Below are positions 1 through 64,000 of a stretch of 64,000 nt of DNA, in pieces. This stretch comes from an uncultured bacterium. Its GTDB lineage: Bacteria; Acidobacteriota; HRBIN11; JAKEFK01. The notes under the pieces are model-generated. The model ran no database searches, had not been told where the DNA came from, and was given only the letters and a program-made list of their open reading frames with translations. Position 1 is the first letter of the stretch. Each line of letters begins with the position of its first letter. The DNA lies in the NCBI GenBank assembly GCA_963777505.1, contig CAVZQN010000001.1:224001-288000 (forward strand), read 5' to 3'. A program made the translations under genes and the position numbers.

Positions 1-69
1 CAAAAAGAGCTGAAGATGGAAATGGATAAACTTCGCAGTGAATTAAAAGACAAAAAGAAAGAGCTGTAA
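1..69 (+). CDS. 3' end of an upstream gene (charged coiled-coil tail QKELKMEMDKLRSELKDKKKEL*)
   Basis: Open frame 1 ending in TAA at 67-69; partial. Confidence 0.55.
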   Translation, partial: QKELKMEMDKLRSELKDKKKEL

Positions 70-165
70 AAATGTACTTTTGTTAAAGGGTTGGCCTTCT
101 GCCACCCACAGGCGACCCCGCATACCCGGACGAGGGCGGTGCTTAACGCTGCCCTCGTTCATAGT

Positions 166-2040
166 TTACGCAGCTTTTAGATATTTATTCAGAAAATCCA
201 GTATTGCTTTATAACCTTTTAGCTGATTTTCCTTTTTGCTAAACCCATGCCCCTCACCTTCAAACACAAGATATTCAACAACTCCATTCCGTTTGCGGAT
301 TGCATTAACAATATCGTCTGATTCTTGTTTCAGGACCCTTGGGTCGTTGGCTCCTTGAAGAACCATTAGAGGTCTAACAATTTTATCTGCATGAAATAAG
401 GGTGAAGTTGCCAAAAGTTTATCCTTGTCCTTGGATGGATCTCCAACCTCTTTGTAAAGTGCTTTTCGAAAGGATTCCCAGTAAGGCGGAATTGATTCAA
501 GCGTGCGAACCCAATTTGAGATTCCAAACAGATCTATCCCGGCAGCAAACTCTTCAGGCTTGAGCGTCAGTGCTGCTAAAACCATATATCCGCCATAGCT
601 GCCGCCAAAAATTCCAATCCGTTTCGGATCGACAAAATCCAGGGAGGAAAGATATTTTTTTCCTTCAACGCAATCCCATAATGGTTCGTAGCCATGCTTC
701 CCATCATCCGAGGTAAAGAAAGTTTTTCCATAACCGCTGCTACCGCGATTGTTCACGCCTAAAATTACATAGCCATGATTCGCAAGATATTGCATCAATG
801 AACTATAACCTTTGCGTGTTTGCCCGCCTGGCCCTCCGTGAACCCAAACGATTGCTGGGGCTTTGCTATCAACGGACGCTTGATGCGGTTTCAATAAGAT
901 AGAAGGAATTTCGAGACCATCAAAGGATTTGTAACGAATTACCTGGGCATCGATAAGATCATCAGGGTTAATTTCAGGATTCTGAGTGTCCGTAAGTTTT
1001 CGATATTTCTTGTCTTCAAAATTGAAAACATAAAGGTTCGAAGGCGAACGATCACCATTGAAATAAAATGTCATCAATTTTTCGGTGTCGGAAATATTAA
1101 CGCTTGTAATATCGCCAAGTGGAAGGTCAGGCAAATTTATTTCTTTGCCCGTGTTTTGATCAACCAGCTCAATTTCGGTTCGTGCATCTTCGTTTATGGC
1201 GTCGACTCTGTATTTACCTTTATCAGATAAATAGGAATACATAATGTCCCAGTTTGCTTTCTTTACGCTTTCTTTCTTTCCAGTCGCAATATCATAGCGC
1301 TCCAGGTGGGCAAACTGTCCGCCTTCATCTGTTAAGTAATAAAGAGATTTGTTTTGCGGATCGAAATCCTGAGCCGTAAAATTAATTTCCCCTTGATGAG
1401 GCGTAAGATGTTTTGTCTCACCCTTCTGCAAATCAACTAAATACATATCCGAATCTGCTGTAGTATTGGTGCGAATAAGCGCGATGTATCGGCCGTCATT
1501 CGATACTGCAGAAACCGTAAAAGCTTCCTTGTTTTCGTAGATCAATTTCTTTTCATAGGTTGCGGCATCCATGCGATACAAATCAAACATTTTGGGATCG
1601 CGTTCATTGCTCACATAAAAAAATGTTTTTCGATCATGACTCCATCGATGAAATTGAATTGTAAACTTTGTTCCTGGTGTTAAGTCTTTAATTGTTCCGT
1701 CAATTTCACGAACGTAAAGATGATAGTTTTCGTCTCCGCCTTCATCCTGCTTAAACAGGATTCTGTCATCTGTAGGAAAGAACGACTCTGAATACGTTGT
1801 TTTAGAAAAAGTCGTTAGCTGCTTTGGTTGTCCACCAGAAACGGGGACGGTGTACAGATTGAAGACTCCTGACTTATTACTTGTGAAAAGAATTTGGGAA
1901 TCATCATGGGAAAAGGAACTTCCTGTTATCGAAGTAGTCGTGAGAAATTGTTCAATCGTGTATTGTTTAACGGATTTTGCGTCGGCCGCAAAAACCACAA
2001 GTACTTGAAGGATAAAAATAATCAAGATGTTCCGTTTCAT
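166..2040 (-). CDS. Secreted S9 family peptidase (prolyl oligopeptidase / acylaminoacyl peptidase type)
   Basis: Signal peptide MKRNILIIF..., beta-propeller region, VHGGPGG, nucleophile GGSYGG, D and EGHG catalytic motifs; start trimmed to the ATG at 2040. Confidence 0.92.
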   Translation of the reverse strand: MKRNILIIFILQVLVVFAADAKSVKQYTIEQFLTTTSITGSSFSHDDSQILFTSNKSGVFNLYTVPVSGGQPKQLTTFSKTTYSESFFPTDDRILFKQDEGGDENYHLYVREIDGTIKDLTPGTKFTIQFHRWSHDRKTFFYVSNERDPKMFDLYRMDAATYEKKLIYENKEAFTVSAVSNDGRYIALIRTNTTADSDMYLVDLQKGETKHLTPHQGEINFTAQDFDPQNKSLYYLTDEGGQFAHLERYDIATGKKESVKKANWDIMYSYLSDKGKYRVDAINEDARTEIELVDQNTGKEINLPDLPLGDITSVNISDTEKLMTFYFNGDRSPSNLYVFNFEDKKYRKLTDTQNPEINPDDLIDAQVIRYKSFDGLEIPSILLKPHQASVDSKAPAIVWVHGGPGGQTRKGYSSLMQYLANHGYVILGVNNRGSSGYGKTFFTSDDGKHGYEPLWDCVEGKKYLSSLDFVDPKRIGIFGGSYGGYMVLAALTLKPEEFAAGIDLFGISNWVRTLESIPPYWESFRKALYKEVGDPSKDKDKLLATSPLFHADKIVRPLMVLQGANDPRVLKQESDDIVNAIRKRNGVVEYLVFEGEGHGFSKKENQLKGYKAILDFLNKYLKAA

Positions 2041-2062
2041 ATTTACCTCTGTTATTTTCCGC

Positions 2063-2650
2063 TCACGCGGTATTCGAATTATTGCCAACGGCGAGATTCC
2101 AACGTTTCATAACCCGACGAGTACTTTCTGATCCAAGAATGCTTACAGAGGCAGTGTCCAGCATAAAAAGGCCAGCGGTTACCGGAGCCAATCCTAACCA
2201 GCAGCAAGCAAGTACGCGCAAAAAATGACCATGCGAAAAGAGTGCAACATCTCCTTTTGCGTTTAAGATGCGTTCAATCGTACGTTGAGCCCGTTGTGCG
2301 ACCTGCTCCAACGTTTCACCGCCTGGAACTCCATTACTCCAGATCGTCCAACCAGGAATTTCCTGCCGAATTTCCTGTCGAGTTCTGCCTTCGTAATTGC
2401 CGTAGTCCCATTCGGCGATTTCGGATACGACAATCGCATTCTTTGCATAACCCGCAAGGCGACACGTGTCCTGAGCTCGCGATAACGGACTTACCAGAAC
2501 CATTTCAAAGGATTTACCGTTTAAGAATTTACCTACAGCCATCGCATGACTTTCCCCAGTTTCAGTCATAGGAATGTCACGCTTACCAGTATGTTGCCCT
2601 GTAACGGTCCAGGCAGTTTCTCCGTGCCGAATTAGCCAGATTTCACCCAT
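2063..2650 (-). CDS. Histidine phosphatase (phosphoglycerate mutase family)
   Basis: LIRHGET, SPLSRA, EWDYG, FSHGH motifs. Confidence 0.92.
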   Translation of the reverse strand: MGEIWLIRHGETAWTVTGQHTGKRDIPMTETGESHAMAVGKFLNGKSFEMVLVSPLSRAQDTCRLAGYAKNAIVVSEIAEWDYGNYEGRTRQEIRQEIPGWTIWSNGVPGGETLEQVAQRAQRTIERILNAKGDVALFSHGHFLRVLACCWLGLAPVTAGLFMLDTASVSILGSESTRRVMKRWNLAVGNNSNTA

Positions 2651-2700
2651 GTATGTGTCTTCTTGAGAAGAAGCATTCTACCATGTATCCTCGAAGAGCC

Positions 2701-4278
2701 ATGATGAATGCTTGGAATAGGAAAGAATCACGGAAATGGTTTCTTTTTATCGGATTGGCTTTCCTTTTTATCTACGGCCTGAGCACTCTTCCTTTACTCG
2801 GCCCCGATGAACCAAGATACACACAGGTTGCGCGGCAGATGTTTGAAAGCGGTGATTGGATTACTCCGCGGCTTGGAGCTCATCCATGGTTTGAAAAGCC
2901 GGTCCTGCTTTACTGGCTGATGTCCGTGTCGTTTGCAGTGTTCGGAGTCAATGAATTTGCCGCCAGATTACCCTCTGCATTGTCCGCTTTTTTTTGTATT
3001 TATATCGTGTTCCGAATTGTAAAAATTGTGATCGAAGAAAATCGTGCATTGCTTTGTGCCGGAATCCTTGGATCCTGCGCATTTTTTATCGGCTTTTCGC
3101 ATGCTGCCACCTTCGACATGCTTCTGACTGCGTGCGTAACTGCTTCTTTATTTTACTTTTTTGAATATCTGATTGTTGACAGACAAAGGAAAAAGATTTT
3201 TGCAGCCTATGCATTTTGTGGTCTCGGCATTCTTGCAAAAGGTTTTGTAGCGCCAGCCGTGATCGTTATTGCTGCTGGAATTTTCTGGTTTCTAGAACGG
3301 GGATGGCGCGTAAAAATGCATTTCATTATTGGAGCCTTGATCGTAATCGCTATTGCCGGCATCTGGATGGTTCCCGTAACATTGATTCACGGAATGCGTT
3401 TCTGGGACGATTTCTTTTTCCAGCATCACTTGCAGCGATATACAACCAGCCAGTTTCATCGCTCTGAGGGATACTTTTTCTACCTGCCAATGCTTGCACT
3501 TGGAATGTATCCATGGACTGGCGGAATCTTTTGCGGCTTTAGAAACATACAGAGTGAAACAGAAAGCAAGCTCATTCGATTTGCTTATGTATGGCTGTTA
3601 TCAGGATTGTTATTCTTCAGCTTTTCACAATCAAAATTACCTGGATACATTCTGCCCATTGCGGCGCCATACGCTGTACTCTGCGGACTCTCATTGGTCG
3701 ATGCCTGGGTCAGCAACAAAAAGTTACGGATTTTGATTTGTCTCGGGATCTTTCATGTTCTCACCATTGCTGCGCTCTTGTGGGGAATCAATAAATTCCA
3801 GGTTCCACACACTCCAGTGTATCTAATGGCCGCTGCAATTTTGACAATCATGATTGTGTCTGCGTTTTTGTTGTTCAATAAAAAGCCGGCTGCAGCATTC
3901 ATCGCCCAGTGCGTTGCTCCTTTGGCTGCCATTTTTATCGCAGTGCATGGAATTTATCCAGCATCAAACTGGAATGAAACTCGGACGCTTGTAAAAGCTG
4001 TCGAACCCGAACTGAATGATCACAAAATAGCGGTTTTTAACATTTACGATTTTCCACTTGTGTTTTACGCGAATGCACGTGTCGAACTGGATGAACTTGG
4101 TTACTTTGTTAATTTAAAGAATGATAACGATCTATTTCAATATCTTTCCACTCGCGAGAAAGGCTTCATCATTACAAGCAATGAAGACCTTCCGTGGATG
4201 CAGCGAGCTCCATTTCTTCAGATCATTAAAGTAATTCCAGGACCTGAACGATCAATCGTAATTTTGAGACGTAAGTAG
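2701..4278 (+). CDS. ArnT/PMT family (GT83/GT39-like) membrane glycosyltransferase
   Basis: PDEPRY..AR.M, FEKPVLLYW, ARLPSAL, LAKG, SKLPGYILP motifs; multiple TM segments. Confidence 0.88.
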   Translation: MMNAWNRKESRKWFLFIGLAFLFIYGLSTLPLLGPDEPRYTQVARQMFESGDWITPRLGAHPWFEKPVLLYWLMSVSFAVFGVNEFAARLPSALSAFFCIYIVFRIVKIVIEENRALLCAGILGSCAFFIGFSHAATFDMLLTACVTASLFYFFEYLIVDRQRKKIFAAYAFCGLGILAKGFVAPAVIVIAAGIFWFLERGWRVKMHFIIGALIVIAIAGIWMVPVTLIHGMRFWDDFFFQHHLQRYTTSQFHRSEGYFFYLPMLALGMYPWTGGIFCGFRNIQSETESKLIRFAYVWLLSGLLFFSFSQSKLPGYILPIAAPYAVLCGLSLVDAWVSNKKLRILICLGIFHVLTIAALLWGINKFQVPHTPVYLMAAAILTIMIVSAFLLFNKKPAAAFIAQCVAPLAAIFIAVHGIYPASNWNETRTLVKAVEPELNDHKIAVFNIYDFPLVFYANARVELDELGYFVNLKNDNDLFQYLSTREKGFIITSNEDLPWMQRAPFLQIIKVIPGPERSIVILRRK

Positions 4279-4281
4279 TCA

Positions 4282-4306
4282 GTAGGGGCGGGTCTAAGAT
4301 CCGCCC
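4282..4306. repeat. GTAG-type REP-like palindrome
   Basis: gtaggggcgggtctaagatccgccc; related copies at 20042-20101 and 23838-23864. Confidence 0.55.
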
Positions 4307-4346
4307 ACCACTCCGTAGCTTGATCACATCGCATATTTCCAGCACA

Positions 4347-5927
4347 ATGTTTCTGATGAATGATGAAGTTTTTCAAGGAATCGATGTCCCGGAGCAATTT
4401 AATTTAGCCGACCATTTACTGGATGCCAGAGTCCGTGAAGGACAAGGAAAACGTCCGGCAATTATTACCGACGAACAAATATTGAATTACTCGGATGTAC
4501 AAAAGCTTTCCAATACGTTTGCAAATGTGCTTCAGAATCTTGGAGTAGAACAAGAAAATCGGGTATTGATTTCACTTCCGGATATTCCTGAATTTGTGGG
4601 TGCTTTGTTTGGCATTCTTAAACTTGGCGCAGTTGTTGTGATGGTTAACCCACAGTTAAAAGTAGAAGACATGGAATACTTTCTGGATTACACGCGCGCA
4701 AAAATTGCGATCGTATCGCAGGAAAGTTACGATGCGCTTAAAGAAGCAGGAAAAACTTCCAGACACTTGAAAAAACTTTTGACGATTGGAATGAAAACGA
4801 ACGATTCTGCCAGTGTTGCATTTGAAGAACTGCGGAAAAATGCTTCTGCTGAATTCACCACGGTTATGACGCACCGAGACGATCCGGCAATCTGGTTATT
4901 CTCCGGAGGCACAACAGGCCGGCCAAAGGCAGTCGTGCAGACGCATCTTTCCTTTGCCAATACGACCGAATGTTACGGCAAACGTCATCTTGAATATTCA
5001 GAACTGGATCGAACACTTTCAGTCCCAAAACTATTTTTTGGATATGCAACAGGCAGTAATTTATTTTTTCCATTTTCAGTAGGTGCTTGTTCAGTCTTAT
5101 TTCCGGAACGATGCACTGCTGAAGTACTTTTCGAAAAAATTCGAAAGCATCGTCCCACTATCTTGATCAATGTTCCTACGATGGTAAATCAAATGGTGAG
5201 CCATCCTGAAGCTTCCAAACAAAATCTTTCTTGTCTTCGATTCGCAACTTCTGCTGGTGAAGCTCTCCCTGTAGAGTTATACGATCGCTGGAAGAAAAAT
5301 TTTGGTGTCGAATTATTGGATGGTCTTGGCACCGCTGAGATGTGGCATATTTTCATTTCGAATAAACCAGGCGAAGTGAAGCCTGGAACTGTCGGACGTG
5401 TCGTTCCAGGATTTGAAGTAAAAGCTGCAGATGAGGAAGGTCATGATGTTGCCCCTGGCGAAATTGGAATGTGCTGGGTTCGAGGCAGATCCCGCGCAAT
5501 CGCTTATTGGCAAAATCTTGAAAAAACATCAGGTGTGTTCCGTGGTGAATGGTACGTTACAGGCGATTTGATTCGGCGTGATGAGGATGGATTTTATACC
5601 CATTGCGGCCGCGGCGACGACATGATGAAAGTTTCAGGCAAATGGTTATCTCCGCAAGAATTAGAAAATTGTTTGCTAAAACATCCTTCTGTTCGGGAAT
5701 GTGCTGTCGTACCAATAACAGAAGCATCAGGCCTTACGAAACCTTGTGCCTATGTGGTGGCTTCGGAAATAAAAACAGGGCTGGATGAAGAATTAAAAGA
5801 ATTTGTTAAGAAAAATTTGGAACCATACAAATATCCACGCCAGATTTATTTTCTTGAAAGCCTGCCGCGGACGCATTTAGGAAAAGTAGATCGCGCTTCC
5901 CTCAAGAAAACCGCAAAGACGCAATGA
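4347..5927 (+). CDS. Benzoate-CoA ligase family (aryl-CoA ligase)
   Basis: FSGGTTGRPK, PKLFFGYATG, SAGEALP, DGLGTAEMWHIF, TGD, GRGDDMMKVSG. Confidence 0.88.
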   Translation: MFLMNDEVFQGIDVPEQFNLADHLLDARVREGQGKRPAIITDEQILNYSDVQKLSNTFANVLQNLGVEQENRVLISLPDIPEFVGALFGILKLGAVVVMVNPQLKVEDMEYFLDYTRAKIAIVSQESYDALKEAGKTSRHLKKLLTIGMKTNDSASVAFEELRKNASAEFTTVMTHRDDPAIWLFSGGTTGRPKAVVQTHLSFANTTECYGKRHLEYSELDRTLSVPKLFFGYATGSNLFFPFSVGACSVLFPERCTAEVLFEKIRKHRPTILINVPTMVNQMVSHPEASKQNLSCLRFATSAGEALPVELYDRWKKNFGVELLDGLGTAEMWHIFISNKPGEVKPGTVGRVVPGFEVKAADEEGHDVAPGEIGMCWVRGRSRAIAYWQNLEKTSGVFRGEWYVTGDLIRRDEDGFYTHCGRGDDMMKVSGKWLSPQELENCLLKHPSVRECAVVPITEASGLTKPCAYVVASEIKTGLDEELKEFVKKNLEPYKYPRQIYFLESLPRTHLGKVDRASLKKTAKTQ

Positions 5928-5953
5928 CACTAAGATAAAGTCACAAATACTAA

Positions 5954-6060
5954 GGGAGCGCGGACGTCCCGTCCGCATTGGGGATCGCAGGCGTCTCGCC
6001 TGCAAAATTGCGGACTGGAAGTCCGCGGTCCCTGATGCAGGCCAGAGGCCTGCGGTCCCC
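5954..6060. repeat. Four-unit REP/BIME-like palindrome cluster between convergent genes
   Basis: gcggacgtcccgtccgc, gcaggcgtctcgcctgc, gcggactggaagtccgc, gcaggccagaggcctgc; same architecture at 59562-59667. Confidence 0.75.
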
Positions 6061-6076
6061 TGCCCCTTGCAGTGAA

Positions 6077-6568
6077 TTATTTCAAACCATTGTACAGCGA
6101 TTCCATCGAAAGCAAATATTTTTTGATTTCCAAACCACCGCCGTATCCAACCAGTTTCCCATTGTGTCCAATGACCCGGTGACATGGAATCACGATCGGA
6201 AGTGGATTCGCGCCATTTGCTGCGCCTACAGCTCGCACGGCTTCCGGTGTTCCAATCTTTTTGGCCAGATCAAGATAACTGATCGTTTCTCCATATGGAA
6301 TCGTTTGAAGACCTTCCCATACCCTCATTCGAAACGGTGTTCCATGAGGCACTAGAGGTACATTAAATTCAAATCGTTCACCACGAAAATATTCTTCAAG
6401 CTGTTTTACAATTTCTGTCTTCAGACGGTCGACACGTTTCCAGGAACCGTTGTGAGGTGGTTTATCTTTTTTGTGGAAGTGAATCGCAAGTACGCCAGAT
6501 GAATTTTCAGCAATCTGCAATTCTCCAACCGGACTCTTTAGGCTCAAATAACAAACATCTTCACTCAT
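6077..6568 (-). CDS. ogt: Methylated-DNA-[protein]-cysteine S-methyltransferase
   Basis: IPYGETISY, RAVGAANGANP, active site IPCHRVI. Confidence 0.95.
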   Translation of the reverse strand: MSEDVCYLSLKSPVGELQIAENSSGVLAIHFHKKDKPPHNGSWKRVDRLKTEIVKQLEEYFRGERFEFNVPLVPHGTPFRMRVWEGLQTIPYGETISYLDLAKKIGTPEAVRAVGAANGANPLPIVIPCHRVIGHNGKLVGYGGGLEIKKYLLSMESLYNGLK

Positions 6569-6607
6569 ATTGATATTTTACTCGGCGTACTCGGCGTTAA
6601 GAAGAGC

Positions 6608-7459
6608 TTAATCTGCCAAACTTGCCCACAAATAAAGCACTGCATAACTGCGCCACGGACGCCATCGTTCCGCGTATTTTATTAACTCAATATCAGTTAA
6701 CTCTTTACCAATTAGCCTTGCTGCCGCCTTACGTAACCCAACATCGCGCGGCAAAAATACATCGGTTTCTCCGAAGGCTCGTAACGCAATGTAATGAGCC
6801 GTCCATGGACCAATTCCCGGCAAATCACAAAATCTTCGAATAATTTCTTCAAGAGGCAGTCCTGGTTCAGGAATTTGCTTTTCAACTGTTGCTTTCGCAA
6901 GCATGCGGAGTGTTTCTGCTCTTCGCGCAGGAATTCCAAATCCATTCAGCGGCGCATCTAAAATCTGTTCCGCAGTCGGAAATAATCTGGCTTCTGTTCC
7001 GATGGCTGTTCCAAACTTTTGTACAATCCGTCCAGCGATCGTTCGTGCTGCGCGAACTGTAATTTGTTGCCCTAATACAGCCCGCATTGCAATCTCAAAC
7101 CAGCTCCATGCCCCCGGAAGACGGATCCCTGGATACTTTTTTACAACTTTGCCGATTGATGGATCCTTATTCAGGATTCCGGAAATTGCTTTCGAATCAG
7201 CCTCTAGATCAAAGACGCGGCCGACAGTGCGTACTATGTTAGTAGTACTATTAGTAAGGGAAGCAGGAATTTCAACTGAAATGGATTGCTGGTCGGGATT
7301 GTGTCGTATTTTTAGGATACCGGAGTTCCCATCAATAGAAAGAGTACGGCTATAAGAATCTGAATGAACCCATTCAACAGGTTCAATCGCGCGTGTTCCA
7401 AAAAAATGTAGAGTATGCTGCCAGTTCAATGGCGATTTGTAGGATATTTCAACGTCCAT
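6608..7459 (-). CDS. alkA: DNA-3-methyladenine glycosylase II
   Basis: AlkA N-terminal domain, RAVLGQQ, HhH LPGIGPWTA, WRPWRSYA. Confidence 0.92.
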   Translation of the reverse strand: MDVEISYKSPLNWQHTLHFFGTRAIEPVEWVHSDSYSRTLSIDGNSGILKIRHNPDQQSISVEIPASLTNSTTNIVRTVGRVFDLEADSKAISGILNKDPSIGKVVKKYPGIRLPGAWSWFEIAMRAVLGQQITVRAARTIAGRIVQKFGTAIGTEARLFPTAEQILDAPLNGFGIPARRAETLRMLAKATVEKQIPEPGLPLEEIIRRFCDLPGIGPWTAHYIALRAFGETDVFLPRDVGLRKAAARLIGKELTDIELIKYAERWRPWRSYAVLYLWASLAD

Positions 7460-7461
7460 TT

Positions 7462-8178
7462 TTACCGCAGAGAGGCTAAAGATTTTACACGGAAATGAGT
7501 AGTGGTATCGTTCTCAAACAAATCCTGTGGTGAACCTGTAAGAATATTCTTTCCATCTTCAAGAACGACTACACTGTCGCAAAGGGTGACCATATCATCG
7601 GGATCATGACTCACATACAGGATCGGAATACGAGGCACATCACGGATCCACAAGATGAGCTCACGAATCTTTTGTTTTAGCTCAAGATTCAAATTGGACA
7701 ACGGTTCATCCATCAACAACAAGTCAGGAGAAGCAAGGACTGCACGTCCAAATGCGACCCTTTGTTTTTCGCCGCCGGAAAGCTGATCTACATTGCGATG
7801 TAAAAGCGGATCAAGCTCGAGAATTTTTACGAGCTCTTCAAAGGAAATGGATTTCGACTTATTTCGGGAATTGGAACCGTAATGAAGATTTGATTTCACA
7901 GAAAGATGCGGAAACAGTGCTAGATCCTGCGGCACGTATCCAATATTGCGCTGAAAAGCAGGAATAAAAATACCTTGCGATGTATCAACCAGAATTCTAT
8001 CGCCAAATTGAATTTTACCTTTTGCTGGCTTTCGGAAGCCCGCGATGAGCTCTAACAAGGTTGTCTTTCCTGCGCCTGAAATTCCAAAGACCCCTGCAAT
8101 CCTTCCATTCAAATTAAGATCGACACTTAAATGCAATTTGCCTGCGATATATTCAAGCTCACGAATTAAAAGGTTCAT
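7462..8178 (-). CDS. modC: Molybdate ABC transporter ATP-binding subunit (short, no TOBE domain)
   Basis: GISGAGKT, IGYVPQDLALFPHL, LSGGEKQR, LLMDEP; downstream of modB. Confidence 0.85.
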   Translation of the reverse strand: MNLLIRELEYIAGKLHLSVDLNLNGRIAGVFGISGAGKTTLLELIAGFRKPAKGKIQFGDRILVDTSQGIFIPAFQRNIGYVPQDLALFPHLSVKSNLHYGSNSRNKSKSISFEELVKILELDPLLHRNVDQLSGGEKQRVAFGRAVLASPDLLLMDEPLSNLNLELKQKIRELILWIRDVPRIPILYVSHDPDDMVTLCDSVVVLEDGKNILTGSPQDLFENDTTTHFRVKSLASLR

Positions 8179-8843
8179 GATTTTTTTCTTTTAAAATACT
8201 GCTCGCTTACCCAAAGAGTTACGAATGCCAGAACAACGGAATAAAAAAGCAACCGGAATGCATTCTCATCATGGCCCAGTTGGATTTCGTTATAGATCGA
8301 CACAGAAAGTGTCGCAGTTTTTCCGGGAATATTTCCTGCTACAAGAATCGTTGCGCCGAACTCACCTAACGCGCGTGCGAACGCAAGAACAAACCCGGCA
8401 ATGATTCCACGTTTTGCAAGAGGCAAAGTAATTGAAGTAAAAACCCGGAAAGGTCTCGCGCCTAAACTGTATGCCACCTGTTCAAGTCGTGGGTTTACTT
8501 CCTCAAATGCAACACGCGCTGCTCGAACAAGTAATGGAAAGGACATGACAGCCATCGCAAGAACAACTGCTTTCCAGGTAAAAACGATATTGATCCCAGA
8601 CCATTCAAGAAGCGATGATCCAAACCATCCTTTTCTTCCAACAAGACGCAGCAGAATTAAACCGGTAGCAACAGGAGGCATTACAAGAGGAAGTGTGATG
8701 ATCGTTTCAAAAAGGCTTTTGCCGCGAAAGGAAAAGCGTGCAAGGAGCCAGGCGGCAAACACTCCTACAGGCAAGATTAATATAGCTGCAAAAAACGCGG
8801 TTCGTATGCTAAACCATACAATCTGCCAGTCGGAAATGTTCAT
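8175..8843 (-). CDS. modB: Molybdate ABC transporter permease
   Basis: LPLVMPPVATG, FARALGEFGATILVAGNIPGKT. Confidence 0.92.
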   Translation of the reverse strand: MNISDWQIVWFSIRTAFFAAILILPVGVFAAWLLARFSFRGKSLFETIITLPLVMPPVATGLILLRLVGRKGWFGSSLLEWSGINIVFTWKAVVLAMAVMSFPLLVRAARVAFEEVNPRLEQVAYSLGARPFRVFTSITLPLAKRGIIAGFVLAFARALGEFGATILVAGNIPGKTATLSVSIYNEIQLGHDENAFRLLFYSVVLAFVTLWVSEQYFKRKKS

Positions 8844-8883
8844 GCAGGTGAATTTATTGGCTCAACCGCCAAGACGCCAAGTT

Positions 8884-8922
8884 AAAAAAAAAGACCTTCC
8901 GCTTCGTTTGAAACGGAAGGCC
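8884..8922 (-). terminator. Rho-independent terminator of the RRM gene
   Basis: Minus strand ggccttccg-loop-cggaaggtc followed by T9. Confidence 0.75.
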
Positions 8923-8934
8923 TTTTGGAAAAAA

Positions 8935-9258
8935 TTACCAGCGCGGCTCTCTTTTTTGGTAACCGCCGCCACGGCCGCCACCACCACCACCACCACCGAA
9001 GGATTTCTTTTCCTGCGGGCGTGATTCGTTTACAACGAGATTACGTCCACCTAATGAGTAGCCATTGAAGCGCTTAATAGCTTCCGCTGCTTGTTCTTCA
9101 GTAGACATTTCTACGAAGCCAAAGCCACGGGATTGATTTGTGAATTTGTCGTGAATGATGTTAGCCGAAACGACTTCACCTGCCTGAGAGAAAAGTTCAC
9201 GAACTTCTTCCACATCTGTGTTGTAGGAAAGACCGCCTACGAAAAGTTTCTTCTGCAA
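8935..9258 (-). CDS. RRM-domain RNA-binding protein with Gly-rich tail
   Basis: RNP2 LFVGGL, RNP1 RGFGFVEM, GGGG tail; TTG start after AGGAG. Confidence 0.93.
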   Translation of the reverse strand: MQKKLFVGGLSYNTDVEEVRELFSQAGEVVSANIIHDKFTNQSRGFGFVEMSTEEQAAEAIKRFNGYSLGGRNLVVNESRPQEKKSFGGGGGGGGRGGGYQKREPRW

Positions 9259-9543
9259 AGTAAGATACTCCTAAATTTTTTTTCAAAACCGAAAGATTTT
9301 TGAAGGTTGACCGCACTTCATCAGGATCGCGGCCCATCAACAACAGGGCAGGATTCTCCGAGTAGCGGAAAGCGTTCAAGAATGGTACTTCCAGTCTAAA
9401 TGTTTCGCGACAGTTCATTCTGCCGCGTAATTAAGTTATTACGAATCGTAGTCAGTTGCAAGTGTCATCTTCGAGAGAGACTCAGAGAAGCGGGCTGCGA
9501 ACAGCTTTATCGGCGGGAATGTGATATAACAAAAGCCTTGCCA

Positions 9544-10650
9544 ATGGCTCAGATCATTCTCGAACTGCTCAGCGTGACAAAGCGTTTCGGAAACTTTACA
9601 GCAGTTGACAATGTTAACCTTCAAATTGAACGAGGAGAATTCTTTTCCCTTTTAGGCCCAAGTGGTTGTGGCAAAACGACCTTATTACGCATGATTGCGG
9701 GGTTTGAAACGACAACCGAAGGTCAAATCCTTATTAATAATGAAGACATTGCCGGGCTGCCTCCTTATAAACGCCCGGTCAATACCGTCTTTCAACATTA
9801 CGCATTGTTCCCTCATCTAAATGTCTATCAGAATGTCGCTTTTGGACTGGAGCGCAAAGGTCTTTCAGCCGATGAGGTTAAAAAAGCGGTAGGCGAAGCT
9901 CTCGAACAAATGCGCCTTATTGGTTTTGAAAAGAGGCGTCCTTCGCAATTGAGTGGCGGACAAAAACAACGAGTCGCATTAGCAAGGGCGCTTGTTTTAA
10001 GGCCGCAGGTCCTTCTGCTAGATGAACCGCTCGGAGCGCTGGATATGAAACTTCGCAAAGAAATGCAGGTTGAATTGAAAAACCTTCAGGAGCGGTTGAA
10101 GATCACATTTATTTTCGTGACTCACGATCAGGAAGAAGCGCTGGTTATGTCCGATCGCATTGGCGTGATGAATGTCGGAAAACTGGAACAAGTTGGTAAG
10201 AGTTGTTCAGAAATTTTTGAAAGACCACGGACTGAATTTGTGGCCAACTTTATGGGGGCAACGAATCTATTCGAAGCTACGCTTTCGAAAAAGAATGATA
10301 GGAATTACTTAAGCATGGCTGATGGCATTCAATTTGAGACGAATTCGAATGGACATAGTGAAGGACCTGTAAAATTTATAATCAGGCCCGAAAAATTGAT
10401 TCTCTCCGCTGAGCCGATTCCGGATCGGATTAGCCTTAAAGTCAAAATTGTAGATGAAGTGTTTCAAGGACAGGTTACAACCTGGGTTGTTGAACATGCC
10501 GGGAAAATTTTCACGGTGCTCGAACAAAACAGCAAAGTTACTGATGAAATGGGACGCTTCTCCCGCGGCGATTCAGCATATGTTTCCTGGAATCCAAAGC
10601 ATGCTGTAGTGCTTGAAGATCCGATGAAGCAGTCCGCAGAAATAAAATGA
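9544..10650 (+). CDS. potA: Spermidine/putrescine ABC transporter ATP-binding protein
   Basis: GPSGCGKT, RPVNTVFQHYALFPHL, LSGGQKQR, C-terminal TOBE-like region. Confidence 0.92.
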   Translation: MAQIILELLSVTKRFGNFTAVDNVNLQIERGEFFSLLGPSGCGKTTLLRMIAGFETTTEGQILINNEDIAGLPPYKRPVNTVFQHYALFPHLNVYQNVAFGLERKGLSADEVKKAVGEALEQMRLIGFEKRRPSQLSGGQKQRVALARALVLRPQVLLLDEPLGALDMKLRKEMQVELKNLQERLKITFIFVTHDQEEALVMSDRIGVMNVGKLEQVGKSCSEIFERPRTEFVANFMGATNLFEATLSKKNDRNYLSMADGIQFETNSNGHSEGPVKFIIRPEKLILSAEPIPDRISLKVKIVDEVFQGQVTTWVVEHAGKIFTVLEQNSKVTDEMGRFSRGDSAYVSWNPKHAVVLEDPMKQSAEIK

Positions 10651-11564
10651 CACATGCCTTAATCCATTTCTTTCAACGCTTCCCTACCCTGCGGCCGTAC
10701 ACACTACTCTCACTGGCAATATTAGTTCTAGGAATTTTCTTCTTTTTTCCACTGCTGATTATGCTGCTCTATAGTTTTGCCCAACGCGACACTTACGGCG
10801 GAATCAAGGTGATTCAGGATTTCGGCGCGTATCTGAAATCAATGAATTGGCTTAATAACTACATTCGTTCTTTTGAACCGATTTATCTAGAAATTTATTT
10901 CCGATCGCTCTGGATGGCTGTTCTAACTACAATTCTGTGTTTGATCATCGGTTATCCAATCGCATACTTTATTGCTCTCCGAACAAAGCCAAGCTTGAAG
11001 AACACACTTTTGACACTTGTGATCATTCCGTTCTGGACTTCATTTCTGATCCGCACGTATGCATGGGTCATCATTCTTCGAAGCGAAGGTTTAATCAATC
11101 AGTTCCTGATCGGCGCCGGTCTAATCTCGAGCCCGATTGAGACTCTTTTGTATTCTGAATTTGCAGTGATGCTCGGTCTTGTTTATGGCGAATTGCCTTT
11201 CATGATCCTTCCTCTATATGCATCAATCGAAAAACTGGATACGTCATTACTTGAAGCGGCAAACGATCTTGGTGCAAACAGCTTTTGGACATTCTTCAAA
11301 GTCACTGTTCCTTTGACAATGCCTGGAATTGCAGCCGGAATCATACTTGTTTTCATTCCAACTATTGGAACCTTTATCACTCCCGATCTTCTAGGCGGAG
11401 CTAAAAGCATTCTTGTGGGAAATCTCGTCCAAAATCAATTTGCAATTGCGCGCGATAAACCTTTTGGTGCTGCAATTTGTTTCGGGCTTACTGCTTTTGT
11501 GTTAATTGTTTTGTATTTTTACTCAAGACACTCTTCAAAAAGAGAAAAGGCGATCTTTGTATGA
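10647..11564 (+). CDS. potB: Spermidine/putrescine ABC transporter permease
   Basis: IPFWTSFLIRTYAW, LPFMILPLYA, LLEAANDLGA; ATGA overlap. Confidence 0.92.
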   Translation: MTHALIHFFQRFPTLRPYTLLSLAILVLGIFFFFPLLIMLLYSFAQRDTYGGIKVIQDFGAYLKSMNWLNNYIRSFEPIYLEIYFRSLWMAVLTTILCLIIGYPIAYFIALRTKPSLKNTLLTLVIIPFWTSFLIRTYAWVIILRSEGLINQFLIGAGLISSPIETLLYSEFAVMLGLVYGELPFMILPLYASIEKLDTSLLEAANDLGANSFWTFFKVTVPLTMPGIAAGIILVFIPTIGTFITPDLLGGAKSILVGNLVQNQFAIARDKPFGAAICFGLTAFVLIVLYFYSRHSSKREKAIFV

Positions 11565-12340
11565 ACCAGAGCCGGTTGTCTCGATCATTTCTGGTTTCTG
11601 AATCATTCCTGGTTTATGCCTTCTTATATGCGCCAATCATAATTCTTGTCATCTACTCGTTTAACAGTTCGCGATATTCAGTCTGGGAAGGCTTTAGTCT
11701 TCAGTGGTACAAAAGCTTGTTCCACAATCAATTGATACTACGCGCTTTGCGGAACAGCCTGATTGTTGCTGTAGCGTCTACCATCTTTTCTGCGATCATC
11801 GGCACTCTTGCAGCGCTCGGGATGCAGCGATTTGAATTTCGTGGAAAGAAAGGGATGGAAGCACTTTTCTACTTGCCTGTCATCATTCCCGAAATCGTGA
11901 TGGCAGCATCGCTTGTGATTTTTTTTGGCTTCGTCAAGATGACACTCGGAATGAACACAATCATTCTGGCTCATGTGGCCTTTTGTGTGTCCTATGTTGT
12001 GATAGTTGTCAGGGCGCGCCTGGAAGGATTTGATAGAACGCTTGAAGAAGCGGCAATGGATCTTGGCGCAAATGAAATTCAAACCTTTTTCCGTGTCACG
12101 CTTCCTTTAATCGCTCCTGGCATTTTGTCAGGCGCGCTACTTGCTTTTACCCTTTCAATTGATGATTACATCATTACATCGTTTGTCGCCGGTGTAGGTT
12201 CCACCACACTACCACTTCAGATTTATTCCATGGTAAAAACAAAAGTGACTCCGGAAATTAATGCGGTATCAACCTTGTTGCTAATCCCAACAATTTTGCT
12301 GATTATTCTCTCGGACAGGCTTCAGAGAGGAGAGAAATGA
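11561..12340 (+). CDS. potC: Spermidine/putrescine ABC transporter permease
   Basis: FLYAPI, LEEAAMDLGA, AFTLSIDD, TPEINA; ATGA overlap. Confidence 0.92.
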   Translation: MNQSRLSRSFLVSESFLVYAFLYAPIIILVIYSFNSSRYSVWEGFSLQWYKSLFHNQLILRALRNSLIVAVASTIFSAIIGTLAALGMQRFEFRGKKGMEALFYLPVIIPEIVMAASLVIFFGFVKMTLGMNTIILAHVAFCVSYVVIVVRARLEGFDRTLEEAAMDLGANEIQTFFRVTLPLIAPGILSGALLAFTLSIDDYIITSFVAGVGSTTLPLQIYSMVKTKVTPEINAVSTLLLIPTILLIILSDRLQRGEK

Positions 12341-13392
12341 AATCAAACAGGTCTTTACTTTGGAGAGTGCTTTCAGTTGCTTTAGTCATATTTGTTGCAG
12401 GATGTTCAGGAAAAAATGGAGATACAACTGAAAAGCGTCTGAATCTTTACATCTGGTCAGCCTATGTTTCGGACGAAACCCTTGCAAAATTTGAAAAAGA
12501 TACGGGAATCAGAGTCCGATATGACACCTATGATTCGAACGAAGCTTTGCTCGAAAAAATGCAATCAGGTGTGGCTGATTACGATGTAATTGTTCCTTCG
12601 GATTACATGGTTCGGATCATGCGTCATCAAAATCTTCTTGAAAAAATTGATTTGAATCGCCTGCCGAACTTCAAAAACATAGGGCAGAAATTTCGGAACA
12701 TGTCTTATGATCCGAATAATGCTCACTCGATTCCATTTCTATGGGGAACAGCTGGTATCGGCTATAACAAAACTAAAGTAACAGAACCTGTCGATTCGTG
12801 GTCAATTTTATGGAATCCAAAATATAAAAATCGGATCTTAATGCTTGAAGATCAGCGTGAAACTTTCGGCGTCGCTCTAAAATGGAAAGGACATTCGATC
12901 AATACGAAAGACATTGCACAATTAGAAGAAGCTAAAAGCCTGCTTATTTTGCAAAAACCGCTTGTTAAAACTTATAGCAGTTCGAATTTTGATGAAATTC
13001 TTCTAAGTGGAGATGTGTGGCTGGCACATGGCTGGAGCGGACAGTTAGCAAAAGCAGCGGATCAAAATAAGAATCTTGCCTATGTTATTCCAAAGGAAGG
13101 TTCCACACTTTGGGTTGATAATCTAGCGATGCCCCTTTCTGCGAAACACAAAGAAGAAGCGTATGCTTTTTTGAACTATTTTCTTGATGCTGCAGTGGCC
13201 GCTGAAGTCACAAATTATTCGGGATACGCAAACCCGAATGAAGCAGCAAAGCCGTTCATAAAACCAGAAATATTGAATGATCCAGCGCGATATCCCAGTG
13301 ATGAAGTTCTGGCCAAATGCGAACTTCTGATGGATTTGGGCGAAACCTCTCAAACGCTGGATCGCATGTGGACCGAAGTGAAGTCTAGATGA
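12337..13392 (+). CDS. potD: Spermidine/putrescine-binding lipoprotein
   Basis: Lipobox VAGC, YDSNE, PSDYM, WGTAGI, WSG, PKEG..WVD. Confidence 0.92.
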   Translation: MKSNRSLLWRVLSVALVIFVAGCSGKNGDTTEKRLNLYIWSAYVSDETLAKFEKDTGIRVRYDTYDSNEALLEKMQSGVADYDVIVPSDYMVRIMRHQNLLEKIDLNRLPNFKNIGQKFRNMSYDPNNAHSIPFLWGTAGIGYNKTKVTEPVDSWSILWNPKYKNRILMLEDQRETFGVALKWKGHSINTKDIAQLEEAKSLLILQKPLVKTYSSSNFDEILLSGDVWLAHGWSGQLAKAADQNKNLAYVIPKEGSTLWVDNLAMPLSAKHKEEAYAFLNYFLDAAVAAEVTNYSGYANPNEAAKPFIKPEILNDPARYPSDEVLAKCELLMDLGETSQTLDRMWTEVKSR

Positions 13393-13395
13393 TCT

Positions 13396-13545
13396 AAGAT
13401 TTCAGATGTTAGATTTCAGATTGAAATTTTAGATTTTAGGATTGATAGAACCTTAGTGGATGGAGAAAATTCTTAACCAACCAAAGTCTTTCTATCAATC
13501 TATAATCCTTCAATTCTCGAAGTCTGAAATCTGAAATCTAAAATG
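13396..13545. repeat. Degenerate 7-mer tandem repeats (AGATTTC) with an inverted set (GAAATCT)
   Basis: agatttc agatgtt agatttc agattga ... gaagtct gaaatct gaaatct. Confidence 0.6.
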
Positions 13546-13552
13546 GTGAAGA

Positions 13553-15023
13553 ATGGTAGGACATTGGATCAACGGAAAATTCGTAGATAGCGCATCCGGA
13601 CAAACGTTTCCGGTTGTTAATCCAGCAACGGAAGAAGTCATAGATCATGCAGCGCGTGGAAATGCTGAAGATGCAGATCGCGCCACTGAAGCTGCTTACG
13701 CTGCATTTGCTCATTGGAAAAAGACTCCCGGGCTCGAACGAGCCGAACAAATGCACGAATTTGCGCGACGTCTCCGCGCAAAATAATCGCAAGATTGCAG
13801 AACTTCTGACACGTGAAGGCGGCAAACCTCTAATTGAAAATCTGGATGAAATTGAATGGGTTGCCGCGTGTTTTGATTATTACGCCGAAATTGGACGCGA
13901 TCATAAAGGGAAAGTTCTTGGTCCTGTTGCGCATCACCAGTTGAACTTCACCTTAAAAGAACCGTACGGTGTGGTTGTCACGATCGTGCCATGGAATTAT
14001 CCGCTTCTTTTGATGAGCTGGAAGGTTGCAGCTGCGCTTGCAGCAGGAAACACAGTCATTATTAAACCTTCTGAATTCACACCGCTTTCAACTCTTGCTC
14101 TTTCTGAAATGTTTGAGGCTTTTCCTCCAGGTGTTGTCAATATTATTTCCGGTTACGGAAAAGAAGCCGGCGAACCACTTGTAAAACATCCAAAGGTAAG
14201 CAAGATTGCATTCACAGGCGGGATTGATACTGGACGCAAAATTGCTGTTTGGGCCGCCGAAAATTTGAAAAAAGTTTCACTGGAGCTAAGCGGCAATGAT
14301 CCGTTAATCGTTTGTGATGATGTTGATCTTGATATAGCCGTTCGCGGAGCGGCATGGGCATGCTATTTAAATATGGGACAGGTCTGCACTTCTGCAGAAC
14401 GTATTTACGTATTTGAAAATGTTGCTGATAAGTTCATTCAGAAATTTGTAGATTTTACTCGCACATTGCGAATCGGAAATCCAATGGGTCCCGATGTTGA
14501 TTTAGGACCGATGGTCAATGCCGATCAGCGCAGAAAAGTGGAAGAGAAACTTGAACGCGCAAAGAAAGCGGGAGCTGAAGTACTCATTGGCGGCAAAAGG
14601 CCTGACGGTTTTTCAAAAGGTTTCTACCTGGAGCCGTCCGTTGTTACAGGCGTAAATCATGATATGGAGATCATGAAAACAGAAACATTCGGTCCCATTG
14701 CTCCAATTATGCCTGTCAAAAATATTGAAGAAGCGGTCCGGCTTGCGGATGATTCCGATTTTGGTTTAGGTGCAAGTATTTATACAAACAATTTGGAATA
14801 TGCCATGTATGCAATGGAAAACATTCATGCCGGTACTTTCTGGATCAATGATCCACTTACCGATAATGATGCAGGCCCGTTTGGTGGTATGAGGTTAAGC
14901 GGACAAAATCGCGAACTAGGAATGGAAGGTCTCGATAATTTCCGCGATGTGAAACACGTTCACCTCGATTACAAAATCGAACCCAAAGCATACTGGTATC
15001 CATACAAATGGAAATTGGAGTAG
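13553..15023 (+). CDS. NAD-dependent aldehyde dehydrogenase (probable aminobutyraldehyde dehydrogenase), frameshifted near 13780
   Basis: ORF 13553-13786 gives the ALDH N-terminus (WINGKFV..VNPAT); the 13647-15023 frame gives PWNYP, FTGG, LELSGN, GQVC, ETFGP; removing one A from gcaaaataat joins them. Confidence 0.88.
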
Positions 15024-15030
15024 CACGTGG

Positions 15031-15049
15031 CGCGGACGTCCCGTCCGCG
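15031..15049. repeat. Single REP-like palindrome between convergent genes
   Basis: cgcggacgtcccgtccgcg, same as unit 1 of the 5954 cluster. Confidence 0.65.
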
Positions 15050-15050
15050 A

Positions 15051-17066
15051 TCAGTTCGGCTTCACACCAACAGCACGATATAGCTCGGCGGCATCATACA
15101 TAACACCACCCTTAATCACCGTTTCCACGTTTCGTATATCGCTGATATTTTTTGTGGGATCACCATCAATAACAATCATGTCGGCCAGTTTTCTCTTTGT
15201 AATCGATCCGAGCTCGTTGTCCTTTCGTGCTATTCGAGCCGCTGTGAGAGTCGCAATTTGAAGTACCTTTGCTGGTGGAATTCCGGAAGCGGCATAGAGT
15301 TCCAATTCGCGATGTAAAGTAAAGCCCGGAGTGCTGTCGGTACCTGCTACAACTGTAATATTATTCCTATAGAGCTCACCTACCAGATCCACCATCTTTT
15401 GAAATGAATCGTGATAAAGCTTTTCCTTACCTTCAGGGATTGGAAAACCGCCGGAAAGAAACTGGCGTCTCACCTGCGGCGGAAGCCTCGGTACAACAGA
15501 CTTGTATCCTTCGAGGACTTCACCTGGTTTCGAGGTAAGGATCACTTCAAAGATCGAGACAGTAGGATCGATTGTAATTTGCTTTTCTTTTAACAGATTA
15601 AGGAATGATTTCCATTTGTCCGATTTAAGATCCATTCCAGCTGCATTTTCTGCTACAGCTGTAAAACGTAAAGGTGTCCGGGTGTCTTTTGCAATATCAA
15701 ACAGGAAATTCAGAAACAGCATATTTGCATGTTGAATTTCATTGTAACCAGCATTCACAGCTTGCTCTGCAGTCATAAATGCAGGAATATGCCCACTGAC
15801 TCGCATGCCATGTTTGCGGGCTTGATCCACGATTGCCGGCACTAGTTCCGGTTTCAATGAGCTATATAACTTGATTTGGATACATCCAAGTTTTGCATAC
15901 TTATCGACTTCGGCCCGGGCTTGCTCTTCGGTATCTACAAGAACTTTCGAAGGTCCTGCATAAGGGCCTGGGCCATCAATGAAGCCGGCCATGACTATTC
16001 TGGGTCCGATTAGTTCACCTGAATCAAATTTCTGTCTGGTTCGAATTAATTCCTGCGTATCGTTTGCAAGATCACGAACTGCTGTCACACCGGCAGCTAA
16101 ATGCAACAAACCGTCAGAACTTCCTATGTGTACATGCATGTCCCATAATCCAGGCATTACAAATTTGCCGTGGAGATCGATCACTTTTGTTTTAAATGGC
16201 GCTTTCAACTCTGCATCGACTCCGACAGCGCGGATTTTATTTCCTTCGATCAAGATTGATTGCCCTGTTTTTGTTTCACCCGTTTCCGAATCGAAAAGCC
16301 GCGCATTCCGAAGCATCAACGCCTGGTATGATTTTTTTCCAAGCTCTTTTGCTAATCGCGCAAGCCGAGCCGACTGTGCATCCTCCTGAGCTTTCAGGAT
16401 TGCTTCCATCGATTTCTCAAATCCTTTCCGTACGACAAAAAAGAAACTTCCGCCTGTAGCAAAGAAATTTTGATCGGCATCCAACCAGATGGTGGCTGGA
16501 ACAAAATCCAATCCACGAATCGCATACTGAAAGACTTTTGATTTCGCGCCGTCCGCTTCGACTTCAAGTTCCCCAGATTTTTCAAGGCTTGCTTCACCTT
16601 CCGGGAGCAAACCTAGTTTTTGTTCCGGAGCTTTCAATAACGCTTTTACAAGGAGTGCAATTTCGAAAGGCACCCCCGTTTGGCTTATGTAGAATTCATT
16701 CCCTTGAAATTCTTTTTCACCCTGCTCTGCTTCATTTTTCCAGGCCGCCCTTGTGCCGGTTACCTTAAATGTTTCAGTGATGGGCGTCTTAAAATAATTA
16801 TTGCCAGTGTTTTCGATGCTTACCGGTACTCCTTTTTCATTCAAAACAATACGAGTAGAAAGTTTGGGTCCTCTTCCTCGATCGTTGTATTCATATGAGA
16901 TTTGGAATTCAGAACCTGTAGCTACATTAATGCTTTGAAAACCCGCGGGATTGCCCCCACTGAGCACCGTATATTGCAAAGGCGACGAGGAATCAGAAGT
17001 GCTTGAAAACAAAGCAGATATGACAATAATAAGCAGTAAAAAACGAGGCATGTTAGGCTCCTCCAT
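15051..17066 (-). CDS. Secreted amidohydrolase superfamily protein
   Basis: Signal peptide; PGLWDMHVH, IKLY, SGH, AGTD, ADMIVIDGDP. Confidence 0.85.
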   Translation of the reverse strand: MEEPNMPRFLLLIIVISALFSSTSDSSSPLQYTVLSGGNPAGFQSINVATGSEFQISYEYNDRGRGPKLSTRIVLNEKGVPVSIENTGNNYFKTPITETFKVTGTRAAWKNEAEQGEKEFQGNEFYISQTGVPFEIALLVKALLKAPEQKLGLLPEGEASLEKSGELEVEADGAKSKVFQYAIRGLDFVPATIWLDADQNFFATGGSFFFVVRKGFEKSMEAILKAQEDAQSARLARLAKELGKKSYQALMLRNARLFDSETGETKTGQSILIEGNKIRAVGVDAELKAPFKTKVIDLHGKFVMPGLWDMHVHIGSSDGLLHLAAGVTAVRDLANDTQELIRTRQKFDSGELIGPRIVMAGFIDGPGPYAGPSKVLVDTEEQARAEVDKYAKLGCIQIKLYSSLKPELVPAIVDQARKHGMRVSGHIPAFMTAEQAVNAGYNEIQHANMLFLNFLFDIAKDTRTPLRFTAVAENAAGMDLKSDKWKSFLNLLKEKQITIDPTVSIFEVILTSKPGEVLEGYKSVVPRLPPQVRRQFLSGGFPIPEGKEKLYHDSFQKMVDLVGELYRNNITVVAGTDSTPGFTLHRELELYAASGIPPAKVLQIATLTAARIARKDNELGSITKRKLADMIVIDGDPTKNISDIRNVETVIKGGVMYDAAELYRAVGVKPN

Positions 17067-17268
17067 CAGGGATTTTATTGTACTCCGAATTTAGGAAAGT
17101 CATTCGGTTTGGGTTATAATTATTGCGTTAGTGTTAATGAATTAGGTGGAAAAACGTCAAGGATGAACGTTCAGGTTCTATAGCGTTAAGCGACTTCCCG
17201 GATCCACACCCCCCACGGCGTCGCGAGACGCTGTCTAGATCTCTGGCTTTGTAGTTCTAAGGCTTTGT

Positions 17269-18576
17269 ATGCCGAAATATATCCGCTTGAATACTCGAAT
17301 TCCCGGCCCTAAGTCCCGGGAATTGATGGAGTTTCGCAAGCAGCATGTTCCCTCGGGAATCTTCCATTCAACCCCAATTTTTATTGAATCAGCAACCGGT
17401 GCTCTGCTAAATGATGTTGATGGCAATACTCTGATCGACTTTGCCGGCGGAATTGGCACTCTTAATGCGGGACATTGCAATCCAGAAGTTGTAGAAGCCG
17501 CAATCAAACAAACGGCACGATTAACGCACACCTGTTTCAGTGTTGCGCCTTATGAGAGCTATATCCAGCTTGCCGAAACTTTGAACCGCATTACGCCAGG
17601 CAATTTTGTGAAGAAGACAATGCTGACCAACAGCGGCGCTGAAGCTGTTGAAAATGCAGTGAAGATTGCGCGTCATTATACAAAACGGGAAGGAGTCGTC
17701 GTTTTTGAGCACGCGTTTCACGGACGAACGTTGCTTACTATGAGCATGACGGGCAAAGTGAAGCCATACAAATTTGGTTTCGGTCCTTTTGCGCCGGAAA
17801 TTTACAGACTTCCCTATCCTTATGAATACAGAAACGAACCGATCGACCTCGAACAATTTTTCGGATCCAATGTTGCTCCTGAAAATGTGAGCTGCGTCGT
17901 TATTGAACCGGTGCTTGGAGAAGGCGGATTCGTTCCAGCACCTGGTGAGTATTTACGTAAAATCCAGGAAGTGTGCCGGAAATATGGAATTCTATTTATT
18001 GCAGATGAAGTGCAATCCGGATTCGGCCGGACTGGCGCTATGTTTGCCTGCGAACATTACGGAGTGGAACCAGATCTCATCGTGCTCGCAAAATCTCTAG
18101 CCGGCGGATTCCCTCTGAGTTCTGTCACAGGTCGCGCTGAAATAATGGATAGCGCGCAAGTCGGAGGGTTAGGCGGAACATTTGCCGGAAATCCTGTTAG
18201 TTGTGCAGCCGCTCTAGCCGCCATTCAATTCATTGAACGGGAAAATTTACCTGCACGCGCGCGCAAAATCGGCGAAATTGTGCGACAACGCTTCAATAAT
18301 TTCCATGAAAGAGATAATCGCATCGGTGATGTGCGCGGCTTGGGTGCGATGATGGCATTGGAATTTGTAAAAGATCGCCAATTCAAAGAACCAGATAAAG
18401 ATTTGACGAACGAACTTATACGACGGTGTTATGAGATGGGATTGATCTTAATTGCTGCCGGTACGTATGGGAATGTGATTCGAACCCTGATGCCACTGGT
18501 CATTGCAGATGATCAGTTGGAAGAAGGATTGGATGTGATAGACCATGCTCTCAAAGAATCATCTCGCTCCGTTTGA
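17269..18576 (+). CDS. gabT: 4-aminobutyrate aminotransferase (class III PLP)
   Basis: IDFAGGIG, NSGAEAVENAVKIAR, AFHGRT, ADEVQSGFGRTG, AKSLAGG, GGLGGTFAGNP. Confidence 0.9.
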   Translation: MPKYIRLNTRIPGPKSRELMEFRKQHVPSGIFHSTPIFIESATGALLNDVDGNTLIDFAGGIGTLNAGHCNPEVVEAAIKQTARLTHTCFSVAPYESYIQLAETLNRITPGNFVKKTMLTNSGAEAVENAVKIARHYTKREGVVVFEHAFHGRTLLTMSMTGKVKPYKFGFGPFAPEIYRLPYPYEYRNEPIDLEQFFGSNVAPENVSCVVIEPVLGEGGFVPAPGEYLRKIQEVCRKYGILFIADEVQSGFGRTGAMFACEHYGVEPDLIVLAKSLAGGFPLSSVTGRAEIMDSAQVGGLGGTFAGNPVSCAAALAAIQFIERENLPARARKIGEIVRQRFNNFHERDNRIGDVRGLGAMMALEFVKDRQFKEPDKDLTNELIRRCYEMGLILIAAGTYGNVIRTLMPLVIADDQLEEGLDVIDHALKESSRSV

Positions 18577-18653
18577 AGCTCGCGACTATTAGCAGTTGCA
18601 CTCGTTCAGTAACGATGCAACACGGCTAATTGAAGTTTCAAATTGGAGTGATT

Positions 18654-20027
18654 ATGAATGAAAAAGAAGTCTTAAAAGAGTCACAAAAATGGCTCAACAT
18701 CATCGGTTCCACGTCTCTTTCTGAGGAAGAAAAGCACGCCCTCATTCAGGAAACTGTCGAAAATTTTACGTTCTATTACAATCGCGGTTATCTGGACTAT
18801 AGAAAATCAGTCATTGAAATGCGCGAAGAACCTGCGCTTGAATGGATCGGAAGTGAATCGATATTGGAAGATATTCTTGGTAGAAAATTTATCGATTGTT
18901 TGGGCGGTTTCGGCATTTATAGTGCGGGTATTAAGCATCCAAAGGTTGTCAAAGCTGTAGCTGACCAGCTTCAAAGGATGCCCCTTTCAAGTCAAGAACT
19001 TTTAGATCCGCTGCGTGGGGCGCTTGCGAAGCTTCTCGGCGAAATTGCTCCGGGAGATTTGCAATACTGTTTCTTCATTAATAACGGGACAGATGCAGTT
19101 GAAGGCGCAATTAAGCTCGCACGTGTATATACAGGAAAAACCAATTTCATCAGTTCATTGCGAGGCTTCCATGGAAAAAGCTGCGGAGCTTTGAGCTTGA
19201 TGGGAAAATGGGAATTTCGTGAACCTTTTTTGCCACTTTTACCTGGCATTCAATTCGTTGAGTTTGGTGATGCAGATGCAGTAGAAGATGAATTGTACAA
19301 AGCTGATGCAACAGGCAAAGGCGTGGCAGCCGTCATTATGGAACCAGTCCAGGGTGAAGCAGGAGCAGTTGTACCGCCAGACGATTTTTGGCCGCGCATC
19401 CGAAAAGCATGTGATGAATATGGTGCATTACTGATCGCGGATGAAGTACAAACGGGAATGGGACGTACAGGCAAGATGTTTGGTGTTGAACATTACAACA
19501 CAGTTCCTGACGTAATGTGTCTTGGCAAAGCTCTCGGTGGTGGTGTGATGCCGCTTAGCGCGTTTATGTCTACGCCTAAAATCTGGCAACATCTTGAAAC
19601 AAATCCATTCATTCACACATCAACGTTCGGCGGAAATCCATTAGCCTGCGCAGCCGGTATTGCGGCAATCAATGTAACTCTAGAGGAAGATCTTCCAGGT
19701 CAGGCTTATAGAAAAGGGCGATATTTGCTTGGTGAATTGACGGCTTTGCAGATGCGTTATGACCGGCTAATTAAGAAGGCACAAGGAAAGGGTCTTCTGC
19801 TTGGAATGGAATTTGTAAACACTGAAATCGGTTACAAAACCGTAGCGGGGTTATTTAAGCGCGGCGTTCTTGTTGCAGGAACATTGACAAATTCCCGAGT
19901 TGTACGAATTGAACCTGCATTGAACATACCGGATCCAATGATTGATGAAATTTTGGAACGATTGGAAGATACTCTGAAAGACATCGATCGGAATACAACC
20001 ACCATCACACCCGAAGAAGACGATTAA
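18654..20027 (+). CDS. patA: Putrescine aminotransferase (YgjG/PatA type)
   Basis: YRKSV, FIDCLGGFG, PLSSQELLDPLR, FHGKS.GALS, FIHTSTFGGNPLAC, VLVAGTL.N...RIEP. Confidence 0.88.
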   Translation: MNEKEVLKESQKWLNIIGSTSLSEEEKHALIQETVENFTFYYNRGYLDYRKSVIEMREEPALEWIGSESILEDILGRKFIDCLGGFGIYSAGIKHPKVVKAVADQLQRMPLSSQELLDPLRGALAKLLGEIAPGDLQYCFFINNGTDAVEGAIKLARVYTGKTNFISSLRGFHGKSCGALSLMGKWEFREPFLPLLPGIQFVEFGDADAVEDELYKADATGKGVAAVIMEPVQGEAGAVVPPDDFWPRIRKACDEYGALLIADEVQTGMGRTGKMFGVEHYNTVPDVMCLGKALGGGVMPLSAFMSTPKIWQHLETNPFIHTSTFGGNPLACAAGIAAINVTLEEDLPGQAYRKGRYLLGELTALQMRYDRLIKKAQGKGLLLGMEFVNTEIGYKTVAGLFKRGVLVAGTLTNSRVVRIEPALNIPDPMIDEILERLEDTLKDIDRNTTTITPEEDD

Positions 20028-20041
20028 ATTCTGCTGAATCC

Positions 20042-20101
20042 GTAGAGGGCGGGCCTCAGTGCCCGCCGATGATTGGCGGGCAGTGACGAACCCGCCCCTA
20101 C
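20042..20101. repeat. GTAG-type REP doublet (inverted pair)
   Basis: gtagagggcgggcctcagtgcccgcc ... ggcgggcagtgacgaacccgcccctac. Confidence 0.65.
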
Positions 20102-20178
20102 TATTCCGAAATAATCGCGTTTTACACCATTTCTATTGCTTCCGAATCCCGAAAAATGAAACACTGACTGTAATTCAA

Positions 20179-21243
20179 ATGAGCATCAGTTTTCGAAAGA
20201 CATTTGTGCTGGCGTTTGCACTTTGGAGCGCAATCAGTTTGATCTTCTTTGCGCAAGCCTATCTTGAATATCGCTCCTACGGAAAGTCACTGCCTATCCT
20301 TCGATCGCTTGGATGGGAAATGCTTGGCTGGTATCTCTGGGGAATTTTAACTCCATTTATCTTTGCTTTCGCAAAACGATTTCCTCCTCAAAAATACGTG
20401 CTTCTTCACCTGGGTGGAGTTCTTATTTTCGCAACGATTCATCTTGCGTTTCATGTCGGTCTATTCCGAATTGCAGAACATATTTTCGCTACTGTTTTAC
20501 CACCTTTGCAGATCCGACCTATCTCAAGATTGGCCTGGCGGATAATGATTTATTCCATAATCCTGTTAACGTGGTATGCGATTGATAGCCAAAAACGGGC
20601 GCGCAGTGAAGAAAAAAGAGTATCTGAACTTTCTGCTGAGTTATCCAGCGCACAACTTCAAACATTAAAAATGCAACTTCATCCGCATTTTTTATTTAAC
20701 ACATTGAACGCAATTTCAGAATTAATGCATCATGATATCCGTGCCGCAGATGAGATGATGGTTCGTCTTGGGGATTTCTTACGTTTAACTCTGGATCCAT
20801 CTATCTCGCAAGAAGTGACGCTTCAGAAAGAACTTGAATTCTTGAAACATTATCTTGAAATTGAGCAAGTTCGATTCAAAGATCGTTTGAAAATTGAAAT
20901 GCGGATTGAACCAGAAACGAGAGAGGCGCGAGTTCCATATCTGCTTCTGCAACCTGTTGTTGAAAATGCGATCAGACACGGCATCTCTGGAAAAGCGGAA
21001 GGTGGAACAATTCAAATTAGCGCCGAAAAGGAAGATCGATCGCTTTTGATTTATGTACAGGATAATGGCACCGGCATTATTGAACCTCAAGCTCCACTGA
21101 AAACAGGTGTTGGGTTAGCGAATACCCGGAGCCGTCTTGAAAAAATGTACGGTGATCGGTTTCAACTTGAACTCTCGAGTTTACCCGGATCCGGTACAAG
21201 TGTTCGTCTAATAATTCCTTTTGTGAAGGATCCTTTGCAATGA
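20179..21243 (+). CDS. LytS/YehU-type sensor histidine kinase
   Basis: TM N-terminus, QLHPHFLFNTLN, LQPVVENAIRHG, DNGTG, GVGL.N. Confidence 0.92.
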   Translation: MSISFRKTFVLAFALWSAISLIFFAQAYLEYRSYGKSLPILRSLGWEMLGWYLWGILTPFIFAFAKRFPPQKYVLLHLGGVLIFATIHLAFHVGLFRIAEHIFATVLPPLQIRPISRLAWRIMIYSIILLTWYAIDSQKRARSEEKRVSELSAELSSAQLQTLKMQLHPHFLFNTLNAISELMHHDIRAADEMMVRLGDFLRLTLDPSISQEVTLQKELEFLKHYLEIEQVRFKDRLKIEMRIEPETREARVPYLLLQPVVENAIRHGISGKAEGGTIQISAEKEDRSLLIYVQDNGTGIIEPQAPLKTGVGLANTRSRLEKMYGDRFQLELSSLPGSGTSVRLIIPFVKDPLQ

Positions 21244-22001
21244 AATCTTTGAGCGTTTTAGTGATTGATGATGAGCCACTCGCTCGCACACGCATGAAGC
21301 GGATGCTTCAGAATATTGGAGATATTGAAATTGCTGGTGAATGTACAAATGGCCGTCAAGCAGTTGAACAAATCCCGAAAATCAAACCCGATGTACTTTT
21401 GTTAGATGTACAAATGCCTGAAATGAATGGCTTTCAGGTATTGGAATCACTCGGGAAAAATATACCTTATGTAATTTTTGTCACTGCTTACGATCAATAT
21501 GCCATTCAAGCATTCGAAGTTTATGCACTGGATTATCTTTTGAAGCCTTTTAATGAAAACAGACTGGAACGTGCTCTGATACGCGCACGCAAACAAGTAG
21601 CTCTGGAAAATCAAACTGGCTTCTCAGATCAACTGACTGCATTGGTAAAAGAGTTGAAAGGAGAACCACACCTTGACAGACTTGTCATAAAAGATGAGCG
21701 CAAAATCTGGTTCGTTCCTATTGATTCGATTGATTGGATCGAAGCAGATGGCAAATATGTTCTGGTTCATGCAGGCAAAGAAGCTCATCTCCTGCGTGAG
21801 AGTTTAACTGCGCTGGAAACAAAATTGAACCCAAAAAAATTCACACGAATTCATCGTTCGAGTATTGTAAACATCGAACGCATCAAGGAAATGCAGCCCT
21901 GGTTTCATGGTGATTATCGAATTGTCCTGGACAATGGAAAAGAATTAATCCTTAGCCGCACTTACCGCAAAAAATTCCAGGAATTAATCGGGGATGGGTG
22001 A
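21240..22001 (+). CDS. LytTR family response regulator
   Basis: DDEPLAR, LDVQMP, FVTAYD, DYLLKP, FTRIHRSSIVN. Confidence 0.93.
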   Translation: MKSLSVLVIDDEPLARTRMKRMLQNIGDIEIAGECTNGRQAVEQIPKIKPDVLLLDVQMPEMNGFQVLESLGKNIPYVIFVTAYDQYAIQAFEVYALDYLLKPFNENRLERALIRARKQVALENQTGFSDQLTALVKELKGEPHLDRLVIKDERKIWFVPIDSIDWIEADGKYVLVHAGKEAHLLRESLTALETKLNPKKFTRIHRSSIVNIERIKEMQPWFHGDYRIVLDNGKELILSRTYRKKFQELIGDG

Positions 22002-22006
22002 GCTCA

Positions 22007-22146
22007 ACCGCAGAGACGCCAAGGCGCCAAGAAATTTAACCACGGATGACACAGATGAACACGGATAGCTGCTGCTTTCTCAAAGCTCTTATCCGTGTTC
22101 ATCCGTGTGTATCTGTGGTTAAAACAAACTTTGTGTCTTTGCGGTT
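22007..22146. repeat. 9-nt-periodic nested inverted-repeat element, copy 1
   Basis: aaccgcagagacgccaaggcgccaag; aaccacggatgacacagatgaacacggat / atccgtgttcatccgtgtgtatctgtggtt; ctttgtgtctttgcggtt. Confidence 0.65.
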
Positions 22147-23168
22147 CAAAGAGGACTGTAAGCCATTCCGTCTGGCTCTTTACCCGCTTTCAATTTTCCG
22201 GAAATCTTCCCTGTCTCCAGATCAAGGACCGTAATAAGGTCAGCATTGGCGTGTGCGATATATGCGCGTTTTCCATCTGGATGAATCAAAATGCCGACAG
22301 GAACTGAACTATTCCCGAATTGTCCACCAAATAATCTTCCGGTTGTATCAGAAGCTTCAACAGGAATCTGAATCTTCTGCAGTTCTTTTTTCTCTGCAGC
22401 ATCAAACACTGTTATATCGCCAGATTTTGCATTGGTAACATAGACACGTTTGCCATCCGGTGTCGATTTCGCACGGATCGGAAAAGATTTCGAATCCAAA
22501 GTTTTTACAACTTCCAATGAATTGGCGTCGACAACACTCACAGTATCAGACTCCCTATTTGTAACCCAAATCCAGGATCCATCCGGCGTAATGTCTATTC
22601 CTTCAGCTCCCTTTCCAGTTTCAATCGTCTTAACGACTTCACCTTTCGTCAAATCAATCACTGAAATCGTACCTGATCCGATACTTGCGACATAAGCTCG
22701 CGTCGCATCAGGGGATAAGCGCACCATATGAGAAACGTCTTGCCCGGTAATGATTTTCTTTTCTACTGTTCCCGTTTCAACATTGACTAACAACAATGCT
22801 TTGTTTTCTTCAGCAGTCACAGCGACACGTTTGCCATCTGGCATCCATTGAATTCCGTGCGGCCGTTTGTATTCGCCTAGATCCAAAGTCTTGATTGCTG
22901 AGCGTGAGCTGAGATCAATGACAGTCAGCGAATTGCCAGGAGCTTCAGCAGTACCATAATTTGTAGCCACGGCCAGCTTGCCGTCTTTGCTGACTGCTGC
23001 TTCATGGGGACCATTCCCGGTTTTAACTGTTGCGACTATAGCGCCAGACTTCAAATCAATGAGTGAAGCAGTCGCTTCAGCCTTATTTAACACAACCAGA
23101 GTTTCAGAAAAGCTCAGCGAGCTGAACCCCAAAAATACGAATAAGAAGAACAATGATTTTTTTCTCAT
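22146..23168 (-). CDS. Secreted YVTN/YncE family beta-propeller protein
   Basis: Signal peptide; repeated (S/T)PDG..(A/V)YV.N and I.TG..P units. Confidence 0.85.
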   Translation of the reverse strand: MRKKSLFFLFVFLGFSSLSFSETLVVLNKAEATASLIDLKSGAIVATVKTGNGPHEAAVSKDGKLAVATNYGTAEAPGNSLTVIDLSSRSAIKTLDLGEYKRPHGIQWMPDGKRVAVTAEENKALLLVNVETGTVEKKIITGQDVSHMVRLSPDATRAYVASIGSGTISVIDLTKGEVVKTIETGKGAEGIDITPDGSWIWVTNRESDTVSVVDANSLEVVKTLDSKSFPIRAKSTPDGKRVYVTNAKSGDITVFDAAEKKELQKIQIPVEASDTTGRLFGGQFGNSSVPVGILIHPDGKRAYIAHANADLITVLDLETGKISGKLKAGKEPDGMAYSPL

Positions 23169-23196
23169 AATTTCCTCGTTCAAAGATTATAAACTG

Positions 23197-23328
23197 AACC
23201 GCCAAGACGCCAAGAAATTGAACACGGATTTAACCACGGATTACACAGATGAACACAGAAGGCCGCCGGCAGCAAGCTCCTGCTTTCTTAAAATTCTTAG
23301 TTAAAACCAATCTTGGCGACTTGGCTGT
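23197..23328. repeat. 9-nt-periodic repeat element, copy 2
   Basis: aaccgccaagacgccaagaaatt..aaccacggattacacagatgaacac..ctgctttctt..cttggcgacttggctgtt. Confidence 0.65.
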
Positions 23329-23371
23329 TGAGCTGCTTGCAACGTGTGAAGATTGCGTATACTTTGGACAT

Positions 23372-23833
23372 ATGCACGAAAAAGAAATTGATAAAAAAGC
23401 CGTTGTTAACATATTGAACCGCATTCTGGAAACAGAACTTGCGGGTGTTGTTCGTTATACCCATTACTCGTTAATGGTTTATGGTTACACTCGGATTCCA
23501 ATTGTTTCATGGTTGCGTGAGCAAGCAACAACTTCAATTGCACATGCTCAACAGGCCGGTGAACTCATCACGGCGCTTGGCGAACATCCATCACTCGGAA
23601 TGGGACCTCTGTTGGAAACACACAATCATGACATTGGTGCCATCTTGAAAGAATCGTTGGAATTTGAGCAGGATGGGCTGGCTCTTTACAGGCAATTGTT
23701 AGATCTTGTGCGCGACAGATCCATCACTCTTGAGGAGTACGCCCGGAAGTTAATTGCAGAAGAGCAGCTTCATGTCACTGAAGTAGACAAAATGCTGCGA
23801 AAACCTGGCGACGTTGCCTCAGTAACTTCTTAA
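23372..23833 (+). CDS. Bacterioferritin / ferritin-like di-iron protein
   Basis: LNRILETELAGVVRYTHYS, HA..AGE.I, EEQLH; start trimmed to ATG 23372 because the upstream extension is repeat-derived. Confidence 0.82.
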   Translation: MHEKEIDKKAVVNILNRILETELAGVVRYTHYSLMVYGYTRIPIVSWLREQATTSIAHAQQAGELITALGEHPSLGMGPLLETHNHDIGAILKESLEFEQDGLALYRQLLDLVRDRSITLEEYARKLIAEEQLHVTEVDKMLRKPGDVASVTS

Positions 23834-23863
23834 TTAATAGGGCGACCACAAGGGTCGCCCCTA

Positions 23864-24778
23864 CTAATCAACAATTTTGTGTTTGAATTTAAATTGCGGA
23901 CCATGCCCTTCTTCAATTTTATAATTTGAAGGCACCTGAAATAATGAAGCTTCGGGTTCCCCACGCTTAATATTTGTTAAGCGATAGATCGTTTCGCCAA
24001 AACGTGGATCTATGTGCCGTGTCATAACATAGAGTTTCAATTCTTCTGAGTACCATTTCTCAGTAATCGTTTCTATCGGACGTTCATTTCCAATCTCGCC
24101 TGCCGCAATTGTTCCAACTGTGCGAGATCCCTCAACCTCTACTCCTTCCATTGTCTGCTTTCCCAAAGATTCTTTTCGCTCATTTTCAGGCTTCATTCGC
24201 ATGCGCATCCTGTGACGAATCGCAGGTCCATGTCCAGGAGCCACAGATGCTTCATGATCACCTTCTTCAGAGGCACCTTTTTCTTTCCACCGAAATTCTC
24301 CTTTTTCAGAGAGCTTTATTTTTCTCGCAATTTGATTTTGAGTCTCCAACACATAATGAAATCCAGCAACAGGATCTTTAATAAAGATATGACGCTCAGG
24401 TGTCTCGGCAGAAACCCAGTTTCCGATCACACCAAATTCTTGTTCGCGCCGGATTCTGCCAGCGGAATCTCTAAATACCTGCGAATTATTTTTGTGAACG
24501 ATTCGATTTCCATCACTCAATGTTTGAATTCGTTCCGTTACTGCTTCAGCGGAGTAAGGAGCGCCTTTAACAACCTTGTCTCCCATTTCAAACAAAGATG
24601 AAATGAAGACAAAAGATCCGGGTGCAGGTACAGCCTCTTCAAAGGGCATCATCGCTACACCCTCTGGCGCAGTCGCAATTACCTCGCGTTCGATAATCAC
24701 ATCTTCTTCTGCTGCGATAGCAAAACTTGAAAACGTTAGAGACACTGCAAACAAAATCAATAATCTGATTGCTCTCAT
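23864..24778 (-). CDS. Exported hypothetical protein of the ECF cassette
   Basis: Signal peptide; KGAPYSAE..QTL.DGNRI, RDSAGR.RRE, WYS.EL, DPRFG, LFQVP..Y; cotranscribed with sigma and anti-sigma. Confidence 0.7.
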   Translation of the reverse strand: MRAIRLLILFAVSLTFSSFAIAAEEDVIIEREVIATAPEGVAMMPFEEAVPAPGSFVFISSLFEMGDKVVKGAPYSAEAVTERIQTLSDGNRIVHKNNSQVFRDSAGRIRREQEFGVIGNWVSAETPERHIFIKDPVAGFHYVLETQNQIARKIKLSEKGEFRWKEKGASEEGDHEASVAPGHGPAIRHRMRMRMKPENERKESLGKQTMEGVEVEGSRTVGTIAAGEIGNERPIETITEKWYSEELKLYVMTRHIDPRFGETIYRLTNIKRGEPEASLFQVPSNYKIEEGHGPQFKFKHKIVD

Positions 24779-24795
24779 TAAAACCTCCTAATATT

Positions 24796-25371
24796 TCATT
24801 GATCTAAACTTACAAATCGAATCGCTTGAGGAAGGCCGTCATCACCTACTACGATGTCAGCCTGGATCGGCCGATCTTCCCATTCCGGCACTCGCGGGAA
24901 TCCCAACTCTTGAAGAGCCGATGATTCCAGTTCAATCCGTACAACCTGCCAGCTATTTACAGGATGATTATCATACTGAAGCTGAATGAATTCGCCGTCA
25001 TACTCAACGCTTTGAACATCTTTAGTTGCTACCTGACTACGAGAGTCAATCGATCGGTACCACATCCATCCACCCAAAACTGCAAGAATCAGTACTGCAG
25101 CACGTGCCCACAAAAGGAAATTGAGATTCCGTTTGTTAGAACTTTGCGAATTACGAAAAGCATTTAGAAGAACTGCTGGAATATTTTCTGCATGCTGCGG
25201 ATTCGGAACGCGATTCAACATTTTTAGTTTTTCGCTTAGCTCTCGCTGTTCCTCTAGCTCGGCGGAGCATTGACTGCATTCTTTCGCATGCATAAGCGCA
25301 TCATGCGATTGATCGCTTTGTAGACCGCGCGCAAGATCAAAAAGAATTGGTTTCCAATGTTGGCAGTTCAT
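24796..25371 (-). CDS. Putative zinc-binding (ZAS-type) anti-sigma factor
   Basis: MNC...H..EC..C motif, single TM, overlaps the sigma gene. Confidence 0.75.
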   Translation of the reverse strand: MNCQHWKPILFDLARGLQSDQSHDALMHAKECSQCSAELEEQRELSEKLKMLNRVPNPQHAENIPAVLLNAFRNSQSSNKRNLNFLLWARAAVLILAVLGGWMWYRSIDSRSQVATKDVQSVEYDGEFIQLQYDNHPVNSWQVVRIELESSALQELGFPRVPEWEDRPIQADIVVGDDGLPQAIRFVSLDQ

Positions 25372-25933
25372 ATTTGCTTACTCCATTGCCTTTTCCGAGA
25401 CCTTCCCGCAGGTTCTTTGCAAGAATGGATCGCCCTCGATGCAAGCGCGATCGCACAGTTCCAACAGCGCAATCAAGAATTTGCGCAGCCTGTTCATAAC
25501 TGAATTCATGAATTTCACAAAGAATAATGACTTCCCGATAGTGTTCAGGTAACAATTGAATCGCACTACGCAATTTCGAGATTTCTTCTGCTTTTGAATA
25601 CTGCATAAGAGGATTAACATCACTTCCCGCAAACTCCGTTTCCAAAGAAGCGACGTCTTCTCTCTTGTTTTCCCGTAACCATCGGAGAATGTGATTGCGT
25701 GCGATTCCGTAAATAAACGACAAAGCAGCACCCCGTTGAACATCAAATGCTGCAGCGTTTTTGATGAGTGTCATAAATACGTTTTGCGCCACGTCCTCAG
25801 TACTGTTTGAGGGGATCCCCATGTGTCTGACAAAGCCTCTCACTCCTGAGACATAGCGCGTGTAAATCAATGTAAATGCGTCCTCATCGCCATCTTTAAC
25901 TCTCGATAACAGATCTTCAGGCGTATCCGTCAA
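25337..25933 (-). CDS. ECF RNA polymerase sigma factor
   Basis: GDEDAF, EDVAQNVF, IARN, LPEHYRE, SYEQAA.IL...VGTVRSRLHRGR; probable TTG start after AAGGA. Confidence 0.9.
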   Translation of the reverse strand: MTDTPEDLLSRVKDGDEDAFTLIYTRYVSGVRGFVRHMGIPSNSTEDVAQNVFMTLIKNAAAFDVQRGAALSFIYGIARNHILRWLRENKREDVASLETEFAGSDVNPLMQYSKAEEISKLRSAIQLLPEHYREVIILCEIHEFSYEQAAQILDCAVGTVRSRLHRGRSILAKNLREGLGKGNGVSKYELPTLETNSF

Positions 25934-25953
25934 TGTTGATCCTTCATCTGTAT

Positions 25954-25981
25954 ATTGCCACTTAGGGAGCAAAAAGTTCCC
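25954..25981 (-). promoter_or_regulatory. Possible ECF-type autoregulatory promoter
   Basis: Minus strand GGAACTT-N15-GCAATA just upstream of the sigma gene; the -35 matches the ECF AAC motif, the -10 is uncertain. Confidence 0.35.
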
Positions 25982-26037
25982 ATTGGTAAGACTAATTTTT
26001 TAACCACAAAGTAACACGTGGCCGCGCAGCGGCCGAA

Positions 26038-26210
26038 CAGAAATGAATGAAATAGCCCCCAGCGTAAGCTGGGGGTCAATTGGGATGTAATGATTTAGCC
26101 CGCCGGAAGGCGGGCGTAAGAGCCTTCATAGTAAATGGTCTTTCGCCCGCTTGAAGCGGGCTGGTTCTTTTCTAATCCTTTTTACCCCCGGCTTACGCCG
26201 GGGGCTAGCG
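26038..26210. repeat. Composite palindromic element (REPIN/MITE-like)
   Basis: tagcccccagcgtaagctggggg ... agcccgccggaaggcgggcg / cgcccgcttgaagcgggct ... ccccggcttacgccgggggcta: two nested inverted pairs. Confidence 0.65.
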
Positions 26211-26245
26211 ATTTTCAAAGCAGACACAGAGTACAATGGTTATAT

Positions 26246-26617
26246 ATGGATATAGAGAAGATTCCGATTGCGTGCGATATGCATGCGTTTGATGATCTAC
26301 AACGCGAGCGATACCAGAATTTGCGCAAAATACTTCTGGCAACCGTGTGTGAAATTCGAGAAGAGCCTGATGGCTACTCATTTTGTTGGAATCATGAAGC
26401 TTCCACGCTTGTTCAGATTTCAGAATGGATTTCATTAGAAAGATTGTGTTGTCCATTTCTTCAATTCACGATTGAAGTTTTGCCAGCCGGTGGGCCTATC
26501 TGGCTGAAGCTTGGAAAAGGACCTGAAATCAAAAACTTTTTGAAGTATGAGTTCGGACGTGCTGCTCAACCTGATGTTATAACTATCTCTCGGCCTGTCA
26601 CTGAAAATTCTCGATGA
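26246..26617 (+). CDS. Small Cys-containing, probably metal-binding protein (IAC...ERLCCPF)
   Basis: PIACD and LERLCCPFL motifs; start trimmed to ATG 26246. Confidence 0.6.
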   Translation: MDIEKIPIACDMHAFDDLQRERYQNLRKILLATVCEIREEPDGYSFCWNHEASTLVQISEWISLERLCCPFLQFTIEVLPAGGPIWLKLGKGPEIKNFLKYEFGRAAQPDVITISRPVTENSR

Positions 26618-26709
26618 TTTCACTGCTGATCTTAATTGCATTAGTTGTGCTTATTGCTGTGATCGCTGCATTTCTGTTCACATCCAACAAAAAACATCCG
26701 CCGGAATAA
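26614..26709 (+). CDS. 31-aa single-pass membrane microprotein MISLLILIALVVLIAVIAAFLFTSNKKHPPE
   Basis: ATGA overlap with the upstream stop, ends 5 nt before the next ATG, hydrophobic helix plus basic tail; below the ORF-track cutoff. Confidence 0.5.
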   Translation: MISLLILIALVVLIAVIAAFLFTSNKKHPPE

Positions 26710-26714
26710 TAAAC

Positions 26715-27842
26715 ATGATTAAAGCCGTAGTTTTAGGCGCGGCCGGCGCGATGGCTGCAGTCGCTATCAAGGATTTACTGGAACTTGGAGGCGATGTGTC
26801 GATCACTGCGGCCGATTTACGCCTGCCTTCTTTCAACGACAAGCGGATTCGTTCAGTCACTGTCGATGTTAAGGACGTTCAAAACACCGGAAGAATGTTG
26901 GAAGGACATGATGTAGTGTTAAATTGCGTCAACTATTACTTCAATGTTCCGGTGATGAAGGCAGCACTGATGGCGCGTGTGCCATACATTGATCTAGGCG
27001 GACTGTATCACGGCACTCTCAAACAATATGAACTTAATAATGAATTTAAAAACGCCGGAATTCCTGCGTTGCTTGGAATGGGGTCAACTCCTGGCATCAC
27101 AAATGTAATGGCCGGTGAACTTGCAGAAAAATTGGATGCTGTTGAAGAGCTTCATGTTCGGGTCGCCTGTTACGATGAAACCGCATCCGGTCCGCTGCCG
27201 GTTCCCTATGCACTTGATACAGTTCTGGATGAATTTGCAATGGAGCCAATGGTTTTTCGTAATGGCAAACCAGAAGCAGTTCGTCCGATGAGTGGAGCAG
27301 AAACACTCAGCTTTCCCCCGCCTGTTGGTGAAATGGAAGCGTTATATACGCTGCATTCGGAAGTTGCGATGTTTCCACGATCCTATCCTTCGTTGAAGGA
27401 GGCAAGCTTTAAGGTTGCTTTTCCAGCCAGCTTTACTGAAAAGATGCGGTTTTTGGTTGAACTTGGAATGGCTTCGCGTGAAAAAATTATAAACGGAGTT
27501 TCGCCGCGTGAAATGCTTCTTGCGCTTGCAGGAAATCAAAATGTCCCGCCTGATGCAATTCCTCGCGATTGTGATGCGCTTCAAGTCATTGCAAAAGGAA
27601 CTAAAAACGGCAAGATTGTAACCTCCATGGCGCAATCGATCATTTTTCCTCATCCGGAATGGAAAATCGCCGCAGGATCTCTGGATACTGGTGTGCCGTT
27701 ATCTATCGGTGCAATGATGTTGGCACGCAATGAAATTTCAGAAGCAGGAGTATTGTGTCCTGAAACTTCTGTTCCCAGACAGCGTTTCTTTGAGGAATTA
27801 AAGCGCCGGGGAATCATTGTCACTTTTTCAGAATCGATCTAA
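26715..27842 (+). CDS. Saccharopine dehydrogenase family oxidoreductase
   Basis: Rossmann VLGAAG, NCV.Y.FN..VM.A, YIDLGG, GMGSTPGITN, HSEV, GVLCPE. Confidence 0.82.
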   Translation: MIKAVVLGAAGAMAAVAIKDLLELGGDVSITAADLRLPSFNDKRIRSVTVDVKDVQNTGRMLEGHDVVLNCVNYYFNVPVMKAALMARVPYIDLGGLYHGTLKQYELNNEFKNAGIPALLGMGSTPGITNVMAGELAEKLDAVEELHVRVACYDETASGPLPVPYALDTVLDEFAMEPMVFRNGKPEAVRPMSGAETLSFPPPVGEMEALYTLHSEVAMFPRSYPSLKEASFKVAFPASFTEKMRFLVELGMASREKIINGVSPREMLLALAGNQNVPPDAIPRDCDALQVIAKGTKNGKIVTSMAQSIIFPHPEWKIAAGSLDTGVPLSIGAMMLARNEISEAGVLCPETSVPRQRFFEELKRRGIIVTFSESI

Positions 27843-27851
27843 CTTCCTGAG

Positions 27852-30110
27852 ATGAAGAATCGTATTGCCCTGTTGCTGATTTTTCTGGCACTCGCCGTTC
27901 TCGCACAAACACCTGCAACGAAACCTAATGTTGTCTTAATTACGATTGACACATTACGCGCTGACAGACTTGGATGTTACGGATACTCAAAAGCTCAAAC
28001 TCCAAATCTGGACCGGCTCGCATCTGAAGGCGTTTTATTCACAAATGCTGTTTCGCATGTTCCATTGACGCGTCCTTCTCACGCAAGCATTTTTACCGGG
28101 TTGTATCCTTTTGAGCATGGAATCCATGACAATATTGCTTCGCCACTGAATTCAAAATTTCCGGTTCTTGCTGAAACCTTAAAAAACAACGGATATCGCA
28201 CAGCAGCATTTGTCGCTTCATTCGTGATCAACTCGCAGTCCGGCCTGCAGCGCGGCTTTGATACATATGAAGATCGGTTTGATCCCAAAAAACAACCAAC
28301 GGATTTTGCGTTGACTCTTGAAAAACGTGGTGACGAAATCCTGGAAGAATTCAAGAATTGGAAATCGACAACTACGCGTGCGCCTTATTTTGCATGGCTG
28401 CATTTTTATGATCCTCATTTTCCATACTCGCCTCCCTCTCCCTATTCGAAGCCTTTTGCGGAACGTCCATATGATGGTGAAGTCGCGTATACGGATGAGT
28501 TGATTGGAAAAACATTGAAGCTTTTCGATAAAAACACTTTGCTGATCGTAACTTCGGATCACGGAGAAAGCCTGGGCGATCATGGAGAAAACGCACATTC
28601 ATACTACATATACGATGCCACTCTTCATGTTCCATTGATTTTTCATTGGCCGAATCGTGTTGCTTCAAAGCAAAAGGTGACAATTCAAGCGCGCTCGGTC
28701 GATTTGTTTCCGACAATTCTGGATCTGCTTTCAATTCAACAACCTTCCAAATTTTCTGGCGTTTCATTAAAACCGTGGCTCAACGCGCAACAACCTTCAG
28801 ACCCATCACATCCTTCGTACAGCGAAGCTTTTACTCCGTGGCTTCATTTCGGATGGAGCCGTCTGATCGGGGTACGTCAGAATGGTTGGAAATACATCGA
28901 AGCGCCGCGGGCGGAACTCTACGATTTATCGGCTGATCCCGGCGAATTGAAAAATTTGTATTCTCAGCAAAAAAACCGGGCCGGTCAAATGAAGCAATGG
29001 CTCTCAAAAGCTGGAGCGCTTGACGTTAAGCCGATACCTGCAACTTCTCCGGAAATGGATCCTGAAATGATAGAGAAACTCGCGAGCCTTGGTTACGCAG
29101 GCGGAGGCGCAACTCCAACTGCAACAGGAAACTTAGCGGATCCAAAAGATAAAATTGATGACTTTAAGCTCTTTAACCGACTGGTTCGTGAAGGAGTTGA
29201 AGATTTCCAGAATAAACGCTACACGCAGGCTGCATCGAAATTTCAAACACTGCGAGACAAACAGGTTCCCAGTTTTGAAGTGCATTACTATCTGGGCCGG
29301 TCCTTGCTGCTATTAAAATCATATGACAAAAGTAGTACGGAGCTGGCGCTTGCCATCCAGAAACTTCCTCACTTTCTGCCGGCATATCGCGATCTGGCAG
29401 ATGCCGAAGAAGGTCGTAAACGCCCGGCCCAAGCCGAGAAAGTCCTATTGGAAGGATTAAAGATGGCGCCCGGAAATCCAACCCTGACGCAGCCTCTGGC
29501 ATGGCTCTATCAGCGGCAAAAGCGATACAAAGATGCAGAGCGTGTGCTGATTGAACAACTCAAGAAATTTCCAGATGACCGCGAAGGAATGTATCGTCTG
29601 GCTGCAGTTTATCGAGACACTCAAAGAGAAGATCAGGCATTAGTGCAGCTACAACAAATCGTAAAAAAATATCCGCAAGAAGCCGAAGCTCACAATCAAA
29701 TTGGAATGATCTATGGTGCACAAAACAAATATGATCAGGCACTTCGTGCGTTTACCACAGCGGCAAAGATCGCGCCTAACGATGAACATATTCGAAAAAA
29801 TCTGGAACTACTGAAGAAACAGATGCCCGCTCCGGCCGCAACTACAATCCGTTTTCGAATCATTCAGACTCGTACGCGAACTGCTGCCGAAACGATCCTT
29901 CGCAAACTGCAACAAGGTGCGGCATGGGAAGAAGTCGCACGTGATTATTCGATTCATCCATCCGCACGAAGTAATATCGCCGTGCTTGAAACATCGACAG
30001 CAGAGCTTGATCCTGCGCTTCAACAACCGCTAGATGCACTGAAACCAGGCCAGGTCAGTCCTGTGATTGAAATTAAATCCGGCTTTTTCCTGCTACGAAA
30101 AGAAGAATAA
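27852..30110 (+). CDS. Exported sulfatase-like hydrolase with TPR repeats and a C-terminal parvulin-like domain
   Basis: NVVLITIDTLRAD, T.PSH.SIFTG, HFYDPH.PY, TSDHGE; TPR helices; WEEVARDYS..LKPGQVSPVI...GFFLL. Confidence 0.8.
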   Translation: MKNRIALLLIFLALAVLAQTPATKPNVVLITIDTLRADRLGCYGYSKAQTPNLDRLASEGVLFTNAVSHVPLTRPSHASIFTGLYPFEHGIHDNIASPLNSKFPVLAETLKNNGYRTAAFVASFVINSQSGLQRGFDTYEDRFDPKKQPTDFALTLEKRGDEILEEFKNWKSTTTRAPYFAWLHFYDPHFPYSPPSPYSKPFAERPYDGEVAYTDELIGKTLKLFDKNTLLIVTSDHGESLGDHGENAHSYYIYDATLHVPLIFHWPNRVASKQKVTIQARSVDLFPTILDLLSIQQPSKFSGVSLKPWLNAQQPSDPSHPSYSEAFTPWLHFGWSRLIGVRQNGWKYIEAPRAELYDLSADPGELKNLYSQQKNRAGQMKQWLSKAGALDVKPIPATSPEMDPEMIEKLASLGYAGGGATPTATGNLADPKDKIDDFKLFNRLVREGVEDFQNKRYTQAASKFQTLRDKQVPSFEVHYYLGRSLLLLKSYDKSSTELALAIQKLPHFLPAYRDLADAEEGRKRPAQAEKVLLEGLKMAPGNPTLTQPLAWLYQRQKRYKDAERVLIEQLKKFPDDREGMYRLAAVYRDTQREDQALVQLQQIVKKYPQEAEAHNQIGMIYGAQNKYDQALRAFTTAAKIAPNDEHIRKNLELLKKQMPAPAATTIRFRIIQTRTRTAAETILRKLQQGAAWEEVARDYSIHPSARSNIAVLETSTAELDPALQQPLDALKPGQVSPVIEIKSGFFLLRKEE

Positions 30111-30123
30111 TTTTTTATTAGCT

Positions 30124-30300
30124 CAGCCGCCAAGACGCCATGACGCAAGAATTAATAAATACTCTCCAAACTTGGCGCCTTGGCGTCTTGGCGGTTGAAC
30201 TGTTCTTTACAGTTATTGAATCCTCCAAAATAGAAAATCGTACAATTTGCAATATGAGCTAAAAAGATAACCGGCAGAGGCTCTGAGTCTCTGCGGTTAA
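30124..30300. repeat. 9-nt-periodic inverted repeats between convergent genes
   Basis: gccgccaagacgcca.. / cttggcgccttggcgtcttggcggtt; aaccggcagag..ctctgcggtt. Confidence 0.55.
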
Positions 30301-30303
30301 AAA

Positions 30304-31020
30304 TTACTCAATCCAGCCCCACGGTACACCGGACTTTCGCGCTCGTTCCGTAAATTCATCCCAGCGCAACAGTGCTTCGTTTAATTGCGATTGAACCTCA
30401 TCGAATCGCTTGCATTCCGGAGGCTTCTCAAATGCCTGACTTAAATCACTTGGACGCCGATTGCCACCATAAATTTGAGTGGATTTTTTTTCGCGCGCTT
30501 TCGCACACGAAAATTCAGCCGCAATTTTTCGTTCGCGCAATCCTGTCAGCTCTTTACGCAAATCAGCCGCAGCCTTTCGCCAATACGATTCATCCAAATT
30601 CTTATCCTTTGGTACTTCAGATGCGGTTCCAGAGTCATACTCAGGATCACTTCCAACAGAAATTTCAGGAACTCTGTTCAAATCATCCTTTGTATAAACC
30701 CGTGAATTGCCCGTACGAGTTGCATGCAGCTCACGCGCAACATCGACAACACCCTTTTGTTGAGGTTGCGCCGGATCATCCGGAGGGATTGAATGCTCAG
30801 AAGGACGTCCCTGAGTATTCGCTTTTAGAGTTGCATCCAGATCGACAATGGTTTTCTTGATACTCAAAAAGACGCCGGAGGAATCATGAAGCTGAATCGT
30901 GGATGAATCCTCGCCAACAAGTTTTCCATGCAATTGTTTGCCTGAAAGCAAGACAACCGTGTAAGCGTTACAGACACTGACAAAAAGAATTGAAACAAAA
31001 AGGAAGGAATAGAAACGCAC
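30304..31020 (-). CDS. Exported hypothetical protein with a coiled-coil C-terminus
   Basis: Signal peptide; DESYWR..A, ARKSGVPWGW end. Confidence 0.6.
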   Translation of the reverse strand: MRFYSFLFVSILFVSVCNAYTVVLLSGKQLHGKLVGEDSSTIQLHDSSGVFLSIKKTIVDLDATLKANTQGRPSEHSIPPDDPAQPQQKGVVDVARELHATRTGNSRVYTKDDLNRVPEISVGSDPEYDSGTASEVPKDKNLDESYWRKAAADLRKELTGLRERKIAAEFSCAKAREKKSTQIYGGNRRPSDLSQAFEKPPECKRFDEVQSQLNEALLRWDEFTERARKSGVPWGWIE

Positions 31021-31063
31021 GGCAATATCCTTCCCGCCGTTTCAGTAGCAATTTAGAGGCTGG

Positions 31064-32533
31064 TTATTTCTTGACTGGAGCGCTGAGCTGCTGAATACGC
31101 TCTTGAAGCCGTTGAATTTTTGCTTCAAGATCGTTCTTTGTAAAAACAAGCTGTGCTTTCAGCTTCTCCTTTTCCTGATTCATGGACTGAACCTGGCTTC
31201 GGAGCGTTTCAATCTCGTCACCACGCATCCGAAGATCGTCCTGCAAATGGCTGATCGCTTCATCTTTTTCTGTCATTTCAGACATGTGCTTAGAACGAGA
31301 TTCATCATAAACCTTTTTAATTTCTTGCAATTCTTGAATTTTCGAAAAATCCGATAATGGTGCTGCCATTAGATCCTCTCCTCCCATGGGTGATGAACCC
31401 ATCTCCATAAAATCACTTGCAGATATTTCGCCCATTTCACCGGTATGTTCCGACTCTGTCTTCGCGCCAAACAAAAACTTGCGAAGCTCAAGGTCCAAAT
31501 CTGCAGGATTTGTTGAAACTGCCATCGCCGTTTCCTTTGTGATACATCCATTCAAAATCAAAGCGATGAGGGACTGATTCATGCTTTGCATTTTGAAATA
31601 CGCAACAGACTTTTCCATCTCTTCTTCGATTTCACCCACGCTGCCTTCAAGTATCAACTTATGAATGCGAGGGTTATCACGTAAGATTTCTACTGCCGCA
31701 ATCAAACCAGGCCCATCACAACGCGCAACTAGCTTTAATGAAATAATTCCTTTCAAAACCTGCGATAGCTGAATTCGAATTTGCCGGTGCTGACCCTCAG
31801 GAAAGCTATCGATAATACGATCAATACTCTGTGCAGCGCTATTTGTGTGAAGTGTGCTAAAGACCAGATGTCCGGTTTCGGCTGCAGTCATGGCTGTAAT
31901 AATTGTTTCCGAATCACGCATTTCGCCAACCATGATGACATCAGGATCCTGACGCAAAGTATTGCGCAGCGCTTGTTGGAAAGTAGTTGTGTCATCTCCA
32001 ACTTCGCGCTGACTGATTGCGCCGACAGCATCGCGAAACAAAAATTCGATAGGATCCTCAATCGTTACAATATGGACAGCCCGTTTTTCGCTAATCTCTT
32101 TAATCATTGCCGCAAGCGTTGAGGATTTTCCTGATCCTGTCGGACCAGTAACCAGAACTAACCCTTGAGGCAGCTTACAAAAGTCATAAATGCTTTCGGG
32201 AAGTCCCCAATCATCAATACTTGGAAAATTGAATGGAATCCGGCGGAAAACTGCACTGGGCGTTCCGCGTTGATAAAAGACAGTTGCTCGAAAGCGAGAA
32301 ACTCCTGGCAAACTGTATCCAAAGTCTACATATAAAGACTCTTCGAGATGTCTTTTCTGTTTTTCGGTAAGGACCTCTTTAATCAATTTATCGATGTGTT
32401 CAGGGGGAAGCGGTTGTGCTTGAATCGGTGTGAGTCTGCCCTCGATTCTTAGTAATGGAGGACGCATCGGCTTCAGATGCAAATCTGAGGCCTTCTGCGA
32501 AACCATGAACTTTAACAGGTCATTTAAATGCAA
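31064..32533 (-). CDS. pilT: Type IV pilus retraction ATPase (PilT/PilU family) with a long coiled-coil C-terminal extension
   Basis: ASDLHL, VTGPTGSGKSSTL, TIEDPIE, LRQDPDVI.VGEMRD, AETGHLV.STLHT. Confidence 0.88.
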   Translation of the reverse strand: MHLNDLLKFMVSQKASDLHLKPMRPPLLRIEGRLTPIQAQPLPPEHIDKLIKEVLTEKQKRHLEESLYVDFGYSLPGVSRFRATVFYQRGTPSAVFRRIPFNFPSIDDWGLPESIYDFCKLPQGLVLVTGPTGSGKSSTLAAMIKEISEKRAVHIVTIEDPIEFLFRDAVGAISQREVGDDTTTFQQALRNTLRQDPDVIMVGEMRDSETIITAMTAAETGHLVFSTLHTNSAAQSIDRIIDSFPEGQHRQIRIQLSQVLKGIISLKLVARCDGPGLIAAVEILRDNPRIHKLILEGSVGEIEEEMEKSVAYFKMQSMNQSLIALILNGCITKETAMAVSTNPADLDLELRKFLFGAKTESEHTGEMGEISASDFMEMGSSPMGGEDLMAAPLSDFSKIQELQEIKKVYDESRSKHMSEMTEKDEAISHLQDDLRMRGDEIETLRSQVQSMNQEKEKLKAQLVFTKNDLEAKIQRLQERIQQLSAPVKK

Positions 32534-32608
32534 ACGAGTTCCCTTCTTGTTTTGCTATTATACAGAACAATTTAACCGGCAAACAGTCCCCGGGACTTGA
32601 AGATCTCG

Positions 32609-32638
32609 AATAGAGGATAGAAGATAGAGGATAGAGGA
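32609..32638. repeat. 7-mer tandem repeat (ATAGAGG)x4
   Basis: atagagg atagaag atagagg atagagg. Confidence 0.55.
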
Positions 32639-32646
32639 AAAATGGC

Positions 32647-33156
32647 GTGAATCTCAAAACCCTGGTAAGCACACTTAAACAAATGCTCCAGCAAGCAATT
32701 TCGGGGCAAAAAGGGAACGTTCTCGTCGAAGGGTCCCAGGCGCCAGAATTTGAGATTAACGACGAAAGCGGCAAAAAGCATACCTTAAATCAATATAGAG
32801 GTAAGAAAGTAATTCTGTGGTTTTATCCTCGTGCGATGACGCCGGGGTGAACTGAAGAAGGAAAACGATTCCGGGATCGAATCGATGAATTTACTAAACG
32901 AAATAGCATTGTTTTGGGAGTCAGCACGGACACCGCGGAAGACAATCGCGCATTTAAAGCGAAAAACGCTTTCCCGTTTCCCCTTCTTTGCGATGTTGAT
33001 GGAATGCTTTCACTAAAATATGGAGCTACAAATTTCAAAAACGCTGCTTTCTCGAACCGGATCAGTTATTTGATTAATGAACATGGAGTTATTGAAAAGG
33101 CTTTTAAGAAAGTCATCCCCGCAAATCATGCCGAAGAACTACTTCAACTTTTGTAA
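32647..33156 (+). CDS. bcp: BCP/PrxQ peroxiredoxin, selenoprotein (Sec at TGA 32848-32850)
   Basis: FYPRAMTPG-TGA-TEEG continues in frame to VLGVSTD..FPFPLL.D..R.SYLI; the TGA replaces the peroxidatic Cys of TPGCT. Confidence 0.85.
32866..32884 (+). promoter_or_regulatory. Candidate bacterial SECIS hairpin
   Basis: cgatt(c)cg-GGAT-cgaatcg; G-initiated loop about 24 nt after the UGA. Confidence 0.6.
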
Positions 33157-34336
33157 GGTCTTTGTTCTCTTAATACCCTTCCTCTTTCCTATCTCGGCCT
33201 TATCAGCAGCACAAGATCCACTCTTACCGCCCCAGTTAGACGAATTGAGAACTCAAGGTTTCACGCATCTTTTCAACATGCGGTATCAAGAAGCCCAATC
33301 CAGTTTTGAATCGATGACTCAAGCAGATCCCAAACATCCAGCGGGGTACATTTATACAGGGAATGCAATCTGGCTTCACCATCTTGCGGATCTTCGAAGA
33401 CTGCAATCGAATGTATACAACAAGAGCGATGCTTTCTTTGATAATGAAAAACAAGAAAAAGCGAACCCAAAAGTCGATACGGAATTCCGCAAGAACATGA
33501 ATAAAGGAGTTGAACTAGCTGAGTTAAGACTCGAGAAAAATCCAAATGATATTGAAGCTATCTATTTCCTCGGAGTTGCAAAGAATATCCTTGCCGGCTA
33601 TGAAGCGACAGTCAATCGAAGTTTTTTTTCAGCCCTTCGCAATGGATCAAAAGGTGTGGATCTTCACAGAGATCTAATCAAACGGGATCCCGCATTCATT
33701 GATCCTTACCTGTCCGTTGGAATGTATGACTACATTGTTGGAAGTTTGCCGGTTGCAGTAAAAATCCTCGTTTTCTTTGGCGGTGTTCATGGGTCAAAAA
33801 AGAATGGACTTGCTGCGGTAGAAAAAGTGTATCGGGATGGAGGATATGCCCGCGATGAAGCCGCAGTCCTTCTGGTGATGCTCTATAACCGTGAAAAACG
33901 GCTTTCGGATGCTTTAAATGTAATGAATTATGTTTCTGAAAAATATCCCGAGAATTCACTCTTTGCGCTTGAACGTGCGATGACTCTTGCGCAGCTCAAA
34001 AAGTTTGTACAAAGCCAGGAAGCCTTTGATTCGATTCTTAAAAATACGAGAGCAATGAGTTACATGCCTGATGTTATTTACTATCAATATGGTGAAGCAT
34101 TGTTTTCTGCAGGAGATTGGGATACTGCCGCCTCAAGGTATGCGGAAGCAGCGAATTCTCCAAAAGCACCCGCCGCTTTAAAAACGATGGCATTACTGAA
34201 TGAAGGCCGATGCTATGATGCGATGGGAAAACGCGAACTTGCGTTGAAACGCTATAGCGAAGTCTTAAAAAGACCCGATGTATTTGAATCACACAAAGCC
34301 GCCAAAGAGTTAACAAAAACTCCATTCAAACCTTAA
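33128..34336 (+). CDS. Exported TPR-repeat protein
   Basis: Signal-like N-terminus; DP..P.GY, A.Y.LG and DPYL..G.Y.Y TPR-like helices. Confidence 0.7.
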   Translation: MPKNYFNFCKVFVLLIPFLFPISALSAAQDPLLPPQLDELRTQGFTHLFNMRYQEAQSSFESMTQADPKHPAGYIYTGNAIWLHHLADLRRLQSNVYNKSDAFFDNEKQEKANPKVDTEFRKNMNKGVELAELRLEKNPNDIEAIYFLGVAKNILAGYEATVNRSFFSALRNGSKGVDLHRDLIKRDPAFIDPYLSVGMYDYIVGSLPVAVKILVFFGGVHGSKKNGLAAVEKVYRDGGYARDEAAVLLVMLYNREKRLSDALNVMNYVSEKYPENSLFALERAMTLAQLKKFVQSQEAFDSILKNTRAMSYMPDVIYYQYGEALFSAGDWDTAASRYAEAANSPKAPAALKTMALLNEGRCYDAMGKRELALKRYSEVLKRPDVFESHKAAKELTKTPFKP

Positions 34337-34445
34337 CCATTCCTGCCCGCGATTCAATATCAATTTGCAGGGTGATTTTCCTAACTTTAGTCAGGGTTGC
34401 CATGCTGAGCCCGAGTCGATAATGAGTGCAGGAGGAATCATCACC

Positions 34446-34826
34446 ATGAAGGTAACCCGGAACGTCAATTTAGATTCTGTGAGTCAGATTGAATCAAAAA
34501 GTGTTCAGAATGATGCGAAGACGTCTCAAGCTTCAGTTAATAAGGAAATTGCGGCTCCTGCCCAGCAGCTCTCTGTTCCTGAAAGAAATGCAAAGCTTGC
34601 CCATCTCGATCTTGAAGGAACTACAAAACAATTTTCGTTAAAAACTAAACTCGATTCAGATCAAAAATCAATCGAAACTGTTTTTAAGGATGTGAAACTT
34701 TATGCGGAACCGAATGCAAAACACGAAGGCGTAGGCCCCTGTGGTGCAGTGGGACCGTGCAATGTAACGGGGCCGTGCAATGTAACAGGACCGTGTGATA
34801 ACGAAGCAGTTGGGCCCTGTGACTAA
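34446..34826 (+). CDS. Putative precursor peptide, 126 aa, with five C-terminal (V/T)GPC repeats
   Basis: GGAGG RBS before ATG 34446; C-terminus GVGPCGAVGPCNVTGPCNVTGPCDNEAVGPCD; 20 nt upstream of the JmjC gene. Confidence 0.7.
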   Translation: MKVTRNVNLDSVSQIESKSVQNDAKTSQASVNKEIAAPAQQLSVPERNAKLAHLDLEGTTKQFSLKTKLDSDQKSIETVFKDVKLYAEPNAKHEGVGPCGAVGPCNVTGPCNVTGPCDNEAVGPCD

Positions 34827-34846
34827 AAGGATCTGAGGACCTAACC

Positions 34847-36158
34847 ATGATGCTACTAGAGGAAGAAAATATTTCGGCTCAAACTCAGCTTGCTGCAAAG
34901 TTCAGTCTTTCGCGTGACTTTTGGTATGGCTTTTTTTTGCAATCGTGGGGAAAGTATCCGCGAATTCTAAGAAAGCCATTGTCCAACTTGCTTGCCGCTC
35001 CTGAAGAAGTTTTAAAAGCGTTGATTCAAGCTTCGGATCAGTATCGTAAAGGTGAACTCAATACTCCGATCGGATTCTTTGTTGAATATGCAAAGCAATT
35101 GGTAGACGTTCCAACATACCTTCCGGAATCCTGCGATGTTTCATCTGGAAGCGTATGCAAGGCGTGTGGATGAGCTATTGAGACACAGGAAGTTTGGTTT
35201 GATAGCCGAACATTTTCAAATTCACGATTCAAGCATCTGGTTCCGCATCCGTGAATTTCTTCAAGGCCTTTACGAATTTACAGGCCTTCCAGGTGAAGAT
35301 ACGAAGGCAACGATTTTCATCGGGAATTATGATCGAACGCCTCTCGGACTTCACAAAGGCAATTCGCATAATTTTATGTTTGTGCTTTACGGCCGCAAAA
35401 GAATCCGGCTCTGGCCAAAGAAATATTTTAAGAAATCAGACCGCATTGAGCATTCGATTGCTTACGATAAATTCAATGAGGATTCAGTTTTGCTTGAAGG
35501 AAATCCTGGCGACATTCTTTACTGGCCATCCGGATACTGGCACATTGGAGAATCGGCTGAAGATCGTGAACTTTCGATGGGTCTTAGTCTCGCGCTTTTC
35601 ATGGATTCACGCCGCTCAGTCGTTGGTTGGAATACATTAGCAAGACTCCTTCACGCCCGGATTCAAGCTAAGGAAAGCGGATCGAATAAACTGTTTGGTC
35701 TGAAGAGTCATAAGCAGAATCTTGAATCGCTTCCGGATCTCGCGAAACAAACAAAGCTGGCGATTCGCGAGTTATCTGATGATCCATCATTGGAAAAAGC
35801 TGTTGAAGTAACAGTTTTGAATTACCTGACATCGATGGGATTTACACGCGTACCGGTTCTGAACTTCGAAGAAAATCTGGAAGAACATGACACGATCAGC
35901 GGCGTTCCGGGTTCGCCGATTTTGTGGATTCCGTGGAATGATGATCAGCTCTTATGTTCTGCAAATGGTCATGCCTTTACAATGCCTGACGCGGAAGATT
36001 ACTTACAGATTCTTGAGAAACTAAATCGAGGTTCTTGCAGGACCGTAAAAAAATACATTTCCAATTGCGAAATGCCCGCCATCGCACATCAACTTCTTCA
36101 AAAGTTGTACAGCCACGGTGCAATTAGTGTGTCTTCGAAACAGAGTCTCTGCGGTTAA
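34847..36158 (+). CDS. JmjC/cupin-4 (YcfD/ROXA-like) Fe(II)/2OG oxygenase with an HxG motif, frameshifted near 35143
   Basis: N-terminal FF.QSWGK.P.ILR (frame of 34847); FIGNY..TP.GLHKG, F.FVLYGRKR..LW, G.PGDILYWP..YWH (frame of 35136); one extra base joins the frames. Confidence 0.8.
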
Positions 36159-36200
36159 TCCTTTTCGGGATTCTGCTTGATCATCGGATAAAATGGAAAT

Positions 36201-37937
36201 ATGCGACCGGTTTGTCTAACAATCTTCATCTTCTTTTCTGTACAACTGGGATTTAGCGCACCAGCTGCCGATCTGATTCTGATCAACGGCAAAATCATCA
36301 CAGTGGATGCAAAAGATTCCATTGCGCAAGCAATTGCGATTCGTGAAGGGAAGATTCTGGCTGTTGGAACCAACGAAGAGATTCGAAAACAAGCCGGGAA
36401 CGATACTCGTATCATCGATCTTCATGGACGCACTGCGACACCGGGTCTCATTGACACACACTGCCACTTTGATGCGACAGCTGATTTGTATGCGATTGAT
36501 CTGAGCAACGTGAAGAGTATCGGCGAATCAGTTGAGCTTGTGCGGAAAAAAGTTTCGGAAGTTCAACCAGGTACCTGGATTCGCGGCCACGGATGGGACG
36601 AAAGTAAATTGAAGGAGTTGCGTTACATCACGGCTGCGGATCTGGATAAAGTCTCACCGAATAATCCTGTTTGGCTCTGGCATACCACGTGGCACTACGG
36701 AGTCGCAAATTCGAGGGCTTTGAAGCTTGCAAAAATTACTGCAGAAACGAAAGATCCGGAAGCAGGCACCATCGATCGAGATTCAAATGGCCATCCCACT
36801 GGCGTTCTAAAGGAAGATCCCGCTATGGATCTTGTTGCTCGACTGATCCCACCTTATACACGCGAACAGCAGCGGGCTGGCATTTTGAAAATAATGTCGG
36901 ACTTCAATCGTGAAGGCATGACAGCGGCAAAAGATCCCGGCATTCCGCCGGAACATTGGAAACTGCTTCACGAACTTCTTCAGGAAAAACTGTTTACGGT
37001 CAGGATTTTTGCGCTGCTCCTCGCAGGTACAAACATGGAGTCCGCGAAAGCTGCGCTTGCCCAACTCCAACCGCTTCCAAGGCCTCCCAAATCATTTGAT
37101 GAAGGGATGCTGTTTGCAGGCGGCGTGAAAATTTTTATGGATGGCAGCGGCAGCGCGCGCACAGCCTGGGTTTATGAACCATGGCATAAGAAGTCGGTGG
37201 AAATCGATACAGGAAACACCGGATATCCTTCGCTCGATCAAACTGTGTATCAACAAATGGCCAGGCTATTTCACAATGCAGGAATTCATATCGGTACTCA
37301 TGCCGTTGGTGACCGTGCGATCGATTGGGTTGTAAACACCTATTCTCAGTTGCTTCAAGAAAAACCTGTAAAAGGGCTTCGGCACAGCATCATTCATTGC
37401 AACATTCCAACCGATCATGCAATCGAGACGATGGCAAAGCTTCAAAAAAATTACGATGCAGGTTATCCCGAAGCGCAAGCGCCGTTTATGTGGTGGATTG
37501 GTGACACCTACGCAGGAACATTCGGTCCGAAACGCAATCTTCGACTCATGCCGTTTCGGACGTATTTGAAAAAAGGGATCCTGTGGGCCGGCGGATCCGA
37601 TTTTTCGGTCACGCCATTTCCTGCACGCTATGGACTCTGGTCCACTGTCGAACGAAAAACACTCAACGGTATCTACGGCTCACAACCTTTCGGGACCGAT
37701 GAATCAGTGGATGTTCGTGTCGCATTGAAATCATTCACAATCTGGGCCGCACGACAATTGTTTCTGGAAGATAAAATTGGCTCTCTGGAAGTTGGAAAAG
37801 ATGCAGACATCGCTGTATGGGACCGCGACCTCTACACGATCCCATCGGCCGATCTAAAGAATCTGAAATGCGAACTGACACTCCTGAAAGGCCGCGAAGT
37901 TTACCGAGCAAAAGACTCACCACTGACTGGAATCTAA
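36201..37937 (+). CDS. Exported amidohydrolase (YtcJ-like, Amidohydro_3)
   Basis: Signal peptide; PGLIDTHCH, GVKIFMDGS, HAVGDRA, IIHC, GGSD, GSLEVGKDAD. Confidence 0.88.
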   Translation: MRPVCLTIFIFFSVQLGFSAPAADLILINGKIITVDAKDSIAQAIAIREGKILAVGTNEEIRKQAGNDTRIIDLHGRTATPGLIDTHCHFDATADLYAIDLSNVKSIGESVELVRKKVSEVQPGTWIRGHGWDESKLKELRYITAADLDKVSPNNPVWLWHTTWHYGVANSRALKLAKITAETKDPEAGTIDRDSNGHPTGVLKEDPAMDLVARLIPPYTREQQRAGILKIMSDFNREGMTAAKDPGIPPEHWKLLHELLQEKLFTVRIFALLLAGTNMESAKAALAQLQPLPRPPKSFDEGMLFAGGVKIFMDGSGSARTAWVYEPWHKKSVEIDTGNTGYPSLDQTVYQQMARLFHNAGIHIGTHAVGDRAIDWVVNTYSQLLQEKPVKGLRHSIIHCNIPTDHAIETMAKLQKNYDAGYPEAQAPFMWWIGDTYAGTFGPKRNLRLMPFRTYLKKGILWAGGSDFSVTPFPARYGLWSTVERKTLNGIYGSQPFGTDESVDVRVALKSFTIWAARQLFLEDKIGSLEVGKDADIAVWDRDLYTIPSADLKNLKCELTLLKGREVYRAKDSPLTGI

Positions 37938-38578
37938 AAGATATTAGGAATGAACTTCTTCAAGTAGATTAACCGTAAATCAACGGAAAGAATGATCCTT
38001 TCCGTAGTCCCTTGATGTCGAACTGAATGAGGATATTGACCTCCATCTTTAAAGGCTAGCAACTCTCCTTCAACCCAAGTCTGAGTTTCATCTCCAACAG
38101 TAATTTCGCATGCCGGGTCGCACTTTAATCCGAGTTGTACTCGCAAGTAGGTGAAGCACCAACCGTGATGTGGCTTAATGTAACTTCCTGGTTTCAACCT
38201 GCTGACAAATGCATTGGCAAGATTTCCTTGTTGCTCCAACTCACCAATCATCTTTGTTGTGAACGGGCATTGAGATCGAGTCCATTCAGTGTAGGAGACA
38301 ATGTCGAATCCGAGCCGATCTTTTGATATGTCCATGAAATCTTCATTAAACACTGACAACGGAAAGGCCTTCCAATAATTTTCATAGAGACAGGTTTCTT
38401 GTTTTTGATCAACGGGATTTACATATGAAAATTGCGGATAATCTCGCAAAGGATCTTGAGTTTTTATGAAGTTCAAAATCTCATCTTTGATTTCAGCGTA
38501 ATGCGATACTAAGCTGTTACAGATAGGAATTCGTTCCAGATAGTCATTCCAAAATCTACACTCCTCTGCCCTGCTCAT
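37934..38578 (-). CDS. Aspartyl/asparaginyl beta-hydroxylase (AspH/LpxO) family 2OG oxygenase
   Basis: CP.T, FVSRLKPGS.IKPHHG, LRVQLGL, W.EG..L.F.D...HSV.H.G...RIIL.VD. Confidence 0.82.
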   Translation of the reverse strand: MSRAEECRFWNDYLERIPICNSLVSHYAEIKDEILNFIKTQDPLRDYPQFSYVNPVDQKQETCLYENYWKAFPLSVFNEDFMDISKDRLGFDIVSYTEWTRSQCPFTTKMIGELEQQGNLANAFVSRLKPGSYIKPHHGWCFTYLRVQLGLKCDPACEITVGDETQTWVEGELLAFKDGGQYPHSVRHQGTTERIILSVDLRLIYLKKFIPNIF

Positions 38579-38834
38579 TTTTGATCTTGCGGAGCCGTTC
38601 CAATAGCTTCTGTCACTTTTTAATCACGTCCCGAACGGACGATGCGTGCCGGGCAACTCTATCTGGAATTACAATCTGGAATTCTTCTTCCAGTTCAAAG
38701 AGAATTTGAAGTCGATCGACTGAATCAATGTCGAGTGAATCAAAAGTAGTGTCGATATTGATGGGGATTTTTTTTCGGCTACATCCTTTAGAGATTGCAG
38801 AAATGGCGCGTTCTTCTATCGTCCTATCGTTCAT
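38575..38834 (-). CDS. Acyl carrier protein (probable -1 indel in an A-run near 38617 truncates the C-terminal helix)
   Basis: FDSLDIDSVDRLQILFELEEEF phosphopantetheine motif; adding one A gives ...KKVTEAIGTAPQDQK* ending in an ATGA overlap with the hydroxylase. Confidence 0.82.
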
Positions 38835-38858
38835 ACATTCTATTAGGACGTCGCGATC

Positions 38859-39404
38859 TTACTGACCAAAAATGTTCGGGTTAATTGCCACTTCTGGGCG
38901 TGCGCATTCTGCACGTATAGAAATGCCATGATCCTCAATCATAGGATCTAGAAACTTCATATCCTTAGGACCTGAAAGGGATGGATCTAAATCTTTGGAT
39001 TGATAGTGAAGCGGTTTATCCAATTTAGCAGCCAAAGCGCCAGCATCCTGAAACTTGCGAACCTCACTTTCCGGCAGACGATTGAGAGTAGCATTCTGAT
39101 CCGGCGTCAGCGCAAAGTTCGTTTTGACAAAGCCTTTGAAGTCTTTGAATGCTTCCGGATATTGCTTTGGAGTCAGACCAGATTGAAGCACATGATTCAT
39201 TGAAGCATCGCTCATGATTACTTTGCCTTCTGATTTTCCAGCTAAATAAGCCGTGCGAAATGAATCCACTTTTGAAGATTCAAATGAGTCATTTGTATTA
39301 GCGATACCTGGTTGCGATTTAGCGGGACTTGCTGGTTGTTCAGTGTTGCTTTGAATCTCTGAGTTTACAGGGGCATTCCGGTTAGTTCTTGAAAGAGGAT
39401 CCAT
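38859..39404 (-). CDS. Hypothetical protein with a low-complexity S/T/N/Q/P N-terminus
   Basis: GGAGG RBS; 181 aa; lies between FAAL and ACP; no family recognised. Confidence 0.7.
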   Translation of the reverse strand: MDPLSRTNRNAPVNSEIQSNTEQPASPAKSQPGIANTNDSFESSKVDSFRTAYLAGKSEGKVIMSDASMNHVLQSGLTPKQYPEAFKDFKGFVKTNFALTPDQNATLNRLPESEVRKFQDAGALAAKLDKPLHYQSKDLDPSLSGPKDMKFLDPMIEDHGISIRAECARPEVAINPNIFGQ

Positions 39405-39478
39405 TTAACCTCCACATTCCCATCTGGAATTATTAATGCTGAGTATACTTCGTTTCGAAGGCTCTGCAAAAGTTCACG

Positions 39479-41176
39479 TCAAGCCTTTGACAGTTCATTT
39501 TCAAGATAGCGACGACGCATTTCGTTGCGGCGTATTTTACCGCTCGATGTGCGCGCAAGAGAATTTGGCAAAATAAAAAGAACTTCCGAAATTTGAATGC
39601 CCTCTTCGCGATTGATCGCTTCTGAAATCGCTGTTGCGATCGCCTTTTGAGTCTTTTCTGGAATTGACTGTTTGAGTTCCTGTAAAAGTATGAGGCTTTC
39701 ATTTCCAGAATCAGAATCAATCGCAAATGCAGCAGATGGCCGCTGCTGCAACAAAGGGTGAGCAGATTGTGCGATAAATTCTAGATCCTGAGGCGCATAA
39801 TTCTTTCCGCGAATGATAATCAGATCCTTGATTCTTCCCGTAATGAATAGCTCCCCTTCATCATCGAGAAAACCAAGATCGCCAGTTCGCAAATAATGCT
39901 CCGCGAGATGATGAACAAAGTTTTCTTGCGTCGCTTCTGGATGATTCCAATAACCGAGTGCTACACTTGGACCTGACACCCAGATTTCTCCAATATTCCC
40001 GGAAGTACAATCTTTTTGAGTTTCGTTGTCAACAATTCGGAGTTTCACACCTGAGCAGGCTTGTCCGCATCCAACAAAAACCTTACTGGCAACAGAAGAC
40101 TCAGTTTCGATTACCTTATGATCAGCAAGCGCTGCCAAATCAACGCGCTTTTGTTTCATCGGCCGGGACATATCGCGTCCACTAACAATCAATGTGGCTT
40201 CTGCAAGTCCATAACATGGAAGAAAAATATCTTTACGCAGATTAGCGGATCTAAAACGCTCATGGAAGTCCACTAGTGTTGAGGAGTGAATCGGCTCAGC
40301 ACCGTTAAATGCGACGCGAAGCGAAGAGAGATCAAGCTTCTCAATGTCCTCTATCTTTATTTTTTGGACACAAAGATCGTAGGCAAAATTAGGTGCAACT
40401 GTAACCGTACCCCGGTATTTTGAAATAGCCGCTAGCCAATGCAAAGGGCGAATCACGCTTGAAGGGGGCATCAACACAGTTTGCATGCCTGAATACACAG
40501 AGTGAAGAATTGCGCCAATCAGTCCCATATCATGGTACATGGGTAGCCAGCTAACCATGATGTCGGTTTCATTCGCACTCATCGCATCGCTGATCATGCG
40601 AAAATTATTCAGCAAGTTCGCGTGACTCAATGCGACACCTTTCGGGCTACCGGTTGACCCTGATGTGTACTGCAGCAATGCCATCGAGTCTTTTGCTGTA
40701 TGCGGATCCTCCCATTCAGTCGCCATCGAATTTTCAACAGAGTCCACTTCGATCCATTGAATACTTGAGGTTTCAGGGAAATTTTCATCAATTTCTTTTA
40801 CGAAATTGAACATCGCTGTTGTGACTAATACATTGGTGGCCCGTGAGTTCTGAATAATGGAAAACAATCTTTCGAGTTGCTTTCTGGAAAAAGGAGGATA
40901 GAGCGGAACAGGTATTGCTCCGGCGTAAATACATCCGAAAAAACTGGTTATAAGATCGAGTCCACAATCGAAGATCAAAAGAGCTGGTTTGGCGTTCCCT
41001 CCAAGTTGCTGAATGCGACTTGCAATAGCTCGTGCACGATTATCAAGTTCGTTGTATGTGATCGTCTCAACGCCTGAGCCTGTAAGTCCCGCAAGATATG
41101 TAAAAACAACGCGATCAGGATGAGCCTCGGCGCGGGAGCTTAGCATTTCTATTAGAGTGTCAAACTTTGTTTTCAT
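39479..41176 (-). CDS. Stand-alone fatty acyl-AMP ligase (FAAL)
   Basis: LQYTSGSTGSPKGV, SWLPMYHDMGLIG, APNFAY, NGAEPI, PCYGLAEATL, LRTGDLGF, TGR.KDLII.RG.N..PQD.E, RTSSGKIRR. Confidence 0.9.
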   Translation of the reverse strand: MKTKFDTLIEMLSSRAEAHPDRVVFTYLAGLTGSGVETITYNELDNRARAIASRIQQLGGNAKPALLIFDCGLDLITSFFGCIYAGAIPVPLYPPFSRKQLERLFSIIQNSRATNVLVTTAMFNFVKEIDENFPETSSIQWIEVDSVENSMATEWEDPHTAKDSMALLQYTSGSTGSPKGVALSHANLLNNFRMISDAMSANETDIMVSWLPMYHDMGLIGAILHSVYSGMQTVLMPPSSVIRPLHWLAAISKYRGTVTVAPNFAYDLCVQKIKIEDIEKLDLSSLRVAFNGAEPIHSSTLVDFHERFRSANLRKDIFLPCYGLAEATLIVSGRDMSRPMKQKRVDLAALADHKVIETESSVASKVFVGCGQACSGVKLRIVDNETQKDCTSGNIGEIWVSGPSVALGYWNHPEATQENFVHHLAEHYLRTGDLGFLDDEGELFITGRIKDLIIIRGKNYAPQDLEFIAQSAHPLLQQRPSAAFAIDSDSGNESLILLQELKQSIPEKTQKAIATAISEAINREEGIQISEVLFILPNSLARTSSGKIRRNEMRRRYLENELSKA

Positions 41177-41241
41177 CCGTTTGACCTTGCTTGAATCGCC
41201 CTGAATATGTAAAATTCTGTGTGCTTGGCAGGCACCCCTCT

Positions 41242-41260
41242 GATCCTTATTATAAGGATC
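41242..41260. promoter_or_regulatory. Perfect 9-bp inverted repeat overlapping a minus-strand TATAAT, candidate operator of the FAAL operon
   Basis: gatccttat-t-ataaggatc between the divergent FAAL and tRNA genes. Confidence 0.35.
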
Positions 41261-41279
41261 TTCGTTTAATCACCTGTAT

Positions 41280-41361
41280 GCCGAAGTGGTGGAATTGGTA
41301 GACACACCATCTTGAGGGGGTGGCGGCGCGAGCCATGGGAGTTCGAGTCTCCCCTTCGGCA
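41280..41361 (+). tRNA. tRNA-Leu(GAG)
   Basis: Acceptor gccgaag/cttcggc, D-loop tggtaga, anticodon stem ccatc-ttGAGgg-ggtgg, long variable arm, gttcgag T-loop; CCA not encoded. Confidence 0.95.
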
Positions 41362-41587
41362 CTCTCACCTTCGAACCTCCAGCTATAAGTTGTAGCTTCA
41401 AGTGATCAAGACGATCTAGTTACACTCAGCAACCACCGCCGTTCGCGAAATTCTTCAAAATCTACTCCAACGTTGTAGTTGGCCCAGAGGAGGAAGCCGG
41501 ATCGTTTCTGAAGCAACACCTGTCAATGTGCCTGACTAGGGGATTTAGGACTGAACTGTGCGTTGTTATGTAGGAGAAATAATAATC

Positions 41588-42817
41588 ATGATCGGAAAAC
41601 TTCAAAACGATGTCATCAAGTCAGTCGGAATCTCCGAAGTGGAACAAGCACAACCGGAACAAACCGCGGAAGTCAGAGAACGTCCACAAACGCAAAGCAG
41701 TACGTCCGTAGTTCAGCAATCGAAACTAGCTTACGGAAAAATGAATGAGTCAGCATTTTCAAGTTCTTTGCAAAGAGCAAAGCTGGATGCAGCTTTAGTT
41801 GTCGCGCCTGAAACAGCTGCTCAAACTCCCGCTCCAGTAGGAGCCACACCGCCGGATGCTGAAGGAATAGTACTCCCAGGGCAGGCGTTAAAGCTGAATG
41901 ACAAAGGTGAAGAGGTTCATCAGTTGCAACTAGGATTGAATCGCTGGCGTACAATGAACAATCTTCCTCCAATTGAGGCATCGGGAACATTTACTAAAGA
42001 GACTGAAGACGCGGTAAAGGAATTTCAACGAGCAATGAATCTGAAGGACAGTGGAGTCGCTGATGAGAATACAACCATCCGAATGAATCTTGAGTTACGA
42101 CCTGAATTTCAGGAACTCAATGGTGACGTAAAGGAAAAAATCAGTGGCGCTTACAGTGCACTTCAAAACGATCCCAAAGGACGTGATAACTTATTAGATC
42201 TTATCGATGAAAAACAGTTCCTTTATACAATTTCTCCAGAAGCTCAGGAAGCGGCAATAAATGGACTGATGAAAGACCCTGGCAATAAACACGTGGCTAA
42301 TTCTATTAAGCATTATCTCACTGATGCCGCAATACTTGAGAACGATCCTGATTACGACAAGCTTCCCAATGAAATCAAAGAAAAAGCGATGAATACAATG
42401 TTTTACAGAATTGCACTTTATGGTGGCGTAAGTTCCAGCGGCCGGCATAACAGCATCTCGGGGCTCGTTGCTGATCCAAATTTTGGGAAAAGATCATTAG
42501 CTGAACAGAACCAGCTGCTTGATATTGTAACTGCTAATAATGATGCCCCGATTGGTATGAATATTACAGGACATCATCTCACCACTCGATGCTTAATGAT
42601 CCGTCAGTTTCAAAAATTGAGTGCAGAAACGCAGACGCAGGTAATCGACATTATGCATAACAATGTGGAGCTGGCGGCTCACTCCGGAAATTGGCCCACA
42701 AAAGATAATGTTGAAAATATGAGAGAGTTACTTCAAAGTCCTGCATTCAGGGCAGCTTCGGAGGAAGAAAAACGGCAAATGCTTGAAGCACAACGTAAGA
42801 AGATGAACCACGCTTAA
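41588..42817 (+). CDS. Peptidoglycan-binding domain protein with helical repeats
   Basis: LKLNDKGEEV..LQ..L..G.F...TE.AVKEFQ....L..SGV (PG_binding_1-like); AGGAGA RBS; no signal peptide. Confidence 0.75.
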   Translation: MIGKLQNDVIKSVGISEVEQAQPEQTAEVRERPQTQSSTSVVQQSKLAYGKMNESAFSSSLQRAKLDAALVVAPETAAQTPAPVGATPPDAEGIVLPGQALKLNDKGEEVHQLQLGLNRWRTMNNLPPIEASGTFTKETEDAVKEFQRAMNLKDSGVADENTTIRMNLELRPEFQELNGDVKEKISGAYSALQNDPKGRDNLLDLIDEKQFLYTISPEAQEAAINGLMKDPGNKHVANSIKHYLTDAAILENDPDYDKLPNEIKEKAMNTMFYRIALYGGVSSSGRHNSISGLVADPNFGKRSLAEQNQLLDIVTANNDAPIGMNITGHHLTTRCLMIRQFQKLSAETQTQVIDIMHNNVELAAHSGNWPTKDNVENMRELLQSPAFRAASEEEKRQMLEAQRKKMNHA

Positions 42818-42901
42818 ACCGGCAACAATTACAACCTCCAAATCGTCGAGTGGCGTTTTCAAACGTCTCCTTTTAAGAAGCAGTGATTTGGAGGACAAGC
42901 T

Positions 42902-44575
42902 ATGGGTGATGCTGGAAGAGTAGCAGGTGGTGGACTCAGAAATGCGCCAGGTTTCGATAACCTTGATGAGGGGACTTCAACAGTTCGCGAGACCGAAAAA
43001 GTTCAACAGGACGGTTCAGAAGTAAAAGCACCTGAAACATCAGAGCCGCCACCCACTAATCCATTTCCAATAAAGAACCAGCCAACAGGTGGTGATACTC
43101 GCAAAGGTGAAATGTTCCTTCTTGGTCAGTTGATGCAGGCCCAATTAAAAGCTGGCCCTTATTCGCCGCCAGATCCAACACCTGATAGCGTGATCAAAGA
43201 CAGTACCGTAGGCGGAAAGCTGGATACAGACAAGCTTGCGAAAGAAATGTTAAAAGCTGCCGAAACTGGCGTGTCACCTAAAAAGTTTATAAACGAAACT
43301 TTCGATAAGCTGCCTAAAGCGGACCGCGACAAAGTTGCAAGGGCGATGGAAAAAAACCTTACTGATACTCAATTGAAAAAATTGAGATCTAGCTTCGATG
43401 GCCAGGAAGTACTGGGTCGAATCATAAATGAATATTCAAGTAAGGATAAAACTGACCTGCAAAAAATGGCTCGTTTGCACAATGCAAAAATGCAAGGGAG
43501 TTTTGAGTCGACCATGTCCTATCGAAATCTTTCACCAACCGGAAGAAAGGCCGTGTTAGATGAGTTACAAAAGGATCCAACACATTTCTCAAAAAATGAA
43601 TCGTTGGTTGAGCTTGCCAAATCACTCGGTTTTGCGCGTATATCTGACGCAACTCGCAAAGAGTTATTCAAATATGTGGAAGACAATTTGGGCAGACCGG
43701 AATTTTTAAAGGGGTTAAATCAAATCGTAGACAACGAGGCTTTCCAAAAACTCGGAGACACGGAACGTTCGAAAGTACTAAAAGATCTTTGGAATTTTAC
43801 GCAAACGCCAAACTACCAGCGAGTCTTGATGGAGACCGACAAGACTTCTGCCATTAAAGTTCTGGCGAACAACTTTCCCAGTCTCAACGAAGCGCAACGT
43901 AAGACCGTTGTCACAGATCTGAACAAATTCATGAAGACGAAAACTTACATCAACATGTCGAACCCCGACAAGGATTATGCACTGCGCCTCATTGGTGATC
44001 TCTCTACTCATTCCGCAAAAAATCCCACTTTTACTACAGCTAAAAATACCTTGAATCAATTCTTAAATGAGAAAATTTCCATGAAGTTCGTAAATTTTGG
44101 GAAGTCAAATATTGCTGCTCAGGCAGACGATGGATTGATGCTATTTAATATTGCAGGAAGCGGGCGTAATCTGATGGATCCTGATAAGGTAGTCGAAATA
44201 ACTGCACATGAAGTGAATCACATCCTGAATGGGAAGACTGCGATCGGAACATCTGAAAGATTCTTAGATGAATATCGTGCATATTACATGTCACGATCAG
44301 CTCTAGGCGAAAATCCTCCGAAAGCAGATCACATGAAGCGTGCGTTGAAATCTCTTGTTAGTGAAGGAACACCGGACGATGGTTATGAACATTTGCGGCA
44401 ATTGTATAAGAAAAATCCCGAATACAAGAAGGTGGTTGATAAAGTGATATCTGACCTCAACCGCACTCCGCCAAAATTCACGGATCCCGAAGATCTTCGT
44501 TTGTTACTTCGAGCATTGCCAGGTAATGACAAATCACCTTATCTAAATAAGCCCGCTAATATGGATAATCGTTGA
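42902..44575 (+). CDS. Helical-repeat protein with a C-terminal HExxH metallopeptidase-like domain
   Basis: ITAHEVNH...FLDEYRAY; GGAGG RBS; no signal peptide. Confidence 0.65.
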   Translation: MGDAGRVAGGGLRNAPGFDNLDEGTSTVRETEKVQQDGSEVKAPETSEPPPTNPFPIKNQPTGGDTRKGEMFLLGQLMQAQLKAGPYSPPDPTPDSVIKDSTVGGKLDTDKLAKEMLKAAETGVSPKKFINETFDKLPKADRDKVARAMEKNLTDTQLKKLRSSFDGQEVLGRIINEYSSKDKTDLQKMARLHNAKMQGSFESTMSYRNLSPTGRKAVLDELQKDPTHFSKNESLVELAKSLGFARISDATRKELFKYVEDNLGRPEFLKGLNQIVDNEAFQKLGDTERSKVLKDLWNFTQTPNYQRVLMETDKTSAIKVLANNFPSLNEAQRKTVVTDLNKFMKTKTYINMSNPDKDYALRLIGDLSTHSAKNPTFTTAKNTLNQFLNEKISMKFVNFGKSNIAAQADDGLMLFNIAGSGRNLMDPDKVVEITAHEVNHILNGKTAIGTSERFLDEYRAYYMSRSALGENPPKADHMKRALKSLVSEGTPDDGYEHLRQLYKKNPEYKKVVDKVISDLNRTPPKFTDPEDLRLLLRALPGNDKSPYLNKPANMDNR

Positions 44576-44591
44576 AATTTACGGAGGATTT

Positions 44592-45125
44592 ATGACTTTG
44601 AATATTGAGCAGGCAATTATCAATCATGCAAAGGGACAACTCTCTATTCCACAAAATAAAATTTTCATTTCCAGAACTCCTATTTCGGAACTGCCACAGA
44701 ATCTCGATGTTTATTATTTGGAAGTCGATGGCAGCTACGGAAATGTTTATCATCACTATATTGTTTCAAATGACGAGCTATTTTGTTCCGCAGAACAAGA
44801 TAGCCTTGAAAGGCTATTAAAAAGCGAACGCTATTTGGAAAGGAAAAATCTGAGCGCCGATCAACTTATGATTCTATTCCGCATGCTTAAAGTGCCAATG
44901 CGCGACACACTGACGATTCACTCAAATGACCTGATTACGAATGTTGAACTAAAGCCATTCGCTGATGAAATTTCTGAGCCTTTTTTACAAGAATCTAAAA
45001 GCGGAATTGAAATTGTTTTCTGGACAACATCTCTGCGCAATAGCTCACCCGAGAAATGGACTGTTTCGATCTCGCCCGATTACAGCGTAAATTACCAAGC
45101 TGAACAAGTTACCGCACAAACATAA
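44592..45125 (+). CDS. Acidic hypothetical protein, possible immunity/partner protein
   Basis: GGAGG RBS 16 nt after the upstream stop; 177 aa. Confidence 0.55.
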   Translation: MTLNIEQAIINHAKGQLSIPQNKIFISRTPISELPQNLDVYYLEVDGSYGNVYHHYIVSNDELFCSAEQDSLERLLKSERYLERKNLSADQLMILFRMLKVPMRDTLTIHSNDLITNVELKPFADEISEPFLQESKSGIEIVFWTTSLRNSSPEKWTVSISPDYSVNYQAEQVTAQT

Positions 45126-45133
45126 GCAGCATC

Positions 45134-45188
45134 TTAACGCCGAGTACGCAGAGTAAGATAATTTTTAACTCGGCGAACTCTGCGTTAA
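45134..45188. repeat. 9-nt-periodic inverted repeat
   Basis: ttaacgccgagtacgcagag / ctcggcgaactctgcgttaa; half copy at 6581-6600. Confidence 0.55.
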
Positions 45189-45235
45189 ATCCTTTTAGTA
45201 ACTCCGTAGAACCCAGGTAGGATAGAATGTGAAGT

Positions 45236-45793
45236 ATGTCTAGAAACGCAATCCTCTTTTCCACTTTGCTTCTTGTACTTTCTGCCAACTTTGGATTCTC
45301 CCAGAACGAATTGAAGGATTTGAAAAGCATTGATGAACTGCAAAAACAATTTACATCCGATGCAGGCAAAGTGCGGATCATAACTCTGCTTTCTCCAACT
45401 TGAGGCTTATGCCGTCGGGGGTACTCCGATATGCAAACGATTCTAAAGAGTACAGAAAGCAAGGATGTTGTCGCGTACTTTGTTTGGCTTCCCATTCAAG
45501 GTAATGATTCGAAGTTGGACGCTCTCGAACGAGCGATGGAATTTGATGATCCACGTGTGAGGAATTACTGGGACGAAAAAGGAGTCACCGCTTTAGCCTG
45601 GCAAAAACGTTTAGAACTTGATTCCGTTGCATGGGACGTCTATTTCCTATTCGATCGTTCAGTAACGTGGGTGACAGAAGTTCCGCAGCCCACTTTCTGG
45701 ATGCATCAACTAAGAGGAATTGAAAAAGCCCCTTATCTTGATCAAGAAGAATTTCAATTCCGTTTAAAGAGTCTATTGGAAGTAAAGAAATAG
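45236..45793 (+). CDS. Exported thioredoxin-fold selenoprotein with a UxxC motif (Sec at TGA 45401-45403)
   Basis: ATG 45236 is in frame with ORF 45431: signal peptide MSRNAILFSTLLLVLSANFGFS, then F..DAGKVRIITLLSPT-U-GLC, VW.P, AWDVYFLF. Confidence 0.8.
45414..45430 (+). promoter_or_regulatory. Candidate bacterial SECIS hairpin
   Basis: gtcggg-GGTA-c(t)ccgat; G-initiated loop about 17 nt after the UGA. Confidence 0.55.
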
Positions 45794-45822
45794 CTGCGAC
45801 TCCTAATTAAGATCGGACTTTT

Positions 45823-46866
45823 TCAAATTCCTTTCGTTTGAGGCTCTTGTTTTGGTAGAGAGGAAATCAAATTCATTGCTGCTTCAGCAAGAGTTTTCTT
45901 TCCATTTACATAAGGAAGCCAATGGGTCTCGAGTGCTTCACGATATTCCACCCAGCCGTCTCTTTTGAAGATCTCGTAAAGCATAGGAGAGTAGTCCGGC
46001 TCGCCGCGTTCGTTCAGGATACTTCGTACGGCTTCACCAGTTGTATAGAACAAAACTACGTGCCATAAATCGTTCGGGAGAGACAAATCGATTTTTTTCG
46101 CAGCAGTTTCAAGTGCCTGCCTCACTGGATCGCTCCGATCCATGAGTGTATGAGAGGCCTCATGGAACACTGTTTCAAACGCGGCCGCGCCTTCGACCGC
46201 GCTTGAGATTAAAACGTCACCTTGACCTTCATCAGACCAGGATGTGTTTGCGCCGCTCCAATCCACTGTTTGCACAACATCCACCAAAATCGGCAAACGC
46301 TTCCATTGTTTTTGATACAGTTGCTCAATCCGTGCAGCGGTTTTCTGTTCGTCTGCAGCCAATCTTGTTTTGAGCTTCTCAATCCACCGCCGGTTTTTTT
46401 CGTCCTGCGCAATCCAACGACACGCTTTGTACGCAGGAGTTGCTGCAGCCCGAAAGCCTCGTGCAATTTCAATGAATTCGGTACTACTATCATCCTTCCC
46501 TTCGCCCTCGAAGCCAACGAGGTCCATTCGCAGTAGAAACTGTTGGCGGTCACTCCACCCATGTGGTGAGATGACCTTCATGTAGTAATCGACTGCACTA
46601 TCCCATGCGAACCGCCTGGATGGAGGAAGTTTTTCGAAGCATGTGGTTTCATCGCCGGAGTGAAACAGCTCAGGTTTGCTGTCTTTTCTCGCAAGACCCG
46701 CAGTGACCAATGCGTCGTTCAGGTTGGTCTCAAAGTCACTGTAGAAGTTGAAATGAGGTGTTGTAATTACCGGTTTGCGCTCAGCCGTCTCTCCCACGCA
46801 TACGTTTGCCAATGAAAAGACGATACACAATCCGAATATGAAGACAGCACTCAAAGGTCTTCTCAT
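45823..46866 (-). CDS. Exported hypothetical protein with an HExxH motif
   Basis: Signal peptide; VFHEASH. Confidence 0.6.
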   Translation of the reverse strand: MRRPLSAVFIFGLCIVFSLANVCVGETAERKPVITTPHFNFYSDFETNLNDALVTAGLARKDSKPELFHSGDETTCFEKLPPSRRFAWDSAVDYYMKVISPHGWSDRQQFLLRMDLVGFEGEGKDDSSTEFIEIARGFRAAATPAYKACRWIAQDEKNRRWIEKLKTRLAADEQKTAARIEQLYQKQWKRLPILVDVVQTVDWSGANTSWSDEGQGDVLISSAVEGAAAFETVFHEASHTLMDRSDPVRQALETAAKKIDLSLPNDLWHVVLFYTTGEAVRSILNERGEPDYSPMLYEIFKRDGWVEYREALETHWLPYVNGKKTLAEAAMNLISSLPKQEPQTKGI

Positions 46867-46884
46867 TCTCAGCCTTTGTATGTT

Positions 46885-47385
46885 TTAGAACATTTTTTCA
46901 TCTGCAGATGGACCATAAATCGAAGGTACCGAAATATTATTCAACCGCATGTAGATTGTTAGTTGTCCGCGATGATGCACAAGATGGTTAATCGCTTGAC
47001 GAACATTTTCTTTTTTTGGAGAAGTAAATAGAACCTTGCCCTCACTCTTCAGAGAGAACGGCTCGGAGAGTGCTTCATCAGAAACAGTCTTCAATGCCAG
47101 TCTGGCTCCTTCCAAATTTTCATCAAAATGCTTTACAAGATCCGCTGTTGATTTTGGCTGACCATGATCAAAGGTTGCAAGATCAATGACACCTTTCTCA
47201 ATCATGAACGTAATCCATCGCGGAATTTCAGCAACTAACAAAGCCAAATATCCCGTCGTCATTGATCGTTCGTGAGGCTTCCATGTGAATAAATTTTCTG
47301 GGATTCTTTCAAGACAGTTTCGAGTGGATTGAGCTTCCGATTCTAACTCTTCTAAATATTCTGTTCCAAAGGTATTGTTATTCAT
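46885..47385 (-). CDS. DinB/YfiT family helical protein
   Basis: WKPHERSM, NHLVHHRGQL..Y.R....VPSIYGPSAD. Confidence 0.85.
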   Translation of the reverse strand: MNNNTFGTEYLEELESEAQSTRNCLERIPENLFTWKPHERSMTTGYLALLVAEIPRWITFMIEKGVIDLATFDHGQPKSTADLVKHFDENLEGARLALKTVSDEALSEPFSLKSEGKVLFTSPKKENVRQAINHLVHHRGQLTIYMRLNNISVPSIYGPSADEKMF

Positions 47386-47405
47386 TTCTTTCTTACCTCA
47401 TTTGA

Positions 47406-48500
47406 TTAAGTGAGATTAGGAAACGGGAGTTGAATAGCGTTCAAAGACTTCTCGGTTTGACTGAATGTGGATAGGGAGATGCCTGCCAGGCGGATCTTGA
47501 CTCTACCTGCGTCAGTGCGAGACAAGAGTTCGCGAGCTATCGCAAATATTTCATCGGCTGTGCCAATGTAGTCGTTCAGTGTCCGGCGGCGAGTGATGGA
47601 ACGAAAGTTGTGGTACTTGATTTTGAGGGTCACTGTGCGTGCGCGTTTTCCTTCTTTCGTTAACTGATCGAAAACACTTCGAGCGCAGTCTTTAAGATAG
47701 TATTCAATTTCGCGAACGTCCAAGAGATCCTGCGCGAACGTTTCTTCTGCGCCTAACGATTTGCGCTCCCACGATGTGGTGACCTCGCGTTCATCAATGC
47801 CTCGTGCGATTTCCCAGAGATATTGTCCGAAGGATCCGAAGTGCACGTCAAGCCATTCGCGTGTTTGTGTTGCAAGGTCCGCTACTGTGCGGACGCCCAA
47901 CTTCGCCATATGCGCATCCGACACGGGGCCAATGCCTGGAATACGACGAACAGGTAGTGGGCGAATGAATTCCAGGATTTTTTCTGGCGGTACAACCGTT
48001 AGCCCATCAGGCTTTTTGTAGTCGGAAGCGATCTTGGCAACAAACATGTTGGGTGCCACTCCAGCGGAAGCAGTCAGGCCCGTTCGTTCAAAAATTTTCT
48101 TCTTGATTTCCCGGGCGACTCGTGTTGCGCTTGCCTCTCCCATCTTGTTTAGCGTGACATCCAGATATGCTTCATCCAACGAAAGCGGTTCAACGAGATC
48201 AGTGAATTCGAAAAAGATGGAACGGATAATCTGCGAGTACTGATGGTACTTTGGATGGTCCGGTTTGATAAAGATGCATTCAGGACAACGGCGATACGCC
48301 TCAGCACAAGACATCGCAGAGTGGATGCCATACTTTCGCGCCACGTAGTTAGCTGTCGTCACAACTGAACGCGATTTCGGTGAACCACCTACTACCACAG
48401 GCTGGTCACGCAGTTCCGGGCGTTCCAACAATTCCACTGCCGCATAGAACATGTCCATATCTATATGGATAATCTTTCGAACCTGTCCCTGATCCGCCAT
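47406..48500 (-). CDS. dinB: DNA polymerase IV
   Basis: IHIDMDMFYAAVE, ANYVARKYGI, SLDEAYLDV, AKIASDYKKPDG. Confidence 0.95.
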   Translation of the reverse strand: MADQGQVRKIIHIDMDMFYAAVELLERPELRDQPVVVGGSPKSRSVVTTANYVARKYGIHSAMSCAEAYRRCPECIFIKPDHPKYHQYSQIIRSIFFEFTDLVEPLSLDEAYLDVTLNKMGEASATRVAREIKKKIFERTGLTASAGVAPNMFVAKIASDYKKPDGLTVVPPEKILEFIRPLPVRRIPGIGPVSDAHMAKLGVRTVADLATQTREWLDVHFGSFGQYLWEIARGIDEREVTTSWERKSLGAEETFAQDLLDVREIEYYLKDCARSVFDQLTKEGKRARTVTLKIKYHNFRSITRRRTLNDYIGTADEIFAIARELLSRTDAGRVKIRLAGISLSTFSQTEKSLNAIQLPFPNLT

Positions 48501-48559
48501 ATGTCTTTATTGTATGTCCTCAGATGCAAACATAACCAAATCGCCAACAGTGAAGTCTG

Positions 48560-51500
48560 TCATCTAGAGGAGTAGTCGCCAATCAGAACGAATGGAGCCC
48601 AATAATATGGATGGCTAAATTTATGGGATCGGATCATTTCAAGCCGAGCTTGCTTTAACGCTGCCGGGTGTTCAAGGTTTTTATTTTCCAGGTTATTGTA
48701 AAAACGGACCATAAAATCCGATGTTGAAGCATCGTATACATTCCATAAACTTACCAGTACTTCCGAGGTACCGGCTGAAAGAAATGCACGGGACAACCCA
48801 TTGACTCCTTCCCCGCGGATCTGCTTTCCTAATCCCGTTTTGCAGGCAGAAAGGACAACGAGATTCGCATTAAGACGCAGATCAAAAACTTCGCGCAATG
48901 TCAGATATCCATCTTCTCCACTACCAGGTTCCGAGGCGAGAATAAGCGCGGAATATTGAGGATTTTCTTCATCAATTAATCCGTGACTTGCAAAATGGAT
49001 GTACCGAAATTTCTCAAGATTCGAATGCTTTACCTTATCTTCAGTAGCATCTTGCCCAAAATACAACAAAGACTGCTCATCAGGGTAGAGCTTGGAAATT
49101 GTTTTCACTTCATTGCGTGCAAAGGGCAACGGCGCGAGAGTTCCGGCCCATTCGCGAACTGTAGCATTCATTGGAGTACCGGTCGTTTCTGGCAATGCTG
49201 GATCGGCAAATGCGATTAGCTGCGCCGTAGCAGTATCACTGCGCCGCGTGACGCTTCTCAGTGAGCCAAGTACAGAAACAGACGGCACATAAGCGATCTC
49301 ATATCTGCTTCCAAAGTAAGCCAGCCTTGAAAAATCAATTGCTTTTGGTGAATTAGATTCTACAAGAAGACTTTCGAAAGGAAGATAATGCAACGGACCA
49401 TCAGGTGCGATAATAATTTTCTGTTTTTCATTCACCATGAGTTGCCCCGGAGCAATCAGGGATTGATACAACCAGGCAGCCTTCTGAACATAATCCGAGT
49501 GTGCATGCTCCGTAGTTTCAAACATTGCATCAGGCTTTTGAAGAAGCTGCCGTAGCGAGTGTACCGCCTGCGTTAATTCTTGATCGCCAGGAAGTGTGTG
49601 CGCTACGAGATTATCTGATGTAAGGACAAACAGAACCGAATTCTTTTTGCCGATAAAGTATTCAAGAAGTATCGAAGTTGGATCCAGAAGTTTTTTAGCA
49701 TTCTCAAAACTTAGGATCTTCGGCCTCTGCAAGTCTGCAAACCGCGGATCAAGATTGCGAATCTCTATCATTACACTCGCATACTGTTCATCAAGTGCTT
49801 TTACTTCATTCTGAAGTTTCCTGATTTTTGTAGCATCCGGATTTTCACTTTCAAGCTCATCCTTAAGTCGGCTGTTTGCGGTTGTAGATCCGCGGATTAT
49901 TTTTTTCTTTTTTAAGTCCAATACAGGATCATGAACCGGATCCTGAATTCTTGCTTCAGCTAAAAGATCCAGAAATGCCCTTGCTTTGGATCGCTGTACG
50001 TATTCAAATGCTTCAGCAGTCTTTCCTGATTGAACCAATTGTAAAATCAGATCCTCAAAAATTTGAAATTTGTTTTCAAGAAATCCTGATTTTTGCTCAG
50101 CCAAAAGCACGTGAGAACGCATTTTTTCGGTTAGTTCAATCGCTTCTTTCATGAATGCGATCGATTCTTCAATTTGGCCTATTTTGCTGTACAGCATTGC
50201 TTTTTCATAAAGCGCATCACTCAGATTCTCCGTTAGATCCGCCTTGCGAAACGTTTCAATCGCTGTGGACAATTCCTGCATCGCTTGGGTATTTCTTCCC
50301 ATTTTCGCCAGAATGCTTCCGACGTACATCCGGCTTAAACCTTCATCTAGTCCGTGACCAATCGATTCCATCATGGAAAGCGCTTTCAGTTGGGAGGCAA
50401 GTGCTGCGTCATACTTTCCGAGCCGGCTTTGAACATTCGAAATATTGCCGATGGCTTGAGCAATCCCTCTCTTCTCACCCATTTCTTCGTATAGCTTCAA
50501 GACTTTTTCGTATTGAGACAATGCCTCTTTATAATTTCCTTTTTGTTCATTGATGCCGCCAATATCAGTAAGCGCATAAGCGGCTGCTCTTTTTTCGCCA
50601 ATTTGTTCCGAGATCTTGTAGGCTTTTTGAAAATATTGCAACGCACGATCTTCCTGATTGAGCGCCCAATAAATCCTTCCTAATTCACTGACCGTTACTG
50701 CCTCTAATCCGCGATCCTTTAATTCGATCGATAATTCATAGGCACGCTGAAGGCTCTCCATCGATTTTCCATAGTCTCCCAGGTTCATATATACAATTCC
50801 CATATTCAGCAGATTTGTACCCATGCCGGGCTTATCGGAGGCCCTCACAAAAAACAGTTGCGCTTCATTGAAATCTCTTAATGCAGCATCCAGATCACCT
50901 TGATTCCAGTAGACCAATCCGCGATTTCCCAAAATCATATTTTTTTGAAACTCTAAATTGTGTTCTCCTGCAATCTGAAGGCCTTTCCCATAAGTATCCA
51001 GTGCTAACGAATACTCACCCTGGATCCACTGCACTGCACCCACATTTCTAAGAGCCGATACTATTACTGCAGGAAAAGGAATTTTTTCTGCAAGGTGAAG
51101 GGCTCGTTCAAAGTATTCGAGTGCTTCAGGAAATTTTCCCAGTCGGTTTAAGAGCGCTCCACGATAATCAATTGCTTTTGCGAGTTCTTTTTGGTTACCA
51201 CTTTTTTCGATGATTGCGATTGCCTGCTCGGATACTTTGATTCCTTCTTCGTAAGCGCCGGAGCTTAGTTTAAAACGCGTCAGTAAATTTAAGGAGCCTC
51301 CAAGACACTCATCGTCTTTTATTTCGCGACAGATTTTCTCTGCCCGTGCTTGTGCCTTTTCTGCCTCTGACTTTCTCCCAATAATTTCGAGTGGAAAACC
51401 GATCATGATCAGAGATTTTGCAATATTCCTTTGATTTTTCGATTCTTCAGCGAGTTGAATCGCTCTTGAACATAGATCCACAGCTTTCTGAAAGTTACCC

Positions 51501-51631
51501 TGGTCGGTTTCTTTTTCCGACATCGCCAATAGATCGGAGTCTTTCGATTCCTGATCGCCGGGATAAGCAATTGCAGGAAAAAGAATCAGAATTATGAAAC
51601 AAATTTGCCATAAGAATGCGAGTCGAAGCAT
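48560..51631 (-). CDS. TPR-repeat plus CHAT (caspase-like) domain protein
   Basis: Signal-like N-terminus, many TPRs, PDGPLHYLPF, IHFASHG, VVLSAC.TG, HPYYWAPF. Confidence 0.9.
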   Translation of the reverse strand: MLRLAFLWQICFIILILFPAIAYPGDQESKDSDLLAMSEKETDQGNFQKAVDLCSRAIQLAEESKNQRNIAKSLIMIGFPLEIIGRKSEAEKAQARAEKICREIKDDECLGGSLNLLTRFKLSSGAYEEGIKVSEQAIAIIEKSGNQKELAKAIDYRGALLNRLGKFPEALEYFERALHLAEKIPFPAVIVSALRNVGAVQWIQGEYSLALDTYGKGLQIAGEHNLEFQKNMILGNRGLVYWNQGDLDAALRDFNEAQLFFVRASDKPGMGTNLLNMGIVYMNLGDYGKSMESLQRAYELSIELKDRGLEAVTVSELGRIYWALNQEDRALQYFQKAYKISEQIGEKRAAAYALTDIGGINEQKGNYKEALSQYEKVLKLYEEMGEKRGIAQAIGNISNVQSRLGKYDAALASQLKALSMMESIGHGLDEGLSRMYVGSILAKMGRNTQAMQELSTAIETFRKADLTENLSDALYEKAMLYSKIGQIEESIAFMKEAIELTEKMRSHVLLAEQKSGFLENKFQIFEDLILQLVQSGKTAEAFEYVQRSKARAFLDLLAEARIQDPVHDPVLDLKKKKIIRGSTTANSRLKDELESENPDATKIRKLQNEVKALDEQYASVMIEIRNLDPRFADLQRPKILSFENAKKLLDPTSILLEYFIGKKNSVLFVLTSDNLVAHTLPGDQELTQAVHSLRQLLQKPDAMFETTEHAHSDYVQKAAWLYQSLIAPGQLMVNEKQKIIIAPDGPLHYLPFESLLVESNSPKAIDFSRLAYFGSRYEIAYVPSVSVLGSLRSVTRRSDTATAQLIAFADPALPETTGTPMNATVREWAGTLAPLPFARNEVKTISKLYPDEQSLLYFGQDATEDKVKHSNLEKFRYIHFASHGLIDEENPQYSALILASEPGSGEDGYLTLREVFDLRLNANLVVLSACKTGLGKQIRGEGVNGLSRAFLSAGTSEVLVSLWNVYDASTSDFMVRFYNNLENKNLEHPAALKQARLEMIRSHKFSHPYYWAPFVLIGDYSSR

Positions 51632-51726
51632 ACGGATACCTCAAGGACTAGTGCACACACCATATCATATAAGGCGGTTTTGAAGACTTACGGTTATGTC
51701 GCTGTGGCAACAGCTAAGTCAAATGT

Positions 51727-52725
51727 TCAAGCTGGTTGGAGTTTGAGGCGATATTGATGTGGTGTAATTCCAAAAGAACGTTGAAATGCTCGCCGCATAA
51801 TATCGGCGCTTGTGAATCCGCAGGAAGATGCAACTTGTTTGAGCCCGCGATCCGTTCGCTCAAGTTGAAGCGCTGCCGCTTCAACACGAACTTGTAACAA
51901 ATATTCGGATGGAGTTTTTCCGAGCTCACGTGCAAATACACGTTCCAGGTTTCGAACGCTCATAGCGACACGATCTGCAAGGATCTGGATCGAAAGTTTT
52001 TTGTGAAAATTCTCAGCAATCCAAAGTTGAAGTTCCTGGATCGCTTTCATTTCCGAAGCTTGAGCTGACAATAAAACACTCACCTGAGTTTGAGTGCCGG
52101 ATCTTCGCAAAAACAATACGAGTTCGCGTGCGATTTCCTGAGCGACTGCTGCTCCGCAATCTTCTTCGACCCATGTCAATGCTAGATCCATTCCTGCGGA
52201 AATACCGGCAGAAGTGTAAATGTTTCCATCCTTCACCCAGATCGGTTCCGTTTCCACCTTTACCTGCGGATACCGTTTTGTCAATTCACGTCCGAATCTC
52301 CAATGAGTCGTCGCCCTCTTTCCGTTTAACAAACCAGCTTCTGCCAAAAGAAAAGATCCGACGCATACAGATCCTAATCGTCGAACTACTGAAGCCCTTT
52401 CTCTCATCCATGAAAAAAGATTTGGATCGCGTTCTGTGCGGGTTCCAACTCCGCAAACAAGGAGAAGCGAATCAAACTTTCCTTTCACATCTTGAAAATG
52501 TCCGCTCGCAGCGAAAGTGAGCAACCCTTCCTCACCACGAACGATCATTTCTTTTTTGTTCGTTACGACTTCAACTTCATAGACTGGTTTTTTTGACAGC
52601 CGGTTCGCGGCGCCGAAAACTTTCATCGGTCCGACTAAATCAAGTTCATCCACAGGTGGCACAACAATTACGATGATCCGTTTTCGCTTGCTGCGTGATG
52701 CTATATCGCGGTCAGTCCTTGGCAT
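51727..52725 (-). CDS. GlxA family regulator (DJ-1/PfpI plus AraC HTH)
   Basis: SVCVGSFLLA.AGLL.G.RATTHW, YTSAGISAGMD, AraC HTH. Confidence 0.9.
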   Translation of the reverse strand: MPRTDRDIASRSKRKRIIVIVVPPVDELDLVGPMKVFGAANRLSKKPVYEVEVVTNKKEMIVRGEEGLLTFAASGHFQDVKGKFDSLLLVCGVGTRTERDPNLFSWMRERASVVRRLGSVCVGSFLLAEAGLLNGKRATTHWRFGRELTKRYPQVKVETEPIWVKDGNIYTSAGISAGMDLALTWVEEDCGAAVAQEIARELVLFLRRSGTQTQVSVLLSAQASEMKAIQELQLWIAENFHKKLSIQILADRVAMSVRNLERVFARELGKTPSEYLLQVRVEAAALQLERTDRGLKQVASSCGFTSADIMRRAFQRSFGITPHQYRLKLQPA

Positions 52726-52864
52726 TGTTATCCAAGTATACTCATCAAAAATATTTTCCTCAATCGTTTTCCTTCTTTTTTGGCGTAAAACAGCACCATC
52801 CTGTCGTTAAACGCCGCTGATCCATCTATACAATTTTCAGTTGTAACTTCTCGAAGGAGGAAAC

Positions 52865-53359
52865 ATGAGTGAGACATCGCAGCAATACACACAGCGGATC
52901 CTGAATCATCTAGGAACGTTGGATCCACTTAACGTACTCGAATCAACTATCACCAGATTAGAGACTCTCACTCGTACGCTGGAAAAGAAAGGACTTCAGA
53001 AGGAGTCATTACCAGCTAAATGGACAGCTGCGCAGATTCTTGCGCATCTTGCGGAAGCTGAAATTGTATGTGCTTACCGATATCGCAAAGTAGTGAGCAC
53101 CAGCGGCGAATCAATTGAAGCCTACGATCAGAATGAGTGGGTCAAAAATTCCGGATCACTCCAATCTGATCCGTATTTGGCGCTATCTCTTTTCCAGATC
53201 TTACGAAAGGCAAATATTGCATGGTTGAAATCGCTGACATCGGATCAATGGGAGCATTACGGAATTCATTCGCAGCGTGGAAAGGAATCCATTTCGCAAA
53301 TGGTCCGAATGATGGCAGGACATGACATCAATCATCTGCGTCAGATGGAACAATTATGA
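52865..53359 (+). CDS. DinB_2 / YfiT-like protein
   Basis: KWT..QILAHLAEAE, YDQNEW, AGHD.NHL.Q. Confidence 0.82.
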   Translation: MSETSQQYTQRILNHLGTLDPLNVLESTITRLETLTRTLEKKGLQKESLPAKWTAAQILAHLAEAEIVCAYRYRKVVSTSGESIEAYDQNEWVKNSGSLQSDPYLALSLFQILRKANIAWLKSLTSDQWEHYGIHSQRGKESISQMVRMMAGHDINHLRQMEQL

Positions 53360-54069
53360 AACATCATTGGCTTTGGATCATTGCGGTGTTTCTTGTTAGC
53401 AATGCACCTTTTGCGGATCTTGTTGCTCAAACCGAACGGGGCCCATATGCGCGCATTGCAATCCTGCGTCCACATGATGGAAAAACTGTCGACTTTGAAG
53501 CAGGATATATCCGGCATCTTGAGTTTCATCGGCAAGCCAAAGATACATGGGTCTGGTTTGGTTGGACCATTTGGGCTGGTGAACGACAACGATGGTTTGT
53601 TTATGCAACATTTGGACACACGGGCGCAAGTTTAGACAATCCAATCTTACCGGCTGAAGACGAACGCGATAATATTCTCAACGTCACGCCGCACGCGCAG
53701 TTTGTGGGAAACGCACTTTACGAGTACCAGCCGGAAATGTCACGTGGAAATGGTGAACCGCAACCAGCAGCACGGCTCGAGTTCACAACCGTTGAGCTCG
53801 CGCCTGGTACAGCAAAAGCTTTCGAAGCAGCTCTCACTGAAGATAAATCCAAACTGCAAGAGGAAACACTCTGGTATCGAATGATCGCGGGTGGAACTAC
53901 TCCGCGCTATGTCAGACTTCGTCCACGTACAAGCTTGTCAGCAATTCTTGATGGAAAGAGTGAACAAGTGCTCCCAGACAAAGTCAACGAATTGATTGAG
54001 AAAACGACAATTGAGATTTTGAGCCTACGACCAACGATGAGTTATGGAGTAACACCAACTCGCCAATAA
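53356..54069 (+). CDS. Exported hypothetical protein
   Basis: Signal peptide; ATGA-type overlap with the upstream gene. Confidence 0.6.
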   Translation: MKHHWLWIIAVFLVSNAPFADLVAQTERGPYARIAILRPHDGKTVDFEAGYIRHLEFHRQAKDTWVWFGWTIWAGERQRWFVYATFGHTGASLDNPILPAEDERDNILNVTPHAQFVGNALYEYQPEMSRGNGEPQPAARLEFTTVELAPGTAKAFEAALTEDKSKLQEETLWYRMIAGGTTPRYVRLRPRTSLSAILDGKSEQVLPDKVNELIEKTTIEILSLRPTMSYGVTPTRQ

Positions 54070-54081
54070 TATTTCAACATC

Positions 54082-56524
54082 ATGGAACCATTAATTCAGG
54101 ATATTCGATATGCTGTCCGACTGTTGCTCAAGAGTCGCGGATTTACTGCTGTAGCAATACTCACTTTAGCTGTCGGCATCTGCGCAAACACGGCAATCTT
54201 CAGTTTGGTTAACACTATACTGCTGCGTCCGCTTTCATATAAAAAGCCGGACCAATTGATTTGGATTTGGTCGAGCCGGACTGATAGAGACAAAAGCACT
54301 TTTTCACTTCCGGATTTTATCGATTACAGGGATCAGAATCGAACGCTGGAACAAATCTCCGCTTTTTCGACATGGAGCGCTAATTTGCTAAATGCCGGAG
54401 AACCCGAACGTGTGTTTGGAGTTCGCTGCTCTGCAAATATTTTCAAAACACTCGGAGTCGAAGCCGAAATCGGACGCACATTATTAAATGAAGATGACAA
54501 CACTGGCAATCCGCGAGTTGTTGTACTCAGTCACGGTTTTTGGAGCCGCCGTTTCGGAATGAATCGCGAAATTGTTGGCAAACCGCTCACCTTAAATGAT
54601 GAGAACTATATAGTAGCCGGAGTACTCCCATCCAACTTTTCTTTTCCAGGAATGGAATCTGACATTGTGGTTCCACTTGTCCCGGATGCTGACCCACTGC
54701 GCAACGAAAGAGCATCTATTAGTTTTCTACGCGTTATCGGAAGATTAAAACCAGGAGTTACATTCAAGCAAGCAGAATCGGATTTGAACGGCATTGCAAG
54801 TCATTTGCAACAATTGTATCCGGTTACGAATGCGAGCAAGAAAGGCACGAAAGTAATTCCTTTGCACGAAGAACTTGTTGGAAATTTTCGGCTGGCATTT
54901 CTAGTTCTATCGGCTGCAGTTGGTTTGGTGTTGCTAATCGCCTGCGCTAATTTAGCGAACCTCGTGCTTGCGAGAGCTTCCACGCGGTTTAGAGAAATGG
55001 CGATTCGACTCGCCCTCGGCGCTTCCCGCGGACGCCTTATCAAGCAGCTCTTAACTGAAAATATTTTGCTTGCTCTACTAGGCGGTGCGCTGGGTCTTGC
55101 ATTAACAAAACCTGCCATGAAATTGATGATCGCGTTCAGCCCTGCTTCGCTTCCTCGCACGAATGAAATTGAGATCGATGCAATGGTCTTGTTATTTTCT
55201 CTTTTGATTTCTCTGGTGTCCGGTGTGTTTTTTGGGTTCATCCCAACGACTTCATATTGCAAGAGCAAGTCTTACTGAAGAATTAAAAGGAAGCGGGAAA
55301 GGCACATCTGAAGGGAGCCGCAAAAACAATATGCGCAACCTGCTGATACTCAGCGAAGTGGGAATTTCAATTTTATTGTTGATTGCCGCTGGTCTATTGG
55401 CAAAAAGCTTTCTTCGATTACAGTCAATATCGCCAGGGTTTGATGTTAAGAATTTGCTGGTGATGCGTCTTTCTTTGCCCAGGGCACAATATTCTACTTC
55501 TGAAGTAACCGTCTTTTATGAACAACTTTCCAACGCAATCGGAAATTTGCCTGAAGTTCAATCTACAAGCGCGACATCAGCGCTTCCATTAAGTGGATCT
55601 AACGTGCGGGTCAACTTCACGATAACAGGACGGCCTCCATTGATTCCAGGAGAGCAACCCATAACCCAGTATCGAATGACCGGTCCCGATTATTTCCGGA
55701 CTATGAATATTCCCATTCACTCCGGCCGTGATTTTACAAATAGAGATACACTTCGCTCTCAGCCTGTCGCAATCATCAGTGACTCTTTTGCACGCCGCTA
55801 TTGGAAGAATGAAAGCCCAATAGGCGCGCATATCAAGATTGATGATAACAATGCAGGTCCCAGAGAAGTTGAAATCATCGGCGTAGCAGGAGACGTAAGA
55901 CATGGAGGATTACAAGAAGAGCCGTCTCCGGAAACGTATGTTCCTATATCACAAATTCCCGAAGAAAATGTTTCACTGCTAACGAACAATATGAGTTGGG
56001 TCGTAAAAACTTCCCGAGATCCACTAAGAGGGGTGAATGCAATTCGACACGAAATTCAGTCCGTGAATGGGAACATCGCAACGAGCAATACAAAAAGCAT
56101 GGAACAGTTTCTTTCTTCGTCGCTTGCACCAATCCGTTTCAATCTTTTTCTCTTAGGAATATCTGCTATCGGTGCTTTGGTATTAGCAAGCATGGGAATC
56201 TACGCTGTGATCTCTTATTCTGTGGCTCAGCGAACCCGGGAACTTGGAATCCGAATGGCATTAGGCGCTAAACAGCGAGATGTACTTACACTGGTGATCG
56301 GAAACGGATTGAAGATCGTTTTGATTGGCGTGTCATTGGGATTGGTCGCCGCATTTATTTTGACGCGGGTGTTGTCGAAATTACTTTATGGGATCAGCGT
56401 TACAGATCCATCCACTTTCGTTTTGATGCCGCTGCTATTCATACTTATTGCTATCTTCGCAAGTTATGTACCTGCACGCCGGGCAACTAAAGTAGACCCG
56501 ATCATTGCTCTCCGTTCGGAATAG
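54082..56524 (+). CDS. ADOP-type duplicated MacB/FtsX ABC permease, frameshifted near 55248
   Basis: [32 protein letters not shown]; second frame [32 protein letters not shown]; one extra base joins them. Confidence 0.88.
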
Positions 56525-56531
56525 TCTGAAG

Positions 56532-56553
56532 ATATTGGACTAAAGGTCAATAT
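56532..56553. promoter_or_regulatory. Dyad ATATTG-N10-CAATAT, possible operator of the LysM/DUF937 operon
   Basis: atattggactaaaggtcaatat. Confidence 0.3.
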
Positions 56554-56711
56554 ATCCTTATTATTTAGAATGTTATCCTTATTCTGTTAATGGTGATTCC
56601 TCCACTCGCACTCGCATGGTAAATACCATGACGCCTTAAAGGAACATCTCACGGCTTTTTCAGGTCTTTGACTTGTTTTTTCATAGCCCTAACATCAGGA
56701 GGGCTTCAAAA

Positions 56712-56801
56712 ATGGGTATCTTGTCTTGGATTTTGTTCAGCTTAATTCACTGCTCTGTCTTTTCGTATATCGAAAAGCTAAAACTCGCTAAAGGAAAATA
56801 A
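56712..56801 (+). pseudogene. Truncated GlsB/YeaQ/YmgE (transglycosylase-associated) remnant, 29 codons
   Basis: AGGAGG RBS then MGILSWILFSLI, matching the family's MGILSWI.FGLI start, followed by unrelated sequence. Confidence 0.5.
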
Positions 56802-56802
56802 C

Positions 56803-57177
56803 ATGTTAAAAGAAAAATACAATTCTGTTTTGGAACTCGGAAAAAATTTAGATGTAAAGGGAGGAGACGTTAAGGAAGAAGGCGGAAAACTTAAGATCGA
56901 TGGTACAGCTGCCTACCAATTGGATAAAGATCTACTATGGGATGCGATCAAGAGTATTCAAGGTTGGGAGAATGAAGTTGTTGCAGATATTAAGGTCGCC
57001 AATAAAGACATCTTCGGAATTTATACCGTAAAATCCGGAGATACACTATCAAAGATCGCAAAAAAATATCTCGATAATGCGAATCGGTACAACGACATTT
57101 TCAAAATAAATACGGACATCTTAGACAACCCTGATCTCATCAAGGTTGGTCAAAGATTAAAAATCCCAAACGCGTAA
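56803..57177 (+). CDS. BON-like plus LysM domain protein
   Basis: YTVKSGDTLSKIAK.Y......Y..IF..N...L.NPDLI.VGQ.L.IP. Confidence 0.85.
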   Translation: MLKEKYNSVLELGKNLDVKGGDVKEEGGKLKIDGTAAYQLDKDLLWDAIKSIQGWENEVVADIKVANKDIFGIYTVKSGDTLSKIAKKYLDNANRYNDIFKINTDILDNPDLIKVGQRLKIPNA

Positions 57178-57233
57178 AATTGTTTTCATTAATTTAACAA
57201 TAGCGGACATTGCTCCGCTTTGTTGGAGGTGCT

Positions 57234-57818
57234 ATGGATTTGATGCAACTCTTAATGCAACAGTTATCAGGCGATGGTGTGAAACAAATCAGCCGGCAGA
57301 TTGGTGCAGATGAAGGAACAACGAATCAGGCAATTACTGCGGCGTTACCGGTGCTGATTTCAGCTCTAGCAGCAAATTCGTCACAACCGAGTGGTGCCGA
57401 ATCACTTCAGCGTGCACTTCAAAAGGATCATGATGGAAGTATCCTGGATAATTTATCGGGGTTTTTAGGCGGCGGCAATACAACATCAGCAGGTTCATCG
57501 ATTCTCGGCCACGTTTTGGGAAATCGCCAGGGAAACATTGCGGGCGCACTATCAAATCAAACTGGATTGAACACCGGTACGATCATTCAACTATTGGCAC
57601 TGCTGGCACCCATGCTGATGGGAGCATTAGGAAAGACACAAGCTCAAAACCGTTTCGATCCAGGTTCATTGTCTGGCTATCTAAATGGACAACAACAACG
57701 ATCGCCGGCTGAACCGAATATGATGGACATGCTGACAGGCTTGTTGGATTCAAACAAAGATGGAAGCGCACTGGATGATCTTACCAACATGGCCAGCAAA
57801 TTTCTTAAGAAAGAATAG
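57234..57818 (+). CDS. DUF937 family protein
   Basis: ALP.LI.AL, AL..DHDGSILD.L, ILGHVLG, LD.NKDGS.LDD. Confidence 0.8.
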   Translation: MDLMQLLMQQLSGDGVKQISRQIGADEGTTNQAITAALPVLISALAANSSQPSGAESLQRALQKDHDGSILDNLSGFLGGGNTTSAGSSILGHVLGNRQGNIAGALSNQTGLNTGTIIQLLALLAPMLMGALGKTQAQNRFDPGSLSGYLNGQQQRSPAEPNMMDMLTGLLDSNKDGSALDDLTNMASKFLKKE

Positions 57819-57972
57819 TCCCACAGAATCTTCCTTTCACTCTACTAGTTTAATGAGGGCCGTTAGAGGTTAAGGGTAGCTTGTGCTTTGATGCACAGGC
57901 TCAGAATCATTAAAAGCTAACTGCCGTCACTTTCCACAAAGTGCCGGCCTACACGTCAATGGAGGAACCAAA

Positions 57973-58959
57973 ATGTCAGGAATACTAGATTCGTTTACTT
58001 CCATGTTTACTCCTGATGTAAACGAAAAACTTTCTAAAACGCTAGGCGTTGAGACATCTCAAATCAATAAGGGTCTTACAGCGGTTGGACCGCTGGTACT
58101 CGGAAGCCTGGCAAAACAAGCAAGCACACCCGCAGGTGCGTCTTCACTTCTGAATGCGCTTCCACAAGAAACTGGAAGCGGTTTGATCGGCAATTTGATC
58201 GGTTCGATTAAAGGCGCAGGCACACAAGCCAGTATGATGAGCTCATTACTCGGTGCGGGAGTCAATTCAATCGGCGGCACCATTAGCCAAAAACTTGGGT
58301 TTAATGTGCGTCCCCTGCTTGCATTAGCAACACCGACAATTGCAGGTTTCATCGGAAATATTGCAAAAAAGGATAACCTTGATGGACCTCGACTCGCCAC
58401 TTTATTGAAAAATGAAAACGATTCATTTGTGAACAATCCGGCAAACCGGGAAACTGCTGAGCTTGTAAAGTCGGCGCTTGATGCCGGTGATAAAGCAACA
58501 GCTTTACGGAATACCTTTGATGATGCTCAGTGGATCAAAATGAGAACCGCTCCAATGGCGGCTATGTATCTGGTTGCACTGGCATCGCCATCAGGTCCGA
58601 TCGGACTGTTCAAAGAGATTGATTCAGCATCGGACGCTGTTAAGGATTCCATCAAAGATGCTTCACCCACTTCACTCGTTGGAAGTGCATTTGGTGGTGG
58701 CTTTTTGAAAGATGAAGTGGAACAGATCAAGAAAAGTACACCTTCCAAAGAAGGTGCCTTGAATAGTATTAAGGAAGGCCTGGAAGTCGTTTCGCAAAAA
58801 AGTCCAGGCGACGTTCAGGCTTATCGTGAGTTGGTCTTAAATGTAGCTCAAAAGGCAGCCGAAGCCTCAAAAGAAGGAGGTTTTCTCGGAATTGGCGGTA
58901 CGCTTGTAAGCAAAGAAGAAGAACAAGCTATTGCGTCAATCAAAGCTGTTTTGGGATAA
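57973..58959 (+). CDS. DUF937-like N-terminus plus a C-terminal domain ending AEASKEGGFLGIGG
   Basis: GGAGG RBS; Gly/Ser-rich helices; ASPSG..G, AEASKEGGFLGIGG..VS..E. Confidence 0.7.
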   Translation: MSGILDSFTSMFTPDVNEKLSKTLGVETSQINKGLTAVGPLVLGSLAKQASTPAGASSLLNALPQETGSGLIGNLIGSIKGAGTQASMMSSLLGAGVNSIGGTISQKLGFNVRPLLALATPTIAGFIGNIAKKDNLDGPRLATLLKNENDSFVNNPANRETAELVKSALDAGDKATALRNTFDDAQWIKMRTAPMAAMYLVALASPSGPIGLFKEIDSASDAVKDSIKDASPTSLVGSAFGGGFLKDEVEQIKKSTPSKEGALNSIKEGLEVVSQKSPGDVQAYRELVLNVAQKAAEASKEGGFLGIGGTLVSKEEEQAIASIKAVLG

Positions 58960-58985
58960 TCAGAAGTGAATTCGAGTTTAGATAC

Positions 58986-59012
58986 CAAAGGCCCGCTGAA
59001 CGCGGGCCTTTG
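58986..59012. terminator. Rho-independent terminator
   Basis: caaaggcccgc-tgaac-gcgggcctttg. Confidence 0.65.
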
Positions 59013-59038
59013 ATTAATACAAAGAGATAAGGAAGATA

Positions 59039-59488
59039 ATGCGTACTATACTTGTAGTATTATCAATTATTGTACTTTTCCATGTGAGTTGTTCCGATGA
59101 CCAAACTCCGAATATGACTCCAAGTACAACATCTGGCATTGCTGGCACATCATGGCAGTTTGTCCAATTTCAGGGAGGCGATGATCAGGTGCTCATCCCT
59201 GATGATCGATCGAAGTACACAATCACGTTTGCAAGCGATGGCGTAGTCAATGTTCGATTTGATTGCAATCGTGGCCGCGGAACATGGGAATCTGCCGTAG
59301 CGAATCAACTTGAGTTTGGCGCGATGGCGTTAACGAAAGTCAAGTGTCCGCCTGAATCGCTTCACGATCACTTCGTCAGTCAATGGCAGAACATTCGATC
59401 CTACACTATAAATGATGGCCACCTATTCCTTTCATTAATGGCTGATGGCGGCATTTTCGAATTCGAACCGATGAACGAAACAAAATAA
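59039..59488 (+). CDS. META domain (HslJ-like) lipoprotein
   Basis: Lipobox-like VSC, LAGT.W-like start, DCNRG.G, T...CP. Confidence 0.8.
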   Translation: MRTILVVLSIIVLFHVSCSDDQTPNMTPSTTSGIAGTSWQFVQFQGGDDQVLIPDDRSKYTITFASDGVVNVRFDCNRGRGTWESAVANQLEFGAMALTKVKCPPESLHDHFVSQWQNIRSYTINDGHLFLSLMADGGIFEFEPMNETK

Positions 59489-59561
59489 CCTTAACGCACG
59501 CCGCCAGCAGCAAAGATCTTCGTCAAGTCTTCAGTTCAATTGATTACATTGGATGGCAATT

Positions 59562-59667
59562 CGGAGCGCGGACATCTTGTCCGCATTAAGGGCCGCTGGC
59601 ATCTTGCCAGCGGAAATTGCGGACTGGAAGTCCGCGTCCCGAAATGCAGGCTGGAAGCCTGCGCTCG
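59562..59667. repeat. Four-unit REP/BIME-like palindrome cluster
   Basis: ggagcgcggacatcttgtccgc, cgctggcatcttgccagcg, gcggactggaagtccgcg, gcaggctggaagcctgcgctc. Confidence 0.75.
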
Positions 59668-59725
59668 GATTTTTATTCGGCTGGCGTCTTTTCTGACTTT
59701 CCCTGAAGCATAATGGCCGTGTGCA

Positions 59726-64000: not shown

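Follow-up and report, generated by a model that had tools for sequence, protein, structure and literature searches.

The question raised by this locus is what chemistry might be expected of a JmjC-type enzyme whose iron-binding motif lacks its carboxylate. In the stretch of DNA analysed here (64,000 nucleotides, hereafter the window), a JmjC gene reads H-K-G at the metal motif, and a first-pass annotation had proposed on this basis that it encodes a radical halogenase acting on a ribosomal peptide. Direct reading of the codons confirmed the motif, and the G-R-K-R strand and the distal His (Y-W-H) were likewise found intact, as that annotation had described (Table 1). To our knowledge, the JmjC oxygenases described to date are all hydroxylases or demethylases, and halogen or heteroatom transfer on this fold has so far been asked about only with engineered variants such as FIH D201G.

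Table 1. Features of the enzyme and precursor genes, in window coordinates.
Feature	Position	Strand	Remarks
Ribosome-binding site AGGAGG	34430..34435	+	10 nt before the precursor ATG
Precursor peptide gene, 126 aa	34446..34826	+	Directly upstream of the enzyme gene; the mechanical ORF list starts it at TTG 34365
Putative leader recognition segment I76-Y86, IETVFKDVKLY	34671..34703	+	Similar to (V/A)KDL in the leaders of the short precursors of the clade
Core, five (V/T)-G-P-C repeats, G95 to D126	34728..34823	+	
18-nt tandem repeat within the core	34751-34795	+	
JmjC gene, N-terminal piece (ORF-A, 108 aa)	34847..35173	+	Colinear with P0001 residues 1-98, then out of frame
JmjC gene, main piece (ORF-B, 340 aa): DSBH core, helical domain, C-terminal winged helix	35136..36158	+	
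Extra frame-shifting T	35144	+	Absent from the intact relatives P0001 and P0041 and from one metagenome contig
Lys K152, clade-specific	35304..35306	+	Glu or Asp elsewhere
H-K-G metal motif, cac aaa ggc (35352-35354, 35355-35357, 35358-35360)	35352..35360	+	H168-K169-G170 in P0001 numbering
Ser at +2 from the Gly, S172	35364..35366	+	Co-varies with the Gly
G-R-K-R strand	35391..35402	+	G86-R89 of ORF-B; K183 aligns with the 2OG-binding Arg of YcfD
Distal His in Y-W-H-I-G-E	35541..35543	+	H136 of ORF-B, H231 in P0001 numbering; family-invariant
Predicted C-terminal winged-helix (RRE-like) domain	35868..36125	+	From secondary structure, the ROX-family fold and interface residues 368-379, 411-418
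Conserved strand C-S-A-N-G-H-A-F-T-M-P	35955-35987	+	Modelled leader-binding edge

The gene is split in this assembly. ORF-A and ORF-B, which overlap in different frames, are two pieces of one gene: homologues from two other assemblies, P0001 (435 aa) and P0041 (436 aa), are 98-99% identical and have an uninterrupted frame that reads ..DVS-LEAY.. at the junction, and a 252-nt soil-metagenome contig has exactly one base fewer, at 35144. The indel that the first-pass annotation had noted in this gene is thus a single extra T relative to all three, which puts the first 98 residues out of frame, so that the full enzyme cannot be made as assembled. Programmed frameshifting was considered and dropped, since intact relatives exist. 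The genome to which the window belongs (5.23 Mb, 14 contigs) contains a single copy of the enzyme gene, the split one. Only three soil-metagenome runs contained 4-5% of the sampled words, and contigs from these runs cover 12, 6 and 5 of 30 bins; the soil contig that spans the H-K-G codons begins 4 nt before them, and the absence of any listed difference there is weak evidence. The neighbouring gene at 37934..38578 matches PF05118, the AspH family (E 2.3e-28), and no significant hairpin (z +1.0) follows the in-frame TGA in the peroxiredoxin gene.

If the frameshift is real, the enzyme would not be made in this strain, and the two-His site might belong to a binding-only or relaxed protein in a dead or decaying cassette. 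In addition to the split gene, such a reading is favoured by a near-identical assembly, in which the enzyme on the P0041 contig is whole and the precursor (P0038) is frameshifted within its repeats, and by the dispensability of the gene: P0001 had matches in 0 of 40 other genomes, ranging from the same genus to the same phylum, indicating an accessory cassette. It is nevertheless improbable, as the catalytic residues other than the Asp are conserved in the clade described below at 31-72% identity, which rules out relaxed selection for the family, and the frame is intact in two assemblies and one short-read contig. Furthermore, the few differences from P0001 are substitutions, with no additional breaks, and the extra T may be an assembly error. 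Split as it is, the gene is a recent pseudogene or the product of an assembly error. For the two assemblies together, the alternatives are decay of the cassette in this lineage and indel errors in the assemblies.

Two Pfam families were matched by ORF-B, JmjC_2 (PF08007; E 2.3e-07, 30.8 bits against a cut-off of 22) and Cupin_8 (PF13621; E 1.5e-06, 28.8 bits against a cut-off of 27.4), while NCBIfam contained no family for the enzyme. An AF2 model of P0001, the intact homologue at 98% identity, was obtained with pLDDT 80.2 and pTM 0.66 and passes from a beta-barrel core through a middle domain of helices to a beta/alpha domain at the C-terminus, with helices at residues 255-328, strands at 348-379 and further helices at 382-421. 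In the PDB, Foldseek ranked NO66, YcfD, MINA53 and a YcfD-like enzyme of Rhodothermus highest, with E values from 3e-16 to 1e-12; YxbC, FIH and JMJD7 came next, and the alignments to ROX structures run full length. Because the model also contains the helical dimerisation domain and the C-terminal winged helix that mark the ROX type, the protein is, as modelled, a three-domain ribosomal-oxygenase fold of the NO66 and YcfD type, and the JmjC assignment made at first reading stands. The ROX enzymes (E. coli YcfD/RoxA, human NO66, MINA53) share this three-part build and PF08007 with the window protein, and some sources name its homologues 'L16 Arg81 hydroxylase', in keeping with the likeness. However, identity to ROX enzymes is only 12-18%, the window enzyme has Gly for the Asp ligand, its neighbour is a small repeat peptide gene with no ribosomal-protein context, and its winged helix is predicted to grip a leader peptide.

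These same searches bear on the proposal that the enzyme is a peptide radical halogenase, in which chloride would occupy the open iron site, a chloroferryl would take a hydrogen from Pro or from the residue at -3, and chlorine would rebound. In one variant, the chlorine stays; in another, it is displaced by the thiol of the neighbouring Cys, so that cryptic halogenation would yield a thioether ring. Known Fe/2OG halogenases (SyrB2, HxA; WelO5 and BesD, HxG) resemble the window enzyme in their two-His motif, in Gly or Ala for the carboxylate and in 2OG dependence, but they belong to other fold subfamilies and act on carrier-bound or free small molecules rather than on ribosomal peptides. No detectable similarity links them to the window protein: halogenase Pfam families (SyrB2/PhyH-like, WelO5-like, BesD-like) gave no match at E up to 0.01, known halogenases were absent from the PDB sequence matches at E up to 1, and none appeared among the Foldseek matches listed at ranks 1-50. 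In the largely non-subscription literature searched, neither a JmjC-fold halogenase nor an Fe/2OG RiPP halogenase was found. The inference of a radical halogenase has thus gained no support beyond the motif, and halogenation is retained as a live minority hypothesis, unlikely and not the favourite.

At the active site, the HxD/E...H facial triad of PF08007 enzymes is replaced by H-K-G...H, the Gly (H73-K74-G75 of ORF-B) standing where relatives have their Asp or Glu ligand. A phmmer alignment to NO66 sets H-K-G over H-Y-D, in a weak match of a single sequence against the PDB (E about 0.6), and a profile of the clade aligns with YcfD such that GRKR lies over GRRRW and the distal His over the His of PPGFPHEG (E 3.5e-05). 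When the latter alignment is extended back ungapped, G170 falls over what we take to be the Asp ligand of YcfD. A basic residue for the C5 carboxylate of 2OG is present in K183, a position that is Lys or Arg in nearly all of 150 homologous representatives, and almost none of these departs from H168, K183 and H231. Taken together, the fold, the Lys that binds 2OG and the two His ligands point to an active Fe/2OG oxygenase, one that would have an open coordination site. The intact Lys and distal His are also what halogenation would need, and the window enzyme does carry the halogenase-type HxG/A...H motif, without a carboxylate ligand, which a recent preprint treats as an accepted Fe/2OG halogenase signature (bioRxiv 10.64898/2026.01.20.700248).

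A Gly encoded by GGC could have arisen from GAC by an error of one base, a caution that had been attached to the original annotation. Homologues speak against it. At the carboxylate position, the 37 homologues of the first search comprise 20 HxG, 13 HxD, 2 HxE and 1 HxA, with the site uncovered in 1. The motif could be read in 52 of 73 metagenome loci (25 HxG, 26 HxD and 1 spurious match of the motif pattern). It was also legible in the majority of 67 genome loci, and 5 of these have HxG. An exhaustive HMMER search returned 1214 clusters at E up to 0.001, and the best 150 of these include 117 HxD, 27 HxG, 4 HxE and 1 HxA, with 1 uncovered. A tree of 118 rows, confined to lengths of 380-520 aa and freed of two duplicates, was built by a quick method under LG+G4, with SH-aLRT support only. 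The window protein falls within a 35-row clade with a support of 97; 34 of its rows are HxG, usually HxGxS, and 1 is HxE; P0007 reads H-E-G. The groups sister to this clade are HxD. The clade amounts to at least 22 clusters at 50% identity, and HxG is retained down to about 31% identity. A single transition in any of the Gly codons would give Asp or Glu, but Gly persists in 34 of the 35 members. In these alignments, the Gly is accordingly a character of the clade and reflects neither chance nor a one-base error.

Two further residues vary together with the Gly when 34 clade rows are compared with 78 HxD/E rows: Ser at +2 (S172) occurs in 34 of the 34 against 0-10% elsewhere, and in 18 of the 22 main-type HxG representatives drawn from the best 150, and Lys152 occurs in 97% against 4-10%. 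That Gly is held together with Ser +2 across so deep a clade, although a single transition would restore a carboxylate, counts in favour of halogenation. So does its repeated origin, as a separate HxG clade of 4 rows with the motif HRGQM (support 99) indicates that the D-to-G change arose at least twice in the family. On the other hand, a natural HxE revertant at 71% identity weighs against halogenation. P0002, which has this Glu, and P0003 are the closest homologues at 70-72% identity. This exception is real, as P0002 and P0039 lie on two contigs and differ at four residues while sharing H-K-E-S-S, and its position inside the clade implies that the scaffold tolerates a full triad. The check on close homologues for Asp that had been suggested at the outset therefore came out mostly in favour of HxG, to about 31% identity, and failed in this one lineage, which has Glu.

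The gene directly upstream provides a candidate substrate. The precursor has a leader followed by a repeat core and stands next to the enzyme gene, the arrangement by which RiPP systems are recognised. No Pfam or NCBIfam family reaches its cut-off with the precursor, and its leader has no GG site. P0038, 89% identical over the leader, was the only homologue found, so that the long form with five repeats has been met in this lineage alone. In the HxG-clade loci from metagenomes, the enzyme gene is preceded by between one and seven small ORFs, which encode peptides with a Lys-rich leader of the form ..K-V-K-D-L..K-G-G and a short core, for example AVGPCNRKNL, IEPCYRK or GVIPCI. Other branches of the family have RiPP neighbourhoods of other kinds: an NHLP-type peptide and a YcaO in L001, L003 and L014, and a QPSPGG-repeat peptide adjoining the family enzyme in L002.

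A comparison of neighbourhoods ties the Pro-Cys core to the HxG enzymes. Among 25 loci of the main HxG clade, 24 have at least 200 bp upstream and 19 have leader-type ORFs; these encode 49 peptides, 42 with Pro-Cys (in 17 of the 19 loci) and 43 with Cys. One more HxG locus (L074) also has such a peptide, which fell outside the length filter of the count. The HxD sister clade (HKDPV) is represented by 12 loci, all 12 with at least 200 bp upstream and 11 with leader-type ORFs, and none of its 15 peptides has Pro-Cys, while 14 have Cys. The association of the HxG clade with Pro-Cys is strong, and it rests on a single clade origin, that is, on one event. With the precursor upstream, this clade-wide pairing and the complex model described below, the ribosomal peptide substrate that the first-pass annotation had put forward is supported, and the enzyme is very probably a RiPP tailoring enzyme. 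The pair of genes seems to represent a RiPP family of soil bacteria that is so far undescribed.

An invariant Cys beside an invariant Pro in the substrate suits halide displacement and is thus a further point for halogenation, although no conserved neighbour gene that might handle a chlorinated intermediate was found beside the clade genes. The same residues allow for a different role of the Cys, in which the thiolate of Pro-Cys itself serves as the missing anionic ligand on iron and the Pro radical rebounds onto sulfur to give a C-S bridge, or the sulfur is oxidised. Ring closure by isopenicillin N synthase offers an analogue for radical rebound onto sulfur. The open site goes strictly with Pro-Cys in the core, which 42 of 49 peptides contain, compared with 0 of 15 for the HxD sister clade. 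Moreover, the lost ligand was anionic, like a thiolate, and the enzyme is the sole conserved tailoring gene of the cassette. We nonetheless consider a thiolate ligand doubtful, somewhat more so than chloride: we know of no 2OG oxygenase in which a thiolate of the substrate makes up the triad, and none was met in the literature searched. Cys is also present in 14 of the 15 HxD sister peptides, so that Cys alone needs no open site, peptides of this kind were not seen near the second HxG clade (HRGQM), and the one evolutionary origin of the Pro-Cys association makes it a single event. Transfer to a Pro radical of either chloride or a substrate Cys thiolate held on iron, instead of OH, is plausible but somewhat short of an even chance when the two are taken together.

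How the precursor might be recognised was approached with a complex model of P0001, the window precursor and Fe(II), alongside three controls. The model scored 0.66, 0.65 and 0.65 against 0.00 for the best control, on a scale whose mark was reached in benchmarking by 116 of 157 solved complexes and by 2 of 215 mismatched pairs; the partner pLDDT was 35-37, and the runs share at least 27% of their contacts. The modelled contacts link enzyme residues 368-379 and 411-418 with precursor positions 76, 79-83 and 85-86, joining the conserved strand listed in Table 1 and the helix 411-418 to I76, V79-V83, L85 and Y86. Only the leader was confidently placed, and the core was not confidently near the metal. 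The segment VFKDVKLY resembles the K-V-K-D-L found in the short leaders; its distance to the first Pro-Cys is 17 residues, compared with about 19 in the short precursors. The model supports binding of this leader segment to the C-terminal winged helix by predicted strand pairing, the way in which an RRE classically grips its leader. An earlier report mentions fusions of JmjC and RRE domains in RiPP contexts (PMC12710340).

The best overall explanation, which we offer tentatively, is that the product of the split gene would be a three-domain Fe(II)/2OG oxygenase that tailors the ribosomal peptide encoded upstream. Its winged helix, acting as a RiPP recognition element, would pair with VFKDVKLY and thereby bring the (V/T)GPC repeats to the iron site. 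There, H168 and H231 would be the only protein ligands, with the third position open throughout the clade and occupied, as in AspH and FIH D201G, by a spectator anion or by water. The ferryl would then hydroxylate the Pro-Cys motif, most likely, we infer, at Pro. Hydroxylation as the outcome is, taken by itself, a possibility that we would place slightly below even.

Two enzymes that oxidise protein residues at two-His iron sites, AspH and FIH D201G, resemble the one proposed here. FIH, which has the JmjC fold as well, appears in the list of fold matches to the window protein; its D201G variant, which is engineered and does not represent a natural clade, reportedly gives only hydroxylated product and no chlorinated product. 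This variant is described as catalytically viable in a study that cites Hewitson 2008 (PMC6817910). AspH has two His and a tightly held water in the third site and, according to two sources, does not halogenate even with pseudohalides (PMC13168262, PMC6817910). It shows that a two-His site alone is not sufficient for halogenation, and together with FIH D201G it agrees with the caveat, raised with the original annotation, that two-His enzymes may hydroxylate. AspH differs in belonging to PF05118, for which the window enzyme had no match in Pfam, and its second-sphere Asp, which holds the water, has no evident counterpart in the window enzyme as judged from alignment.

Hydroxylation is also the reaction of the characterised JmjC enzymes from RiPP pathways, CzlI and BipG. 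CzlI (curacozole), BipG (biphenomycin) and RRE-bearing alpha-KG hydroxylases such as MppG are Fe/2OG enzymes that act on ribosomal precursors in a manner dependent on the leader or flanking sequence. Unlike the window enzyme, CzlI has a full His145/Asp147/His224 triad; HxG has been reported for none of these enzymes, and their precursors have no Pro-Cys cores. The retention of Gly and the co-variation of Ser +2 and Lys152 suggest, however, that the open site is needed, and plain hydroxylation leaves this unexplained. The natural two-His 2OG oxygenase families known to us are, furthermore, mostly halogenases.

The enzymes are best filed as a natural two-His JmjC-type RiPP oxygenase clade paired with Pro-Cys peptides, of which no description was found in the literature searched. 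Nature here supplies a whole carboxylate-less JmjC clade together with a second independent origin. Because the substrate of the clade is short and genetically encoded (a GG leader followed by x-Pro-Cys-x), the reaction is directly testable. Should hydroxylation prove true, the clade would constitute a second natural two-His hydroxylase family and would inform the choice between OH and Cl rebound. If halide or thiolate rebound were true instead, a leader-guided peptide halogenase, or a 2OG enzyme that forms C-S bonds, would be known on the JmjC fold for the first time, and Pro-Cys cores would be the basis of a new RiPP class; chlorination or C-S formation would, moreover, provide a leader-guided, programmable enzyme for C-H functionalisation of peptides.

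In another assembly of a near-identical strain, the JmjC enzyme is encoded whole (P0041, 436 aa). The precursor ORF in the same assembly, P0038, loses the GPC frame after repeat 1 (..GVGPCGAVWTVQCNG..), the result of a frameshift within the 18-nt repeats.

Two genes flank the cassette formed by the precursor and JmjC genes, one for a TPR protein and the other for an Amidohydro_3 protein; both proteins have hydrophobic N-termini that look like signal sequences. Because neither gene is kept beside homologues elsewhere, both were left out of the system. Farther upstream, in the Bcp/PrxQ-type peroxiredoxin gene, a single in-frame TGA (32848-32850) stands where the peroxidatic Cys belongs (..TPG-U-TEEG..). 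As the genome also contains a tRNA-Sec (69.6 bits; anticodon TCA by ARAGORN) and encodes SelA (E 6.5e-141), this protein is likely a selenocysteine enzyme; no significant hairpin was found in the 70 nt 3' of the TGA (z +1.0).

Genes neighboring the cassette in the window
Feature	Position	Strand	Remarks
Bcp/PrxQ-type peroxiredoxin gene	32647-33156	+	PF00578 match on second half
TPR protein	33077-34336	+	upstream flank of cassette
Amidohydro_3 protein	36201-37937	+	downstream flank of cassette; E 2e-90
Lipid-type cluster	37934-41176	-	Pfam/NCBIfam search; strand opposite to JmjC gene

The lipid-type cluster encodes a fatty-acyl-AMP ligase (AMP-binding, E 2e-70), an acyl carrier protein, a 181-aa protein that matched no family in Pfam or NCBIfam, and a hydroxylase matching Asp_Arg_Hydrox (AspH/LpxO/OlsC-like; E 2.3e-28). 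The motif of this hydroxylase reads P-H-H-G-W, and thus gives a second possible HxG-type site near the JmjC gene. The hydroxylase, 1.8 kb from that gene, may therefore be a second enzyme with such a site, and no connection between the two was seen.

Within the JmjC family, a Gly at the position of the carboxylate ligand (HxG) also occurs in a second, independent clade, represented on genome contigs by the homologous loci L013, L020, L035, L042, and L059, with the motif G-V/I-H-R-G-Q-M-S. Its hosts are a Blastocatellia MAG, alphaproteobacteria, and a Lysobacterales MAG, and no leader-type peptide was seen nearby. In L013, L020, L035, and L042, the HxG gene is placed between genes for two large proteins whose N-termini suggest B12-binding radical-SAM enzymes, and L013 and L020 additionally carry a putative carbamoyltransferase ORF.

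Family members with Asp at this position (HxD) are found in other RiPP contexts (L001, L003, L014, L002, L005, L006, L080, and L100). The HxD gene is adjoined by a large, putative YcaO gene in L001, L003, and L014, with a nitrile-hydratase-like leader peptide additionally present in L001 and L014. In L002, a peptide containing four QPSPG(G/D) repeats is encoded nearby. Genes of the HKDPV clade, the HxD sister group of the main HxG clade, are adjoined by GG-leader peptides (L005, L006, L080, and L100), an example core being KAKAIISLVCETGQR.
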